DNA from: an uncultured Clostridia bacterium | Lineage (GTDB): Bacteria; Bacillota; Clostridia; TANB77; CAG-508 | Assembly (NCBI GenBank): GCA_944393315.1 | Contig: CALXZT010000001.1 | Coordinates: forward strand, 10,252 to 74,251 | DNA: 64,000 nucleotides | Direction of reading: 5' to 3' | Shown: in pieces, positions 1 through 64,000 of the stretch | Layout: each line of letters opens with the position of its first letter | How positions within the stretch are numbered: position 1 is the first letter of the stretch | Notes under the pieces: model-generated | The model's input: only the letters and a program-made list of their open reading frames with translations | Told to the model about the DNA's origin: nothing | Databases searched by the model: none | Program-made: the position numbers and the translations under genes

Positions 1-898
1 CTAATGGTGTTCCACCATTTTCATCAAATCCAATTGCAATTGTATGCATGCCACCTTTTCTAGTTATATTAAATGTTTCAATGTTTGATTCTTGTCTAAT
101 TGCCCCTTCATTTGTAGCAGTTAGATGTTCAGTGGTTGAATTTAGACCTTCTTGTTTACTTAGTTGTAACTTATCTTCTCCTATAACATTTGCGGTTCCG
201 TCTGGAAATATTTCAATAGGTATTGTTCGTTGACTTGTTGGTATTTTAATATCTGGAATTAGTTTTCTTATTATATCAGCATCAACAATTTGCAGATATT
301 TTCCATCTAAGCCTATAATATTTCTTAATGGTTCTTCATCAACAATTTGATTAAGAGAAATTTTAGGTCCTTTTAAATTATTCGTCTGTGTTTTATTTAG
401 TTGTGGGTCTTCATCTTCAGTTCCTGGCAGTTTTTGTGGTTCTTGCTGTGCTTGTTGCTCTTCTTCGGTTTGTTGTTCCTCCTGATTTTGTTCTTCTTTT
501 AGCTCTTCTAAAGTTTTTGCCTCTTCTATGTCTTGTTTTTCTAATTTATTCATTTCTTCTGGTAATTTATCTATCATATCTCCTGATGGAATTATATTTT
601 CGTCAAAAGCTCTTTGTATACCTAGTAATTTTTGATCCTCATCATAGTATCTAATTTGAAATTGTCCACTATGTTCTTCTACTGATATGAATACATCTTT
701 ATCAACTAACTCGCCTTGTTCGTTGATAAACTCCATTTTACCCAAATATTTAATTGTTACAGCTTTATTTAATGCATTCTCATCAGCTTCAAGTTCATCT
801 CTTCCAATAATATCTTTTTTTATTTCATAAATTCTTTTAGATTTTAATGCTTCCATTTCTTCAATTACTTTTTTTCTATCAAATTTTGTATCTTTCAT
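1..898 (-). CDS. hypothetical protein (N-terminal ~300 aa; C-terminus lies beyond window start). Acidic, Q/E-rich middle region
   Basis: Open minus-strand frame from ATG at 898..896 (SD AAAGGAAAG upstream) running off the window start without a stop. Not in the ORF track because it is incomplete. The plus-strand ORFs at 48..233 and 388..654 are its shadows. Confidence 0.5.
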   Translation of the reverse strand, partial: MKDTKFDRKKVIEEMEALKSKRIYEIKKDIIGRDELEADENALNKAVTIKYLGKMEFINEQGELVDKDVFISVEEHSGQFQIRYYDEDQKLLGIQRAFDENIIPSGDMIDKLPEEMNKLEKQDIEEAKTLEELKEEQNQEEQQTEEEQQAQQEPQKLPGTEDEDPQLNKTQTNNLKGPKISLNQIVDEEPLRNIIGLDGKYLQIVDADIIRKLIPDIKIPTSQRTIPIEIFPDGTANVIGEDKLQLSKQEGLNSTTEHLTATNEGAIRQESNIETFNITRKGGMHTIAIGFDENGGTPL

Positions 899-974
899 AT
901 TTAATTTCTTTCCTTTCTTTATAAAGTTGTAACTTATTTAAAATTCTAGATAATTATTATTTTCTAGCCGATTT

Positions 975-2366
975 TCACAACATTTCTGCAATTAAGTCAT
1001 AATCTTTTACATTTATTATTTTACATTTTACGAATTGATTTTTATATTCTGTGATATCACGATTTGCTTCTCTTTGATTATCATATTTGATATATACAAT
1101 TCCGTCAATGTCTGGTACATCTTGGCTTGTTCTTCCAATTAGATATTTTTTATCAAATGAGATGTTTTCAATTAGTACTTCATATTCTCTTCCTATTTTT
1201 TTTGATAAATTTTCTCTTGAAATTTCTTGTTGTAAACTCATTATTTTATTATATCTTGACTTTTTTGTATTTCCATGAATTTGATTTTTCATTCGTGCTG
1301 CAGGTGTTCCCTCTTCCTTGGAATACATAAAAGCTCCCATCTTATCAAATTTAGCTTTTTGTACAAAATCATATAATTCTAAAAAGTCTTCTTTTGTTTC
1401 TCCTGGAAAGCCTACAATAAGAGTTGTTCTTAATATTACATCTGGTATTTGGATTCTAATTTTTTCAATTAATTTTTCAATGGTTGATTTATTTGTTTTT
1501 CTATTCATCGCCTTTAGCATATTGTTTGAAATGTGCTGGATTGGTATATCAAAATATTTGCATATTTTTTTGTTTTTCTTTACTTCGTCTATTAAATCAT
1601 CTTTAATTCCTTCTGGATATGAGTATAAAAAACGTATCCATTTTATTCCTTTTATTTTGCTTAAATCTTGTAATACCTCTTTAAGCATTGGCTTTCCATA
1701 TATATCTATACCATATTTTGTAGTATCTTGTGCTATTACTATTATTTCTTGAATTCCTTGATTTGCAAGTTTTTTGGCTTCTGATAATATGTCTTCTATT
1801 CTTCTACTTGTAAATTTTCCTCTTATATATGGAATCGCGCAATATGTACACATATTGCTACATCCTTCGCCTATTTTTAAATATGCATAATTTTCACCTG
1901 TTGTAATTACTCTGCTTTCATATTCTTGACTAGAAAGTAAAGGCAATTGTTCAATTTCAGATACTTTTGTTATCTTTTTATATGTTGTTTGCAGTGCCTG
2001 ATTATTTTTTATTAGTCCTTCTACTTTATTCCAAAAGTTTTCATATTCGTCTATTCTAATAAATAAATCTACTTCTGGAAGAGCTGATATAAGTTCATTA
2101 TAGTATCTTTGGACTAAACATCCCATAACAATTAGGTATTTACACCTCTTCTTTTTAAATTCTGCCATTTCTAAGATTGTGTTTATTGCCTCCTCTTTGG
2201 CATCTTCTATAAATCCACAGGTATTTACTACAATAATATCAGCTTCTGTTGGGTTGTTTACTATTTTGTATTCATTATTTTTAAATTTTCCTATCATTAC
2301 TTCTGTATCTATTAGATTTTTACTACATCCTAAAGATACAAATCCTACACTCAATTTTTGTTTCAT
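975..2366 (-). CDS. rimO: ribosomal protein S12 methylthiotransferase RimO (radical SAM, MiaB family, TRAM C-terminus)
   Basis: N-terminus VGFVSLGCSKNLIDTE is typical of RimO. Radical-SAM CxxxCxxC (CSNMCTYC). 463 aa. SD AAGAAGGAAAA before ATG. Confidence 0.8.
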   Translation of the reverse strand: MKQKLSVGFVSLGCSKNLIDTEVMIGKFKNNEYKIVNNPTEADIIVVNTCGFIEDAKEEAINTILEMAEFKKKRCKYLIVMGCLVQRYYNELISALPEVDLFIRIDEYENFWNKVEGLIKNNQALQTTYKKITKVSEIEQLPLLSSQEYESRVITTGENYAYLKIGEGCSNMCTYCAIPYIRGKFTSRRIEDILSEAKKLANQGIQEIIVIAQDTTKYGIDIYGKPMLKEVLQDLSKIKGIKWIRFLYSYPEGIKDDLIDEVKKNKKICKYFDIPIQHISNNMLKAMNRKTNKSTIEKLIEKIRIQIPDVILRTTLIVGFPGETKEDFLELYDFVQKAKFDKMGAFMYSKEEGTPAARMKNQIHGNTKKSRYNKIMSLQQEISRENLSKKIGREYEVLIENISFDKKYLIGRTSQDVPDIDGIVYIKYDNQREANRDITEYKNQFVKCKIINVKDYDLIAEML

Positions 2367-2392
2367 TTTTTCCTTCTTTAATATATGATATT

Positions 2393-3580
2393 TTATTTGT
2401 GGCTACATATATGTTTACGTGTTAATTCCATTAAATCTAACCCAGTAAACCCTTCTACTTGTGTTTTTGCTCTGTCGTTTTTCAGTTCTTGTTTTAGAAG
2501 TTTTTCAATTTTATCTTTGTTCTCTTGTTTTTGCATATCAATGTAATCAATTATAATTATCCCACCAATATCTCTTAAGCGTAATTGTTTTGCTATTTCA
2601 ATTGTTGCTTCATAGTTTACTTTATATACTGTGTCTTCTAAGTTACTACTTCCCATGTATTTCCCAGTATTTACGTCTATTGCTGTTAAAGCTTCTGTTT
2701 GATCTATAGTAATAAAACCTCCACAATTTAGCCAGATTTTTCTTGCTTCTAGTTTTTCTTTTTGTTTTTGGATTTCATATAAATCAAATATGTTAGATTT
2801 TTCATTTAACTCTAGCTTTGTAGAGTTTTCTATTCCGTATTCTTTTAACATTTTACTAATATGTTCATATTCTTTTTTATCATCAAAAATTATTTTTTCT
2901 ATTTTTTCATCTGCTAAATCTATTATTAGTTTTTCAGTTATTCCTGGGTTTTTGTATATTAACTGTGGTGCTGACTCACACTTGTCTGCATCCTCTTTTA
3001 TTTTTTTCCATTTTGCTAGTAAAAAGTTTATATCATTTTCTATTTCAGTTTTTGATCTTTTATATGCTGCTGTTCTTATTACAATTCCTGTATTTTCTGG
3101 TAATACTCCTCTTGCTATTTCTAGTAATCTTTGTTTTTCATCTTCATTTTCAATTTTTTGAGAAATTGTTATTATATTTGTGTTTGGCATAAGTACAGTT
3201 AGTCGTCCTACTAGACTTAAATGTGCAGATACTCTAGCTCCTTTTTTTGCATTACTGTCCTTTTTTACTTGTACTAAAATTTTATCATTTGGTTTTACCA
3301 CTTTTTTAATATTTTGCTCTACTTTTTTGCTAGACTTTTCATTTTTTTGATCTTCTTGTGGTAATATATCTTTTAAATGAATAAAACTATTTTTGTCTGT
3401 GCCAATATTTAAAAATGCTGCTTGCATTCCTGGTATAATGTCTTTTACTACCCCCATGTAGATATTTCCTTCATTTTTGTTATCACTATTGTTTTCTTCA
3501 TATATTTCAATTAATTTTCCATTTTCAACTAAAGCTATTTGTTTGCTTTCCTTTTTTTTGCTTACTATTATTTCTAACAT
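2393..3580 (-). CDS. rng: ribonuclease G/E family protein (S1 domain + RNase E/G catalytic core)
   Basis: S1-like N-terminus, RNase E/G-type core motifs (GGIIIIDYIDM, TALTAIDVNTG). SD AAGGAAGGAAA. Confidence 0.75.
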   Translation of the reverse strand: MLEIIVSKKKESKQIALVENGKLIEIYEENNSDNKNEGNIYMGVVKDIIPGMQAAFLNIGTDKNSFIHLKDILPQEDQKNEKSSKKVEQNIKKVVKPNDKILVQVKKDSNAKKGARVSAHLSLVGRLTVLMPNTNIITISQKIENEDEKQRLLEIARGVLPENTGIVIRTAAYKRSKTEIENDINFLLAKWKKIKEDADKCESAPQLIYKNPGITEKLIIDLADEKIEKIIFDDKKEYEHISKMLKEYGIENSTKLELNEKSNIFDLYEIQKQKEKLEARKIWLNCGGFITIDQTEALTAIDVNTGKYMGSSNLEDTVYKVNYEATIEIAKQLRLRDIGGIIIIDYIDMQKQENKDKIEKLLKQELKNDRAKTQVEGFTGLDLMELTRKHICSHK

Positions 3581-3599
3581 TGTATTTCCTTCCTTGTTT

Positions 3600-4157
3600 T
3601 TAATTGAATTTATTCATTGCTATATCAATTCCATTTTTTAATATTTCGATTACAGCTTCTGTAGCTTTTGATACTCCTTCTTCTAATTCTTCTTTAGTTT
3701 TGTTAGATAGCCTACCTATAACATATTTTATTTTGTCTTCATTTTCCATAGGTTTTCCTATTCCAATTCTAATTCTTGGAAATTCTATTGTTCCTAAGTT
3801 CTCAACAATTGATTTCATTCCATTATGTGTTCCGCTATGTCCTTTTTTTCGTATTTTTATTTCACCTATATTTATGTCCATATCATCATAGATTATTAAT
3901 ATATTACTCGCCGGAATTTTATAAAAATTTGCAAATTCTCGTACACATACTCCACTTAAGTTCATATATGTTTGAGGCTTTAGTAAAATTACCTCTTTTC
4001 CTTCTATATTACACTTTTCGTACAAGCCATTAAATTTGTTTTTTGCTAATTTTATATTATATTTTGCACATATTTTATTTATTGCATCAAAACCCATATT
4101 GTGTCTTGTCATACTATATTCTTCTTCTGGATTTCCTAGACCTACTATTAAATACAT
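3600..4157 (-). CDS. pth: peptidyl-tRNA hydrolase
   Basis: LIVGLGNPEEEYSMTRHNMGF signature, 185 aa. No SD of its own. A mini-ORF with a strong SD sits 12 nt upstream (see findings). Confidence 0.9.
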   Translation of the reverse strand: MYLIVGLGNPEEEYSMTRHNMGFDAINKICAKYNIKLAKNKFNGLYEKCNIEGKEVILLKPQTYMNLSGVCVREFANFYKIPASNILIIYDDMDINIGEIKIRKKGHSGTHNGMKSIVENLGTIEFPRIRIGIGKPMENEDKIKYVIGRLSNKTKEELEEGVSKATEAVIEILKNGIDIAMNKFN

Positions 4158-4169
4158 TTTTTTATTTAT

Positions 4170-4198
4170 ATGTTAGTTTTCTAACATGTCTCCTTTTT
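4170..4198 (-). promoter_or_regulatory. conserved leader element: SD AAGGAGA + mini-ORF ATG-TTA-GAA-AAC-TAA (MLEN) forming the palindrome ATGTTAGAAAACTAACAT, immediately upstream of pth
   Basis: Sequence read directly. The identical element recurs at 6582..6606. Confidence 0.4.
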
Positions 4199-4239
4199 AA
4201 TATTTTTCTTAACTAGTATACCAAATTTTTTAGCTAATA

Positions 4240-5295
4240 TCAACATTTTATTTTGCTTTTAAAAACCCATTCTCTTTGTATTACGAAATTTATTATAAAA
4301 ATAATTGTATCAACTATTATTTTTATTAGTGTTGAATTTATATGTAATAATTTAAATAGCTCAGATACTGCAAATGCAGAAATAAACATTTGAACTATGC
4401 ATAGTATGAAATATTTAATTATTGAACCTTTATTTTTATTTTTAAATACAACTTTTGAGTTTATTAAAAAATTATAAACAGCAGAAATAATTCTTGCAAT
4501 TATTGTTGCTATTACTATGTTTGTTATTCCATTTAAATTAATTTCAGGTAAAATATTCACAAGTAATGTGAATAACAGTATATCTAATATAAAGGAGCTT
4601 AATGACGATATAATGTATTTTATAAATAGTTTATATATCATTATTGAATCCCCTATAGCATCGAAATGGCTTAAAGAGTTATTTCTAATGTATACTGTTG
4701 ATATTGGTACTTCTGCTATTTGTATATCTTTTTGTTTACACTCTATTAACATGTTAGTTTCAAATTCATATCTTTCTCCTTTAGTTTGCATAAAAGTTTC
4801 CATTGTTTTTCGTCCAAATGCTCTTAGACCAGATTGTGTATCAGTTATTTTTATCCCTACAAATGTATTAAAAATTCCCCTTGTTATTTTGTTTCCATAT
4901 CTACTTCTAAATGGTACTTGTTTCTCATCAAAATTTCTAAACCCTATTACTAATTTGTTTGGATCTTCTCTTAATTTATTTGCACATTTTATAATGTCTT
5001 CTACATAATGTTGTCCATCACAATCTGCAGTAACAGCTCCTATTATCTTAGGGTAATTACTTAGTATATAGTTAAAAGCTGTTTTTATTCCTCTACCTTT
5101 TCCTAAATTTATGTAATGCTTTAAAACTACTATTCCTTCATTTTTCAAATTTTCAAAAAATTGAGTGTATTCTATTCCACTTCCATCATCAACAACCACA
5201 ATATTTTTGAAATTATCTTTCACTTTTTTTATGAATTCCATCATTATTTCTCTATCTGGTTTGTATGATGGAATTATTATCACCATATCTTCCAT
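4240..5295 (-). CDS. family 2 glycosyltransferase fused to a GtrA-like membrane domain (polyprenyl-phosphate sugar transferase, CsbB/GtrB-like)
   Basis: N-terminal IIIPSYKPDREI...VVVDDGSG GT-A fold with a DxD-like motif. C-terminal multi-TM GtrA-like tail. Confidence 0.7.
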   Translation of the reverse strand: MEDMVIIIPSYKPDREIMMEFIKKVKDNFKNIVVVDDGSGIEYTQFFENLKNEGIVVLKHYINLGKGRGIKTAFNYILSNYPKIIGAVTADCDGQHYVEDIIKCANKLREDPNKLVIGFRNFDEKQVPFRSRYGNKITRGIFNTFVGIKITDTQSGLRAFGRKTMETFMQTKGERYEFETNMLIECKQKDIQIAEVPISTVYIRNNSLSHFDAIGDSIMIYKLFIKYIISSLSSFILDILLFTLLVNILPEINLNGITNIVIATIIARIISAVYNFLINSKVVFKNKNKGSIIKYFILCIVQMFISAFAVSELFKLLHINSTLIKIIVDTIIFIINFVIQREWVFKSKIKC

Positions 5296-5366
5296 AACAT
5301 TCCTCTTTTATTTTATTATATTCTACGAAATTTTACACATAGTAAGAAGGTTTTAGTAAAATATAA

Positions 5367-6569
5367 TTATTCGTTTTTTTGACTATTATCTGTAACTGAT
5401 TGCATGTTTACTAATTTCCATTTTGCATTTTCTTTTTTATCATCTGTTTCATAAGCATAAACAAAATACATTCTTTCATTCATTTTGTCTTCAATTATTT
5501 TGCCACCAGACTTCAATTTTAAATTTTTTTGTAAGTATACTTCACATGAGAAAGCATTTTCGTTGTAAATTTCGAAATTACTCATTTTTTCGTTTGTAAA
5601 TGTTGGATTTAATAGTGTATGACTGCTTACAAATGTGATGTCAACTCCAGTTGCCCAATTGTAAGCAAATTTTTCTATTTCTGAATCAGCTATTAAGTGT
5701 TTTCTTATATTATAATAGCCATGTAAACGTCCCTCTAAGTCGTCTGTTAAATATAAGCTCCAGTCTTTTGCTACAGTTAATATATCAGGTTCTCCTTTGA
5801 TATATGATTTTGCTTCTTCTTCAGTTTGTGCAAATATAAAATCTAATTTTTTTGATATTGTGTTTCCCTTTTTTGTATATTCTATCTTATTTTCGTTTGA
5901 ATCTAATATTTTTACATCTGGTTCTTTAAGCAAATTATTAACCTCATATTTTACTATATATGGTATTTCTACATATCTTGATATTTGTGCAAGTCCCTCA
6001 TTTTGAATCTTTTCTGTTATTTGTTCTTCAGTTAGTTCTTTATCATTTATATATACTTTGCAATTGTTTGGAACTAATATGTTGCAAGTATAAAGCCCTG
6101 TTTCCATTTTAGGTTCTATTTTTTCAGTTTTCCATGAGTTAAAAGTTAATAGTCCTAATCTATTTTCTTTTTTGGTTCCGTTTAAACTAATTTCTAAAAT
6201 TTTGTTATCATTTGCATAAATATCATATATTGGCTTTTCATTTTCTGTACTGCTTTTATTTAATTTATATGTTATATTATTTGTGTTAAGAAGTTCGTTA
6301 AATCCTTCATTTACAGATACATTTGTTTTTTCAAACTCGCTTATGTCTATTTTTGATATATCTATATATTTTTCTATTTTTTTATTTTTGCTTGCTTTTT
6401 TTAAGTTATTAATTATACCTTCAATATAGTTTTCTGTTTGGTTTTTTTCATATTTAACTAAACTATCTGCCACGTACCCTAAAAATGCTAACATTAATAT
6501 AAATAAAATTATTACATATATATTTAAGAATTTTTTAAATTTCGATTTTTTTTGTTTTTTTTGCTCCAT
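5367..6569 (-). CDS. hypothetical membrane-anchored extracytoplasmic protein (400 aa)
   Basis: N-terminal K-rich segment followed by a single TM (YVIILFILMLAFLGYV). No recognisable catalytic motif. Preceded by the same mini-ORF element as pth. Confidence 0.5.
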   Translation of the reverse strand: MEQKKQKKSKFKKFLNIYVIILFILMLAFLGYVADSLVKYEKNQTENYIEGIINNLKKASKNKKIEKYIDISKIDISEFEKTNVSVNEGFNELLNTNNITYKLNKSSTENEKPIYDIYANDNKILEISLNGTKKENRLGLLTFNSWKTEKIEPKMETGLYTCNILVPNNCKVYINDKELTEEQITEKIQNEGLAQISRYVEIPYIVKYEVNNLLKEPDVKILDSNENKIEYTKKGNTISKKLDFIFAQTEEEAKSYIKGEPDILTVAKDWSLYLTDDLEGRLHGYYNIRKHLIADSEIEKFAYNWATGVDITFVSSHTLLNPTFTNEKMSNFEIYNENAFSCEVYLQKNLKLKSGGKIIEDKMNERMYFVYAYETDDKKENAKWKLVNMQSVTDNSQKNE

Positions 6570-6581
6570 TTATAATTCTCT

Positions 6582-6606
6582 ATGTTAGTTTTCTAACATA
6601 TCTCCC
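6582..6606 (-). promoter_or_regulatory. second copy of SD (GGGAGA) + MLEN mini-ORF/palindrome ATGTTAGAAAACTAACAT, 14 nt upstream of the 400-aa gene start
   Basis: Identical 18-nt palindrome and mini-ORF as at 4170..4187. Confidence 0.4.
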
Positions 6607-6632
6607 TTCTATTTTTCATAATACATTCAGTT

Positions 6633-7688
6633 TTAATCTCTTTTTTCTACAATAAACCCTGTTGGCAACTTCCATGAAGAATTTGCATAGTAAAATGTTA
6701 CACTTGACATTTCATATTTTCCGTTATAATACATGCTTGATGAGCTTCCTCCATCTAAATTTGCTGCATTTACTGCTCCATATTCTTTCATAATCTTTAT
6801 TAAGTCTGCTGCTGTTGCTCCTAAATGTCCAGATGCTCCTCTTCCATCTGTTACTAATAGTAATACTGTTCCATCTGCTTTCTGTCCTATTGCTGTACGA
6901 GGATTTGCTCCACTTCCCTTACCATCTACTTTTCTTTCTTCTCCATTCACAATTAGTTTTACAAAATGGTTATTTGCATCACTACTTTCTTCTTGAAAAG
7001 TAACTGCATCACGGATTTTTTCTGTTTTGATTAACTCCTCTATTTGATTTTCATTTTTCCCTTCTAAACTTTCAATTCTTAATATGTTATTTTCGTCAAA
7101 CCCTATCAAGTGTAATCCTGCATAACCATACGGCTTATTGTGTTGGATTTCCCCATTGGCAACCACAACTCCAAGAGGTTGTCCTCCTTTGTTTCCTGTT
7201 GATAAGTAAAGTCCACCATTTATTCCTGCTATGGCATTATTTTGATTTACTAATTTTTCTAATTCTACTCCATATTCTTTCCAAGGATATGTGGTTGCTA
7301 ATTTTATTCTAGCTGGATCATTTATAATTAACATTTTTGCAAAAAAGGTGTTTCCTGATATCTCTTCTATTGTTATTCCATTTTTATCAAACTCTTTGTC
7401 TTTTTCTGTGTCTTTTATATTTATTAAGTCTATATTTACCTCTGTGTTCATAGCCTCAACTGAGTTTCTATTTACTAAAGATTGTAATTCTTCTTGTGAT
7501 AAAAACATTGTTGCTAGAAATTTCATTTGCCCTGTTTCTAACATTGTTGTTGCAAATAATTCTTTTGCACTTTCAGATATTCCACTACATATCATCTTTA
7601 TCGTCATAACTAAAGTGATTACTATAAATATTATTGTTATTAATATTATTAATAATATCTTTAATATTGCTCCGAAAAATTTTTTCAT
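6633..7688 (-). CDS. phosphodiester glycosidase family protein (NAGPA 'uncovering enzyme'-like, DUF2233), membrane anchored
   Basis: N-terminal TM. C-terminal NAANLDGGSSSSMYYNG motif characteristic of the phosphodiester glycosidase family. Confidence 0.65.
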   Translation of the reverse strand: MKKFFGAILKILLIILITIIFIVITLVMTIKMICSGISESAKELFATTMLETGQMKFLATMFLSQEELQSLVNRNSVEAMNTEVNIDLINIKDTEKDKEFDKNGITIEEISGNTFFAKMLIINDPARIKLATTYPWKEYGVELEKLVNQNNAIAGINGGLYLSTGNKGGQPLGVVVANGEIQHNKPYGYAGLHLIGFDENNILRIESLEGKNENQIEELIKTEKIRDAVTFQEESSDANNHFVKLIVNGEERKVDGKGSGANPRTAIGQKADGTVLLLVTDGRGASGHLGATAADLIKIMKEYGAVNAANLDGGSSSSMYYNGKYEMSSVTFYYANSSWKLPTGFIVEKRD

Positions 7689-7758
7689 TTTTATTCCCCT
7701 TATTTTTATATTAATTCTTGCTATTTTTTATGGTTTCATATTAATGACTTACATTATC

Positions 7759-8613
7759 TTACCTAATAAATTTTATAATTTCAGTTCCTGCTATTGCTCC
7801 TTCTGCTACTGCTGTTGATATTTGTAATAGTCCTCCTATGCAGTCCCCTGCTGCATACAAACCTGGTATATTTGTTTCCATTTTACTATTGACTATTATT
7901 TTGTTTTGATCAATTTTTGCTCCTAATTTTCTCGCAAAATCAATACTTGTCGCAACTCCTTCTGCTACAAATACTCCTTTTATTGGAAGTTCTGTATTAT
8001 CTGTAAATTTTACTTTTCTAATAATGTTGTCTCCTTCAAGTTCTTTTATTAAATTATTATTAATTGTTATGTTACTATTTTGCAATTTTTCTGTTTTGGT
8101 ATTTCTATTTCCGTTTGTTAGTATTGTTACCGATTTTACTATATTAGAAAGTTCTTGTGCTTCATGAAAAGCATATTCTCCACTCCCTAATACAGCTACA
8201 TCTTGTCCTCTATATAAAAATCCATCACATATAGCACAGTAACTTATTCCTTTTCCCTCGAATTCTTTTATTCCTTTAATTTTAGGTGAAATCCTATTTG
8301 CTCCAGTTGCAAGTAATACTGCTTTAGATTGGTATTTTCCTTGATTTGTTTCTATTTCAAATTTATCATCATATGAAATTGAAAAAACTTCTTCGTTTTT
8401 AATCAAGACTCCTATTGAGATTGCTTGTTTTATTCCTATTTGGGCAATTTCTTTTCCAGTTGCTGTAATTCCATAATAATTTTCAATTATTTTTGCCTTT
8501 TCTAGTGCTCCTATATCTTTTCCAATTACTAAAACTGATAAATTTGCTCTTTTTATATATAATGATGCTGATATTCCTGCTGGACCTTTTCCTATTATAA
8601 TTACATCATACAT
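7759..8613 (-). CDS. thioredoxin reductase-like FAD-dependent disulfide oxidoreductase (short form)
   Basis: FAD-binding GKGPAGISASLY. Redox-active CAICDG motif. 284 aa. The second dinucleotide-binding motif is atypical (GSGEYAFHEA). Confidence 0.7.
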   Translation of the reverse strand: MYDVIIIGKGPAGISASLYIKRANLSVLVIGKDIGALEKAKIIENYYGITATGKEIAQIGIKQAISIGVLIKNEEVFSISYDDKFEIETNQGKYQSKAVLLATGANRISPKIKGIKEFEGKGISYCAICDGFLYRGQDVAVLGSGEYAFHEAQELSNIVKSVTILTNGNRNTKTEKLQNSNITINNNLIKELEGDNIIRKVKFTDNTELPIKGVFVAEGVATSIDFARKLGAKIDQNKIIVNSKMETNIPGLYAAGDCIGGLLQISTAVAEGAIAGTEIIKFIR

Positions 8614-8678
8614 AAACTTCTCCTTTTACTGTATTATAATATTTTTTATTTTTTTGTTAGCTATACTTTTTAAACTAT

Positions 8679-9089
8679 CTAGTATTCCTCAATAATAATA
8701 GATACTTTTTCCTCTGTTCCATATTTTTTTTCTACATTTAATTTTGTGATTTGAGTGTCATCTTTAAATGCAAATTTGTTCATTGCATCTAATATTATTT
8801 TTACTATGTTGTCTATGTCTGGTTTTTTTGTTGGACTAATGCTGTTATCTAGCATTTTGCCTATTTCTTGTTTTTTAGTGTTTTTAGGTATGTTAAATGA
8901 TGCAGCTATACTAACTGCTATTCTTCCTTCTAATGGTTCAAATTTTGGATATTTTAGCAAAAAGTATTGTTCTACTAGATATTCATAGTCTTTTGTTTTT
9001 GTAGGTGTATATACTATTCCAGTATATGAGTTGACTCGTGGTCTCCCTTTTCCTTTTATAGTTCCTGGTACTTCAAATTCATATTTCAT
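8679..9089 (-). CDS. rusA: RusA-family Holliday junction resolvase (phage-type)
   Basis: GKGRPRVNSYTG...YTPTKTKDYE and overall size (136 aa) match the phage RusA pattern. Isolated phage-type gene next to a compositionally distinct segment. Confidence 0.65.
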   Translation of the reverse strand: MKYEFEVPGTIKGKGRPRVNSYTGIVYTPTKTKDYEYLVEQYFLLKYPKFEPLEGRIAVSIAASFNIPKNTKKQEIGKMLDNSISPTKKPDIDNIVKIILDAMNKFAFKDDTQITKLNVEKKYGTEEKVSIIIEEY

Positions 9090-9273
9090 TTTTTTGTTTT
9101 CTTCTCCTAGATTTTACCATAATTTATGATTTGTATTTTATCACAATTCTATTATAAAGTAAATCATTATAATTATGAATTTTTTTAGTACCGTTTTTGT
9201 AAATATCCGGTACTAATTATAGATGAAATTGGATATCTACTAGTAGATATAGATAGTGCAAATAAATATAGAA

Positions 9274-9315
9274 GTAAAAATCCAAGAGAGGATGTCCTGA
9301 AATAGGACACCCTCT
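9274..9315 (-). terminator. rho-independent terminator (stem AGAGGGTGTCCT/AGGACATCCTCT followed by TGGATTTTT on the minus strand)
   Basis: Hairpin and T-run read directly. Lies downstream of the 9391..9999 gene. Confidence 0.55.
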
Positions 9316-9322
9316 TTCATTA

Positions 9323-9362
9323 TCCAACAAAGAGGAGCTCTACGCAAATAGAGCTCCTCTTT
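9323..9362 (-). terminator. GC-rich hairpin (AGAGGAGCTCTA-tttgcg-TAGAGCTCCTCT) in tandem with the previous terminator
   Basis: 12-14 bp perfect stem. Weak T-run (TTGTTGG). Confidence 0.4.
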
Positions 9363-9390
9363 GGCAACAGCAGTTTTTGATTCGGTTGTC

Positions 9391-9999
9391 TCACTCACTT
9401 CCCGCTATACTTTCTTTCGGAATGTACAGCGAATATGTGATGATTTCACCACCAGAGGTTGTGGTTGGTGGATTCTTATTATTATCTACAGTGTACGTCT
9501 GTATCACCGTTTCTAGCAGATACGGCGTTTCACCGTTTTCTATTAAAAATATTTTCGTTGTATCTGCATTCAGTTCCATCCGTCCGACTTCCCCAGTATT
9601 GGGGTTCTTGACGTAATAGAACTGGTACGTTACCTTGTATGTCACTTCCCCCTCTGTATTATAGCTTTCATTCTTATACAGAAAAAGGCATGTGCCATCT
9701 CCTTCTCCTCTGGTTTCCCATCCCTGGAGTTTTTCTGAATCCTCAAATAATAGGAGTTCATACTTTATCTCCTTTTTTTTCTCTTGCTTTATCTCAATGT
9801 TCGCTTCGTACTTCGCTTTCTCCTCTGCATTGTTATGGGCCTTTGTCACTCCATATGCCGCTAAACATAGGAAGGCTACAACAAATAGTGCAACGGCCAC
9901 ATTGAATTTCGAGTCATCAGTTTTTATTACCGCCCAACAGAACATCGCTATAAAAGCTACTCCAAAAATAATCGTCACGACTAAAAACACTGTTTGCAT
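9391..9999 (-). CDS. hypothetical membrane protein (two N-terminal TMs), compositionally foreign (higher GC)
   Basis: 202-aa ORF. GC noticeably higher than surroundings, with GC-rich codons such as GCG, GCC and GTG. No family recognised. Confidence 0.5.
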   Translation of the reverse strand: MQTVFLVVTIIFGVAFIAMFCWAVIKTDDSKFNVAVALFVVAFLCLAAYGVTKAHNNAEEKAKYEANIEIKQEKKKEIKYELLLFEDSEKLQGWETRGEGDGTCLFLYKNESYNTEGEVTYKVTYQFYYVKNPNTGEVGRMELNADTTKIFLIENGETPYLLETVIQTYTVDNNKNPPTTTSGGEIITYSLYIPKESIAGSE

Positions 10000-10248
10000 C
10001 TTATTTCCTCCTATACTTTTATTGTTGCTTGTATTACATATATTATAAAACCAAAAAGCTCGAGGAACGCCCTCTTACTAATTAGTAAAAACGGGAAAAT
10101 GACACAGGTTTTAACCTTGTCGCTTAACATTATACATTATTTTACATAAAAATGCAAGCGGTTAACTAATAATTATGCGTAGTTTCAATATAAATTCCTT
10201 AAAATTCTGCTATTTTGTAAGAAATGTATTGCACTAATATTTTTAAAT

Positions 10249-11027
10249 TTAACCTAATGCTACATCTAAAATCATCATTATTACAAATCCAATTGCAACA
10301 CCAATTGTTCCAATATTTGAGTGTTCACCTGCTTGTGATTCTGGTATTAGTTCCTCAACTACTACATATATCATTGCTCCTGCTGCAAATGCTAATAAAT
10401 ATGGAAGAACTGGAATTATTGCATTTGCAAGTAACATTGTAATTATTGCTGCTATTGGTTCTACTACTCCTGATAGTGTTCCATATAAAAAGGCTCTCGG
10501 TCTTGATACTCCTTCTCCTTTTAATGGCATTGAAACTATTGCTCCTTCAGGAAAGTTTTGTATTGCTATTCCACATGCTAATGCAATTGTTCCTGTTAAA
10601 GTTATTCCCGTATTTTCCATCAGTGCTCCCGCAAGTGTTACCCCCACTGCCATTCCTTCTGGAATATTGTGAAGTGTTACTGCAAATAACATCATAGTTG
10701 TTTTCTTAAATTTTGATTTTATTCCTTCTGGTTTATCTGTTTTCAAGTGTAAATGTGGCACTACACTATCTAACACCAGTAGAAATACTATTCCTAATAA
10801 AAAACCTATTGCAGCTGGTATCCATGCTATTTTCCCTTGTTCTTCTGCCATATTAATTGCCGGAATAATTAGTGACCATACAGAAGCTGCTATCATTACT
10901 CCTGAAGCAAATCCTAACAATATTTTTTCAGTTTTCATATTTATTTTATTTTTCATTAAAAATACCATACTTGAACCTAGTGTGGTTCCTAAAAATGGTA
11001 TTAATAGGGTTGCTAATAATTGCATTT
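10249..11027 (-). CDS. ZIP family metal (zinc) transporter
   Basis: HNIPEGMAVG and HSNIGT ZIP signatures, multiple TMs. Start moved to the internal ATG (MQLLATLL) preceded by SD AAAGGAG. Confidence 0.8.
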
Positions 11028-11176
11028 TTTTCTTACTCCTTTTAAATGATGCTGAATTTAAGACCATATTATCATAAAAATAGATAATTTACAAGATAAA
11101 GATATTCTTTAAATTCGTTTATGATATGTGTTTTACCAATTTTCATATCTTTGATTTCTATTAATAATAATATTGC

Positions 11177-11737
11177 CTAAAACAGTTTCAAATGTTCTAG
11201 CAATATTTTTAATCCTATTAATATTAATATTGCTCCTCCAACTACTTCAGCCTTTCTTTCATATTTATCTCCAAATTTGTTACCCAATTTTACTCCTATT
11301 ATGCATATTATAAGGGTCACTATTCCTATAATTATTGTTGCCAATATTATATCTACTTTCAAAAAGGCAAATGTAATTCCAACTGCTAAAGCATCTATAC
11401 TTGTAGCAATTGCTAAAATTATCATTGTTTTAAAATCTACATTGTCATTACGATTCTCTTCATTTTTTGTAAATGCTTCTTTTAACATATTGCTCCCTAT
11501 AAATGTTAGTAATGCAAATGCTATCCAATGGTCTATTTGGGTGACTAAATTTTCAAATGTTGCTCCTAAAAAGTACCCGATAACTGGCATTAATGCTTGA
11601 AATGTTCCAAAATATAATCCCACTATTAAAGCCTTTCTCCAACTCATACTTTTCATAGATAAGCCTTTACATATTGAAACTGCAAATGCGTCCATTGCTA
11701 ATCCAATGCCAATTAATAAAATTTCTATTGTCTCCAT
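11177..11737 (-). CDS. mntP: manganese efflux pump MntP
   Basis: [10 protein letters not shown] ... SIDALAVG duplicated MntP motifs, 186 aa. Confidence 0.8.
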
Positions 11738-11770
11738 CTTTTTTCTCCTTTACTTTAATTGTATATGATA

Positions 11771-11816
11771 AAGAAGAAGACTATGCCTGCAAATATTATT
11801 TGCAAGCATAGCCTCA
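11771..11816 (-). terminator. long palindromic hairpin (GAGGCTATGCTTGCAAATAATATTTGCAGGCATAGTC) + TCTTCTTCTTT, terminator of the upstream operon
   Basis: Read directly. Confidence 0.5.
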
Positions 11817-11911
11817 TTCTTTAAAAAATCATATACTTCTTAAAATTGTTTGTTTTAAGGCTTTTACTATGCTAACAACTCCATTATAATTATTATAATT
11901 TGTTACATTTA

Positions 11912-12151
11912 TTATAATTCTTTTAGTCTTTCTGTATAATCTGCTTTATTTAATTCTTCTACTACCCCGCAATTACTGCACATTACAAATCTTCTTTTTG
12001 TTTTCCAAAATATTGGAATTCCAAATATGTGTAATTTAAATATCTCTTTTGCTAAAAACATATCTTCATCATGACTACAATTTGTACAATGCTTTTTTCC
12101 TAAATGCTTTTCTTTTTTTATATTTGTTTTCCATCCATATACAATAACCAT
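11912..12151 (-). CDS. small zinc-ribbon protein
   Basis: CTNC ... CSNC pairs. 79 aa. Tightly coupled to the upstream gene. Confidence 0.45.
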   Translation of the reverse strand: MVIVYGWKTNIKKEKHLGKKHCTNCSHDEDMFLAKEIFKLHIFGIPIFWKTKRRFVMCSNCGVVEELNKADYTERLKEL

Positions 12152-12152
12152 T

Positions 12153-13100
12153 TTAGTTTCCTCCTTGTTTTACTTTACTTCTTATTTTTTCTAATACCTC
12201 ATCAAATTGTGCATTTTTTGAATCAAATGGCTTTGGCGCTACATAATATTTTTCATTATTTTTTGTTTCCAAAGCAATATATCTGTATGTTTGATATACT
12301 CCATCTATCATATTTGAAGGATAAACATTTATTATATCTGCAAATTTGACAATTACTAATTTAGGAGAATAACTTATTACATAGTTTTCTGTTATTTCAA
12401 GATTTAATTTTTTGTATTGTTGAACTGTTTCTTTTGAATATTCATTTTTTAAATCTTCTAGCTTTCCTTCTTCATCTAATCTTTTTAGAATGTCAGCATT
12501 ATTTTTGTTATTTTTTCTATTTGATAATAAAATAATAAGTGCTAAAAGTCCAAATATTGCTGCAAATATGTATCCGGCGACAACTTTATCTTCTGCTTGG
12601 TCTATAGTGTTTAAATAACAACTACCAAAGTATTCGATGTAATTTGACATTGAAAAGAATTCTTCTTCATATACTTCATTCCAAAATTGAACTAAGAATT
12701 CTGCTACTTCTGATTCTAATTCTGTTCCATATCCATATGCTGTAACTGGTTGTATCAAATCAATATTTTCTTCTGTAACATCTTCACCAAAAACAGGTAA
12801 GTCAGTAGTTTTTCCTGTTTTTACTAATATATAATTATTATCTGTGGTATATGCTGAATATAACTGTTCTACTACTGTTCCATCTTCTGTGTATTCTGCA
12901 AATGGTCCTACTAAATAATATATTTCTGCCTTGTAATAGTCGTTATTACTCATTCCATCAAAAGTGTCCCAACTATCTTTATCTGAATTTCCTTGTAATA
13001 TTCCAATTAGTAATATTGCTACTGCAATTATTAAGAAAAATATTCCTAATTTTGAATTTCCACTTCTTGCTTTTTTTAATTTTTTTTCTAATTCTTCCAT
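12153..13100 (-). CDS. hypothetical membrane protein (TM near N-terminus and a second TM around residue 190)
   Basis: ORF with two hydrophobic helices. No motif recognised. Confidence 0.45.
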   Translation of the reverse strand: MEELEKKLKKARSGNSKLGIFFLIIAVAILLIGILQGNSDKDSWDTFDGMSNNDYYKAEIYYLVGPFAEYTEDGTVVEQLYSAYTTDNNYILVKTGKTTDLPVFGEDVTEENIDLIQPVTAYGYGTELESEVAEFLVQFWNEVYEEEFFSMSNYIEYFGSCYLNTIDQAEDKVVAGYIFAAIFGLLALIILLSNRKNNKNNADILKRLDEEGKLEDLKNEYSKETVQQYKKLNLEITENYVISYSPKLVIVKFADIINVYPSNMIDGVYQTYRYIALETKNNEKYYVAPKPFDSKNAQFDEVLEKIRSKVKQGGN

Positions 13101-13159
13101 ATTAAAACATTCCCTTCTATTCTAATCTTTTTATATAATTATTATTTTAATTTAATATA

Positions 13160-13579
13160 TTATTCTTTTTCTACTAATTGTTTTAATTTTTCATATATAT
13201 CTGGATTTGTTTTCTTTAAATTAATAATTTTAAAAGTTTTTGAATCAGACCATGCTAATGTTGTTTTTCCAATATTTATTAAATTATTATTAGTATCATA
13301 AATATTATATTCTAATGTAAATTTAACTGGTGTTAGCTCTATAATTTTTGTTTTTATTTCTACCTCCTGATTATAATATGCTGGTTTTTTATATTTGCAA
13401 TTTAATTCTACTAATGGTGTCATAATACCATTATTTTCGATTTCATCATATCTTAATCCTATTTGATTAAAAAAATCTGTTCTTGCTTGTTCATACCAAA
13501 TTGCATATACAGAATGATGTATTATTCCCATTTTGTCTGTTTCTGCATATCTTGGTAATATTTTAGTTATTGCTATCAT
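13160..13579 (-). CDS. acyl-CoA thioesterase, hotdog fold (YbgC/4HBT family)
   Basis: 139 aa. ETDKMGIIHHSVYAIWYEQAR matches the 4HBT thioesterase active-site region. Confidence 0.65.
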   Translation of the reverse strand: MIAITKILPRYAETDKMGIIHHSVYAIWYEQARTDFFNQIGLRYDEIENNGIMTPLVELNCKYKKPAYYNQEVEIKTKIIELTPVKFTLEYNIYDTNNNLINIGKTTLAWSDSKTFKIINLKKTNPDIYEKLKQLVEKE

Positions 13580-13644
13580 AATTCACTCCACTTTTTGAAT
13601 TATAATACTATTTTTTGTACAAATTGTCAATTTTAAAATTACTA

Positions 13645-14355
13645 TTATTTTATACTTTCTATTATATCCTTTGTTGCTTTTGATTTATCAAATTTGTTAA
13701 TTATAAAAATTATAGTCCCAACTATTAAGAATGTAATTCCATAAATCAAAATGCTAAACTTCCAGTTTCCGACAACTAGGTTTGCTCCCGCAAGCGTTGA
13801 TGATATTACAGATGGAAATCTTCCCAAAGTCGAGATAATAATAAATCTATATGTGTTAATTGGCAATAATGCTCCAATATATACTAATAAATCTTTTGGC
13901 GTTCCAGGAATTAAAAACAAAATTATTATAATCCATTCTAATCTTTTATGATTTTTAAACATTTTACTATTTTCTATTTTTTCTATCTTTTCTTTTGAAT
14001 AAAAGTCATATACGAACTTTCTCCCAAATCTTTTTACCATAAAAACTATTAATGCTGTTATTATAACTGCTGAAATCATTATAAATGCTAGTCCTCCAAA
14101 TGTACCATAACACATACCTGCTAATACTTCTATTGGTTCTCCTGGTATAATTATTAAAAATATTTGTGCAAGTTGTAGACCAAATAGCATTAGTAAACCT
14201 AAAAAACCTAACTCATCTATTTTTTCTTTAAATGCAATTTGGCCTTCTTGTGTGCTTAAATTTTTCATTATAGGGATTAAATAAATTATCATTCCTAATA
14301 TTATTGATATTGCTAATATTGCTATAATTATTTTAAATATTTTTGTTTTCTTCAT
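13645..14355 (-). CDS. TVP38/TMEM64 (DedA/SNARE-associated) family membrane protein
   Basis: Multi-TM 236 aa. GEPIEVLAGMCYG ... LIPGTPKDLLVYIGA motifs typical of the family. Confidence 0.65.
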   Translation of the reverse strand: MKKTKIFKIIIAILAISIILGMIIYLIPIMKNLSTQEGQIAFKEKIDELGFLGLLMLFGLQLAQIFLIIIPGEPIEVLAGMCYGTFGGLAFIMISAVIITALIVFMVKRFGRKFVYDFYSKEKIEKIENSKMFKNHKRLEWIIIILFLIPGTPKDLLVYIGALLPINTYRFIIISTLGRFPSVISSTLAGANLVVGNWKFSILIYGITFLIVGTIIFIINKFDKSKATKDIIESIK

Positions 14356-14381
14356 ATTTTTTCCTTCTTTTTGCTTTATTT

Positions 14382-16226
14382 TTATCTATTCTTAATTTTT
14401 AATACTCTTAAACTATTTATTATTGCAATTATTGAAACTCCTACATCTGCAAAAACTGCTTGCCACATTGTTGATAGTCCTAACGCACTTAATATTAATA
14501 CTGCAATTTTTATTCCAATTGCAAATATAATATTTTCCTTTACTATTCTCATTGTTTTTTTTGATAGCTTTATTGCATTTGCTATTTTAGATGGTTCATC
14601 TGTCATAATTACTATATCTGCTGCTTCTATTGCTGCATCTGAACCTAGTGCACCCATAGCTATTCCTATATCAGAAATAGCCAATACAGGAGCATCATTT
14701 ATTCCATCTCCAACAAATATTAGCTTTCCTTTTTGAGTTTTTTCTTTTAATAGCTCTTCTAGTTTTTCTACTTTTCCTTCTGGTAATAATTCTGTATATA
14801 CCTTGTCTATATTTAGCTTTTTGGCTACTTCTTCTCCAACATTTTTTCTATCTCCTGTTAATATAACAATTTGCTTTGTATTATTTTTCTTTAACTCTTC
14901 TATAGCCTTTTTAGCATCTTCTTTTATTTCATCTGATATTAATATATATCCTGCGTATTTATTATTTATTGCGACATATATTATTGTTCCAACTTCTTCA
15001 CATTTTTTATAATTAATTTTTCTGTCTTGCATTAGCTTTTCATTTCCAACTAACACTTCATTTCCTTCAACCTTTGCTTGTATTCCTTGCCCTGGAATCT
15101 CTTTTATTTCTGTCACTATATTGTTTTCTATTTCTTTGTCATGTGCCTTTTTTATTGAAGTTGAAATTGGATGATTTGAATAACTTTCAGCATATGCTGC
15201 AATTCTTATAAGCTCTTCATATGGCATATCTACTGCTTCGACTTTCTGTACTTCAAATACTCCTTTTGTTAAAGTTCCAGTTTTATCAAAAACTACTATT
15301 TCTGTATTTGCTAGTGCCTCTAAATAATTGCTTCCTTTTATTAGAACTCCAATTTTAGATGCCCCTCCTAAACCTCCAAAAAAACTTAATGGAATTGATA
15401 TTACTAATGCACATGGACATGATACTACTAAAAATGATAATGCCCTATATAACCAGTCTGAAAACATTTGCCCTTCAAATAGTAATGGTGGAAATATCGC
15501 TAAAGCTAATGCTATAATTACTACTATTGGCGTATAATATTTTGCAAATTTTGTAATAAAATTTTCCGACTTAGATTTTTTACTACTTGCATTTTCTACT
15601 AGTTCTAATATTTTACTTACAGTTGATTCTCCAAATTCTTTTGTTACTTGTATTTTTAGTAAACCATTTTGATTAATACATCCACTTAATATTTCGTCTC
15701 CAACTGTTACTCTCCTTGGAACAGATTCTCCTGTTAGAGCAGATGTATCTAACATTGATTCTCCCTCTTGCACTATTCCATCTAATGGAACTTTTTCTCC
15801 TGGTTTTATAATTATTATATCTCCTATTTGTACCGCCTCTGGAGATACTTTTTCTGTTTCATTATTTTTTAATAAATTTGCATAGTCTGGTCTAATATCC
15901 ATTAAGCTTGTTATTGATTTTCTTGATTTGTCAACAGCATAACTTTGGAATAATTCTCCGACTTGATAAAATAACATAACAGCTACTGCTTCAGGAAATT
16001 CTTTTATTGCAAATGCTCCTATTGTTGCTACCGTCATAAGAAAATTTTCGTCAAATATTTTTCCTCTTAATATGTTTCTTATTGCTTTTTTTATAATTTC
16101 TGTTCCTACGATTAAATAACTCAAAATAAATATTGTATTATTAACCCATTCATTTGGAAATTTGCCTACCAACGCAATTATAAATAATATAAATGCTATA
16201 ATGATTTTATTTCTTCTTTTTTTCAT
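14382..16226 (-). CDS. cadA: heavy-metal (Cd/Zn/Pb-type) translocating P1B-ATPase lacking an N-terminal HMA domain
   Basis: CPC motif (VVSCPCALVISIP), DKTGTLT phosphorylation site, GDGINDAP hinge. 614 aa. SD AGGAGGAA. Confidence 0.9.
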   Translation of the reverse strand: MKKRRNKIIIAFILFIIALVGKFPNEWVNNTIFILSYLIVGTEIIKKAIRNILRGKIFDENFLMTVATIGAFAIKEFPEAVAVMLFYQVGELFQSYAVDKSRKSITSLMDIRPDYANLLKNNETEKVSPEAVQIGDIIIIKPGEKVPLDGIVQEGESMLDTSALTGESVPRRVTVGDEILSGCINQNGLLKIQVTKEFGESTVSKILELVENASSKKSKSENFITKFAKYYTPIVVIIALALAIFPPLLFEGQMFSDWLYRALSFLVVSCPCALVISIPLSFFGGLGGASKIGVLIKGSNYLEALANTEIVVFDKTGTLTKGVFEVQKVEAVDMPYEELIRIAAYAESYSNHPISTSIKKAHDKEIENNIVTEIKEIPGQGIQAKVEGNEVLVGNEKLMQDRKINYKKCEEVGTIIYVAINNKYAGYILISDEIKEDAKKAIEELKKNNTKQIVILTGDRKNVGEEVAKKLNIDKVYTELLPEGKVEKLEELLKEKTQKGKLIFVGDGINDAPVLAISDIGIAMGALGSDAAIEAADIVIMTDEPSKIANAIKLSKKTMRIVKENIIFAIGIKIAVLILSALGLSTMWQAVFADVGVSIIAIINSLRVLKIKNR

Positions 16227-16235
16227 TTGTTCCTC

Positions 16236-16457
16236 CTAAAATTCTTCTAACATAGCATCTGGTTCTTCTTTTTTTATTACTTTTTTAATTTTTTTTATTA
16301 TTTCGTCTTTGTTTTGCTCATCATATTCAAGAGTGATTCTTTCTGCTATAAAGCTTATTGAAGCACACTGTACTCCTTCTACCTTTCTTATAGCATTTTC
16401 CATTTCTGCTGCACAGTTTGCACAGTCTATTCCAGTTATTTTATATGTATTTTTCAT
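16236..16457 (-). CDS. heavy-metal-associated (HMA) domain metallochaperone, stand-alone
   Basis: GIDCANCA metal-binding motif. 73 aa. Its stop overlaps the SD of the ATPase. Confidence 0.8.
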   Translation of the reverse strand: MKNTYKITGIDCANCAAEMENAIRKVEGVQCASISFIAERITLEYDEQNKDEIIKKIKKVIKKEEPDAMLEEF

Positions 16458-16521
16458 GCTAATTTCCTCCTATATTATATAATTTTAAGTATATTCAGAC
16501 AACTATAAATGTTATTTGTTT

Positions 16522-16884
16522 TTAAATCTTGTGCTCAATATGCTCTATTCCTACTTCAAACAATTCTTTAACATGGTCATCATCTAACATATAATATACT
16601 TCTTTTCCTTCTTTTCTGCATTTTACTATGCCACTTCTCCTTAATATTCCTAATTGGTGTGATATTGATGATTTAGTCATTCCTAATACATTTGCTATGT
16701 CACATACACACATTTCGTTCTGATCTAATGCAAATAAGATTCTTGTTCTTGTTGTGTCTCCTAATATTTTAAAAAATTCAGCTAACTTATTAAATGAATC
16801 TTCAGATGGCATTTTACTTAAAGTATCTCTTACTATATCTTCATGAATTATATTGCAATCACATGTAAATTCGTTTTTTGACAT
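16522..16884 (-). CDS. cadC: ArsR/SmtB family metalloregulator (CadC-like)
   Basis: N-terminal CDC, ELCVCD-like metal site (EMCVCDIANVLGMTKSSISHQL) and wHTH. 120 aa. Confidence 0.85.
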   Translation of the reverse strand: MSKNEFTCDCNIIHEDIVRDTLSKMPSEDSFNKLAEFFKILGDTTRTRILFALDQNEMCVCDIANVLGMTKSSISHQLGILRRSGIVKCRKEGKEVYYMLDDDHVKELFEVGIEHIEHKI

Positions 16885-16923
16885 TTCCGCCTCCTTATAT
16901 TTAAATCAATTATTAATATATGT

Positions 16924-16984
16924 ACAGTTGTTCAATTATTCAACTGTTATTGTTATTATACTATTAATTATATTTTTTTGTCAA
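16924..16984 (-). promoter_or_regulatory. candidate sigmaA promoter (TTGACA-18-TATAAT) with an inverted repeat ACAGTTGTTCAATTATTCAACTGT overlapping +1: candidate CadC operator
   Basis: Hexamers and dyad read directly on the minus strand upstream of cadC. Confidence 0.45.
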
Positions 16985-17012
16985 TGGTGTTATCTGTTAT
17001 TTTTATGGATTT

Positions 17013-17402
17013 TTATAAGAGAATCTGTAGTATTTTTGGTATAAATATTATTGTTCCTACCACTGTCGCTCCAATTGCAGTTACTAATACTGCTCCTGCT
17101 GATACATCTTTTGCAATTTTTGCTTTTACATTTTTTTCCTTAGTTATCATATCTACAATTGTCTCTAATGCTGTATTAAATAGTTCTGCTGATATTACTA
17201 TTGTAATTGCAAATGTACATAAAATCCATTCTGTTTTATTAATTTTTAATATAACTCCAAGTAATATTACTAAAACTGTTGCTAGTACATGAATTTTCAT
17301 GTTTCTTTCTGTTTTGAATGATGTTACTATACCTTCAAATGCATATTTGAAACTATTTATTATTTTTTTTGTTTTTACTTTAATTAATCTTTTTGATTTC
17401 AT
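17013..17402 (-). CDS. dgkA: diacylglycerol/undecaprenol kinase DgkA family
   Basis: 129 aa, three TMs. SAELFNTALE motif. Confidence 0.75.
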   Translation of the reverse strand: MKSKRLIKVKTKKIINSFKYAFEGIVTSFKTERNMKIHVLATVLVILLGVILKINKTEWILCTFAITIVISAELFNTALETIVDMITKEKNVKAKIAKDVSAGAVLVTAIGATVVGTIIFIPKILQILL

Positions 17403-17422
17403 TGTTTTTTCCTATCTTTTTA

Positions 17423-18251
17423 TTAAATTTCTTTCATTATTTTATTTAATGCGTTCTCAACTTTTGTAGCATCTACTGACTTTGAATTTTTAAATTCTAC
17501 TATTGCAGAATGTGCACTATATGTGTTTTTAGTATATTCAATTAAATAGCCTTGACCACTACCATATCTATTTGATTTATCTTTTGAAAGCCCAACCTCA
17601 TTTATAAAAGTTTTAACTATAGTTGGATCTCCTATAACACTATCTTCCCAACCATGAAAATCAATATGAATATTCATTTTGTATTCATCCATTAAAGATT
17701 TTAATTGTCTGGATTCGATAGCTTTAAATGCACCTTCTTTAAAGTCTCTATTCATATCTATTCCTTCAAATGTACATCTGCCAAAAGCTCCTGATTTAGT
17801 TGCTCTATAGTTATTTTTTCCTTCGATAACTCCATCTGGATTAGCTGATGGAACAATTATCATTTGATACTCCCCTAAGTTTTTTATATTTTCAGTGTAG
17901 TATTCTACAAGAGTATTTGCAAGGTTTACCAATACTTGCCCATCTTTAGCATATTCATCTTCATAGCCGATGTACCTCAAAATCTAAAAATATAGTTTTA
18001 GTACTGTCTTCTTCCCCTTTTATTAAAAATGCTTCTAATGGTCTACCTTGTGCAGATTCCCCATATATAATTTTTGTAATATTATTTATTTGTTTTTCTT
18101 CTTTTTCTTCATTTTCTTCTTTAGCATTTTCAATAATATTTTCTGCGAAAGGTTCTATATCATTTGTTTTGTTTTTAAAAAATATAATACTTAATACTAA
18201 TATAAGTGAAAATAATATTAGCATTATTAATATTATAATTCTTTTTTTCAT
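17423..18251 (-). pseudogene. M14-family zinc carboxypeptidase (gamma-D-glutamyl-diamino acid peptidase-like) split by a frameshift near 17960-17980
   Basis: Two overlapping ORFs (96 aa with signal peptide and GRPLEAF; 185 aa with SANPDG and IHIDFHGWE) in different frames. Together they form one M14 domain. Confidence 0.55.
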
Positions 18252-18326
18252 GAAAAGTTTCCTCCAATTTATATTTTAGAATTATTATATCAGAGTTATA
18301 TTTATGTTTCAACAGTTATATATCTT

Positions 18327-18366
18327 AAAATAGCTTACCCTAAATTGTAATGGATAAGCTATTTTT
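18327..18366 (-). terminator. hairpin (AGCTTACCC...GGATAAGCT) + T-run, terminator of the 18406..19011 gene
   Basis: Read directly. Confidence 0.4.
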
Positions 18367-18405
18367 AAAGTTCATATATTATTTTTTAATAATCTTTATA
18401 ATATT

Positions 18406-19011
18406 TTAATTATTTTGTTTTTTATTTTCGAGTTTATAAATTCCGAAAGCAATTACCATCCCTATTGTTGCTGTTATTGCTTGTGTTGAACTCATTGCAA
18501 CTTGCAATGTTGATACTAGTCTGTCTGGGAATATTCCAAATGCTTTTAATATAGCAAAACAACCAAATATTATTGCCACTTTTACAATTATTCCAGCAAT
18601 TCCTGCTAGAAAATAATTTTTCTGTTTTGCTAGCATTATGAATTTAAAACTATATACTAATGCAAAATTTCCTATCCATATAGCAGGTATCATATATACC
18701 ATGTATACAGAAGCTGTTTTAAATACATATCCTCCTAAAATTGTTGCAATACTTGGCATTGTTACTACTCCTAATATTTTTTTCCATCCTTTAAGGTTTA
18801 ATGCTGACATAATTAAGGCTGTATTTACAATAGAACCTATTATAATTTGCGAATTTGTCACAACTACACTATTTGCTGCAAATAAACTTTTTAGTATTTC
18901 CCCTAAAAAGGTTGGAACAAGTAATGATACTAAAAATATAATGATTGTTTGTATTATATCTGATTGCTTTGAAAATTCTCCTACTCTTTTATTAATAATA
19001 CCTTCTTCCAT
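18406..19011 (-). CDS. small polytopic membrane protein, possibly an ECF-transporter S component
   Basis: 201 aa, 5-6 predicted TMs. No motif confidently recognised. Confidence 0.4.
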   Translation of the reverse strand: MEEGIINKRVGEFSKQSDIIQTIIIFLVSLLVPTFLGEILKSLFAANSVVVTNSQIIIGSIVNTALIMSALNLKGWKKILGVVTMPSIATILGGYVFKTASVYMVYMIPAIWIGNFALVYSFKFIMLAKQKNYFLAGIAGIIVKVAIIFGCFAILKAFGIFPDRLVSTLQVAMSSTQAITATIGMVIAFGIYKLENKKQNN

Positions 19012-19089
19012 TTTGTTTCCTCCTTTTATAGAATTTTTATATTTTCATTCTATAATTCGGATTATACCATAATGCATTTTTGAATGCAA

Positions 19090-20313
19090 TTATTTTATTG
19101 CTAATTCCATCATTTTATCAATACTTACTATTTTGGTATGTTTAATTTGTTTCCATTTATATTTTCTTTTAAATAAAGCAATTACATTTAGAGGGATCCA
19201 TGTAAATAAGAATACTGGGTATGTTAAAATTCCTTTTATGTTTTTTATTATTGATTTATTTGACAATTTTAGTGTAATTACTGATATTATTATGCTTGTA
19301 GAGTAACATAAAATTATCGAAATACCTTTACTTATATAATTTATTTGTGTATTTGTTATTATTCCTAATGTTAAATGTGCTATAAATACTAAGATACCTG
19401 CAACTTGTGCTAGTGGTGCCAATAAGAAAAATAACATATCAACACTTGTAATGCTTTTTACCTTTATTAGTTTTTTACCATATCTCATTAAACATTGTAT
19501 AGTTCCTATTGACCATCTTAATCTTTGTTTTAAAGAATCTTTTAAACTAGTTACTTGTTCATCATAAGTTATAGCCTCTTGTACAAATGCTATTTTTTCT
19601 TTTTTCAGTGCACATTGTACTGAAAGTTCTATATCTTCTGTCATTGTTTCTACATTATATCCGTGTTTTTCTATAAAATCTTTTGAAATTATTACTCCTG
19701 TTCCATTTATAAAGCTAGACCAATTTGCATTCATTCTAACTTTATTTAAAAAAATGTTTTGTATCCAGTAATGTAATGAGTAGCAATTGGAAATCCAGCT
19801 ATCCTCAGGGTTTTTGCTTTCCCTATACCCTTGTGCTATATTATAACCATCAAGAACTGCATCATTTGCTTTACCTAAAAATTCTGGTTGAACAATATTA
19901 TCAGCATCAAAAATTATATAGGCATTATAATTACTAGATTTTAAATAGTTAAATGTATATCTTAATACATCTCCTTTTGATTTTACTGGTATAGTACATT
20001 TAATTACTTTTGCCTCCTTTTGCATTGCTATTTGCTCTGTTTTGTCATTGCAATTATTAGGTATCACAAAAATATCATATAAATCTTTAGGGTAATTTTG
20101 TTTTTTTAAACTGTCGATTAAATTTCCTACTACTTTTTCTTCATTTCTGGCTGGTATTATTATTGCGAATCTGCATAATTTTTCATGACTTTTTATACTT
20201 TTATTCTTCAAAAATAAGAATAGAATTGTAAATGCATAATATAACATATATATAAACATTAATATATCTATTATTTTTAGAATTTCCTTTATTATATTCA
20301 TTTTTTTCTCCAA
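19090..20313 (-). CDS. membrane-embedded processive family-2 glycosyltransferase (cellulose/PNAG synthase-like)
   Basis: IIPARNEEKVVG, DADN, QRLRWSIG (QxxRW) motifs. TMs at both ends. 407 aa. Confidence 0.75.
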   Translation of the reverse strand: MEKKMNIIKEILKIIDILMFIYMLYYAFTILFLFLKNKSIKSHEKLCRFAIIIPARNEEKVVGNLIDSLKKQNYPKDLYDIFVIPNNCNDKTEQIAMQKEAKVIKCTIPVKSKGDVLRYTFNYLKSSNYNAYIIFDADNIVQPEFLGKANDAVLDGYNIAQGYRESKNPEDSWISNCYSLHYWIQNIFLNKVRMNANWSSFINGTGVIISKDFIEKHGYNVETMTEDIELSVQCALKKEKIAFVQEAITYDEQVTSLKDSLKQRLRWSIGTIQCLMRYGKKLIKVKSITSVDMLFFLLAPLAQVAGILVFIAHLTLGIITNTQINYISKGISIILCYSTSIIISVITLKLSNKSIIKNIKGILTYPVFLFTWIPLNVIALFKRKYKWKQIKHTKIVSIDKMMELAIK

Positions 20314-20340
20314 TCACTAAAATCTATAATACCTTATTTT

Positions 20341-22353
20341 TTAGCCTTCTTTATTTTTGTATTGTTTAAATATCAATTCTACTTTAAATAAGTCTCCATC
20401 AACTTGTATATTAAATTTTCCATTTTGCAGTTCTGTTAAGCTTTTAGAGATTGATATTCCAAGTCCGCTTCCTTCTGTATTTCTTGATTTGTCACCTCTT
20501 ACGAATCTTTCCATTAATTCGTCTACAGTTATATTTAACTTTTGTTTTGATATATTCTTAAAACTAATATATACTTTTTGTTCTTTTAGTTTTACATCAA
20601 TATATACTCTTGAATTTTCTAAAGAATATTTAGAAATATTGCTATATATATTTTCTATAATTCTATACATGTATCTGCTATCAGCATTTATATCAATTTC
20701 CTCATTTGGCAAGTTAGGAATAATTTCTAATCCTTTTTCTTTAAATTTATCTTCAAATTCTCCTATAGATTGATTTATTAGTTCCCCAACATTAATTTTT
20801 TCAATATTGAACTTTACATTTCCTGATGATACTTTTGAAGCTTCAATTAAATCTTCTGTAAGTTTTTTTAGTCTTTGTGATTTATTGTCTAAAATTCTTA
20901 TATATTCTTTTGCTTTTTCATTTTGGATATTTTCTTGTTTTAATAAATCCACATAATTAATTATGGAGGTTAACGGTGTCTTTATGTCATGTGAGACATT
21001 TGTTATAAGTTCTGTTTTTAATCTTTCAGATTTTATGCTTTCTTGTATTGCATTTGAAAATCCTCCCGCAATATCATTTATGTATGTACTTAATTCTTTT
21101 AGTTCTCCTTTTACAAGTGTTTCATCTATTTTTTGTTCAAAGTCTCCATTATATATTTGTTTAGTAGTGTTTTTTACTAATTTAAACTCATCTATTTTTT
21201 TAAATATTTTATATAATATGTAACCCCAAAATGCAATTAAAAGTAAAAGTCCAACTCCTTCCATGTTAAATAAGATTACACTAATTAATGTTGTTCCTAT
21301 AAAATATAATACTATTTTTATATTTAACTCTATATTTCTTGTTGTTGTGTCATAAATTTTTTGACAAAACTTTAATATACTATTTACAATTTGGTATAAT
21401 AACGAACTCTTTATTAAAGTTCCTGTTTTTATTTTTTTTATAATTATTGTGGTTATTGCTGCTAAAATAATATATAACACAATATAAAAGATAATAAATA
21501 AATTTGCAATAACTATTAATTCTATTTTCTCACTTAACCTTATTCCAAAGTTGATTTCTGAGGCAAAATAACAAATAAAAATAATTAATATTATACTTAT
21601 AATTCCTGTTATTTCTATAGGCCATTTATCCACCTTATTTAAATAAATTTCTTTGTTTCCTCTTTTGTGTCCTATTGAAATACATAAATACACTATCATT
21701 ACAATTATTATAATTATGAGAATAGGTATTGCAATGGTTGGAATCCATTTCATTTTTTGTGCTAAATTAAATATAATATTTTCCAAAAATACTTCATGTT
21801 GTTCATTATTTAAACATGTATATATATCATATTTTCCTTCTTTAAGTTCCTCATACAACTGTGAATATTTTATACTTTTTAAATTTTCGTTTTCTATATT
21901 TGTATTTACAATATTTTCTTTTCCTTCATAGTTCCAATATAGATTTTGTTCATTTATGATTAAGTCTTTTATTTCTGTTAAACTATCTGTTTTTTCTGTA
22001 ATATTTACATTTGTATATATTTCTTGTGTTTCATTATCTATAATTAAATATGTAATCATTTTTGATGTTATATTATAAGAATTATAGTATATTTCTTCCT
22101 CTGTATTTTCAATTTTTGTATAACTTCTTTTTGCATTATTGGTATTATATACTATTGTATTTACTTTTGACTCATATATTGATGCAAATCTATTTGTTTC
22201 ATAGAACTTGCTTTTAGTAAGCATTTCTGGGTACTCAATAATGTATTCTGTATATATTGCACTTAATAATATTATAATTACAAATATTGGTATTAATATA
22301 TAACAAATGGCTTTTAAAAATACAGAATTCCTTATGTCTCTTTTCATTTTCAA
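20341..22353 (-). CDS. sensor histidine kinase with a large extracytoplasmic domain
   Basis: Two TMs flanking a ~180 aa loop, HisKA ITNVSHDIKTPLTSI, HATPase_c G-boxes (GSGLGISI). Confidence 0.85.
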   Translation of the reverse strand: MKMKRDIRNSVFLKAICYILIPIFVIIILLSAIYTEYIIEYPEMLTKSKFYETNRFASIYESKVNTIVYNTNNAKRSYTKIENTEEEIYYNSYNITSKMITYLIIDNETQEIYTNVNITEKTDSLTEIKDLIINEQNLYWNYEGKENIVNTNIENENLKSIKYSQLYEELKEGKYDIYTCLNNEQHEVFLENIIFNLAQKMKWIPTIAIPILIIIIIVMIVYLCISIGHKRGNKEIYLNKVDKWPIEITGIISIILIIFICYFASEINFGIRLSEKIELIVIANLFIIFYIVLYIILAAITTIIIKKIKTGTLIKSSLLYQIVNSILKFCQKIYDTTTRNIELNIKIVLYFIGTTLISVILFNMEGVGLLLLIAFWGYILYKIFKKIDEFKLVKNTTKQIYNGDFEQKIDETLVKGELKELSTYINDIAGGFSNAIQESIKSERLKTELITNVSHDIKTPLTSIINYVDLLKQENIQNEKAKEYIRILDNKSQRLKKLTEDLIEASKVSSGNVKFNIEKINVGELINQSIGEFEDKFKEKGLEIIPNLPNEEIDINADSRYMYRIIENIYSNISKYSLENSRVYIDVKLKEQKVYISFKNISKQKLNITVDELMERFVRGDKSRNTEGSGLGISISKSLTELQNGKFNIQVDGDLFKVELIFKQYKNKEG

Positions 22354-22359
22354 TTCCCC

Positions 22360-23055
22360 CTATAAATTTTCTATTTTATAACCTATTCCCCAAATTACCT
22401 TTAGATATTTTGGCTCTTTGGGGTTTATCTCAATCTTTTGCCTAATATGCCTAATATGTACAGCTATTATATTTTCAGTCCCATAGCTTTCCTCTTCCCA
22501 TACATTTTCATATATTTGTTCTATTGAATATACTACACCTTTATTTTTTATTAGAAATTTTAATATGTTATATTCTATAGGTGTTAGTTTAACATCTTTT
22601 CCATCTACTGTTACTTTTTTTAATGTATCATTTACTACTAATTCACCTGTTTTAAAAATTTCTTTATTGTTCTTGTCTTCCAACACCCCAAGTTTTGTGT
22701 ATCTACGTATTCCTGAGTTTACTCTTGCTATTAGTTCTAATGGATTAAATGGTTTTGTTACATAATCATCTGCGCCTAAATTTAAACCTCTTATTTTGTC
22801 TTCATCTTCTGATTTTGCTGATAACATTATTACTGGAATTGCTTCTGTTTTTCGTATTTCATTTAAAGTCTCTATTCCATCTTTAATTGGCATCATGATG
22901 TCTAAAATTATTAGATGAATGGAATTATTTCTTAGAATTTTTAAAACTTCTTCACCATTATAGGCTTTTAAAACATTATAGCCCTCTTTACTTAGATAAA
23001 TTTCAATTGCAGATACAATTTCTTTATCATCATCACATACTAAAATATTGTACAT
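22360..23055 (-). CDS. OmpR-family DNA-binding response regulator
   Basis: Receiver domain (ILVCDDD, phospho-Asp in LIILDIMMP) + winged helix (KVIWGIGYK). Confidence 0.9.
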   Translation of the reverse strand: MYNILVCDDDKEIVSAIEIYLSKEGYNVLKAYNGEEVLKILRNNSIHLIILDIMMPIKDGIETLNEIRKTEAIPVIMLSAKSEDEDKIRGLNLGADDYVTKPFNPLELIARVNSGIRRYTKLGVLEDKNNKEIFKTGELVVNDTLKKVTVDGKDVKLTPIEYNILKFLIKNKGVVYSIEQIYENVWEEESYGTENIIAVHIRHIRQKIEINPKEPKYLKVIWGIGYKIENL

Positions 23056-23166
23056 ATTATTACTTATGTTAGCTTTTGTAGCGTAACATTTCCCCCTTTT
23101 TATATTATATAAGACAACCTAAAAATTAAATTTATAATTTTTAGATTGTCTAAATTATATCAGTAA

Positions 23167-23209
23167 TTTATTAAGAAAAAATAGAGAATTTATTAAGATT
23201 TTATTAAGA
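23167..23209 (-). promoter_or_regulatory. three direct repeats TTTATTAAGA spaced 22 and 11 bp apart, ~110-150 bp upstream of the response regulator gene
   Basis: Repeats read directly. Helical-turn spacing fits OmpR-family binding sites. Confidence 0.3.
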
Positions 23210-23212
23210 TTT

Positions 23213-23974
23213 TTAATTAGTATTATCATCTTGTATTTCTGTCATGTCTTCTTCAACGTAATTTGTTTCTATTTTGTTTGCCTCCTCTTCGATTTTTTCT
23301 GCTTCCTCATTAGTTAAATATCCGCATTCAACCATTTTATTTAGAACTTGTCTTTGTCTTTTATGTGCAAGACTCAAGTTTTTAGTAGGTGCATAGACAC
23401 TTGGTGCATTTGGAATTCCTGCAAGTAATGTTGCTTCATAATCAGTCATATCTAATGGTTCTTTTTTAAAATAATGATTAGCTGCTTCTTTTACAGTGTA
23501 ACAACCATCTCCAAAATAACTGGTATTTAAGTATAATTCTAGAATTTCATCTTTTTCATAATTGTTTTCTATCTCAATTGCCATAAATGCTTCAGATATT
23601 TTTCGCATAATTTCCTTTTCTTGAGTAAAATATGTATTTTTGGCTAATTGCTGAGTTATTGTACTTCCTCCTTCAACAAAGCTCATTGCTTTTATATCGT
23701 TTATTATTGCTCTTCCTAATGAGATTGGATCTATTCCTTTATGTGTATAAAATCGTTTGTCTTCTACTGATAGTACGGCATTTAAATATATTTCCGGCAT
23801 TTCTTCTATTTTCGTATAATTTTCTTTTTCTCTTATTTCTGCGACTTTTTCTTCTAAAGGCATTTCCTGTAGTGCTTCTTTATAATAGCTGTACCCTATG
23901 GCCATTAATACTATGCCTATCACCATTACAATTGCTAATATTAGTAATACTATTTTTCCAATAATTTTCTTCAT
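23213..23974 (-). CDS. mtgA: monofunctional biosynthetic peptidoglycan transglycosylase (GT51)
   Basis: EDKRFYTHKGID and GGSTITQQLAKN GT51 motifs. N-terminal TM. 253 aa. Confidence 0.85.
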   Translation of the reverse strand: MKKIIGKIVLLILAIVMVIGIVLMAIGYSYYKEALQEMPLEEKVAEIREKENYTKIEEMPEIYLNAVLSVEDKRFYTHKGIDPISLGRAIINDIKAMSFVEGGSTITQQLAKNTYFTQEKEIMRKISEAFMAIEIENNYEKDEILELYLNTSYFGDGCYTVKEAANHYFKKEPLDMTDYEATLLAGIPNAPSVYAPTKNLSLAHKRQRQVLNKMVECGYLTNEEAEKIEEEANKIETNYVEEDMTEIQDDNTN

Positions 23975-24188
23975 ATTTAATCCCCTTCTTTCCTCCTTTT
24001 ATAACTTTGGGCCTGTCTAAAGAGTCATGAAAGTATTAAGTTTTTTATTTAATTATATATTTTTTTGTGACTATCAAGTGACTTTTTTCGACTTTATTAT
24101 ATATTTTTTTCATATCTTGTGTCAATGGTTTTTATTGGCTGTTGTTTTACAATTTTAAAGGATATAATATTAAATAAATTTTATTTAT

Positions 24189-24214
24189 AAAAAGGAAGCA
24201 ATTTATGCTCCCTT
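24189..24214 (-). terminator. asnB terminator (GGGAGCATAAATTGCTTCC + TTTTT on the minus strand)
   Basis: Read directly. Confidence 0.45.
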
Positions 24215-24222
24215 TTTTATAT

Positions 24223-26070
24223 TTAGATTTCGACCTTAGGCTGATATCTCTCAAGCCACATATTAACTTGGCATAAATATGCCATAAGCTGAGGTCCTGT
24301 CATTAATTGGCCAAACCATGGTCTAGTAAAGGCCTTACCATCTGTATCTAAGATTTCTAAAATATATTTTCTGTTTAAAATATTATTAATCGGTGCTGAT
24401 TTATTTTCCATAATATCTGAAAGAATCTTTTTTACTCTAGCTAAATAAGTTGGGTTATGAGTTTTTGGATATGGGCTTTTCTTTCTCTTAGCAACCTCCT
24501 CAGGTAATATTTTTTTGGCAATATAGCGAAGTAATCCCTTTTCTCTACCATTTAATGCTTTCATCTCCCATGGAATATTCCAAACATATTCAGCCAAACG
24601 ATAATCACAAAATGGAACTCTAAGTTCAAAACCATTATACATTGCTGTCCTGTCTGACCTATCAAGAAGAGTTTGCATAAACCAGTTTAATGTTAAATGC
24701 GAAATTTTTCTTTTTTCTGCTGTTTCTTTTGAATCTGTTTCTAGTATTTCTACTTCACTTAGACTTTCTTTATATCTAAAGTCTATATATTCTCTTAAAT
24801 CTATTTTTGAAGAAATTTCTGGATGTAGTAATTTGTTTCGTTCATCAATAGCAATTGACCAAGGAAATGTATTACTTTTTAGTGCATCCTCTCTAAAAAA
24901 CCATGGATAACCTCCAAAAATTTCATCTGCACATTCTCCAGTTAAAGAAACAGTTGCTTGTTTTTTTACATTTTTGCAAAATAGTAGCAAAGAAGAGTCA
25001 ATATCTGCCATCCCTGGCATATCACGAGCAATCATTGCATCTTCTAGATAATCTGCAAGTTCTGGTGTATCTATGACTATTGTCTTATGTTTACAATAAA
25101 TATTTTTAGTCATTAAATTAATATAGTAATTATCAGAATTTGGTTGGAAATCACTTTTTACGAAATTTTTGTCATTATCTACATAATCTATTGAAAATGT
25201 ATTTAACGGTGCTAAACCTTGCTCTTTACAATAATCTGATGCATATTTTGCGATAATGCTTGAATCTAAACCACCAGACAAAAATATACAAAGAGGTACA
25301 TCTGAAACCAATTGTCTTTTAATTGCATTTTCTAATAAATATTCTACTTTTTCACAAGTTTGCTCTAAATTATCAGTATGCTCCTTACTCTTTAATTGCC
25401 AGTATTTTTCTATATGAAGTCCTGTCTTATTAAAAGTTGCAAAATGTGCTGGTTTTAATTCAAAAATATCTTTAAATACAGTAGTTCCAGCAGTATGTGC
25501 AGGTCCTATTCCTAAAAGTTCTGCAATTCCTTGTTTATCTACTATTTTTTCTATCTCTGGATATTCAAAAATTGCTTTAATTTCTGATGCAAAAATCAAG
25601 GTATTATCTCTAGTAGTATAATACAATGGTTTTACTCCAAAATGGTCACGTGCTATAAATAATTCCTCTGTTTTTGTATTCCATATTGCAAAAGCAAAGA
25701 TTCCATTTAAGTAATTTACTACATCTTTTCCAAAATGAATATAACTTTTTAGAAGTACTTCAGTATCAGAATGTCCATTAAATTCAAATCCATTATCTAT
25801 TAGTATCTTTCTTATTTCTTCTGTGTTATATATCTGTCCATTATAAACAATGATATAAGTGCTATCTTGAAATCTTTCGACCATTGGCTGTTTACCGCCT
25901 TCTGGATCAATTACAATTAGTCTTTTATGACCTAGAGCCACATGTTTAGATATGTAATATCCTTCTTCATCTGGTCCTCTTTTTGATAAAGTTTCATTCA
26001 TATTATTTAAAACATTTCTATAATTTGATATATCTTTTTTTAAGTTTGCAAATCCTACAATTCCACACAT
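24223..26070 (-). CDS. asnB: asparagine synthase (glutamine-hydrolysing)
   Basis: MCGIVGF N-terminal nucleophile. SGGLDSS PP-loop. 615 aa. Confidence 0.9.
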   Translation of the reverse strand: MCGIVGFANLKKDISNYRNVLNNMNETLSKRGPDEEGYYISKHVALGHKRLIVIDPEGGKQPMVERFQDSTYIIVYNGQIYNTEEIRKILIDNGFEFNGHSDTEVLLKSYIHFGKDVVNYLNGIFAFAIWNTKTEELFIARDHFGVKPLYYTTRDNTLIFASEIKAIFEYPEIEKIVDKQGIAELLGIGPAHTAGTTVFKDIFELKPAHFATFNKTGLHIEKYWQLKSKEHTDNLEQTCEKVEYLLENAIKRQLVSDVPLCIFLSGGLDSSIIAKYASDYCKEQGLAPLNTFSIDYVDNDKNFVKSDFQPNSDNYYINLMTKNIYCKHKTIVIDTPELADYLEDAMIARDMPGMADIDSSLLLFCKNVKKQATVSLTGECADEIFGGYPWFFREDALKSNTFPWSIAIDERNKLLHPEISSKIDLREYIDFRYKESLSEVEILETDSKETAEKRKISHLTLNWFMQTLLDRSDRTAMYNGFELRVPFCDYRLAEYVWNIPWEMKALNGREKGLLRYIAKKILPEEVAKRKKSPYPKTHNPTYLARVKKILSDIMENKSAPINNILNRKYILEILDTDGKAFTRPWFGQLMTGPQLMAYLCQVNMWLERYQPKVEI

Positions 26071-26169
26071 TTATTTATAATCTACTTTATAAGTAGATTT
26101 CCCCCTTTCTTTAGGATGTATTCATTTATAGTATATTCATTTTTTTATATTATGTTACCTGTATTAAAG

Positions 26170-26206
26170 TAAAAATCAAGCATTTACTTTTTAGTAAATA
26201 CTTGAT
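26170..26206 (-). terminator. terminator of the 26212..26703 gene (ATCAAGTATTTAC/GTAAATGCTTGAT + TTTTT)
   Basis: Read directly. Confidence 0.5.
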
Positions 26207-26211
26207 CTTAA

Positions 26212-26703
26212 TTAGTCATCATTTCTGTTATTATAATTATCTCTAGTTATTTGTGTTGAATAATACCATACGAGTGCAATTATTACTACTGCTGCAACAG
26301 CAAGTACTAACCAAGTCCAAGCAGTTGAAGTCATTCCCATAAATGTATCTGAAGTTGCTGTTCTTCTTGCTGAATAACCTGTTCCATTTGTTGTATTCAT
26401 TGTGTTATTTATAGTGTTTCCCATTATTCCTTCACCAGTTCTGTTATTTTCTCCATTCATGTTTTGTGTCATATTTTCATTATGGTTTGAATCATTTTTG
26501 TTTTCTGTAACTTCTTCTGTCGCATTTTTTGAAGCTCCTGATATATTTTTTGCAGCATCTTCTACTGCATTTTCGGCACCACCAACAGCATTTCTTACAC
26601 TTTCTGCTGCATTATTTAATGCTCCATCTGTAGCAAAAACTGTTGTAAAAGAAAAAACTAGAGAAACAATTATGAATAGGATTATAAAAATTTTCTTGCT
26701 CAT
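26212..26703 (-). CDS. secreted N/T/G-rich low-complexity protein with signal peptide and C-terminal hydrophobic anchor
   Basis: Signal peptide (FTTVFA-TDG), low-complexity middle, C-terminal TM + charged tail. Confidence 0.5.
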   Translation of the reverse strand: MSKKIFIILFIIVSLVFSFTTVFATDGALNNAAESVRNAVGGAENAVEDAAKNISGASKNATEEVTENKNDSNHNENMTQNMNGENNRTGEGIMGNTINNTMNTTNGTGYSARRTATSDTFMGMTSTAWTWLVLAVAAVVIIALVWYYSTQITRDNYNNRNDD

Positions 26704-26840
26704 AATTTTTCCTCCTTTTCAATTAATATTATTATTTTTTTTGGAGAAAATATACTTGAAAAAATTTGCAAATGAAATAATTACTCTAAAATTAATTATT
26801 AGAATAATATTTGGCTTTTTTAACTGTTCGTGAAATTATT

Positions 26841-26880
26841 AAAAAATATACATTGCGTAAAAACAATGTATATATATTTT
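26841..26880 (-). terminator. terminator of the 26884..27285 gene (10-bp perfect stem ATATACATTG/CAATGTATAT, T-runs both sides)
   Basis: Read directly. Confidence 0.55.
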
Positions 26881-26883
26881 AAA

Positions 26884-27285
26884 CTATTTTTTTAATTTTA
26901 TTAAAATCGCAATTGCAAGCAAAATTATGACTATTCCAACAGCAATTAAACAAATACTTAAAGCATTTGATATTGTAAGTTCTTGTGTGCTTACTGTTAT
27001 TTGTGTAGTAAAATTACCTCGTGTTCCACTTTCTGTAGTGGAACTTGTATCTACTATGCTACTAGTACCTGTGTTAGTGGTGGTGTTGGTGTTAGCATTA
27101 CCATTAGTAGTATTATTATTAGTGTTAGAGTTAGTATTAGTACTAATATTGTTGTTACTATCAGTACCTGAATTAGTATTTGTATTGTTTCCTAAATTCA
27201 TGTTTAGTGCATAGACATTTGTTGAACTTAATATAAAAAATAACATGATAATTATTATACTTAAAACTCTCAAAATTTTTAACAT
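26884..27285 (-). CDS. secreted N/T-rich low-complexity protein with signal peptide and C-terminal TM + KLKK tail
   Basis: Same architecture as the 26212..26703 product. Confidence 0.5.
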   Translation of the reverse strand: MLKILRVLSIIIIMLFFILSSTNVYALNMNLGNNTNTNSGTDSNNNISTNTNSNTNNNTTNGNANTNTTTNTGTSSIVDTSSTTESGTRGNFTTQITVSTQELTISNALSICLIAVGIVIILLAIAILIKLKK

Positions 27286-27421
27286 TTGTTAAACCTCCAT
27301 AATTGTATATTTTAAATGTAATATAATAATAGCACAAAGTAAAATAAAAAGTCTATATTTTTTTAAAATTTTATTAAAGGTTTGTAACTATTTTGAGTTA
27401 TCAAATATTATCATAAAAATA

Positions 27422-28456
27422 TTATTTTTCTATTTTTTTCAGATTTTTCCTTCTTAATTGCCCACAAGCTGCATCAATATCTGAACCAAGTTCACGCCTT
27501 ATTGTTGCCACAATTCCATGCTCATTTAAATAGTCTCTAAATTTTATTATATTTTCATTTGAGCTTTTCGTATATGTTCCATTTTCAATTTTGTTAATTG
27601 GAATTAAATTCACATGGCAAATCATTCCTTTTAGTAATTGTACTAACCTTTTTGCATCTTCTAAATTATCATTATTATCTTTTGCTAATGCATATTCAAA
27701 AGATATTCTTCGATTTGTTTTTTCTATATAATCTTTACAGGCTTTAAGAAGCAAGTTTAAATTATAAGTATTATTTATTGGCATCATACTACTTCTTTTA
27801 TCGTCTGTGGTTGCATGTAATGAAATTGAAAGTGTGCATTGTAGATTTTCTTCAGCCAATTTATATATTTGAGGCACTAATCCACTTGTTGAAAGGCTTA
27901 TATGTCTTGCTCCTATATTTATTCCTTTTGGATTATTTATAATTCTTACAGCATTTACAACATTGTTATAATTGTCTAAAGGCTCACCTATTCCCATAAA
28001 TACAACATTTGATATCTTAATGTTTTCTTCTCTTTCTACTGCTAATAATTGTTCAACTATTTCTCCTGATGTTAGATTACGTACAAATTGTATTCCTGTA
28101 GAGGCACAAAACTTGCACCCCATCTTGCATCCAATTTGAGATGACACACATATACTATATCCATGATGGTATTGCATTAAGACTGTTTCTATTGCATTTC
28201 CATCTAATACATCAAATAAATATTTTTTTGTTCCATCTGATGCTACTTGTTTTTTTATCACATTATAAATACATAATGTGTAATTTTGCTTTAACTTTTC
28301 ACGCAAATCTAAAGATATGTTTGTCATTTCATCAAATGTTGTTACATTTGCTTCAAATATCCATTTAAAAACCTGTTCTGCTCTAAAGGGTTTTTCTCCC
28401 ATCTCTACAAATTCTTTTTTTAATTCTTCTAAATTATAATCTTTTATATTTTTCAT
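27422..28456 (-). CDS. rlmN: 23S rRNA/tRNA adenine-C2 methyltransferase RlmN (radical SAM)
   Basis: CKMGCKFCASTG radical-SAM motif, C-terminal ACGQL. Start placed at the internal ATG (MKNIKDY) preceded by SD GAGGAAA. Confidence 0.85.
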   Translation of the reverse strand: MKNIKDYNLEELKKEFVEMGEKPFRAEQVFKWIFEANVTTFDEMTNISLDLREKLKQNYTLCIYNVIKKQVASDGTKKYLFDVLDGNAIETVLMQYHHGYSICVSSQIGCKMGCKFCASTGIQFVRNLTSGEIVEQLLAVEREENIKISNVVFMGIGEPLDNYNNVVNAVRIINNPKGINIGARHISLSTSGLVPQIYKLAEENLQCTLSISLHATTDDKRSSMMPINNTYNLNLLLKACKDYIEKTNRRISFEYALAKDNNDNLEDAKRLVQLLKGMICHVNLIPINKIENGTYTKSSNENIIKFRDYLNEHGIVATIRRELGSDIDAACGQLRRKNLKKIEK

Positions 28457-28575
28457 AATTTCCTCATTTTTGGAAAAGTGGCCAGTTTTCTTTTCCAATT
28501 TTATTCTTATTATTAGTTTAAATTGCTTTTATAAAAATGAAAAATGGAAAAGAGAACCATCCACTTTTCCATTTT

Positions 28576-29736
28576 TTATCCCCAGAAGCTTTTTTTCTTA
28601 ATTGGTGGTTGCTCATTCATCGTTCTTGCTAATTTTTCTAGTAAATCTCTTTGCTCTGAAGTTAGTTTTTTTGGTGTTTGTACAACAACTGTGAAAATAA
28701 AATCTCCTACTACACTTGAATTTAATGATTTAAATCCTTTATTTTTTATAGTGAATTTTTCTCCTGTTTGTGTTGCATCTGGTATTTTGTATTTTTCTTT
28801 ACTTCCATCAACCATTGGTATCTCAAGTTCTGCTCCAAGGGCTGCTTGTGTAATTGTAATTGGAACTTCACAAAATACATTTACTCCTTTTCTAGTAAAT
28901 ATTGCATTTTTCTTTACCTTAACAGTAATGTATAAATCTCCATTTGGACCTCCCTTTTCTCCTGGATCTCCTTCTCCTCTTAATACAACTGTTTGGTTGT
29001 CATCAATTCCTGCTGGGATTTTTACTTTTATTTTAGGTTGTTTTCTTACAGTTCCTTTTCCTCTACAATTTTCACAAGGCTCTTTTATTACTTCACCTGT
29101 ACCATGACAATTTGAGCATGTTCTTGTTGTTTGCATTTGTCCTAAAATTGTATTTTGTATTTGCCTTACCTGTCCTGTTCCATTACATACACTACATTTT
29201 GTTACAACTGTTCCAGGTCTTGCTCCACTTCCATGGCAGACTATGCAGGTCTCATTTCTTGTTATTGAGATATTTTTTTCAACTCCTAAGAAAGCTTCCT
29301 GAAATGTAATTTCTAAATTAACATTTAAGTCAGCACCTTTTCTAGGACCATTGTTCTTTCTAGTACTTGAAGTTCTTGCTCCACCGCCAAAAAAACTAGA
29401 AAAAATATCTCCTAAATCTCCAAAATCAGAAAATCCATCAAATCCTGAGGTAGTATATGAATAATATCCTCCTTGTCCAAAAGGTCCTTGCCCACCAAAT
29501 GGTCCTTGTGGTCCATCAAATCCAAATTGATCATACATTTTTCTTTTTTGAGGGTCTGATAAATTTTCATATGCTTCATTAACCTCTTTAAACTTAGCTT
29601 CTGCCTCTGCTTTATTGTCTGGATTAGCATCTGGGTGATATTTTTTTGCAAGTCTTCTATATGCTTTTTTTATTTCTTCATCACTGGCAGTCTTTGATAA
29701 TCCTAATACTTCATAATAGTCTCTTTTATTTGCCAT
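28576..29736 (-). CDS. dnaJ: molecular chaperone DnaJ
   Basis: J-domain with HPD, G/F-rich region, four CxxCxGxG zinc-finger repeats. Confidence 0.95.
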
Positions 29737-29833
29737 TGTTTTTAGCTATGTCAGTTTAAAAACTAACATTTCCTCCTTATCTATTCAATTTATTATCTTT
29801 AAATTAATAAAGTAAACTGTGTAAAACATTACT

Positions 29834-30355
29834 TTAGATAACCTCTGTCTTATGATATAGTCTTCTAGTTAATATATGTCCACTATCTTTTTCTTTTACT
29901 GATATAATTATTATATTCCCTTTTTCTAAATTATAACTTTCACTATGCATTCTTATGCTTAAAGCATTATTTAAATGTCTGTATGTAACTTTTTGTAAAT
30001 CAACGTCTTCCCCATTAATACTAATTTTTGTTACTTCATATTCAGCTAGAAAATCGTCTCTTTTTATTCCATCTATATATAAAATAAATAATGCTCCCTC
30101 TCCTAAATCTTCTGCATTATCTGGATCTGAATTTGAGTATAATTTAGATGAACTTGAGATTTTTACATCAGCTCTTATGTATGATTCATTTCCATAAAAA
30201 TAATTATATGTTGCTATTAATGACATTACTATAATCAGAGTAATAATGATTACCCCTAGCCTTACCCTTTTCTTTTTTCTTTTCTTCTCTAATACTTTTT
30301 CTAAATCTAAGTCTTCTTTATTAATGTCTATTTTTTTTTCTTCTTTTTTTTTCAT
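29834..30355 (-). CDS. hypothetical membrane-anchored protein inserted between dnaK and dnaJ
   Basis: K/E-rich N-terminus, single TM, ~120 aa extracytoplasmic domain. No motif. Confidence 0.5.
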   Translation of the reverse strand: MKKKEEKKIDINKEDLDLEKVLEKKRKKKRVRLGVIIITLIIVMSLIATYNYFYGNESYIRADVKISSSSKLYSNSDPDNAEDLGEGALFILYIDGIKRDDFLAEYEVTKISINGEDVDLQKVTYRHLNNALSIRMHSESYNLEKGNIIIISVKEKDSGHILTRRLYHKTEVI

Positions 30356-30378
30356 TTTTCCCTCGTATTGAAAATCAG

Positions 30379-30434
30379 TATAAATTCAATTCGAACTGGG
30401 AAAAATTACTTCTCTCAGTTTCAAATTGAATTTA
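30379..30434 (-). terminator. long hairpin (11-bp perfect arms TAAATTCAATT/AATTGAATTTA plus inner pairing) after dnaK: partial terminator/attenuator
   Basis: Read directly. Followed on the minus strand by ATTTTCAATAC then the SD of the next gene. Confidence 0.4.
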
Positions 30435-30471
30435 TCCATATTTTTATTTTAATTATATATTAATATAATTT

Positions 30472-32340
<1,869 letters not shown>

Positions 32341-32443
32341 TTACTTCCTTTCTTTTTTGAGGTTTTATCCTCTTTAAATTTATATTTTTAAAATTATTAA
32401 CTTTTTATAAATTAATCTATAATATATGAATTTGTATTTTAAT

Positions 32444-32971
32444 TTAATTTGCCACTACTACCATAGAATGTCTAATTACTTTACTTCCAAATTTATAGCC
32501 TTTTCTATATTCTTGAACTATTTTTTGTGATTCTGTATTTGGATCATCAATACTACTTACTGCTTCGTGCAAGCTTGGGTCAAATGTTTCTCCAACTGCT
32601 TTTATTTCTTCTACTCCTCTAGATGCTAATACTTCTTTAAATTGTTTTAATACCATTTCTATTCCTTGTTTATAACTTGTATCTTGTGTTTCTGCTTTTG
32701 CGGCATTTTCTAAGTTATCTAGTACTGGAAGCATTATTTCTATAACATCTGAAAGTGTTCTTCCATATAATGTTTCTCTTTCTTTTTGTGCTCTTTTTTT
32801 ATAATTTTCAAATTCTGCCATTACTCTTTTATATCTATCTGTTAATTCATCTAGTTCTTGCTGTTTTTGTTGTAATTCTAAGTTTGCTTTTTGTTCCTCA
32901 TTATTATTATCTTTTGTTTCATCTTGCACTTTTTTTTCTATTTCTTCATTATTTTGCTTTTCTTCTGACAT
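32444..32971 (-). CDS. grpE: nucleotide exchange factor GrpE
   Basis: Coiled-coil N-terminus and GrpE C-terminal motifs (VMAEFENYKKR, GYKFGSKVIRHSMVVV). Start set at MSEEKQ with SD GAAGGT. Confidence 0.88.
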   Translation of the reverse strand: MSEEKQNNEEIEKKVQDETKDNNNEEQKANLELQQKQQELDELTDRYKRVMAEFENYKKRAQKERETLYGRTLSDVIEIMLPVLDNLENAAKAETQDTSYKQGIEMVLKQFKEVLASRGVEEIKAVGETFDPSLHEAVSSIDDPNTESQKIVQEYRKGYKFGSKVIRHSMVVVAN

Positions 32972-33031
32972 TTTATACCTTCTTTCTAAGAACTTTAATT
33001 CTTTTATTGCGTTATAATCTAAAGTTTTCAT

Positions 33032-34045
33032 TTAGTCTTTATTGTTTTCGTTTAACTTTTTGCTAATATATTTCATAACCGAAATTACTTTAGAATAATT
33101 CATTCTTTTAGGACCTATTATGCCTATTGTACCTAAGTCTTTGTTTCCTACTCTATGTTTAAAAGTGATAATACTGAAATCTTTTAGTTCTTCTTTTTCA
33201 CTTTCTTCACCTATATATACATTAATGTCTTGAGCTAATCCAGTGTTTAATATATCAGCCATTAAGTCTTTAGTGTCTAATAAATTTATAAAGTTTTTAG
33301 TTATTTCTAAGCTATTAAATTCTGGTAAATCAAATGCTTTGTTTGCCCCCTCTAAATGCAATTGCTCATCTTCATCTAGGACTTTTTTTATTTGTTCTAT
33401 TATTGGCTTTATTACTTTTACGCTATATGACATTTCATCAAATAAATATTCTTCTAATTTTCCTTTTATCTCATCTAGGGGTTTTCCTTTTAGCTTGTTG
33501 TTAAACATTAGATTTAATGTTTGCACTTGATTGTCATTTATGTCTTCATCAAATTTAATTATGGTCTCTTTTACTAGTCCTGAGTCTGTAAGTATTACGG
33601 TTAGTAACATTCTTGAGCCTAATAGCACAAATTTTATTTCTTCAATTTTTTGCTCATCATTTTTCGGTCCAATAGATACTGTTGCATAGTGTGTTACTTC
33701 AGAAATTGTATTTGCTGTTATTTGTGTTAGTTCTTCTATTTCGTTTACTTTTGTTTCTAACTTAGAACTTATATATTTGATTTCTTCTAAGCTGATATTG
33801 TCATCTTTTATTAATTTGTCAACATAAAATCTGTAACCTTTTTCTGATGGAATACGCCCACTTGATGTATGTGTTTTATCTAGAAATCCCATCTTTTCTA
33901 GTTCGGCCATTTCATTTCTGATTGTTGCACTACTATAATCTAGCCCATAATTGTTTACGAGAGAATTTGAACTGACTGGCTCTGCAGTGTTTACATATTC
34001 TTCTACAATTGCTTGTAAAACCCTTTTTTTTCTATCACTTAGCAA
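33032..34045 (-). CDS. hrcA: heat-inducible transcription repressor HrcA
   Basis: N-terminal wHTH (MLSDRKKRVLQAIVEEYVNTAEPVSS). 337 aa. TTG start inferred. Confidence 0.88.
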   Translation of the reverse strand: MLSDRKKRVLQAIVEEYVNTAEPVSSNSLVNNYGLDYSSATIRNEMAELEKMGFLDKTHTSSGRIPSEKGYRFYVDKLIKDDNISLEEIKYISSKLETKVNEIEELTQITANTISEVTHYATVSIGPKNDEQKIEEIKFVLLGSRMLLTVILTDSGLVKETIIKFDEDINDNQVQTLNLMFNNKLKGKPLDEIKGKLEEYLFDEMSYSVKVIKPIIEQIKKVLDEDEQLHLEGANKAFDLPEFNSLEITKNFINLLDTKDLMADILNTGLAQDINVYIGEESEKEELKDFSIITFKHRVGNKDLGTIGIIGPKRMNYSKVISVMKYISKKLNENNKD

Positions 34046-34063
34046 TTTCAAAGCTCCTTTCTT

Positions 34064-34090
34064 TTAGCAGTCTCGCTTTTTGTTTGCTAA
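34064..34090 (-). promoter_or_regulatory. CIRCE-like operator (TTAGCAGTC-N9-GTTTGCTAA), weaker copy
   Basis: Matches the CIRCE consensus TTAGCACTC-N9-GAGTGCTAA at 13 of 18 arm positions. Confidence 0.45.
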
Positions 34091-34113
34091 CTTTATATAT
34101 ACTATAACTTTTT

Positions 34114-34140
34114 TTAGCACTTGTCAATACTTTGTGCTAA
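34114..34140 (-). promoter_or_regulatory. CIRCE operator (TTAGCACTT-N9-TTGTGCTAA) upstream of hrcA-grpE-dnaK-dnaJ
   Basis: Near-consensus CIRCE inverted repeat with a 9-nt spacer. Confidence 0.7.
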
Positions 34141-34230
34141 TTTTTTTATTTTTTTTATAAATATTTCACATAATCTTCATCTATTGTGTTCCATTATTTT
34201 TTGAGCTATAATATGTATTAGGTGATTATT

Positions 34231-34881
34231 ATGAATTTTACAAAACAAAATACAAAAGAAATTGTTAAAATTTTAAAAAATACATATCCTGATGCAACTT
34301 GTAGTTTGAATTTTTCTACACCTTTTGAAGCAGTTGTTGCAGTCATTTTATCTGCTCAATGTACAGATGAAAGAGTAAATAAAACTACTCCTGCCCTATT
34401 TGCAAGATGCAAGTCCATTCAGGATTTTGTTGACATAGATATTAAAGAATTAGAAAATTTAATACATCCTTGCGGGTTTTATAGAAATAAGGCAAATAAT
34501 ATTAAAGCATGTGCCAAAAAAGTTTTAAAAGATTTTAATGGAGATGTTCCTTCAACTATGGATGAGCTCTTAACGCTTCCCGGAGTAGGAAGAAAAACTG
34601 CAAATGTTGTTTTACTTGAAGTTTTCGGAATTGCAAATGGTATTGCTATTGATACTCATGCTAAACGAATTTCGAATAAACTAGGTTTATCTAATAATTC
34701 TGATCCTGAGAAAATTGAGCAAGATTTATTAAAATTATTTGATAACAAAGATTTAAAATATATAAATCATCTTTTAGTTTGGCATGGCAGAAATACCTGC
34801 AAGGCAATAAAACCTAGTTGTAAAACTTGTACTATTAGCAAATATTGTCAAACTTATACTTCAGAAAATAAGTTAACTTAA
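34231..34881 (+). CDS. nth: endonuclease III (DNA glycosylase/AP lyase)
   Basis: HhH-GPD (LPGVGRKTANVVL) and C-terminal 4Fe-4S cluster (CKAIKPSCKTCTISKYC). Start at ATG after SD AGGTGA. Confidence 0.9.
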   Translation: MNFTKQNTKEIVKILKNTYPDATCSLNFSTPFEAVVAVILSAQCTDERVNKTTPALFARCKSIQDFVDIDIKELENLIHPCGFYRNKANNIKACAKKVLKDFNGDVPSTMDELLTLPGVGRKTANVVLLEVFGIANGIAIDTHAKRISNKLGLSNNSDPEKIEQDLLKLFDNKDLKYINHLLVWHGRNTCKAIKPSCKTCTISKYCQTYTSENKLT

Positions 34882-34938
34882 AAATGTTTTTGCATATTTT
34901 TGTATTTTTTTGTTATACTACTTTTTGAGGTGATATTT

Positions 34939-35061
34939 TTGACAAATATAAATTGTACTTCAAATTGTATTTATCAAAAAGATGGGAAATGTAATTATGA
35001 ATTAGTTGTTACTGGTAAAGTTTCTTCTACTTCTGACTGTGCATATTTTGTAAAAAAATAA
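34939..35061 (+). CDS. candidate 40-aa cysteine-containing small protein (MTNINCTSNCIYQKDGKCNYELVVTGKVSSTSDCAYFVKK)
   Basis: TTG start 6 nt after SD GAGGTGA. 4 Cys. Not in the ORF track because of its size. Confidence 0.3.
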   Translation: MTNINCTSNCIYQKDGKCNYELVVTGKVSSTSDCAYFVKK

Positions 35062-35139
35062 TTGATTCATTATTGCACATAAAAGAAACTATTTTCAAAT
35101 TTTATTTTGAGAATAGTTTCTTTTTATATAAATTTTTAT

Positions 35140-36249
35140 TTACATTTTTATAATTTTTTCCCATGGCAGATTTTCTTTTCCAAAGTGGCCATAATTTGTA
35201 GTTTGTGAATAGATTGGTTGTTTTAATTGCAAGTAATTTATAATTCCTGTTGGTGTTAAGTCAAATTTATTTTTTATCATTTGTACTAATTCTTCTTCTG
35301 ATTTTGTACCTGTTCCAAAAGTATTTACACATATTGAAAGTGGTTCTTTCATTCCTATCGCGTATGCTACTTGTATTTCACATTTTTTTGCATATCCATT
35401 TGCAACTATATTTTTAGCAATATGTCTTAACATATAAGCTGCTGAACGATCTACTTTACTTGCATCTTTTCCTGAAAACGCTCCTCCTCCATGTCTGCTA
35501 TAACCTCCATATGTGTCAACAATTATTTTCCTACCTGTTAATCCAGTGTCTCCTAAAGGTCCGCCTATTACAAATCTCCCTGTTGGATTTACATATATAT
35601 TTGTTTTATCATCTATCATATTTTCAGGTATAACTGCCTTTATTACATTTTCAATTACTGCACTTCTTACCTCTTCTGTTGTAACAGAATCTAAATGTTG
35701 TGTAGATATAAGTATTGTTTCTATTCTTTTTGGCTTGTCATCCTCATATTCCACGGTAACTTGTGTCTTTCCATCTGGTCGTAAAAATGGTACTATTCCC
35801 TTTTTTCGTACAGTGGTTAATCTTTTAGATAATTTGTGTGCCATATCTATTGCATAAGGCATATAGTTTTTCGTTTCATCACAAGCATATCCAAACATTA
35901 TTCCTTGGTCTCCTGCTCCTCCAACATCGACACCTAGTGCTATATCTGGGCTTTGCTTTGTTATGTTTATTAATATTTTGCAATTTCTATAATCTATATC
36001 TACTTCTTTATTATCAAAACCTATTTCCTTTATTCTGTTTCTTACAATTTTCTCAACATTTATTTCTGCTGTAGTTGTGAGTTGTCCTGCAATTGTAATT
36101 GTGTCATTTGTTGCAAAAGTTTCTATTGCTACTCTTGAATTGGAATCTTGTTTTAAACATTCATCTAATATGGCATCTGAAATTGAATCACATAATTTAT
36201 CTGGATGACCTTCTGTTACACTTTCTGATGTGAAATAATAATTTTTCAT
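35140..36249 (-). CDS. metK: S-adenosylmethionine synthetase
   Basis: [16 protein letters not shown] and GGGAFSGKD signatures. Confidence 0.95.
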
Positions 36250-36304
36250 TTTCTTCCTCCCTAAAATGGTTCATTATTTTTTATAATTTAATTATAAAAT
36301 TTAT

Positions 36305-36458
36305 TTTTATATAATAGAAAAACCTCTGCTTCGTGAGCAAAGGTTTAAATAAACAAGTTTCTTTATTATTCAAAGCTCTGCTTTGTCGGTTTTAGCACCT
36401 TGTGTTTTACAGGTTGCTGTGGAGTCATAAAGCCGATTCTCTCGTCCACTCTTAATAA
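36305..36458 (-). ncRNA. SAM-I (S-box) riboswitch with terminator, leader of metK
   Basis: Minus-strand sequence TTATTAAGAGTGGACGAGAGAATCGGC...ATGACTCCACAGCAACC...AAGGTGCTAAAACC...AGAGC matches the conserved S-box cores. Followed by hairpin CCTTTGCTCACGAAGCAGAGG + TTTTT. Confidence 0.7.
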
Positions 36459-36525
36459 AATTTATTAACTTTTGATATTATACTATATAATTTAATTTTT
36501 TTCAAGTGCTTTATAATTCTTTGGT

Positions 36526-37623
<1,098 letters not shown>

Positions 37624-37728
37624 ATAATAATTATATTATAACAAAATACACATATTTTTTTCAATATTTTTTAAACTTTTTTTATCTCTTATAATATAAT
37701 ATATAAATTTATTTTAAGGAGGCTAAAA

Positions 37729-38724
37729 ATGCATAAAAGAATCAAATTAGCAATAGTAGGTGCTACTGGTTTAGTTGGTAGAACTATACTTAAGGTTCTA
37801 GAAGAAAAGAATTTTCCAAATACTGAATATAATTTGTTTTGTTCCAAAAAATCTGCTGGCAACAAATTAAAATTTTTAAATCAGGAATATATTTTAGAAG
37901 AACTGCAAGATACCTCTTTTGATAGTGGTTTCGATTTTGCAATTTTTTCAGCTGGAGGTGATACTGCAAAACACTTCGCACCTATTGCTGTATCAAAAGG
38001 TTGTACAGTTATTGATAACAGTAGTGCCTTTAGAATGAAAAAAGACGTTCCTTTAGTTGTTCCAGAAGTTAATCCAGAAGATCTTTTTCCTAATAATGGA
38101 ATAATTTCAAACCCTAATTGTTCTACTATACAAGCTGTTGTTGCTTTAAAACCATTAGATAATAAATATAACATAAAAAGAGTTATATATTCCACATATC
38201 AAGCTGTTTCTGGTGCTGGTAGACAAGGTTTAATCGATTTAGAAAATGGTATAAAAAATCTTCCTCCTAAAAAATTTGCTCATCCTATTTATAATAATTG
38301 TATTCCCCATATTGACACATTTTCTGATGATGGTTATACAAAAGAAGAATTAAAAATGATTAATGAAACCCAAAAAATTTTGCACAAACCCGATTTAAAA
38401 ATAACAGCAACAGCTGTCAGAGTTCCTGTTGAAAATAGTCATAGTGAATCAATAAATATAGAATTTGATAAACCTTTTGAACTATCTGAAGTAAAAGAAC
38501 TTTTGTCATCCTCAACAGGAGTTATTGTTTTAGATAATCCCAATGAAAATATTTATCCTCTTGCGACTCTTGCAACTGGTCAAGATAAAGTTTTAGTTGG
38601 AAGAATCAGAAGAGATTTTAGTGTTGAAAATGGCCTAAATCTTTGGGTGGTTGCTGATAATATTAGAAAGGGTGCTGCTAGTAATGCTGTTCAAATTCTA
38701 GAAAAACTTATTTTAAAAAATTAA
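37729..38724 (+). CDS. asd: aspartate-semialdehyde dehydrogenase
   Basis: IVGATGLVGR NAD(P)-binding site, catalytic Cys in SNPNCSTI. SD AGGAGG. Confidence 0.9.
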   Translation: MHKRIKLAIVGATGLVGRTILKVLEEKNFPNTEYNLFCSKKSAGNKLKFLNQEYILEELQDTSFDSGFDFAIFSAGGDTAKHFAPIAVSKGCTVIDNSSAFRMKKDVPLVVPEVNPEDLFPNNGIISNPNCSTIQAVVALKPLDNKYNIKRVIYSTYQAVSGAGRQGLIDLENGIKNLPPKKFAHPIYNNCIPHIDTFSDDGYTKEELKMINETQKILHKPDLKITATAVRVPVENSHSESINIEFDKPFELSEVKELLSSSTGVIVLDNPNENIYPLATLATGQDKVLVGRIRRDFSVENGLNLWVVADNIRKGAASNAVQILEKLILKN

Positions 38725-38746
38725 TTGTAAAGGAATGAATTTTAAT

Positions 38747-39622
38747 ATGAAAGAAATTTTATTTACAGGTTGTGGTACTGCGATATCTACGCCTTTTTCT
38801 GAAAATGGAGTGAATTTTAAAGAATTTAAAAAATTAATTGAATTTCAAATTTCTAATGGAGTGAATGCTCTAATTGTTTGTGGTACCACTGGTGAAGCCA
38901 GTACTATGACAATTCAAGAAAAAATAGATACTATAAAATGTGCCATAGAAACTTCTAGTGGAAGAGTACCAATCATTGCTGGAACAGGTTCTAATAATAC
39001 TATTCAAGCAATAGAAATGTCAAGAAAAGCTGAAGCACTTGGGGCAACTGGTCTTTTAGTAGTAACTCCTTATTATAATAAAACTACTCAAGAAGGACTA
39101 ATTTCCCACTACTCTGCAATTGCAAAACAAGTAAATTTACCTATAATATTATATAATGTTCCCGGAAGAACTGGATTAAATATTTTACCTAAAACTTGTC
39201 TAGAACTTTCTAAAATTGATAACATTGTTGCTATTAAAGAAGCAAGTGGTAATTTATCACAAGTTGCTGAAATTGCACATCTATGTGGATATGATTTATC
39301 TATTTATTCTGGAAATGATGACCAGATTTTGCCTGTTCTTTCACTTGGAGGAAAAGGAGTTATTTCTGTTTTATCAAATGTAAAGCCAAAACTTGTATGC
39401 GATATGGTTGATAGTTTTTTTGAAGGTAATATTAATAAAGCAATTAATCTGCAATTAAAATCTATTCCTTTAATTAAAGCTCTATTTTGTGAAGTCAACC
39501 CTATACCAGTTAAAGCCGCACTTTCAATGATTGGTTTTAATTTTGGAGCACCTAGATTGCCCTTACTAGAAATGCAGAATACTAATAAAGAAATTTTAAA
39601 AAAAGAATTGGAAAAAATATAA
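38747..39622 (+). CDS. dapA: 4-hydroxy-tetrahydrodipicolinate synthase
   Basis: GTTGEASTMT motif, Schiff-base Lys region (AIKEASG). Start at the second ATG (MKEILFTG) given SD AAAGGAA spacing. Confidence 0.88.
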   Translation: MKEILFTGCGTAISTPFSENGVNFKEFKKLIEFQISNGVNALIVCGTTGEASTMTIQEKIDTIKCAIETSSGRVPIIAGTGSNNTIQAIEMSRKAEALGATGLLVVTPYYNKTTQEGLISHYSAIAKQVNLPIILYNVPGRTGLNILPKTCLELSKIDNIVAIKEASGNLSQVAEIAHLCGYDLSIYSGNDDQILPVLSLGGKGVISVLSNVKPKLVCDMVDSFFEGNINKAINLQLKSIPLIKALFCEVNPIPVKAALSMIGFNFGAPRLPLLEMQNTNKEILKKELEKI

Positions 39623-39662
39623 ATCCTTGCTTCATTTTTTGATATGGCTTCAAGTGCTTAAC

Positions 39663-40043
39663 TTAAAACACATTAGCTAAACTAAAAGAATTCTTTTGTT
39701 TTATGTGTTCTAATATATATTTAACTTCATCTATACTATTGATAGCCATATCATAATCACTCACTTCAATATAACTTTTTAGATTTGTTAAATTTGTATC
39801 TACTTTTTCTAATTCATCATGTTCTATAAAATATGATAGTTTTTTTCTCTTATTCCACCAACTATCTATTAATTCTTCTATATTTTTATTAGTACTGTCT
39901 TCGCCATTTTTTATTTTTTCTTTTAGGCTATCCAACATAATAGTTGTTTGTTTAATGCTTTCATCAGTATAACTTCTCGTTAAAAAATCTAATGAAAATA
40001 TGATAACTATTATCATTATTGAAATAATTATTTCTTTAAGCAT
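39663..40043 (-). CDS. DUF4363-like small membrane protein (partner of the DUF421 protein)
   Basis: N-terminal TM. Start at the internal ATG after SD AGGAGG. Overlaps the upstream gene's stop. Confidence 0.55.
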   Translation of the reverse strand: MLKEIIISIMIIVIIFSLDFLTRSYTDESIKQTTIMLDSLKEKIKNGEDSTNKNIEELIDSWWNKRKKLSYFIEHDELEKVDTNLTNLKSYIEVSDYDMAINSIDEVKYILEHIKQKNSFSLANVF

Positions 40044-40063
40044 TATTTTCCTCCTTGCTGCAT

Positions 40064-40735
40064 TTATTTTTCTCTTTTTTGGCAAAAAAATTGTCCTCTT
40101 CCATCTATAGTTGCCACTAATACTTCATTTGGCTTTAATCCAAATTTTTCTACTTGTTTTCTAAGCCATTCATAATTCTTTCCAATTTTTTGTAAATTGT
40201 CTGTCATTGTTTTTCCATCTACTATTAAATCATATGATAATCCTTCATATTCAGGCATTATTCCAAAATCTTCTGGAATTGTGTTTCTTTTATTTGGTTT
40301 TTGAACAACTGTTATTTCTCCACTCGTCTCTAATATTGCAAATTCAACATCTCCTAAATTCATTATATTATTGCTTCTTAATTTTTCTTGCAACTCATTT
40401 ATAGAAAATCTTTCCTTTTTTAATGCTTTTTCATCTATCTTTCCTCTGTACACTAAAATTCTTGGCTTTCCACAAATTATTTCTCTTGCTCTATTACTTT
40501 TTAGGTTTATTATAGAAATTATCAAATGCATAACAAGCAATCCTAATATTGGTATTATTCCATTTGTTATTGGAATTCCAATCTCTGTCATTGGTATTGA
40601 AGCTAAGTCCGCAATCATAATTGATATTGCAAGTTCAAATGGCTGAAGTTGACCTATTTCGCGTTTCCCCATTAATCTCATAACAATTAAAACTATTATG
40701 TATAAAACTATTGCTCTAAAAAAAGTTATTAACAT
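40064..40735 (-). CDS. DUF421 (YetF-like) membrane protein
   Basis: N-terminal 3 TMs + C-terminal soluble domain, typical YetF architecture (MLITFFRAIVLYIIV...). Confidence 0.7.
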   Translation of the reverse strand: MLITFFRAIVLYIIVLIVMRLMGKREIGQLQPFELAISIMIADLASIPMTEIGIPITNGIIPILGLLVMHLIISIINLKSNRAREIICGKPRILVYRGKIDEKALKKERFSINELQEKLRSNNIMNLGDVEFAILETSGEITVVQKPNKRNTIPEDFGIMPEYEGLSYDLIVDGKTMTDNLQKIGKNYEWLRKQVEKFGLKPNEVLVATIDGRGQFFCQKREK

Positions 40736-40891
40736 CTAATTTTCTCCTTTGCAAGCTTATTTTTTACAATTTCAGTTTATTTATTCATATTAATTTGCAT
40801 AAATAATTTTTTATTGTAAATAATAATTTTGTAACCTTGTATTTATTTACTTTTAATAAATTTAGTATAAACAAAAAGGAGGTTTCGTATC

Positions 40892-41263
40892 ATGGCAAAT
40901 ACTCAGGGTAATACTAACACTGGTACAAGTACAGTTTGGCAAATAGTTGGCAGATTAGTTGGTGCCGCTATAGTTTTGGCTATAACTGCTTTCTTTACAC
41001 CTGGTTTCCATATAAGTAACATTTGGACTTTGGCCATAGCTGCGATAGTTTTAACAATTATGGATTACTTAATTGTTAAATTTACTGGTTTACATGCTAG
41101 TCCTTTTGGTAAAGGATTCGTAGGTTTTGCTTTAGCTGCTGTAACATTATATGTTACTCAATTCTTTGTAGCAGGTTATACGATTTCATGGATGGCAGCA
41201 ATAATTGGTGCATTAATTTATGGCGTTATTGATTACTTTATACCTGGTAACCAATCAATGTAA
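40892..41263 (+). CDS. Phage_holin_4_2 family (YvlD-like) four-TM membrane protein
   Basis: TPGFHISNIWTLAIAAIVL resembles the VPGFHV motif of the family. 123 aa. SD AAAGGAGG. Confidence 0.55.
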   Translation: MANTQGNTNTGTSTVWQIVGRLVGAAIVLAITAFFTPGFHISNIWTLAIAAIVLTIMDYLIVKFTGLHASPFGKGFVGFALAAVTLYVTQFFVAGYTISWMAAIIGALIYGVIDYFIPGNQSM

Positions 41264-41398
41264 TGATTTAACACAAAAAAAGAATATATATCTATTTTGT
41301 AGGCTATAATTTATGTGGGTAAATTTTTTACTTAAATCATGCTTTTACTTAATAGTTATATATTCTTTTTTTATTTATTTTTATGCACGTTGTGCGTC

Positions 41399-42673
41399 TT
41401 AGACCTGTCTATTCCAGAACTTTTCATAAAGTTCTTTAGCAGTTTTTGGGCTATCTACTCCATCTTTGTTTTTTACAGGTGCAAAGTCATCTTCACGTGT
41501 TCCGCGAAGAATTGCTATATCATCAAAAAACTCAAATGCATCAAAAATGAAAGCTTCAAATTTGTAAGAGTTTGGTTCTTCTGGAATGATTTCTTTTCCA
41601 TCTTCATCTAAATAGGAATTTTTTTTGTGTGCACTATGGTATATTAATGGTTCTTTGCTAATTTTCTCTAATGCCTCTATAGTATATAAATTACACATTA
41701 TATGAGACTCTCCATATTTTAATTCTCCGTTTTTATCTCGTTGTTCTGCCATTGATGTTGGTAATTCTGTATATTCTATAACTTTTGGATGACCATTTAT
41801 TTTGCAGAAGACTCCTACTTTTTCATAAGGATTTGCTTTTGCAACTGATTTAGAAGCTATTTGAACATTTTTACTCTTTGCCATTCCTAATAATGTTATA
41901 TCTACCATTTTTAATAATACATTATCTACAGATCCTATAAAAATCCATTTGATACCTCTTTTTTTCATATCTGCCAAACATCCACTTGCTCTTAATGAAG
42001 AATATGTTCCTCCATTTCCGTCTGATGCTTGTTTTATTCTAAAATCTTTACTTATTAGTAATTTTCCTTGCTCATCTACTAATGGTAGTTCACTTTGTGT
42101 AAATATTGTTACAAGATTCTTATCATAACCAAAATAGTTATTTTTTTCTAAAAAATCAATTGTTTCTGCATTATTTTCCTTACTTGTCATTATATACCAT
42201 GGAATTGTAACTCCAAATTTTTTATTAGCCTCTTTTAAATTGTCTGCTAATATTTCAAATAAAAATTTTCCTTTTCCGTATACATCTAGCTTAAAAGTTC
42301 CTTTTGGTCCTTTATGCCCTAGTCTTGTTCCTTGTCCTCCGGCCATAGTAACAACTGCATATTCTTCTGCTTTAATAGTTTCCTCTCCTAATTTATCAAA
42401 TTGTTCTTTTTGATTTTTAGTAAGCTTTGACTTGTCTAAATAGCTCAAGGGTTCTATTTTGCTTTCTTTAAATTGTATTTTTTGTTTTGTGTTGTTATAT
42501 AATTCTGTTATTTGCTCAAAATTAATTCCTTGTATTTGTTTTATTAAATTATCTTGTTTTTCTTTATTCAATTTTTCTAGAAATCTTATAATGTGTTCTT
42601 GTTTGTACTTTCTTAAAGTTTCTATAGTTTCTTGTGTTCTATCCATTTTTACTTCTGTCCTTTCTCTAAACAT
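41399..42673 (-). CDS. UDP-sugar pyrophosphorylase of the eukaryotic UDPGP family (UAP1/UDP-GlcNAc pyrophosphorylase-like)
   Basis: MAGGQGTRLG nucleotide-binding loop and overall UDPGP-like length. The true start may be the internal ATG (MDRTQE). Confidence 0.7.
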   Translation of the reverse strand: MFRERTEVKMDRTQETIETLRKYKQEHIIRFLEKLNKEKQDNLIKQIQGINFEQITELYNNTKQKIQFKESKIEPLSYLDKSKLTKNQKEQFDKLGEETIKAEEYAVVTMAGGQGTRLGHKGPKGTFKLDVYGKGKFLFEILADNLKEANKKFGVTIPWYIMTSKENNAETIDFLEKNNYFGYDKNLVTIFTQSELPLVDEQGKLLISKDFRIKQASDGNGGTYSSLRASGCLADMKKRGIKWIFIGSVDNVLLKMVDITLLGMAKSKNVQIASKSVAKANPYEKVGVFCKINGHPKVIEYTELPTSMAEQRDKNGELKYGESHIMCNLYTIEALEKISKEPLIYHSAHKKNSYLDEDGKEIIPEEPNSYKFEAFIFDAFEFFDDIAILRGTREDDFAPVKNKDGVDSPKTAKELYEKFWNRQV

Positions 42674-42748
42674 TATAATATATTATATGAAATTGGATGA
42701 AGTTATTCTATCATATACATTTTAATTTGGCAAGCTTTTTAATTTTTG

Positions 42749-42777
42749 TCATATTCTCAAGAATTAATCCATATATA
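42749..42777 (+). promoter_or_regulatory. candidate sigmaE-type promoter for spoIVA (TCATATT-N14-CATATATA)
   Basis: Matches the sigmaE consensus (ATATT -35 / CATACA-T -10) about 65 nt upstream of the spoIVA ATG. Confidence 0.45.
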
Positions 42778-42840
42778 TTAATAAAAGTTTATGGTACAAA
42801 CTTCTGAGTAAATGTTCTCAAATAATAAGGAGGTATTTTA

Positions 42841-44319
42841 ATGGAAAACTTGAATTTATATCAAGATATAGCCAAAAGGACCGATGGTGATATATATGTC
42901 GGAGTTGTTGGTCCTGTAAGAACTGGTAAATCCACTTTTATAAAAAAATTTATGAATTTGCTGGTAATTCCAAACATCGAAAATGAATATAAAAAAGAAC
43001 GAGCTAAAGATGAGCTCCCACAAAGTGCAGGTGGTCGTACTATAATGACTACTGAGCCAAAATTTGTTCCAAATGAGGCTATTGAAATAACTATCGATAA
43101 TAATTTAAAACTGAAAACCAGGTTGGTAGATTGTGTTGGATATTTAGTTGATAATGCAATAGGATATTTGGAAGATGATATGCCTAGAATGGTAAAAACG
43201 CCATGGTTTGAAGAAGAAATTCCTTTTGAAAAAGCTGCTGAGATTGGAACCAAAAAGGTAATTGAAGAACATTCTACTATTGGAATTGTCGTTACAACTG
43301 ATGGGTCAATAACAGATATTCCAAGAGAAGATTATGTAATTGCTGAAGAGCGTGTAGTTTCTGAGTTAAAATCACTTCATAAACCTTTTATAATATTACT
43401 TAACTCTAATAATCCAAATGCTCCTGAAACTCTAAGCCTTGCCGCCTCATTAACTACTAAGTATAATGTGCAGGTAATCCCTTTAAATTGTGAAGAACTT
43501 TCAATAGATGATATTAATAATATATTCTCAAAAGTTTTATATGAATTTCCAATTGAACAAATTTCTATTAATCTTCCAAAATGGGTAGACGGATTAGATT
43601 TTACTCATCCTTTAAAAACTCAAATATTCCAAGAAATAAAAGAGGCTTTTAAAGATGTAAGTGTTTTAAAAGAAATAAATGCTTGTACAAACGCACTTGT
43701 ATCATCAGAAGTAATAACTTCTGCTACTCCAACTGACATTATGCTAGGAAATGGAAATGTTTGTGTTACTATTAGTGTTAGAGAGGAATTATTCTATAGA
43801 GTACTTTCTGAAATGACAGGTGTCTCAATAGCTAATGAGGGAGATTTATTCTCTACAATTTCATCTCTTTCAGAAGCTAAAAAGAAATATGATAAAGTTG
43901 CATATGCTTTAGAAGAAGTAAATGCTAAAGGCTATGGAATTGTAACTCCTTCAATTGATGAACTTGTTTTAGATGAACCTGAAATGGTTAAACAAGGTTC
44001 TAGGTTTGGTATAAAATTACATGCAACAGCTCCTTCTATACATATGATTAGAGCTAATATTGAAACCGAAGTTTCTCCAATTGTTGGTTCAGAAAAACAG
44101 TCTGAAGAACTTGTAAATTACTTACTTTCAGAGTTTGAAAATGATCCAAAACAAATTTGGTCTTCAAATATTTTTGGAAAGAGCTTGCATGAGCTTGTTA
44201 ATGAAGGATTGCAAACTAAACTTTCTAAAATGCCTGATGAGGCTCAAGCTAAACTTCAAGAAACTTTAGAACGAATTGTAAATGAAGGTAGTGGTGGATT
44301 AATTTGTATAATATTATAA
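42841..44319 (+). CDS. spoIVA: stage IV sporulation protein A (spore coat morphogenetic ATPase)
   Basis: GVVGPVRTGKSTFIKKFM Walker A at the N-terminus. 492 aa. SD AGGAGGT. Confidence 0.95.
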   Translation: MENLNLYQDIAKRTDGDIYVGVVGPVRTGKSTFIKKFMNLLVIPNIENEYKKERAKDELPQSAGGRTIMTTEPKFVPNEAIEITIDNNLKLKTRLVDCVGYLVDNAIGYLEDDMPRMVKTPWFEEEIPFEKAAEIGTKKVIEEHSTIGIVVTTDGSITDIPREDYVIAEERVVSELKSLHKPFIILLNSNNPNAPETLSLAASLTTKYNVQVIPLNCEELSIDDINNIFSKVLYEFPIEQISINLPKWVDGLDFTHPLKTQIFQEIKEAFKDVSVLKEINACTNALVSSEVITSATPTDIMLGNGNVCVTISVREELFYRVLSEMTGVSIANEGDLFSTISSLSEAKKKYDKVAYALEEVNAKGYGIVTPSIDELVLDEPEMVKQGSRFGIKLHATAPSIHMIRANIETEVSPIVGSEKQSEELVNYLLSEFENDPKQIWSSNIFGKSLHELVNEGLQTKLSKMPDEAQAKLQETLERIVNEGSGGLICIIL

Positions 44320-44405
44320 ATATTTTTATCTATAAAGAGAGAGTTATTTGAAGTGCACTAAAAAAGTTAAACACCTTTTGATTAAGTTTATATTAGGATA
44401 TTTTT

Positions 44406-44450
44406 AGGAATGAACTCTGCAATTTACAGAACTCATTCCTTTGTTTCTAA
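44406..44450 (+). terminator. rho-independent terminator after spoIVA (AGGAATGA...TCATTCCT + TTTGTTTCT)
   Basis: Read directly. Confidence 0.5.
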
Positions 44451-45007
44451 TATTTTATTTTATCTATTTGTTTTTTCTTTATAGCTCTTTGTTTTTTCTT
44501 TTTATAAATGTAATTATTATAGCTAAACTTTAAAAGTAAAGATAAAAAGATAAAAACACTTGTTATTTTTGATTGCAATATTTCTAGCACTATTCCCAGG
44601 AAATGTATATTTACTACTTTCTTTCCAATAATCTGATTGTTTGTCACTTTTTCAATATCAGGGTAATAGTTTTTATTAGATTTTGTAGTATATTCTTTTT
44701 CTTTGTTTATAATTTTGTTTATCCTTGTTTTGTTATTAATCTTATAAGCAATAATATCTCCTTCTTTTAATTCTTTTTCATCTACTTTTTTTACTATAAC
44801 TAAATCATTTTCATTTATATCTTCTTCCATCAAATCATTTTTCATGCAGAAAAAACTTATTCCAAATACTTCAAAATAATCATTTTTATTTATAGTTGTA
44901 GTTAATAAAAATATTATATTAAATAAAATTCCAAAACAAATAATTACATATAAACAGTTTAACAATATTTTTCTAAAATTAATTTCTTTCTTTTTTGTTA
45001 TCTTCAA
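44447..45007 (-). CDS. SipW-like signal peptidase paralogue lacking the catalytic Ser/His (probable pseudo-peptidase)
   Basis: Same N-TM/C-TM architecture as the SipW upstream, but SMEP is replaced by FCMKND and THRI by TRIN. Overlaps the upstream gene by 29 nt. Confidence 0.5.
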   Translation of the reverse strand: MKITKKKEINFRKILLNCLYVIICFGILFNIIFLLTTTINKNDYFEVFGISFFCMKNDLMEEDINENDLVIVKKVDEKELKEGDIIAYKINNKTRINKIINKEKEYTTKSNKNYYPDIEKVTNNQIIGKKVVNIHFLGIVLEILQSKITSVFIFLSLLLKFSYNNYIYKKKKQRAIKKKQIDKIKY

Positions 45008-45566
45008 TTTTTTTCTTTTCTCTCCTATATTCCTTCTTTTCTTGCCTTTGCATTCCTATAAACATAAATATCAATATTATTAATAATATTATTAAAAATA
45101 TTATCTTGTTTTGTAGTATTTGTACTAGAATTCCTAAATATGGTATTGTCAAAATGTGTTTTCCCTCTATGCTGTCATAAGTAATTTTAAATGTATCTTC
45201 TATATTATTATTATCACCTTTTGTTGTAAATTTTATTTTACTATCATCATTGTCTATTTTTGTAATTCTATGAGTGATAACCTCTCCATCTTGTATAAAT
45301 GTTATTATATCATGTACTTTTATTTCATCGTCTTTTACTTTTTTAGTTATAATCACATCATTAATATTAATTGTTGGTTCCATGCTATTTGTTTTAATTA
45401 TATATGCTTTATAACCGAATATATTGTTAAAACCAATGTTGTGTTCAGATGAAATAACAATTAAAATAATGTTATAAATCAATATAATAGCAATTATTTC
45501 AATAACTTTTTTAGCCATTTTTGCTTTTTCTTTTCTTCTATTTATTGACTCTAAATCGTATTTCAT
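44979..45566 (-). CDS. sipW: signal peptidase I, archaeal/SipW type
   Basis: NSMEPTI catalytic Ser, ITHRI catalytic His, C-terminal TM. Confidence 0.8.
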   Translation of the reverse strand: MKYDLESINRRKEKAKMAKKVIEIIAIILIYNIILIVISSEHNIGFNNIFGYKAYIIKTNSMEPTININDVIITKKVKDDEIKVHDIITFIQDGEVITHRITKIDNDDSKIKFTTKGDNNNIEDTFKITYDSIEGKHILTIPYLGILVQILQNKIIFLIILLIILIFMFIGMQRQEKKEYRREKKKIEDNKKERN

Positions 45567-45579
45567 TTTTACCTCTTAA

Positions 45580-48500
45580 TTATTTTATAATAAAATACTC
45601 ATAAGCTTCACCAACATAGGTATCTCCATCATATAGTTTATATACTAATTTATATGTACCTGTAACTAAGTTTGGTTTTAACAATAAGAAATATGTTATA
45701 CTTTCTACTGGCTTTGTTGAAACTTCATATTCTTTTTCTCTCTTTGTTGGTGTTAAACTTGTTGTTACATAGTCTTTTAAATCTACTATCGTATAATTTA
45801 GTGAAAATACATCTGAATAGTCTCTTCTATATAGTGAAACTGCTATATTAGGATTACTTAGTGATGATGAATATTTTAAAGTTGTTGAAAGTGAATTACT
45901 TCCACTTGCTGTTTCTCCAGTTTCGTGATTTATAATTTTTGCTTTATCTGGAGTTATTACTTTTAGCCCATATGCAAAGTTAATAATTTTGACATCTACT
46001 TCAACCATATCTGATGCTATTAACCCATAATAAATACCGTCTGAAGAACCAAATGATTCAATTCTTATCTTATAGTCCCCTGTTGCAAGTGTTGTATTAT
46101 TTTGTGTATTTATTTTTATTTTTGCTAATACATCTGTTACTTTATCTGCAATACTTATTCTAGTTGTTCCATCTATTCTTGGATAATATAATTTTCCATC
46201 TAATTCGAAATTTACTCCTAATAGACTGTCATTATTTACGCGATTTCCATTACTATCATAGAAACTTATTTTTATTCCTAACTTTTTATCAAAATAGTGT
46301 GTGTCATAAATTGTTTTTGTTCCTATTATTTCTTGTGTAAATGTAGTAGTTACATTCAAATTAATTGGCTTCCCTAAATAAACTATTTCAGGTTCTATTG
46401 TTGCATCTACTTTTATTGTTGCATCTTTTTCGCAAAATATTGTGTAAATAATGTTTTCTCTTTGAATTCCTAACACTCCTATTATTGTTTGATCTTCTTC
46501 ATCTCTTAGTTCCATTAATAAGGAATTGTCCACTATATTTTCAGTTATGCCACTTTCTGCAAAATTTACGTGAAATATAAAATTCTCATAAATTAAATCT
46601 TCATTTGAATTGTAATAATTAGCAAACATTGCATTCTCATTGAATTTATTATCATTACTTCCCATTGCAATAAAGTCTGATAGTGAATATATGTATTTAT
46701 TATTATTTACATCCTCTTGTGTTACTATATAATAATAGTATTGATCTGTTGCCATATCTAGCATTGTTAATTTTGTGTTTTTTGGAAATACATATGGTTC
46801 ATTTTTTGAGTTTCTTGATACTAAAACTCTATTATAATTTTGGTATTGTTCACTATAGTCTCTTTCCGAAAAGTCTCGTAATAATAAAGAACAATATATT
46901 GAAAAGGCACTAGTACTTGTTATTGTTGTATCAGTAGTTGTAAATAATCCAAATTCTTGTCCTGGTGTAATTGCAGCTTCATAGTAATCATCTTGGAATA
47001 ATGCTGTTGATAAAGTAATATCTATATCTATATATGAAATTTTATAATTTAAATCATCTATTGGTGTCATAACTTGGAGTCTTATTTTAACTTCTCCTAA
47101 TGCTTGTTTTTTTGTAAGATTTTGTGAATGATAAAAACAGAAATTTAATACTGGAGTATAATTTGTGTTATCTGAATTATAATTAGTTGTTCCAACATAT
47201 TTTCCACCATCTTGTGTTAAAAATGTGGTTTTTCCTTTTGTCTGCCACCCCATATTTCCTGTTTTCATTAATAATCCAAACTGTGTATTTGCTTTTTCTT
47301 CATCTAGTTCAACTGATTCTATTAAACTTGGATCTACTAATGATACTTCATTTATAAGTCCAGATGAAAATCCAGATATTGTAAATTTAATGTTTGGATC
47401 TGCAAATCCAGCTAAAGCTAATTCATAAGTTCCTAAAGTCGCATATTTAGAAGCTACCATCTCTATTGGGAATACTTTAACCTCCATCTCTTTTCCTACA
47501 ATCCACATATAATAAATATCAGCATCTGGTGTTGGTTTTACGTAGTCTACTTTTATATTACCTTCTTCATTGTAATTTGTATAAAAGCCATCTACTTTAA
47601 TATCATGCTCTGGATTAGTTAAATGTTCTGCCATTACATAAGAATTAGATACAAAAGTTCCTTCATTTGTTATTTGATCTCCATTATTATATCCATTATG
47701 ATATAATCCTGTACTTGTACTAGGATTATTTCTGTTTGTAAATAATCCTAAGAAAAACATTCCATGTACTTGTCCATATAATGTTGCCTTCTCATTTAAA
47801 GCTACATTTAAATTTTTCCCCTCTAACATATATATTCTATTATCTACATTTTTAGATATTACCCCTGTTTCTTCGTCTATTGTTACAGTTCCTTTTACTT
47901 CTACACCATTTTCGTCAACTAGACTATCTAGTTTTGTAAGTAAGTTTGCACCATTACATAAATATAATACTGAGTTGTTTTTCAATTTAACCTGATCTAC
48001 TCGACTTATTGAGAAAAATGTTCCTGAATACTCATTTGTCCTATCTGTTGCACCTGATAGCGAAATAGCCGAATTTATTATTGTTGCACAATTTGTTCTT
48101 TGTAGAGAAACATTACTTTGTGGCTTATTAGGAGTTCCATAATTTTTAATTGTTATATAACTTGTTCCACTTGTACTAGATGCATTTCCTGAACCAAATA
48201 TACTTCCTAAAATTGCAAAGTTTTCATGTCTGTTTCCATTTATTTGTATATCAATTCCTACAGTTACACTTATAAACTCAAAGTCATATATTTCGCTTCC
48301 TGAAGCATTTGCTTCCCCTCCACCAAATACAGTTCCCTCAATTTTAATATCTCCTATCTCTAAGTTATTATTTCCTACTGCATCATATCCTATATTGGTT
48401 TGAGTTTTTCCATAAACTATTGATGTATTTGCTCCTCCATATACGTTTTTTCCAATATTTCCACCTACTATATTGACTGTGCTTTGAGAATTATTGTTAG

Positions 48501-51500
48501 TCTCGGTTCCAGTTGCTGCTTGATTTCCTCCTCCAAATACACTATTAGTTATTTGATTTTCTCCCTCCATTGTTAAATTGGTATTTCCATAAACTACAGC
48601 TGAAACTCCATTTCCTCCTGCATATAAACTATTTTCTAATTTTGAATTTTTAACATATACATATGTATTTTGAGTAACTGTTCCTTCATTTCCACCACCA
48701 TATACATTGTCTCCTACTTCTGCACCTACTAAGTGTAAATTTGTACTGGTTTCTACTCCTGCTTGATTTCCTCCTCCAAATACATTTTTGCTTACTTTTC
48801 CATTTATATATACATTTGTTTCATTCGTAATTGCTTGGTTTCCACCACCATATATGTTATTAGCTCCACCACCATTAATTGTAATATTTGTTGTTGTTGT
48901 CATTCCTCCTAGGTTGTTTCCTCCATATACTGTACCTATAGTGTATTCAATAATTTCAGAGTCATTTGTAATTATAAAACTTTCTTCTACATTACCACTT
49001 ATATTAGAGCCACCAAATATTGTTCCTATATTTCCTCCTTTTGTTTCTATATTAGTTGTCGTAACTCCTGCTTGATTTCCTCCTCCAAATATGTTTGTTA
49101 TTGTTCCTTCTGTGACCTTTATATTAGAAGTTATTGATGTTGCTTTGTCACCACCACCATATATATTGGTAATTATTCCTCCTTTTATATTAGTGCTAGT
49201 AGAATTTGTTGTTCCTCCTTCATTTTTTCCACCTGCATATACTTCTTCTACTATTCCTCCAGTTATTGTGACAATTGAATTTGTAACTTCTGCTTGGTTT
49301 CCACCTCCAAAAACCTTTTTTTGTGTTCCTCCTATTACATTAACATTTGTAGTTCCTTCAATACTTCCTAAGTTTCCACCTCCATAGATGTCTCCTGTAT
49401 GTATTCCATTTTCTATATTAATATATGTATTTCCTTGTGTTTTAGAAATATTTCCTCCACCATATACTTCTGTTGCTAAATCACTCTCGATTTTTATATT
49501 TGAATTTCCAATTAATTTAGCCATTTCTTCAAACCCTGAAATTCCTTGTCCTGCTCCAAATATTTTTCCTTCGATTGTTGGTGTTCCTTTTATTTCTATA
49601 TTACTTGTTCCAGTCATTTGTGCAAGTTCTGGTTTATTTGTAAAATTATATCCGCATCCTGCTGCATATATATTTCCTTTTATTATTGGGTTTCCATCTA
49701 TGATTATATAGCTATCTCCATATAAAGCTCCACCATCATCTGCTGTTACATTTCTATTTAAATATTCTGTATATCCATATCCTCCTCCATAGATATTTCC
49801 TGTAATTGTTCCACCTGTTATGTTTATATTTACAGAAGTTTCAAAATCTTGACCATATGTTTTATATGGGTCTGATGAATTGTTACTATATCCTGTTACT
49901 CCTCCTGCTCCTGCTCCATAAATATTTCCTGTTACATCTCCGCCTTCTATATTTATATTAACAGTTCCGTAAAAATACGAATCACATGTATTTCCTGTGG
50001 CATTTGGATATCCTACTATATCCATGTTTCTACCTAAACATCCACCATATAATTCTGCTATACTTCCTCCTAATACATTAATTGTAGTTTCTCCTAAAAA
50101 TGTGTTTATTGGATATCTCCAATTATTGGGTCTACTACTAGAATCTCCTATACTTCCTCCCAGTACTCTACCAATTTTTCCGTTTTTTATAGTTTCTGTT
50201 ACTCTTGAATAATTGTTTCCACTTGCAGATCCTCCAACTAATAGGTTAACATCATAATCATATTCTGATGCTGTGGTACTATTTTTTATATCTATTGTTA
50301 CAGATACTTTAAATGAATCATCCATAGATGAGCCCATAAAGTTATGTGATGTTGTTTGATTTAATCCACTTGATGTTCCTGGTGTTCCTCCCAAAACTAT
50401 TCTTCCATATGTTCCACTTTTTATTATTAATTCTGAATCATTATTTGGCAATTTTGTTTTATTGTATTGATACCAACCCGCAAAAACATGAAATGCTGGT
50501 GCATTGTTCTCTCCTATTAATCCTTGGTCTGAATTTGCATCTTGATAATTTACCATTGTTACTTGTTCACCAATAGTTAAACTATTTCCTTGCAAGATAA
50601 AATACATTGAGTTATTGGTTCCTCCACCATTTAACTCTATATATTGAAATGTAAGATCTGCCGTTAAGAACCTATAATAATCACTTCTTGCCCCAAATCT
50701 TAAAATTGCATTATAATCTTTGTTTCTATATTTTCCTGTTATAGTAACAGCTTTAGCATATGTTGATGAGGTTTGAGAATTGAAAAATGATAATGACGTG
50801 TCATTATATGTCCCAATTATAACTATTACATTACTATTTCTTGTACCTCCACTATCAAGTTTTGAATATGCTGTGCTTAAACTTCTGACAGCAGTTTCTT
50901 CTGTGTACCCGTCATTATTATTATTTCCATTGCTATAGTCTACAAAAATTACCGTTCTGTCTCCATATGTAAATGTATTTTGAGTAGATAGTTGTGGTAT
51001 TACTGTATTTGTAGCAATAAGTGTGTAATCAATACCTTCTTCTAAATTATCTAATGTAAGTGATGTTTCACCTTGTATTGCTCCACCTTCACCTGATAAG
51101 TCTGCCCTATACCATTGAAAAATATAATCACTAACAGAAGTATATTTCATTCCTTCTCCAGTTAAAGTTGCCGTTACACTATTATCGTTTTTATTTACAT
51201 CAAATACAATATCAACATGTATTTTTTTAATCACAAATTTAGTTATTGCATAATAGTTTCCATCATTTGTAATTACTACCATGTCTTCATCTTGCTCATA
51301 ATTAGGAGTCCATACATATGTATTACCTTGAATACTAGTATCTTCAATTCCGTTTTTATACCATGTCATATCATAGTTGCCTATTTGATATGGGTCATTT
51401 ACTATTATTTTATAAGTAAATTGTGCTGGTTCTGTTTTTGTAGTTGTTAATCTTTCTTTAAATGCAAATACATTGTTTTCATATAGCCATGTTAAGTATT

Positions 51501-53535
51501 TATTACTAGTTGTTATATTTCCATTAAATATGTCTAGAATAGCTGACATATCGGTAGTATAACTACCTTTGTTAACACCTTGTACATATCCTACATTATT
51601 GCTACTATTACTTTTTCTTGCTGTAGAACTTCCTGATGTTACAGTCTGTGTAAATGTTGTTCCTGCTGCTGAATAATTGGTATAATATGCATTGTTTGTA
51701 GTTAAATTCCCAGCATCATTACCATTCCATATAGCCTGAAATCCACTTGATGATGAATAACTTGTATTATTTATTAATGCAGCAAAAATTGGTCCTATAT
51801 ATCCATTTGCTTGAATTTGCCCGTCATATAAGCAATTTGTTGGCCAAACTGGTTGTGAACGAATCGTTCCGACTATTCCACCAGTATGGTACTGTCCTCT
51901 ACCATCTCTTGAGAACCAGCCAGAGCTTACAGTTGCTGTTGAATCTAATGTTATTTGAACATTAGAATAACAATTGTTTATTATATATCTATTATTTGCT
52001 CCTGGATCAGTATCACTTGAAGAAGTATTTGTTATATATCCTACAACACCTCCTACTGCAAATTGAAATTGGTAATTATATACTTGAATTTCGTTTGTAT
52101 CTGTTATTGTACTATTTGAAACTATTACATTTTCTATATTAGCATTTTTGTATAAAGATCCTGTTAAACATCCTATTCTTATTCCTTCTTCATCTTGTCT
52201 CCACCATTCGCCAGTTGATCCACTTGCTGTTATGTCTATTTTTATTGAGGTTAATTCTAAATTTCTTATTATACTTCTTGAATTTCCTCCTCCAATGCTT
52301 GCAAAAATTCCATAAGAGTCATAGTTTTGTTCTGGTAAAGTTGAAATAGTTATTTTGGCATTTGCAATAGTATGACCTGCTCCATCTAAAATTCCTCTAA
52401 ATGAATTTTCTGTTGTTCCAATAGGTTTCCATTCATTATTTCCTAAATCAATATCTGAAGCTAATTGAAAATAAATTCCTTCAAATGTTGTTCCGTTATT
52501 TACTTGTTGAGCTAAATATGAAAGTTCATCACCATCAGCGATTAAATATGGCTTCTCTTGTGTTCCTTCTCCCCAACTAAATGTCGTAGAGACTGTATTT
52601 CCATCCCATACATTTTGAGCATTGAATTCAGAACTTGTTGTTTCTTCAACCTCTAGCGCTAATTGAGCTGGTTCTCCAAGTATTGCATAAGTTGAAAATT
52701 TATTTGCGCTAAATATTACTCTGTCTTCTTGAACTTCAATTTCTTTTACTTCTTCTGTTTGATTTTCATCATCTATATGTATTACCTTATATTGTTCCTC
52801 TTCTGTTATTGTTATTCCTGATATTGTTACCTGCACATCTTCGTCAAATTGATTTGGTTCAAATTCTTGTTCTTCTACTATTAGCTTTATATCATATGCT
52901 GCTCTTATAGTTGTTTTTTCTTTCATATGTTTAACTAATTTGGGTGTAACCTCTTCTATGTCTACTTTTTGAATCTTAATTTGAGCTTCTACTGGCATAA
53001 ATCCAACTATTGTTATTTTATGTTCTTGTGTTACATTTTCTAATACTTTATTATATAATAATTGATTATTTTTTTGTTTTGTTTCATATACTGCTTTTAA
53101 TTCAATTTGTTCATTTTTTAATTCTTCTTCTGTTAAATATATTTTTTCTCCTGGTAGTTTTTCTTGCACATTTATTTTTTCGTTATTTTCAATTATCTCA
53201 CTTGTACTAGTCTCTTGTGTTTGCTCTATATTTTGAATTGTATTTTTTTCTTCATTTTCTTCTGTTTTCTGAATTAATTTTGTTTCTACTAAATATTTTT
53301 CTATTTTCTTTTCATTTACCACTGATGGAAGAGTTATAACTGTACCACTTTCTCCTTCATTTACAGCTTGCAACATATAAATTTCATCACTTAATATACC
53401 GCTTGTATCTATAATATTTGCGGTTATATTGGTTAGCTTACTTGCTCTTGAATCGGTAAATGCTTTTATTTGTATAATCAACATTAGAATTAAAATAATT
53501 AATATTACTATTTTTCTTTTATTTATTTTTTTCAT
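45580..53535 (-). CDS. giant (2651 aa) secreted/cell-surface repeat protein with predicted beta-helix-type Gly/Asn-rich repeats
   Basis: N-terminal signal/TM. Long central run of degenerate repeats (xGGGNxA...IYGGGN, VFGGGNQAGV and similar). Partly conserved 25-30 nt DNA repeats at ~48520, ~48760 and ~49070. Confidence 0.8.
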   Translation of the reverse strand: MKKINKRKIVILIILILMLIIQIKAFTDSRASKLTNITANIIDTSGILSDEIYMLQAVNEGESGTVITLPSVVNEKKIEKYLVETKLIQKTEENEEKNTIQNIEQTQETSTSEIIENNEKINVQEKLPGEKIYLTEEELKNEQIELKAVYETKQKNNQLLYNKVLENVTQEHKITIVGFMPVEAQIKIQKVDIEEVTPKLVKHMKEKTTIRAAYDIKLIVEEQEFEPNQFDEDVQVTISGITITEEEQYKVIHIDDENQTEEVKEIEVQEDRVIFSANKFSTYAILGEPAQLALEVEETTSSEFNAQNVWDGNTVSTTFSWGEGTQEKPYLIADGDELSYLAQQVNNGTTFEGIYFQLASDIDLGNNEWKPIGTTENSFRGILDGAGHTIANAKITISTLPEQNYDSYGIFASIGGGNSRSIIRNLELTSIKIDITASGSTGEWWRQDEEGIRIGCLTGSLYKNANIENVIVSNSTITDTNEIQVYNYQFQFAVGGVVGYITNTSSSDTDPGANNRYIINNCYSNVQITLDSTATVSSGWFSRDGRGQYHTGGIVGTIRSQPVWPTNCLYDGQIQANGYIGPIFAALINNTSYSSSSGFQAIWNGNDAGNLTTNNAYYTNYSAAGTTFTQTVTSGSSTARKSNSSNNVGYVQGVNKGSYTTDMSAILDIFNGNITTSNKYLTWLYENNVFAFKERLTTTKTEPAQFTYKIIVNDPYQIGNYDMTWYKNGIEDTSIQGNTYVWTPNYEQDEDMVVITNDGNYYAITKFVIKKIHVDIVFDVNKNDNSVTATLTGEGMKYTSVSDYIFQWYRADLSGEGGAIQGETSLTLDNLEEGIDYTLIATNTVIPQLSTQNTFTYGDRTVIFVDYSNGNNNNDGYTEETAVRSLSTAYSKLDSGGTRNSNVIVIIGTYNDTSLSFFNSQTSSTYAKAVTITGKYRNKDYNAILRFGARSDYYRFLTADLTFQYIELNGGGTNNSMYFILQGNSLTIGEQVTMVNYQDANSDQGLIGENNAPAFHVFAGWYQYNKTKLPNNDSELIIKSGTYGRIVLGGTPGTSSGLNQTTSHNFMGSSMDDSFKVSVTIDIKNSTTASEYDYDVNLLVGGSASGNNYSRVTETIKNGKIGRVLGGSIGDSSSRPNNWRYPINTFLGETTINVLGGSIAELYGGCLGRNMDIVGYPNATGNTCDSYFYGTVNINIEGGDVTGNIYGAGAGGVTGYSNNSSDPYKTYGQDFETSVNINITGGTITGNIYGGGYGYTEYLNRNVTADDGGALYGDSYIIIDGNPIIKGNIYAAGCGYNFTNKPELAQMTGTSNIEIKGTPTIEGKIFGAGQGISGFEEMAKLIGNSNIKIESDLATEVYGGGNISKTQGNTYINIENGIHTGDIYGGGNLGSIEGTTNVNVIGGTQKKVFGGGNQAEVTNSIVTITGGIVEEVYAGGKNEGGTTNSTSTNIKGGIITNIYGGGDKATSITSNIKVTEGTITNIFGGGNQAGVTTTNIETKGGNIGTIFGGSNISGNVEESFIITNDSEIIEYTIGTVYGGNNLGGMTTTTNITINGGGANNIYGGGNQAITNETNVYINGKVSKNVFGGGNQAGVETSTNLHLVGAEVGDNVYGGGNEGTVTQNTYVYVKNSKLENSLYAGGNGVSAVVYGNTNLTMEGENQITNSVFGGGNQAATGTETNNNSQSTVNIVGGNIGKNVYGGANTSIVYGKTQTNIGYDAVGNNNLEIGDIKIEGTVFGGGEANASGSEIYDFEFISVTVGIDIQINGNRHENFAILGSIFGSGNASSTSGTSYITIKNYGTPNKPQSNVSLQRTNCATIINSAISLSGATDRTNEYSGTFFSISRVDQVKLKNNSVLYLCNGANLLTKLDSLVDENGVEVKGTVTIDEETGVISKNVDNRIYMLEGKNLNVALNEKATLYGQVHGMFFLGLFTNRNNPSTSTGLYHNGYNNGDQITNEGTFVSNSYVMAEHLTNPEHDIKVDGFYTNYNEEGNIKVDYVKPTPDADIYYMWIVGKEMEVKVFPIEMVASKYATLGTYELALAGFADPNIKFTISGFSSGLINEVSLVDPSLIESVELDEEKANTQFGLLMKTGNMGWQTKGKTTFLTQDGGKYVGTTNYNSDNTNYTPVLNFCFYHSQNLTKKQALGEVKIRLQVMTPIDDLNYKISYIDIDITLSTALFQDDYYEAAITPGQEFGLFTTTDTTITSTSAFSIYCSLLLRDFSERDYSEQYQNYNRVLVSRNSKNEPYVFPKNTKLTMLDMATDQYYYYIVTQEDVNNNKYIYSLSDFIAMGSNDNKFNENAMFANYYNSNEDLIYENFIFHVNFAESGITENIVDNSLLMELRDEEDQTIIGVLGIQRENIIYTIFCEKDATIKVDATIEPEIVYLGKPINLNVTTTFTQEIIGTKTIYDTHYFDKKLGIKISFYDSNGNRVNNDSLLGVNFELDGKLYYPRIDGTTRISIADKVTDVLAKIKINTQNNTTLATGDYKIRIESFGSSDGIYYGLIASDMVEVDVKIINFAYGLKVITPDKAKIINHETGETASGSNSLSTTLKYSSSLSNPNIAVSLYRRDYSDVFSLNYTIVDLKDYVTTSLTPTKREKEYEVSTKPVESITYFLLLKPNLVTGTYKLVYKLYDGDTYVGEAYEYFIIK

Positions 53536-53562
53536 TAGAAATTCTCCGTATTTATAGTAAAT

Positions 53563-64000: not shown

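Follow-up and report, generated by a model that had tools for sequence, protein, structure and literature searches.

How is translation started at two genes that have no Shine-Dalgarno (SD) sequence next to their start codons, and that are each preceded by the same short palindrome directly behind a strong SD lying further upstream? The question is raised by pth and by a gene for a 400-aa protein, both encoded on the minus strand of a 64,000-nucleotide stretch of DNA from an uncultured Clostridia bacterium, referred to here as the window.

A repeated palindrome upstream of pth and the 400-aa gene

The minus strand carries two exact copies of the 18-base palindrome ATGTTAGAAAACTAACAT (4187..4170 and 6599..6582), and the repeat is not random: none of 100 dinucleotide-preserving shuffles contained any exact match to ATGTTAGAAAACTAACAT. 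As the first-pass annotation had described, a strong SD stands 1 nt before each copy (GGAGA at 4193..4189; GGGAGA at 6606..6601), and both copies read ATG TTA GAA AAC TAA. That annotation also placed the palindromes 12-14 nt upstream of the two genes; the upstream placement holds, while the distance is 12 nt in both (ATG at 4157 and 6569). Its statement that neither gene has an SD of its own agrees with the sequence, since no GGAG or GAGG occurs within 20 nt of either start, and both genes must therefore use the upstream SD; ordinary genes of the window mostly carry a GGAG or GAGG 5-9 nt before the start. The palindrome is predicted to fold into the hairpin that had been suggested, with a 7-bp stem and a 4-nt loop (dG about -4.7 to -6.8 kcal/mol). 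The pth and 400-aa units align in register over 50 nt with 78% identity. Segmental duplication as the source of the two copies is ruled out, because the flanking 351-aa genes are unrelated. A further palindrome, at 57202-57226, lies within coding sequence and is a chance match.

Three more modules of the same architecture, missing from the earlier description, precede the starts at 23055, 26070 and 29736, giving the following features:

4215..4243, minus strand: promoter-like site for pth (TTGATA, 17 nt, TATACT; a TG precedes the -10)
4189..4193, minus strand: SD GGAGA of pth, 32 nt (from the end of GGAG) before the start codon
4170..4187, minus strand: putative spacer hairpin, copy 1, AUGUUAG-AAAA-CUAACAU, 7 bp with a tetraloop
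4155..4169, minus strand: 12-nt A-rich unpaired gap and pth start (ATG 4157..4155)
6601..6606, minus strand: SD GGGAGA of the 400-aa gene
6581..6600, minus strand: putative spacer hairpin, copy 2, the same 18-mer plus a U-A pair, 8 bp with loop AAAA
6567..6580, minus strand: gap of 11 nt from the extended hairpin and start of the 400-aa ORF (ATG 6569..6567)
23053..23096, minus strand: module 3, OmpR-type response regulator, GGGGG-AA-AUGUUA(c)GC-UACAAAA-GCUAACAU, 10 nt, AUG
26068..26105, minus strand: module 4, asparagine synthase (asnB), GGGGG-A-AAUCUACUU-AUA-AAGUAGAUU, 8 nt, AUG
29734..29776, minus strand: module 5, dnaJ, GGAGG-AA-AUGUUAGUU-UUUA-AACUGACAU, 11 nt, AUG

The GGAGA at 4189..4193 is the sole SD-like sequence 5' of pth. 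Both promoter-like hexamers of this gene are conserved in the alignment of the orthologs L052, L056, L057 and L058, and a promoter at this site would place the hairpin in a 5' UTR of about 50 nt. The pth start is supported by a Pfam match that begins at residue 3 and by orthologs that start with MYLIVGLGNP after a canonical SD. The asnB stem has a different sequence with no AUG within it, the start of this gene being fixed by the MCGIV N-terminus, and the dnaJ stem comprises 9 bp including one U.G wobble.

Geometry of the shared architecture

The common layout consists of a strong SD (GGAGA, GGAGG or GGGGG), 1-3 nt, a hairpin of 6-11 bp, 8-12 A-rich unpaired nucleotides and the AUG. Within the window it occurs at 5 of about 40 genes (pth, the 400-aa gene, the response regulator, asnB and dnaJ), and it is enriched at genuine starts: 5 of 40 curated gene starts have it, whereas among 2298 other ATGs it is found at 11 when stems of 6 bp or more are counted and at 2 when 7 bp or more are required. 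The absence of GGAG and GAGG within 20 nt extends to all five starts (4157, 6569, 23055, 26070 and 29736). Across 13 instances, the linear distance from the end of GGAG to the AUG is 29-37 nt, versus 5-9 nt in ordinary genes of the window; with the hairpin folded, the effective distance becomes 9-15 nt. The minimum-energy fold contains the hairpin in all 26 collected instances and leaves both the SD and the AUG unpaired, with dG values from -5.7 to -14.9.

Conservation of pairing and turnover among orthologs

The unbiased evidence for pairing comes from the ortholog comparisons only, in which sequences were fetched by protein identity; stems other than ATGTTAG at non-orthologous genes came from a hairpin scan, so that their pairing is partly true by construction. 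Across the alignment of all 26 sequences, 98.4% of cells pair and double changes are found at all 7 pairs, a result matched by none of 500 shuffles, and pairing reaches at most 46% in slid registers. Among orthologs, the dnaJ stem pairs vary as U-A, U.G or C-G, and the hairpin is retained in L066, with a compensated change from U-A to C-G, and in L067. The asnB hairpin is likewise retained in L067, with two double-compensated pairs. In the 400-aa gene both sides have changed at 4-5 of 8 stem pairs. L052 keeps the same stems with the loop AUUU, and L058 has another 8-bp stem, ACUAUAAC/GUUAUAGU, in the same position. A compensated G-C to A-U change is also seen at the trpS-like site of L188 (AUAUUAG/CUAAUAU). 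At pth and the permease the stems are fixed and the loops variable; four pth sequences, including orthologs L052, L056 and L057, share the stems and carry the loops AAAA, ACAAA, AACAAA or AAAACA (4, 5 or 6 nt). The arrangement is under selection for pairing, and conservation applies to the SD-hairpin-AUG architecture and its pairing, not to the mini-ORF.

The element had been presented as a conserved leader, which holds for the closest pth orthologs (85-86% identity) and fails for those at 84, 80, 71 and 70%, where a canonical SD at the corresponding position lies 5-7 nt from the ATG instead. The same exchange is found at other genes: all hairpin-less orthologs (pth in L058, L060, L062 and L064; dnaJ in L068 and L188; infA in L062; metK in the window and in L067) have an SD 5-10 nt from the same AUG, and none of those compared has a long unstructured spacer between SD and AUG. 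Gain and loss of sites are seen between species whose proteins share 84-91% identity.

The mini-ORF reading

The first-pass annotation proposed that a leader mini-ORF couples translation to the gene behind it. In such a model, ribosomes would initiate at the AUG of the stem with the help of the adjacent SD, make the peptide Met-Leu-Glu-Asn, terminate at UAA and resume at the gene AUG 12 nt further on. Points in favor of this reading are that the downstream genes lack an SD of their own, that a 4-nt loop always yields AUG, three codons and UAA, and that the majority of variants with longer loops reach a stop within 4-8 codons. Coupling of translation to a conserved MLEN mini-ORF nevertheless lacks support, the stop, the AUG, the peptide and the SD spacing all speaking against it, and we consider it very unlikely. 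The change in loop sequence and length among pth orthologs removes the in-frame stop in L052 and L056, for which gene callers gave 195-aa Pth proteins; the AUG has become AUA at the trpS-like site of L188 and is absent from three other stems (asnB and two genes in L058); and the peptide varies freely (MLEN, MLVF, MLGF, MLGR, MLGI). Moreover, the stem AUG is base-paired in the predicted fold and lies only 1-3 nt from the SD in all instances, versus 5-9 nt at real starts of the window, which is also the reported optimum for SD-to-start spacing (PMC7264876). The stem AUG and the UAA are by-products of this particular palindrome and not a translated leader.

Two related readings were examined and rejected. 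Read-through as an in-frame extension of the gene applies to pth, where the total length from the stem AUG to the gene AUG is 30 nt and constant in four orthologs (the gap between hairpin and AUG is not constant), and fails at other genes, where this length is 26-29 nt. An alternative genetic code came into view because one ortholog call (JGI) reads TGA as Trp; TGA ends 6 of the 45 long minus-strand ORFs in the window, which indicates the standard code.

Tiny AUG...stop frames beside an SD in a 5' leader are also a feature of short upstream ORFs, of start-stop elements and of minigenes, lambda bar being an example. A connection to pth is suggested by the toxicity of minigene expression under limiting Pth. 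The element described here differs from these minigenes in that its AUG is base-paired and 1-3 nt from the SD, its stop and AUG are dispensable in relatives, and it is not specific to pth.

Occurrence in other genomes

The exact 18-mer has 17 matches among 185,579 species genomes, a number close to chance expectation, and its candidacy as a widespread conserved motif was rejected on this count, although half of the matches lie in an SD context in low-GC Clostridia. In this strand-neutral scan, 8 or 9 of the 17 matches have GGAG 2-3 nt upstream together with a downstream ATG, which lies 8-11 nt away in the eight clear cases; all matches in an SD context come from low-GC Clostridia-like assemblies. 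A metagenome scan for an SD followed by the stem with any 4-nt loop returned 27 matches, of which most are due to chance and 5 are genuine; this lineage is evidently poorly represented in the scanned collection. Viral contigs, used as a negative control, contain 121 ATGTTAG-N4-CTAACAT sites, three of them with an SD-like 5' flank and none with the full architecture. The same 14 stem bases were found in different species at pth, dnaJ, infA, metK, xseA, secF, a response regulator, a glycosyltransferase and a permease. With Rfam, the whole window gave only a SAM riboswitch at gathering thresholds, and the surroundings of the elements gave no relevant match at E values up to 10. A search of the literature for the motif, or for genome-wide split sites in Clostridia, found nothing.

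A probable split ribosome-binding site and its alternatives

We propose that the element is probably the folded spacer of a split (noncontiguous) ribosome-binding site. Unfolded, the SD would lie 29-37 nt from the AUG, beyond its working range. When the hairpin folds, it would be extruded from the mRNA track and might stack on the SD/anti-SD helix, leaving the SD at an effective 9-15 nt, and the SD-bound 30S subunit would then set the real AUG in the P site. The hairpin would accordingly be needed for, or would tune, initiation at the downstream AUG; the only natural evidence on this point is that orthologs either retain the pairing or possess a canonical SD. The effective spacing still exceeds the 5-9 nt of ordinary window genes, so the element may reduce expression instead of restoring it. 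It also counts against the model that the four pth orthologs preserve the total length from stem AUG to gene AUG and not the gap behind the hairpin. The identity of 14 stem positions at unrelated genes in different species goes beyond what a purely structural role explains, and why the AUGUUAG/CUAACAU stem dominates and recurs at such genes is unexplained by the split-site model. RNA thermometers of the fourU or ROSE type and other SD-sequestering structures do not correspond to the element, given that all predicted folds leave the SD and the true AUG free of pairing. A hairpin-dependent RNA polymerase pause 8-12 nt downstream was rejected because it leaves the missing canonical SD unaccounted for.

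One alternative is an operator for a trans-acting factor. A lineage-specific protein or RNA would read the AUGUUAG/CUAACAU stem beside the SD and block or promote ribosome binding, thereby defining a post-transcriptional regulon; the same 14 stem bases at unrelated genes across species, with free loops, are consistent with this, a site directly beside the SD is ideally suited to competing with the 30S subunit, and such a factor is compatible with the split-site geometry. We nonetheless judge it unlikely, as the gene set lacks functional coherence, individual sites come and go among species whose proteins are 84-91% identical, the stem accepts compensated changes, other stem sequences fill the same architecture, and no candidate factor was found. 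The palindromic form, an 18-bp inverted repeat with a 4-nt centre, also recalls the binding site of a dimeric transcription factor, such as the clostridial Rex box (TTGTTAA-N4-TTAACAA); AAAA and TTTT loop orientations both occur relative to the gene, and about 25 bp separate the pth copy from the putative promoter upstream of it. A DNA operator is highly improbable, however, because the half-site spacing is not fixed (3-12 nt across instances), variants that contain a G.U wobble or a bulge can form their pairs in RNA but not in DNA, the element always follows an SD by 1-3 nt on the coding strand, also inside operons, and the genes are functionally unrelated.

The gain of identical stems at new genes in single lineages raises another alternative, in which a hairpin or a whole SD-hairpin-gap module of about 20-45 nt spreads between ribosome-binding sites by copy and paste, through a hairpin-specific transposase or ectopic gene conversion, and is merely tolerated because the hairpin folds out of the spacer. 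The metK hairpin is present only in L066, the pth element is absent from the close relative L058, relative to which the insertion is bounded by ATGT repeats, dnaJ and the trpS-like gene have the gap motif AAGCUA in common, and L188 carries one Y1 transposase gene. These observations are set against the placement of the genuine copies, all of which lie in ribosome-binding sites in the sense orientation and none in another intergenic context, and against the lack of any Y1 transposase homolog within the 64-kb window; the element is too short for a confident test of termini or target duplications. The placement of the copies and the occurrence of Y1 genes also bear on a possible relation to REP/RAYT- or MITE-like palindromes, which are dispersed through intergenic DNA independently of gene starts and accompanied by a Y1 transposase. 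Spread of this kind, including the proposed routes, is thus quite unlikely. A broader proposal, that the AUGUUAG/CUAACAU hairpin is an actively propagated lineage-specific module, copied between genes and/or read by a trans-acting factor or a specialized ribosome feature, is rather doubtful.

Comparison with known systems

In Bacillus mRNAs, STAB-SD or 5' stabilizer elements are SD-like sequences far from the start that bind 30S subunits. At the genes concerned a further, canonical SD accompanies the start codon; the genes described here lack one. The closest precedent for the proposed split ribosome-binding site is that of phage T4 genes 38 and 25, in which a hairpin brings a 22-nt spacing down to 5 nt (gene 38) and a 27-nt spacing down to 11 nt (gene 25) (PMC3014915), and in which mutations that destabilize the stem reduce initiation (PMC3014915, PMC7297116). 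In both systems a hairpin between SD and start shortens a non-functional spacing (here from 29-37 to 9-15 nt), and in both it is kept in close relatives and gone in more distant ones. The T4 cases differ in being single phage genes, each with its own stem, whereas here about one in eight genes of a cellular-genome window is involved, one stem is reused across unrelated genes and species with fast gain and loss, and the arrangement is known from sequence alone. The split initiation regions of E. coli thrS and rpmE likewise contain a stable hairpin that is tolerated or even helpful and that organizes the elements bound by the ribosome; they differ in that this hairpin precedes the SD and serves as an operator for the gene's own product, in single-gene autoregulation with long irregular stems (PMC7297116).

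Implications

Three aspects are new: the arrangement is frequent in a cellular genome, it is rapidly gained and lost between close species, and one stereotyped stem, AUGUUAG/CUAACAU, recurs without explanation at unrelated genes of uncultured low-GC Clostridia. Ribosome-binding sites interrupted by a hairpin have been described for a small number of phage and E. coli genes, where they are mostly regarded as curiosities. In the window the arrangement is routine, occurring at about one in eight genes, among them the housekeeping genes pth, dnaJ and asnB, as well as at infA and metK in relatives. It also creates an annotation pitfall, in that gene callers extend genes to the stem AUG, as with the 195-aa Pth proteins and the JGI call with TGA as Trp. 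If the proposed mechanism is true, these sites would offer a natural variant series for studying how a helix lying between SD and P site is fitted into the 30S subunit of organisms with a strong dependence on the SD, and the question would arise of what spreads or reads the common stem. Should the module be copied or read in trans, it would constitute a genome-wide layer of translational control, to our knowledge without a described counterpart in cellular organisms, that acts on approximately 5-10% of genes in these uncultured Clostridia.

Two identical elements upstream of pth and a 400-aa gene

The 18-mer ATGTTAGAAAACTAACAT occurs as two exact copies on the minus strand (4187..4170 and 6599..6582), while 100 dinucleotide-preserving shuffles yielded no exact match, bearing out the repeat described in the first-pass annotation, which is real and biologically meaningful. 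The window has a GC content of ~27% and carries nearly every gene on the minus strand. The surrounding genes encode a MiaB-like radical-SAM enzyme, RNase G, Pth, a GT2/GtrA glycosyltransferase, the 400-aa protein (Pfam match not found), an NAGPA-domain protein, a TrxB-like reductase and RusA. Checked base by base, the two units read:

Copy 1, minus strand: GGAGA-C-[ATGTTAG AAAA CTAACAT]-12 nt-ATG, pth start at 4157
Copy 2, minus strand: GGGAGA-T-[same 18-mer]-12 nt-ATG, 400-aa ORF start at 6569

In-register alignment over 50 nt gives 78% identity between the units. Because the two 351-aa genes preceding the repeats are unrelated, gene duplication does not explain the repeat. Most window genes carry GGAG or GAGG 5-9 nt before the start; neither motif occurs in the 20 nt before the pth and 400-aa starts, as expected from the earlier claim that both genes lack a Shine-Dalgarno sequence (SD) of their own. 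At two genes, RusA (8679-9089, minus strand) and a 186-aa ORF (45007, minus strand), GGAG precedes the first in-frame start by 14 nt and the purine-rich spacer between them is unstructured; the starts may be mis-assigned or the long spacing tolerated.

The AUG within the stem

The same annotation had read the AUG inside the 5' stem as the start of a mini-ORF ('MLEN') coupling translation to the downstream gene, a model that finds no support. Several Pth homologs are 195-aa proteins beginning MLEQTNINKK-MYLIVG..., and their DNA has the same SD and stems with loops of 6 nt (AACAAA, AAAACA) or 5 nt (ACAAA), so that the UAA is shifted out of frame; at two such loci in other assemblies (L052, L056) the stem AUG reads directly into pth. 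The AUG is itself replaceable, since a trpS-like gene in another assembly (L188) has AUAUUAG/CUAAUAU, where a compensated switch from G-C to A-U abolishes it. In all instances 1-3 nt separate the SD from the stem AUG, well under the optimum of 5-9 nt (PMC7264876), a spacing that most window genes also show. The 'peptide' sequence varies freely, and the mini-ORF is not a conserved unit.

In public gene calls, four Pth homologs (P0003, P0007, P0009 and P0028, from L052-L057) start 10 residues early, at the stem AUG, and measure 195 aa; these extensions look like annotation artefacts due to the SD-adjacent AUG. A JGI call among them gets there by reading an in-frame TGA as Trp, an annotation artefact because TGA is a normal stop codon in the window.

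The same architecture at other genes

Inspection of window genes without an SD, combined with a scan for SD, hairpin, 7-13 nt and start, identified three additional modules, and further ones were found in relatives:

Start 23055: OmpR-type response regulator, AUGUUA stem with a bulge
Start 26070: asparagine synthase (asnB), unrelated stem AAUCUACUU/AAGUAGAUU
Start 29736: dnaJ, stem AUGUUAGUU/AACUGACAU with a U.G wobble
L066: metK, AUGUUAG-type hairpin
L058: Rsm22-like gene, stem UCAGAACU/AGUUCUGA
L058: 392-aa ortholog, stem ACUAUAAC/GUUAUAGU

The architecture is present at 5 of the 40 curated gene starts in the window, and at 11 of 2298 other window ATGs with stems of at least 6 bp (2 of 2298 with at least 7 bp). 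In all 26 instances the minimum-energy structure is the hairpin with SD and AUG unpaired (dG -5.7 to -14.9 kcal/mol). The architecture is general in the window genome and its near relatives.

Other structured features occur in the window and its relatives. A SAM-I riboswitch (75 bits; 36360-36461, minus strand) precedes the SAM synthetase gene (start 36249); in the window this gene uses a canonical SD, and in L066 it has acquired an AUGUUAG-type spacer hairpin instead. A long imperfect hairpin of ~100 nt (28471-28571, minus strand; dG -37.6 kcal/mol, z -5.5) directly follows the dnaJ stop, without an obvious U-tract, and on both strands matches only miRNA-precursor models, below threshold. At hrcA in relatives (L066:5260-5330 and L067:5600-5670), the start region has the sequence TTAGCACaaactaTTGacaAGTGCT, suggestive of a CIRCE heat-shock operator that overlaps the TTG start. 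The palindrome ATGTTAC-N11-GTAACAT (57202-57226), inside the coding sequence of a 247-aa membrane protein, was judged a chance match to the stem motif.

Conservation of pairing and exchange with a canonical SD

Orthologs were retrieved by protein identity, not structure. In dnaJ, one U-A pair is C-G in L066 and another pair is U.G in the window, with L067 entirely Watson-Crick; asnB orthologs changed two pairs on both sides, and orthologs of the 400-aa gene 4-5 of 8. Across the 26 aligned modules, among which the non-orthologous instances with other stems came from the hairpin scan, so that only the ortholog comparisons are unbiased, 98.4% of cells pair and both-side changes occur at 7 of 7 pairs; none of 500 shuffles reached these values, and sliding registers by 1-3 columns gave at most 46%. 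These comparisons argue that pairing is under selection. The earlier annotation was right in its passing suggestion of a hairpin. Another assembly of the window's species has ATGTCAG in the pth hairpin (L023:27-44), a C.A mismatch that could be polymorphism or sequencing error.

The hairpin is missing from pth orthologs at 84, 80, 71 and 70% identity, where an SD stands 5-7 nt from the same ATG; one of them, in L058, also retains the promoter of the window pth. A canonical SD likewise replaces the hairpin at dnaJ (L068, L188), infA (L062), metK (window, L067) and a probable response-regulator ortholog (L067). Of approximately 25 ortholog sites, ~15 have the hairpin and ~10 a canonical SD; a long unstructured spacer occurs at none. 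Since one or the other is always present, the upstream SD is the gene's own, and the hairpin would render its long spacing viable. Upstream of pth in a 71%-identity relative (L062:9900-10000 and L063), GC-rich palindromes (GGGACCGGGTCCC ... GAACCGGTCCCTTTTT) have the look of a terminator or attenuator that runs right up to the SD.

Recurrence across genomes

A strand-neutral search for the exact 18-mer in one genome per species (185,579 species) returned 17 single matches, approximately the chance number. In eight or nine of these, GGAG precedes the palindrome by 2-3 nt and an ATG opening a long ORF follows it, at 8-11 nt in eight clear cases and 22 nt in the doubtful L011. Except for L011, these are low-GC Clostridia-like assemblies (one labelled Bacillales), with mRNA-sense loops of AAAA or UUUU. 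The genes that follow are mutually unrelated: xseA, SecF-like, infA (twice), a GT2 transferase, a methyltransferase, a BcrAD-type activator and an ABC permease. In viral contigs, which served as a control, only 3 of 121 ATGTTAG-N4-CTAACAT sites showed an SD-like 5' flank, and the module architecture was absent from all 121. A metagenome scan requiring GGAG and any 4-nt loop added orthologs with GCUU, GACG and GUAU; permease orthologs keep identical stems and gap with different loops, and two infA orthologs keep the element between diverged flanks. The element recurs in ribosome-binding sites only, and its host lineage is uncultured, spore-forming, low-GC Clostridia known from metagenomes.

Mechanism and alternative readings

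Among documented systems, the nearest is the split ribosome-binding site (reviewed in PMC7297116) of T4 genes 38 and 25, where an intervening hairpin brings the SD closer to the AUG (22 to 5 nt; 27 to 11 nt) and initiation drops when mutations destabilise the stem (PMC3014915). By analogy, folding here would shorten a linear distance of 29-37 nt to 9-15 nt, and a T4-type mechanism is proposed as reasonably probable, the step from architecture to function being an inference.

AUGUUAG/CUAACAU is used at most sites, though structure alone needs no fixed sequence, and arises anew at single genes in single lineages (e.g. metK in L066). In four pth orthologs, as the loop grows (4, 5, 6 and 6 nt) the gap shrinks to match (12, 11, 10 and 10 nt), which conserves the total length and not the gap, and the dnaJ and trpS-like leaders have the gap motif AAGCUA in common. 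The fixed stem, conserved pth length and common AAGCUA leave room for two less probable, non-exclusive readings: recognition of the stem by a trans-acting reader, and spread of the module by copying from one ribosome-binding site to another. The L188 contig with the AUAUUAG-type hairpin also carries a 256-aa Y1 transposase gene (PF01797; 17978-18748), with no homolog in the window by tblastn. A DNA operator is disfavoured, because half-site spacing varies from 3 to 12 nt, some variants carry a G.U pair or a bulge, and placement is strictly after the SD.

The module matches no Rfam family, nor did literature searches turn up any description of the motif, or of an arrangement on this genome-wide scale in Clostridia. 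Relative to known split sites, what is new is the unusual frequency and stereotyped sequence in a low-GC Clostridia lineage. Since its effective spacing is longer than the local optimum, the element may hold translation at a level that is lower or depends on conditions (e.g. temperature- or helicase-sensitive) rather than provide simple rescue of expression.

Follow-up and report, generated by a model that had tools for sequence, protein, structure and literature searches.

The window (the whole 64,000-nt stretch of DNA analysed here, from an uncultured Clostridia bacterium) carries two overlapping genes for SipW-like signal peptidases, designated sipW-A and sipW-B, which lie downstream of a gene for a giant secreted protein (Table 1). 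A preliminary description of this DNA had reported tandem SipW genes, and both ORFs were found on the minus strand with the boundaries assigned to them there. The spoIVA gene, on the plus strand, ends at position 44319 and is convergent with sipW-B; after the imperfect hairpin that lies between them, the plus strand reads TTTGTTTC. This hairpin is likely to mark the end of both transcription units, if a weak one for the minus strand. A scan for consensus terminators found no intrinsic terminator after sipW-B.

Table 1. Features of the sipW locus, with positions in the window
Feature	Positions	Strand	Description
Imperfect hairpin	44407..44439		Read from the sequence; between convergent spoIVA and sipW-B
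sipW-B	44447..45007	minus	ORF of 186 aa with TTG start; catalytically degenerate SipW paralogue (predicted pseudo-peptidase)
sipW-A	44979..45566	minus	ORF of 195 aa; active ER-type (S26B) signal peptidase
sipW-A/sipW-B overlap	44979..45007	minus	29 nt, from the ORF ends
sipW-B start codon	45005..45007	minus	TTG
Shine-Dalgarno-like sequence	45020..45026	minus	AGGAGAG, 12 nt 5' of the sipW-B TTG
Giant secreted protein gene	45580..53535	minus	2651 aa; 13 nt upstream of sipW-A
525-aa protein gene	53563..55140	minus	Conserved 5' of the giant gene

The giant protein is rich in GGGN-type repeats. Its N-terminus is conserved among the 20 loci aligned and consists of a basic start (MKK..K+), a hydrophobic stretch and the motif [IL][KR]AF.[DNK]S[RQ]A. 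No LPXTG-type sorting motif was found in its last 30 residues, and searches of Pfam and NCBIfam assigned it to no family. In all loci inspected, the giant gene lies directly upstream of the sipW pair, and the order giant gene, active sipW, degenerate sipW is the same in 20 of the 20 Clostridia loci, with a variable downstream context. The 525-aa protein has no N-terminal hydrophobic stretch and, from a reading of its sequence, could be a coiled-coil protein; homologues are encoded in four further loci (L025, L026, L030 and L037).

Among the neighbouring proteins, the only Pfam and NCBIfam families found were DUF2357 and a weak match to McrB; the 525-aa protein and the small secreted proteins of the cluster matched no family in either database, a 342-aa neighbour gave a sub-threshold signal of a SipW-cognate protein (18.1 vs 19 bits), and no sortase family was detected among the ten neighbours scanned. 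A cluster annotation look-up returned nothing for SipW-A, SipW-B, the giant protein or the 525-aa protein. The structural model of a 197-aa small secreted protein (pLDDT 74) had no significant Foldseek match in the PDB; TasA (5of1_B) came up at rank 7 with a probability of 0.51 and a TM-score of 0.30. The client of the SipW pair is likely to be the giant protein encoded upstream, rather than such small 'TasA-like' proteins, which the preliminary description had taken as the substrates.

Catalytic positions and predicted structure of SipW-B

SipW-A carries the complete set of catalytic residues. The preliminary description had ascribed to it the canonical Ser of SMEPT and His of THRI; these are Ser61 (codon 45384..45386) and His99 (45270..45272), and they are accompanied by Asp118 within TKGDNN (45213..45215) and by Asp124, all four being invariant in the alignment of SipW-A orthologs. 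Its first membrane helix (TM1) has a YN motif, and a conserved cytoplasmic tail, RREKKKIE, extends from its second (TM2). SipW-A is also the closest paralogue of SipW-B (39% identity), and comparison of the SipW-B family with the A-type SipW family by hhalign gave a probability of 99.9 (E = 4.8e-32).

SipW-B passes the thresholds of TIGR02228 (55.5 bits, cutoff 51.85) and PF00717 (29.7 bits, cutoff 23.3) and scores only 27.5 bits against TIGR02227, the profile of bacterial P-type enzymes (cutoff 47). Since its best profile is the archaeal/ER-type TIGR02228, to which SipW-A scores 94.5 bits, and its closest paralogue is a Ser-His SipW, sequence comparison places the descent of SipW-B in the ER-type (Ser-His-Asp) SipW branch and not among the P-type (Ser-Lys) enzymes. 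Neither protein is a strict ortholog of Bacillus SipW: against the corresponding equivalog profile NF046067 (cutoff 190 bits) SipW-A scores 103.6 bits and SipW-B 46.5 bits, far below the threshold.

The residue register of SipW-B was derived from four independent alignments, which agree with each other (MAFFT, BLASTP, HMMER against the solved human SEC11A, and hhalign). The catalytic triad of Bacillus subtilis SipW consists of Ser47, His87 and Asp106 (PMC8767453), and the equivalents of all three are substituted or deleted in SipW-B. The SMEPT motif of SipW-A pairs with Leu59-Met-Glu-Glu-Asp of SipW-B, so that the nucleophile (SipW Ser47, SEC11A Ser56) is replaced by Leu59 (44831..44833), and Leu occupies this column in 118 of the 120 aligned homologues. 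The general base (SipW His87, SEC11A His96) falls in a deletion of three residues (ITH), which is flanked in SipW-B by Thr94 and Arg95 (44723..44728): where SipW-A reads ITH-RITKI, the SipW-B family reads (T/I/V)-RINKI, with Thr, Ile or Val before an invariant Arg and His in none of the 120 homologues. The Asp of GDNN, which corresponds to SipW Asp106 by its spacing, is replaced by Asn111 (44675..44677) within TKSNKN, an Asn that is at least 90% conserved. A second Asp, six residues past the GDNN position, is retained (Asp117 in SipW-B, Asp124 in SipW-A).

The preliminary description had read both the Ser and the His of the downstream paralogue as replaced, and the loss of the two residues is borne out by the alignments. 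Its placement of the motif FCMKND at the Ser position was in error: Cys54, on which a Ser-to-Cys replacement would depend, lies five residues upstream of the Ser column in all four alignments and is itself variable (present in 62 of the 120 homologues). No catalytic residues were found at shifted positions.

Hydropathy and charge of SipW-B fit two membrane helices, the second weaker than the first, with basic tails at both ends. The AlphaFold2 model (pLDDT 84.2) has helices at residues 11–40 and 147–185 that agree with these segments, as the preliminary description had supposed for both, and strands between residues 45 and 134. A Foldseek search with this model recovered the C-terminal domain of LexA, streptococcal SipA (4n31, rank 2) and SEC11A/C. 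As modelled, SipW-B thus keeps the β-fold of LexA and the signal peptidases between its N- and C-terminal membrane helices. TM1 contains an invariant Asn30, and a TM1 Asn is conserved in both SipW-A and SipW-B. The predicted signal-peptide groove appears to be partly retained. Met60, Ile64 and Met55 are the equivalents of the SEC11A S1 and S3 residues Met57, Phe61 and Val52, and the other wall of the groove, the His-bearing strand of SEC11A (Pro93-Val95-His96), is three residues shorter. With this strand shortened, canonical binding of the c-region by SipW-B may have been lost and is not assured.

Maintenance, translation start and relatives of sipW-B

We found 166 homologues of SipW-B at E ≤ 1e-3, of which 120 were aligned; the carriers found were all MAGs of uncultured gut bacteria. 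At least 12 contigs, assembled from independent samples, encode the identical protein, and intact ORFs of 183–208 codons are present in 20 loci at 40–100% identity. An intact ORF of 186 codons in DNA of 27% GC, found with the same substitutions in at least 20 loci, is far beyond what chance would produce. The dN/dS ratios (NG86) range from 0.21 to 0.49 for sipW-B vs 0.13 to 0.51 for sipW-A, and sipW-B is therefore under purifying selection and not decaying. In most close pairs it diverges faster than sipW-A (e.g. 67% vs 87% identity), which is compatible with relaxed constraint. With its catalytic residues gone and the gene maintained by selection, sipW-B falls under the operational definition of a pseudoenzyme. 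The loss of the triad, the purifying selection and the retained fold together give strong support to the view, put forward in the preliminary description, that the downstream gene encodes a pseudo-peptidase, here predicted to be a membrane-anchored paralogue of SipW (ER-type, S26B).

The translation start of sipW-B is conserved as well. The arrangement (T/G)AGGAGAG-N12-TTG was kept in all 14 loci compared (with TTG in 13 and GTG in one, L008), where the two genes overlap by 20–38 nt, and a similar arrangement with a distance of 9 or 12 nt is found in the divergent pairs L035–L037 and L039. The Shine-Dalgarno sequence falls within codons at the 3' end of sipW-A that specify RRE of RREKKKIE. The 12-nt spacing exceeds the optimum, and TTG initiates translation weakly. 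We also considered a frameshift at the A7 run directly 5' of the TTG (45008..45014) that would join the two products; as a conserved mechanism it was rejected, since the run is not kept (4 A in L005), sipW-B is in the +1 frame relative to sipW-A, and it is the arrangement of Shine-Dalgarno sequence and TTG that is conserved instead.

SipW-B belongs to a larger clade of SipW-like proteins that are encoded as second copies, for which a profile search gave 7688 hits. Some members have Ser, His and Asp, while most have lost them in various ways; in sister lineages, the catalytic positions of the second copy are occupied by Ser and Lys or by Thr and His. All seven divergent members of this clade that were looked up directly follow a SipW with Ser, His and Asp motifs (a frameshifted one in locus L033). 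In two natural proteins (P0245 and P0241), a degenerate SipW domain is fused to an active one in a single chain, and a third (P0173) unites two active domains. The pair probably originated by tandem duplication of a SipW gene next to the giant gene. As some second copies are apparently catalytic and others have lost their residues differently, the job of the second copy does not seem to need catalysis. Clusters in MAGs of Erysipelotrichaceae and 'Tenericutes' contain homologues of the giant gene and two SipW genes with catalytic motifs. No degenerate copy was seen among the ORFs inspected in them, which implies that such a helper is not universally required.

Possible functions of the SipW-A/SipW-B pair

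It seems probable, if only just, that SipW-B is a maintained and translated, non-cleaving paralogue that works alongside the active SipW on the giant protein, a function that we infer. The two proteins would be made together by translational coupling, and SipW-B would sit beside SipW-A in the membrane with both termini inside and the domain outside, where the polar Asn of TM1 in both proteins may aid their association. SipW-B could then be a subunit without catalysis, or a holdase, that engages the conserved signal peptide and N-terminus of the giant protein; it would present this region to SipW-A, stabilize SipW-A, or keep hold of the client, whether cleaved or not, while some 2650 residues are exported. 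A chaperone or docking role for signal peptides, as suggested in the preliminary description, is plausible and is favoured by the analogy with SipA of Streptococcus pyogenes, by the active SipW that always accompanies the degenerate one, and by the fusions of degenerate and active domains. Physical pairing of SipW-A and SipW-B is likewise plausible, given these natural fusions, the heteromeric mitochondrial IMP and the Asn in TM1 of both proteins.

SipA (LepA; PDB 4n31) is required for the assembly of a surface structure without proteolysis (PMC4049620). Like SipW-B, it is a membrane-associated protein of S26/LexA fold in which the catalytic residues have been replaced, and its place within the gene cluster of a surface structure, the FCT pilus, can be likened to that of SipW-B. 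The two also differ: SipA derives from P-type (Ser-Lys) enzymes, whereas SipW-B comes from the SipW branch of ER-type enzymes (Ser-His-Asp); the partners of SipA are a sortase and LPXTG pilins, whereas at the sipW-B locus no sortase was found among the ten neighbours scanned and no LPXTG-type motif in the 30 residues at the C-terminus of the giant protein; SipA has no overlapping active paralogue, whereas sipW-B overlaps the active sipW-A; and the peptide groove of SipA is almost fully conserved, whereas that of SipW-B has one wall shortened. Peptide binding by SipA could not be demonstrated in vitro (PMC4049620), so that the analogy is itself tentative. Bacillus subtilis SipW (MEROPS S26B), encoded in the tapA-sipW-tasA operon, is homologous to SipW-B and shares its topology of two helices and an outside domain, but its gene adjoins tasA, whereas sipW-B adjoins the giant gene.

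S26 peptidases are known as membrane hetero-oligomers in which partner subunits shape the choice of substrates, both in the IMP (PMC8835746) and in the eukaryotic SPC (PMC13385932), and the S26 paralogues of the IMP form a heteromer with mutual stabilization (PMC8835746). Imp1 and Imp2 (with Som1) are both catalytic, unlike SipW-A and SipW-B, whose complex is only proposed here. The accessory subunits of the SPC, with its SEC11 enzyme, are non-catalytic but, unlike SipW-B, are not S26 homologues. The iRhoms, which are described in PMC7618786 as inactive homologues of membrane proteases that recognize transmembrane segments of their clients, are eukaryotic and unrelated to SipW-B in fold and family. 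We propose only tentatively that the pair forms a two-subunit signal peptidase complex, made up of a catalytic ER-type subunit and an obligatory dead paralogue. The dedicated task of this complex would be to export, process or retain giant surface proteins, and it would belong to an uncharacterized conserved cluster of ~20 kb that also encodes small secreted proteins, a DUF2357 protein and an McrB-like AAA+ protein anchored in the membrane. If this is so, degenerate second-copy SipWs would be widespread, mis-annotated pseudo-signal-peptidases of uncultured gut Firmicutes that have lost catalysis repeatedly.

An unlikely alternative is that SipW-B binds the signal peptide of the giant protein without cutting it and so shields some molecules from SipW-A; these would remain bound to the membrane through their uncut signal anchor, or their release would be timed. 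No anchor is evident in the giant protein, given the lack of an LPXTG-type signal in its last 30 residues and of a Pfam or NCBIfam family; its N-terminal hydrophobic region and [IL][KR]AF motif are strongly conserved, the S1 and S3 pockets of SEC11A have their counterparts in SipW-B (Met, Ile and Met), and the weak TTG could set a sub-stoichiometric level of SipW-B. The same evidence is expected if SipW-B is a partner of SipW-A and cannot separate the two, but the shortened groove strand speaks against such binding, and the triad-bearing second copies of the sister lineages fit poorly with pure protection.

Less probable still is a signalling or regulatory role of the cytoplasmic tail. SipW of B. 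subtilis has two functions, as its C-terminal 20 residues activate matrix genes on surfaces independently of catalysis (PMC8767453, citing Terra et al. 2012). SipW-B does keep TM2 and, after it, a very basic tail (net charge +9) with the conserved consensus KKKER.RKKK. However, basic tails are predicted by the positive-inside rule alone, and the most conserved parts of SipW-B lie in the extracytoplasmic domain (IAY, RINKI and the family-specific motif TKSNKNYYPDIE), not in the tail.

Two further explanations are very improbable. SipW-B might still be a peptidase with non-canonical residues, as would befit the retained Asp117 and the sister second copies with Ser and Lys, the catalytic dyad of P-type signal peptidases (PMC8767453), or with Thr and His, but the clade of the window has Leu at the nucleophile position and a deletion at that of the general base, and no alternative Ser, Thr, Cys, Lys or His of the outside domain is conserved throughout the larger clade of second copies (position 110, for instance, is Gly, Ala, Ser, Phe or Thr, with Ser110 in SipW-B). 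A functionless decaying duplicate, a single gene split by error or a frameshift joining of the two genes could draw on the A7 run, the faster evolution of sipW-B and the two-domain fused relatives, but is hardly reconcilable with intact ORFs in 20 loci, dN/dS ratios below 0.5 and identical sequences in independent assemblies.

Comparative value and annotation

To our knowledge, the non-catalytic signal-peptidase homologues described to date are of the P-type branch (streptococcal SipA/LepA); the sipW-B locus offers an ER-type (SipW/Sec11-like) counterpart to them. No description of a pair of active and dead SipW proteins was found in literature searches on inactive signal peptidases and giant adhesins. 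The intermediates with a triad-bearing second copy and the natural fusions make up a comparative system for what dead signal peptidases do and for whether bacterial SipW enzymes hetero-oligomerize like the SPC or the IMP. As proteins of the SipW-B type pass the TIGR02228 cutoff and are named peptidases, their annotation probably overstates their activity. In the source annotation, such proteins appear as 'signal peptidase I' or 'S24 family peptidase'.

Catalytic residues and family assignment of the second SipW copy

The ER-type SipW encoded by ORF A carries all three catalytic residues, Ser61, His99 and Asp118, as well as Asp124; in Bacillus subtilis SipW, the residues found to be essential by mutagenesis are Ser47, His87 and Asp106 (Tjalsma et al., 2000, as cited in PMC8767453). 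The equivalent positions in the overlapping paralogue, ORF B, were located by four agreeing alignments: MAFFT (120 homologues), BLASTP, an HMMER profile comparison with the solved human SEC11A, and hhalign, which matched the B family to the A family with a probability of 99.9% (E 4.8e-32, 166 columns). In all four, SMEPT of A corresponds to L59-MEED of B, which puts Leu59 in the Ser column. ITH-RITKI of A is matched by a three-residue gap and RINKI, with T, I or V preceding the invariant Arg, and TKGDNN by TKSNKN; the sole Asp retained in B, D117, lies six residues past the GDNN column. These alignments bear out the preliminary description in that B lacks both Ser and His, but not its choice of FCMKND as the Ser position, a motif that lies five residues upstream of the true column. 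The corrected register matters, since Leu, unlike Cys, is unable to act as a nucleophile; just 62/120 homologues have Cys54.

The profile scores of A are 103.6 bits with NF046067 (SipW) and 94.5 bits with TIGR02228 (ER-type). B gives weak but significant matches to TIGR02228 (55.5 bits, cutoff 51.85) and PF00717 (29.7 bits). On its sequence, B is best classed as a non-peptidase homologue, that is, a homologue of the S26B SipW/Sec11 peptidases that lacks three of their defining catalytic features; in source databases, proteins of this kind go under the names 'signal peptidase I' or 'S24 family peptidase'. The AlphaFold2 model of B, built from a 73-sequence alignment (pLDDT 84.2), has a beta-domain between an N-terminal helix and a long C-terminal one, and its top PDB matches are the LexA C-domain, Streptococcus pyogenes SipA (rank 2) and human SEC11C and SEC11A. 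Hydropathy and charge (net tail charges of +3 at the N-terminus and +9 at the C-terminus) are consistent with N-in, C-in topology and the domain outside.

The third SipW gene, SipW-C, has Ser and His; in its TKGVANEEED, Val stands in place of the GDNN Asp, and the Asp six residues on is retained. The gene runs 4 nt into the start of the one for a 197-aa secreted protein.

Coordinates of the SipW genes and associated features
Feature	Position	Strand	Remarks
Whole cluster	44447..63953	-	~19.5 kb
spoIVA	42841..44319	+	convergent with sipW-B
Imperfect hairpin	44407..44439		between spoIVA and sipW-B
ORF B (sipW-B)	44447..45007	-	186 aa, TTG start; 29-nt overlap with A
ORF A (sipW-A)	44979..45566	-	195 aa; starts 13 nt after giant-protein ORF
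E.RREKKKIE tail of A	44979..45040	-	dual constraint
A7 run	45008..45014	-	
Giant-protein ORF	45580..53535	-	2651 aa
Giant-protein N-terminus	53440..53535	-	conserved
197-aa secreted protein	58166..58759	-	directly after SipW-C
SipW-C	58756..59334	-	third SipW gene, same cluster, 13 kb upstream
DUF2357 protein	59336..60484	-	cluster member
McrB-like AAA+ protein	60546..62069	-	N-terminal membrane segment; most conserved cluster gene, 65-71% identity between classes

Conservation of the gene pair and its neighbourhood

The A/B pair is a real, conserved feature, all carriers of which are uncultured; the role of B we infer. To judge from its conservation, B is a maintained gene, not debris. There are 166 homologues at E<=1e-3, and the 120 listed span 160-217 aa with 50-100% identity; His is absent from all 120 and Leu occupies the Ser column in 118. 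Positions N30 (in TM1), M60, IAY86-88, R95-I-N97, T108, E119, G128 and S146 are invariant and specific to the B family, which also has the near-invariant motif TKSNKNYYPDIE, and independent samples have yielded at least 12 contigs encoding the exact B protein. Nei-Gojobori dN/dS among orthologues is 0.21-0.49 for B versus 0.13-0.51 for A (rough values, as dS is partly saturated), the faster-evolving copy usually being B.

At each of the 14 loci examined, the junction 5' of B consists of (T/C)AGGAGAG, 12 nt and TTG (GTG once), and it is also present in far more divergent pairs; the GC content of the DNA is ~27%. The stretch with AGGAGAG also codes for the invariant RREKKKIE tail of A, so that the two constraints are inseparable. 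The cytoplasmic tail E.RREKKKIE of the active SipW is invariant even across very divergent lineages in the alignment of A orthologues. As its codons also hold the Shine-Dalgarno sequence and the beginning of the second gene, this segment is under dual constraint. The A7 run lies directly before the sipW-B TTG, within the Lys-Lys-Lys-Ile codons of sipW-A; the B frame is +1 relative to A, and the position of the A-run beside TTG is not kept in other loci. The hairpin downstream of B has a T-rich tract on the + strand only and was not reported by a consensus terminator scan. In two loci, on one contig each, the active SipW is broken by a frameshift or stop before an intact second copy (L008, 9442..10035, 45+136 aa; L033, 7432..8032, 98+69 aa); either errors in assembling A-runs or a true loss of the active gene could account for this.

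The order giant protein, active SipW, degenerate SipW was kept across 20 loci from ~16 species-level MAGs of uncultured gut Clostridia (from Hadza human samples, goat colon and others). The giant proteins have 2570-2940 aa, sometimes in two parts, and a ~524-aa protein (525 aa in the window) is encoded upstream wherever the contig extends far enough; downstream genes vary (spoIVA, ruvB, TMEM164-like and others). Two overlapping ORFs (e.g. 1174 + 1691 aa) replace the giant gene in L005, L007, L010, L019, L020, L022, L023 and L037, with an identical split point in the closely related L005 and L010; genuine two-gene versions, programmed frameshifting and recurrent assembly error are possible explanations. 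The giant-protein N-terminus is strongly conserved across the 20 loci (MKK..K+, a ~16-residue hydrophobic stretch and [IL][KR]AF.[DNK]S[RQ]A), which hints at a dedicated site for recognition or cleavage. Its Ala-Phe resembles the region where TasA is cleaved; this N-terminus gave no match with the SipW-cognate HMM.

Homologues of the whole cluster are present in MAGs of other Clostridia and of Erysipelotrichaceae/'Tenericutes' (L025, L026, L030, L033, L037, L038); they cover small secreted proteins, a 344-aa protein, the McrB-like and DUF2357 proteins, SipW-C, the 525-aa and giant proteins, and A. In the Erysipelotrichaceae/'Tenericutes' MAGs there are two SipW genes, both with catalytic motifs, and none of the ORFs inspected is a degenerate copy. 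The McrB/DUF2357 pair, normally read as a restriction system, here looks like part of export/fibre machinery. The 197-aa protein matched no Pfam or NCBIfam family and is highly conserved, with 66-100% identity among the 120 matches listed of 701; the match of its AF2 model (pLDDT 74) to TasA, 5of1_B, was non-significant (probability 0.51).

Descent of B and the wider second-copy clade

The nearest paralogue of B is A (39% identity over 106 residues, E 2e-16, versus 29% with C), which points to tandem duplication of A. A profile search over 1.84 billion cluster representatives gave 7688 matches at E<=1e-3. Among the best 150 of these were 124 full-length representatives, 60 of which scored higher with the B-type than with the A-type HMM; Ser and/or His is absent from 55 of these 60. 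Replacements are diverse (Ser by L, A, T, M, K and others; His by N, S, R, K, Q and others), and many members retain an NYY.D.E-like motif.

The seven divergent members looked up are all second genes that overlap a SipW with the motifs of Ser, His and Asp (frameshifted in L033), and every contig of sufficient length has giant ORFs upstream. Two of the seven second copies, P0183 and P0140, still have Ser, His and Asp. Thus, the tandem pair is old, and catalysis in copy 2 was lost later, apparently more than once, which argues for a conserved role of this copy that would not need cleavage. Some SipW modules are fused: P0245 (385 aa) and P0241 join a degenerate module (Ser to Ile and His to Asn; Ser to Lys and GD lost, respectively) to an active one, and P0173 has two active modules separated by a ~200-aa linker rich in acidic residues. 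Two membrane helices accompany every module, so such fusion is topologically consistent, and the single chains hint, in the manner of Rosetta-stone proteins, at SipW modules acting in pairs.

Possible role of B

The most economical model, drawn from sequence and analogy, is that B would be a non-catalytic partner of A for the giant protein: co-produced with A, it would assemble beside it as a non-catalytic subunit or as a holdase for the giant client. The obligatory coupling of the genes, the natural fusions and a polar Asn in TM1 common to A and B favour this model, as do M60, I64 and M55 of B, retained equivalents of the SEC11A pocket residues M57, F61 and V52 (PMC13385932). Precedents are the dead SipA, which is essential for pilus polymerization (PMC4049620), and the mutual stabilization of Imp1 and Imp2 (PMC8835746). 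Against it, the other wall of the groove (the SEC11A V95/H96 strand) is shortened in B according to hhalign, and some related clusters have no B. Alternatively, B might be a decoy or anchor, or might signal via its tail, as in the second function of B. subtilis SipW. Residual non-canonical catalysis would have to dispense with Ser and His, and the view that B has no function sits poorly with its maintenance.

We found no description in the literature of a degenerate SipW paralogue or of an active and degenerate SipW gene pair. In its predicted way of working, B may be closest to SipA/LepA, although it falls outside that group, being of ER-type rather than P-type ancestry, without a sortase among the ten neighbouring proteins scanned and paired with its active paralogue.
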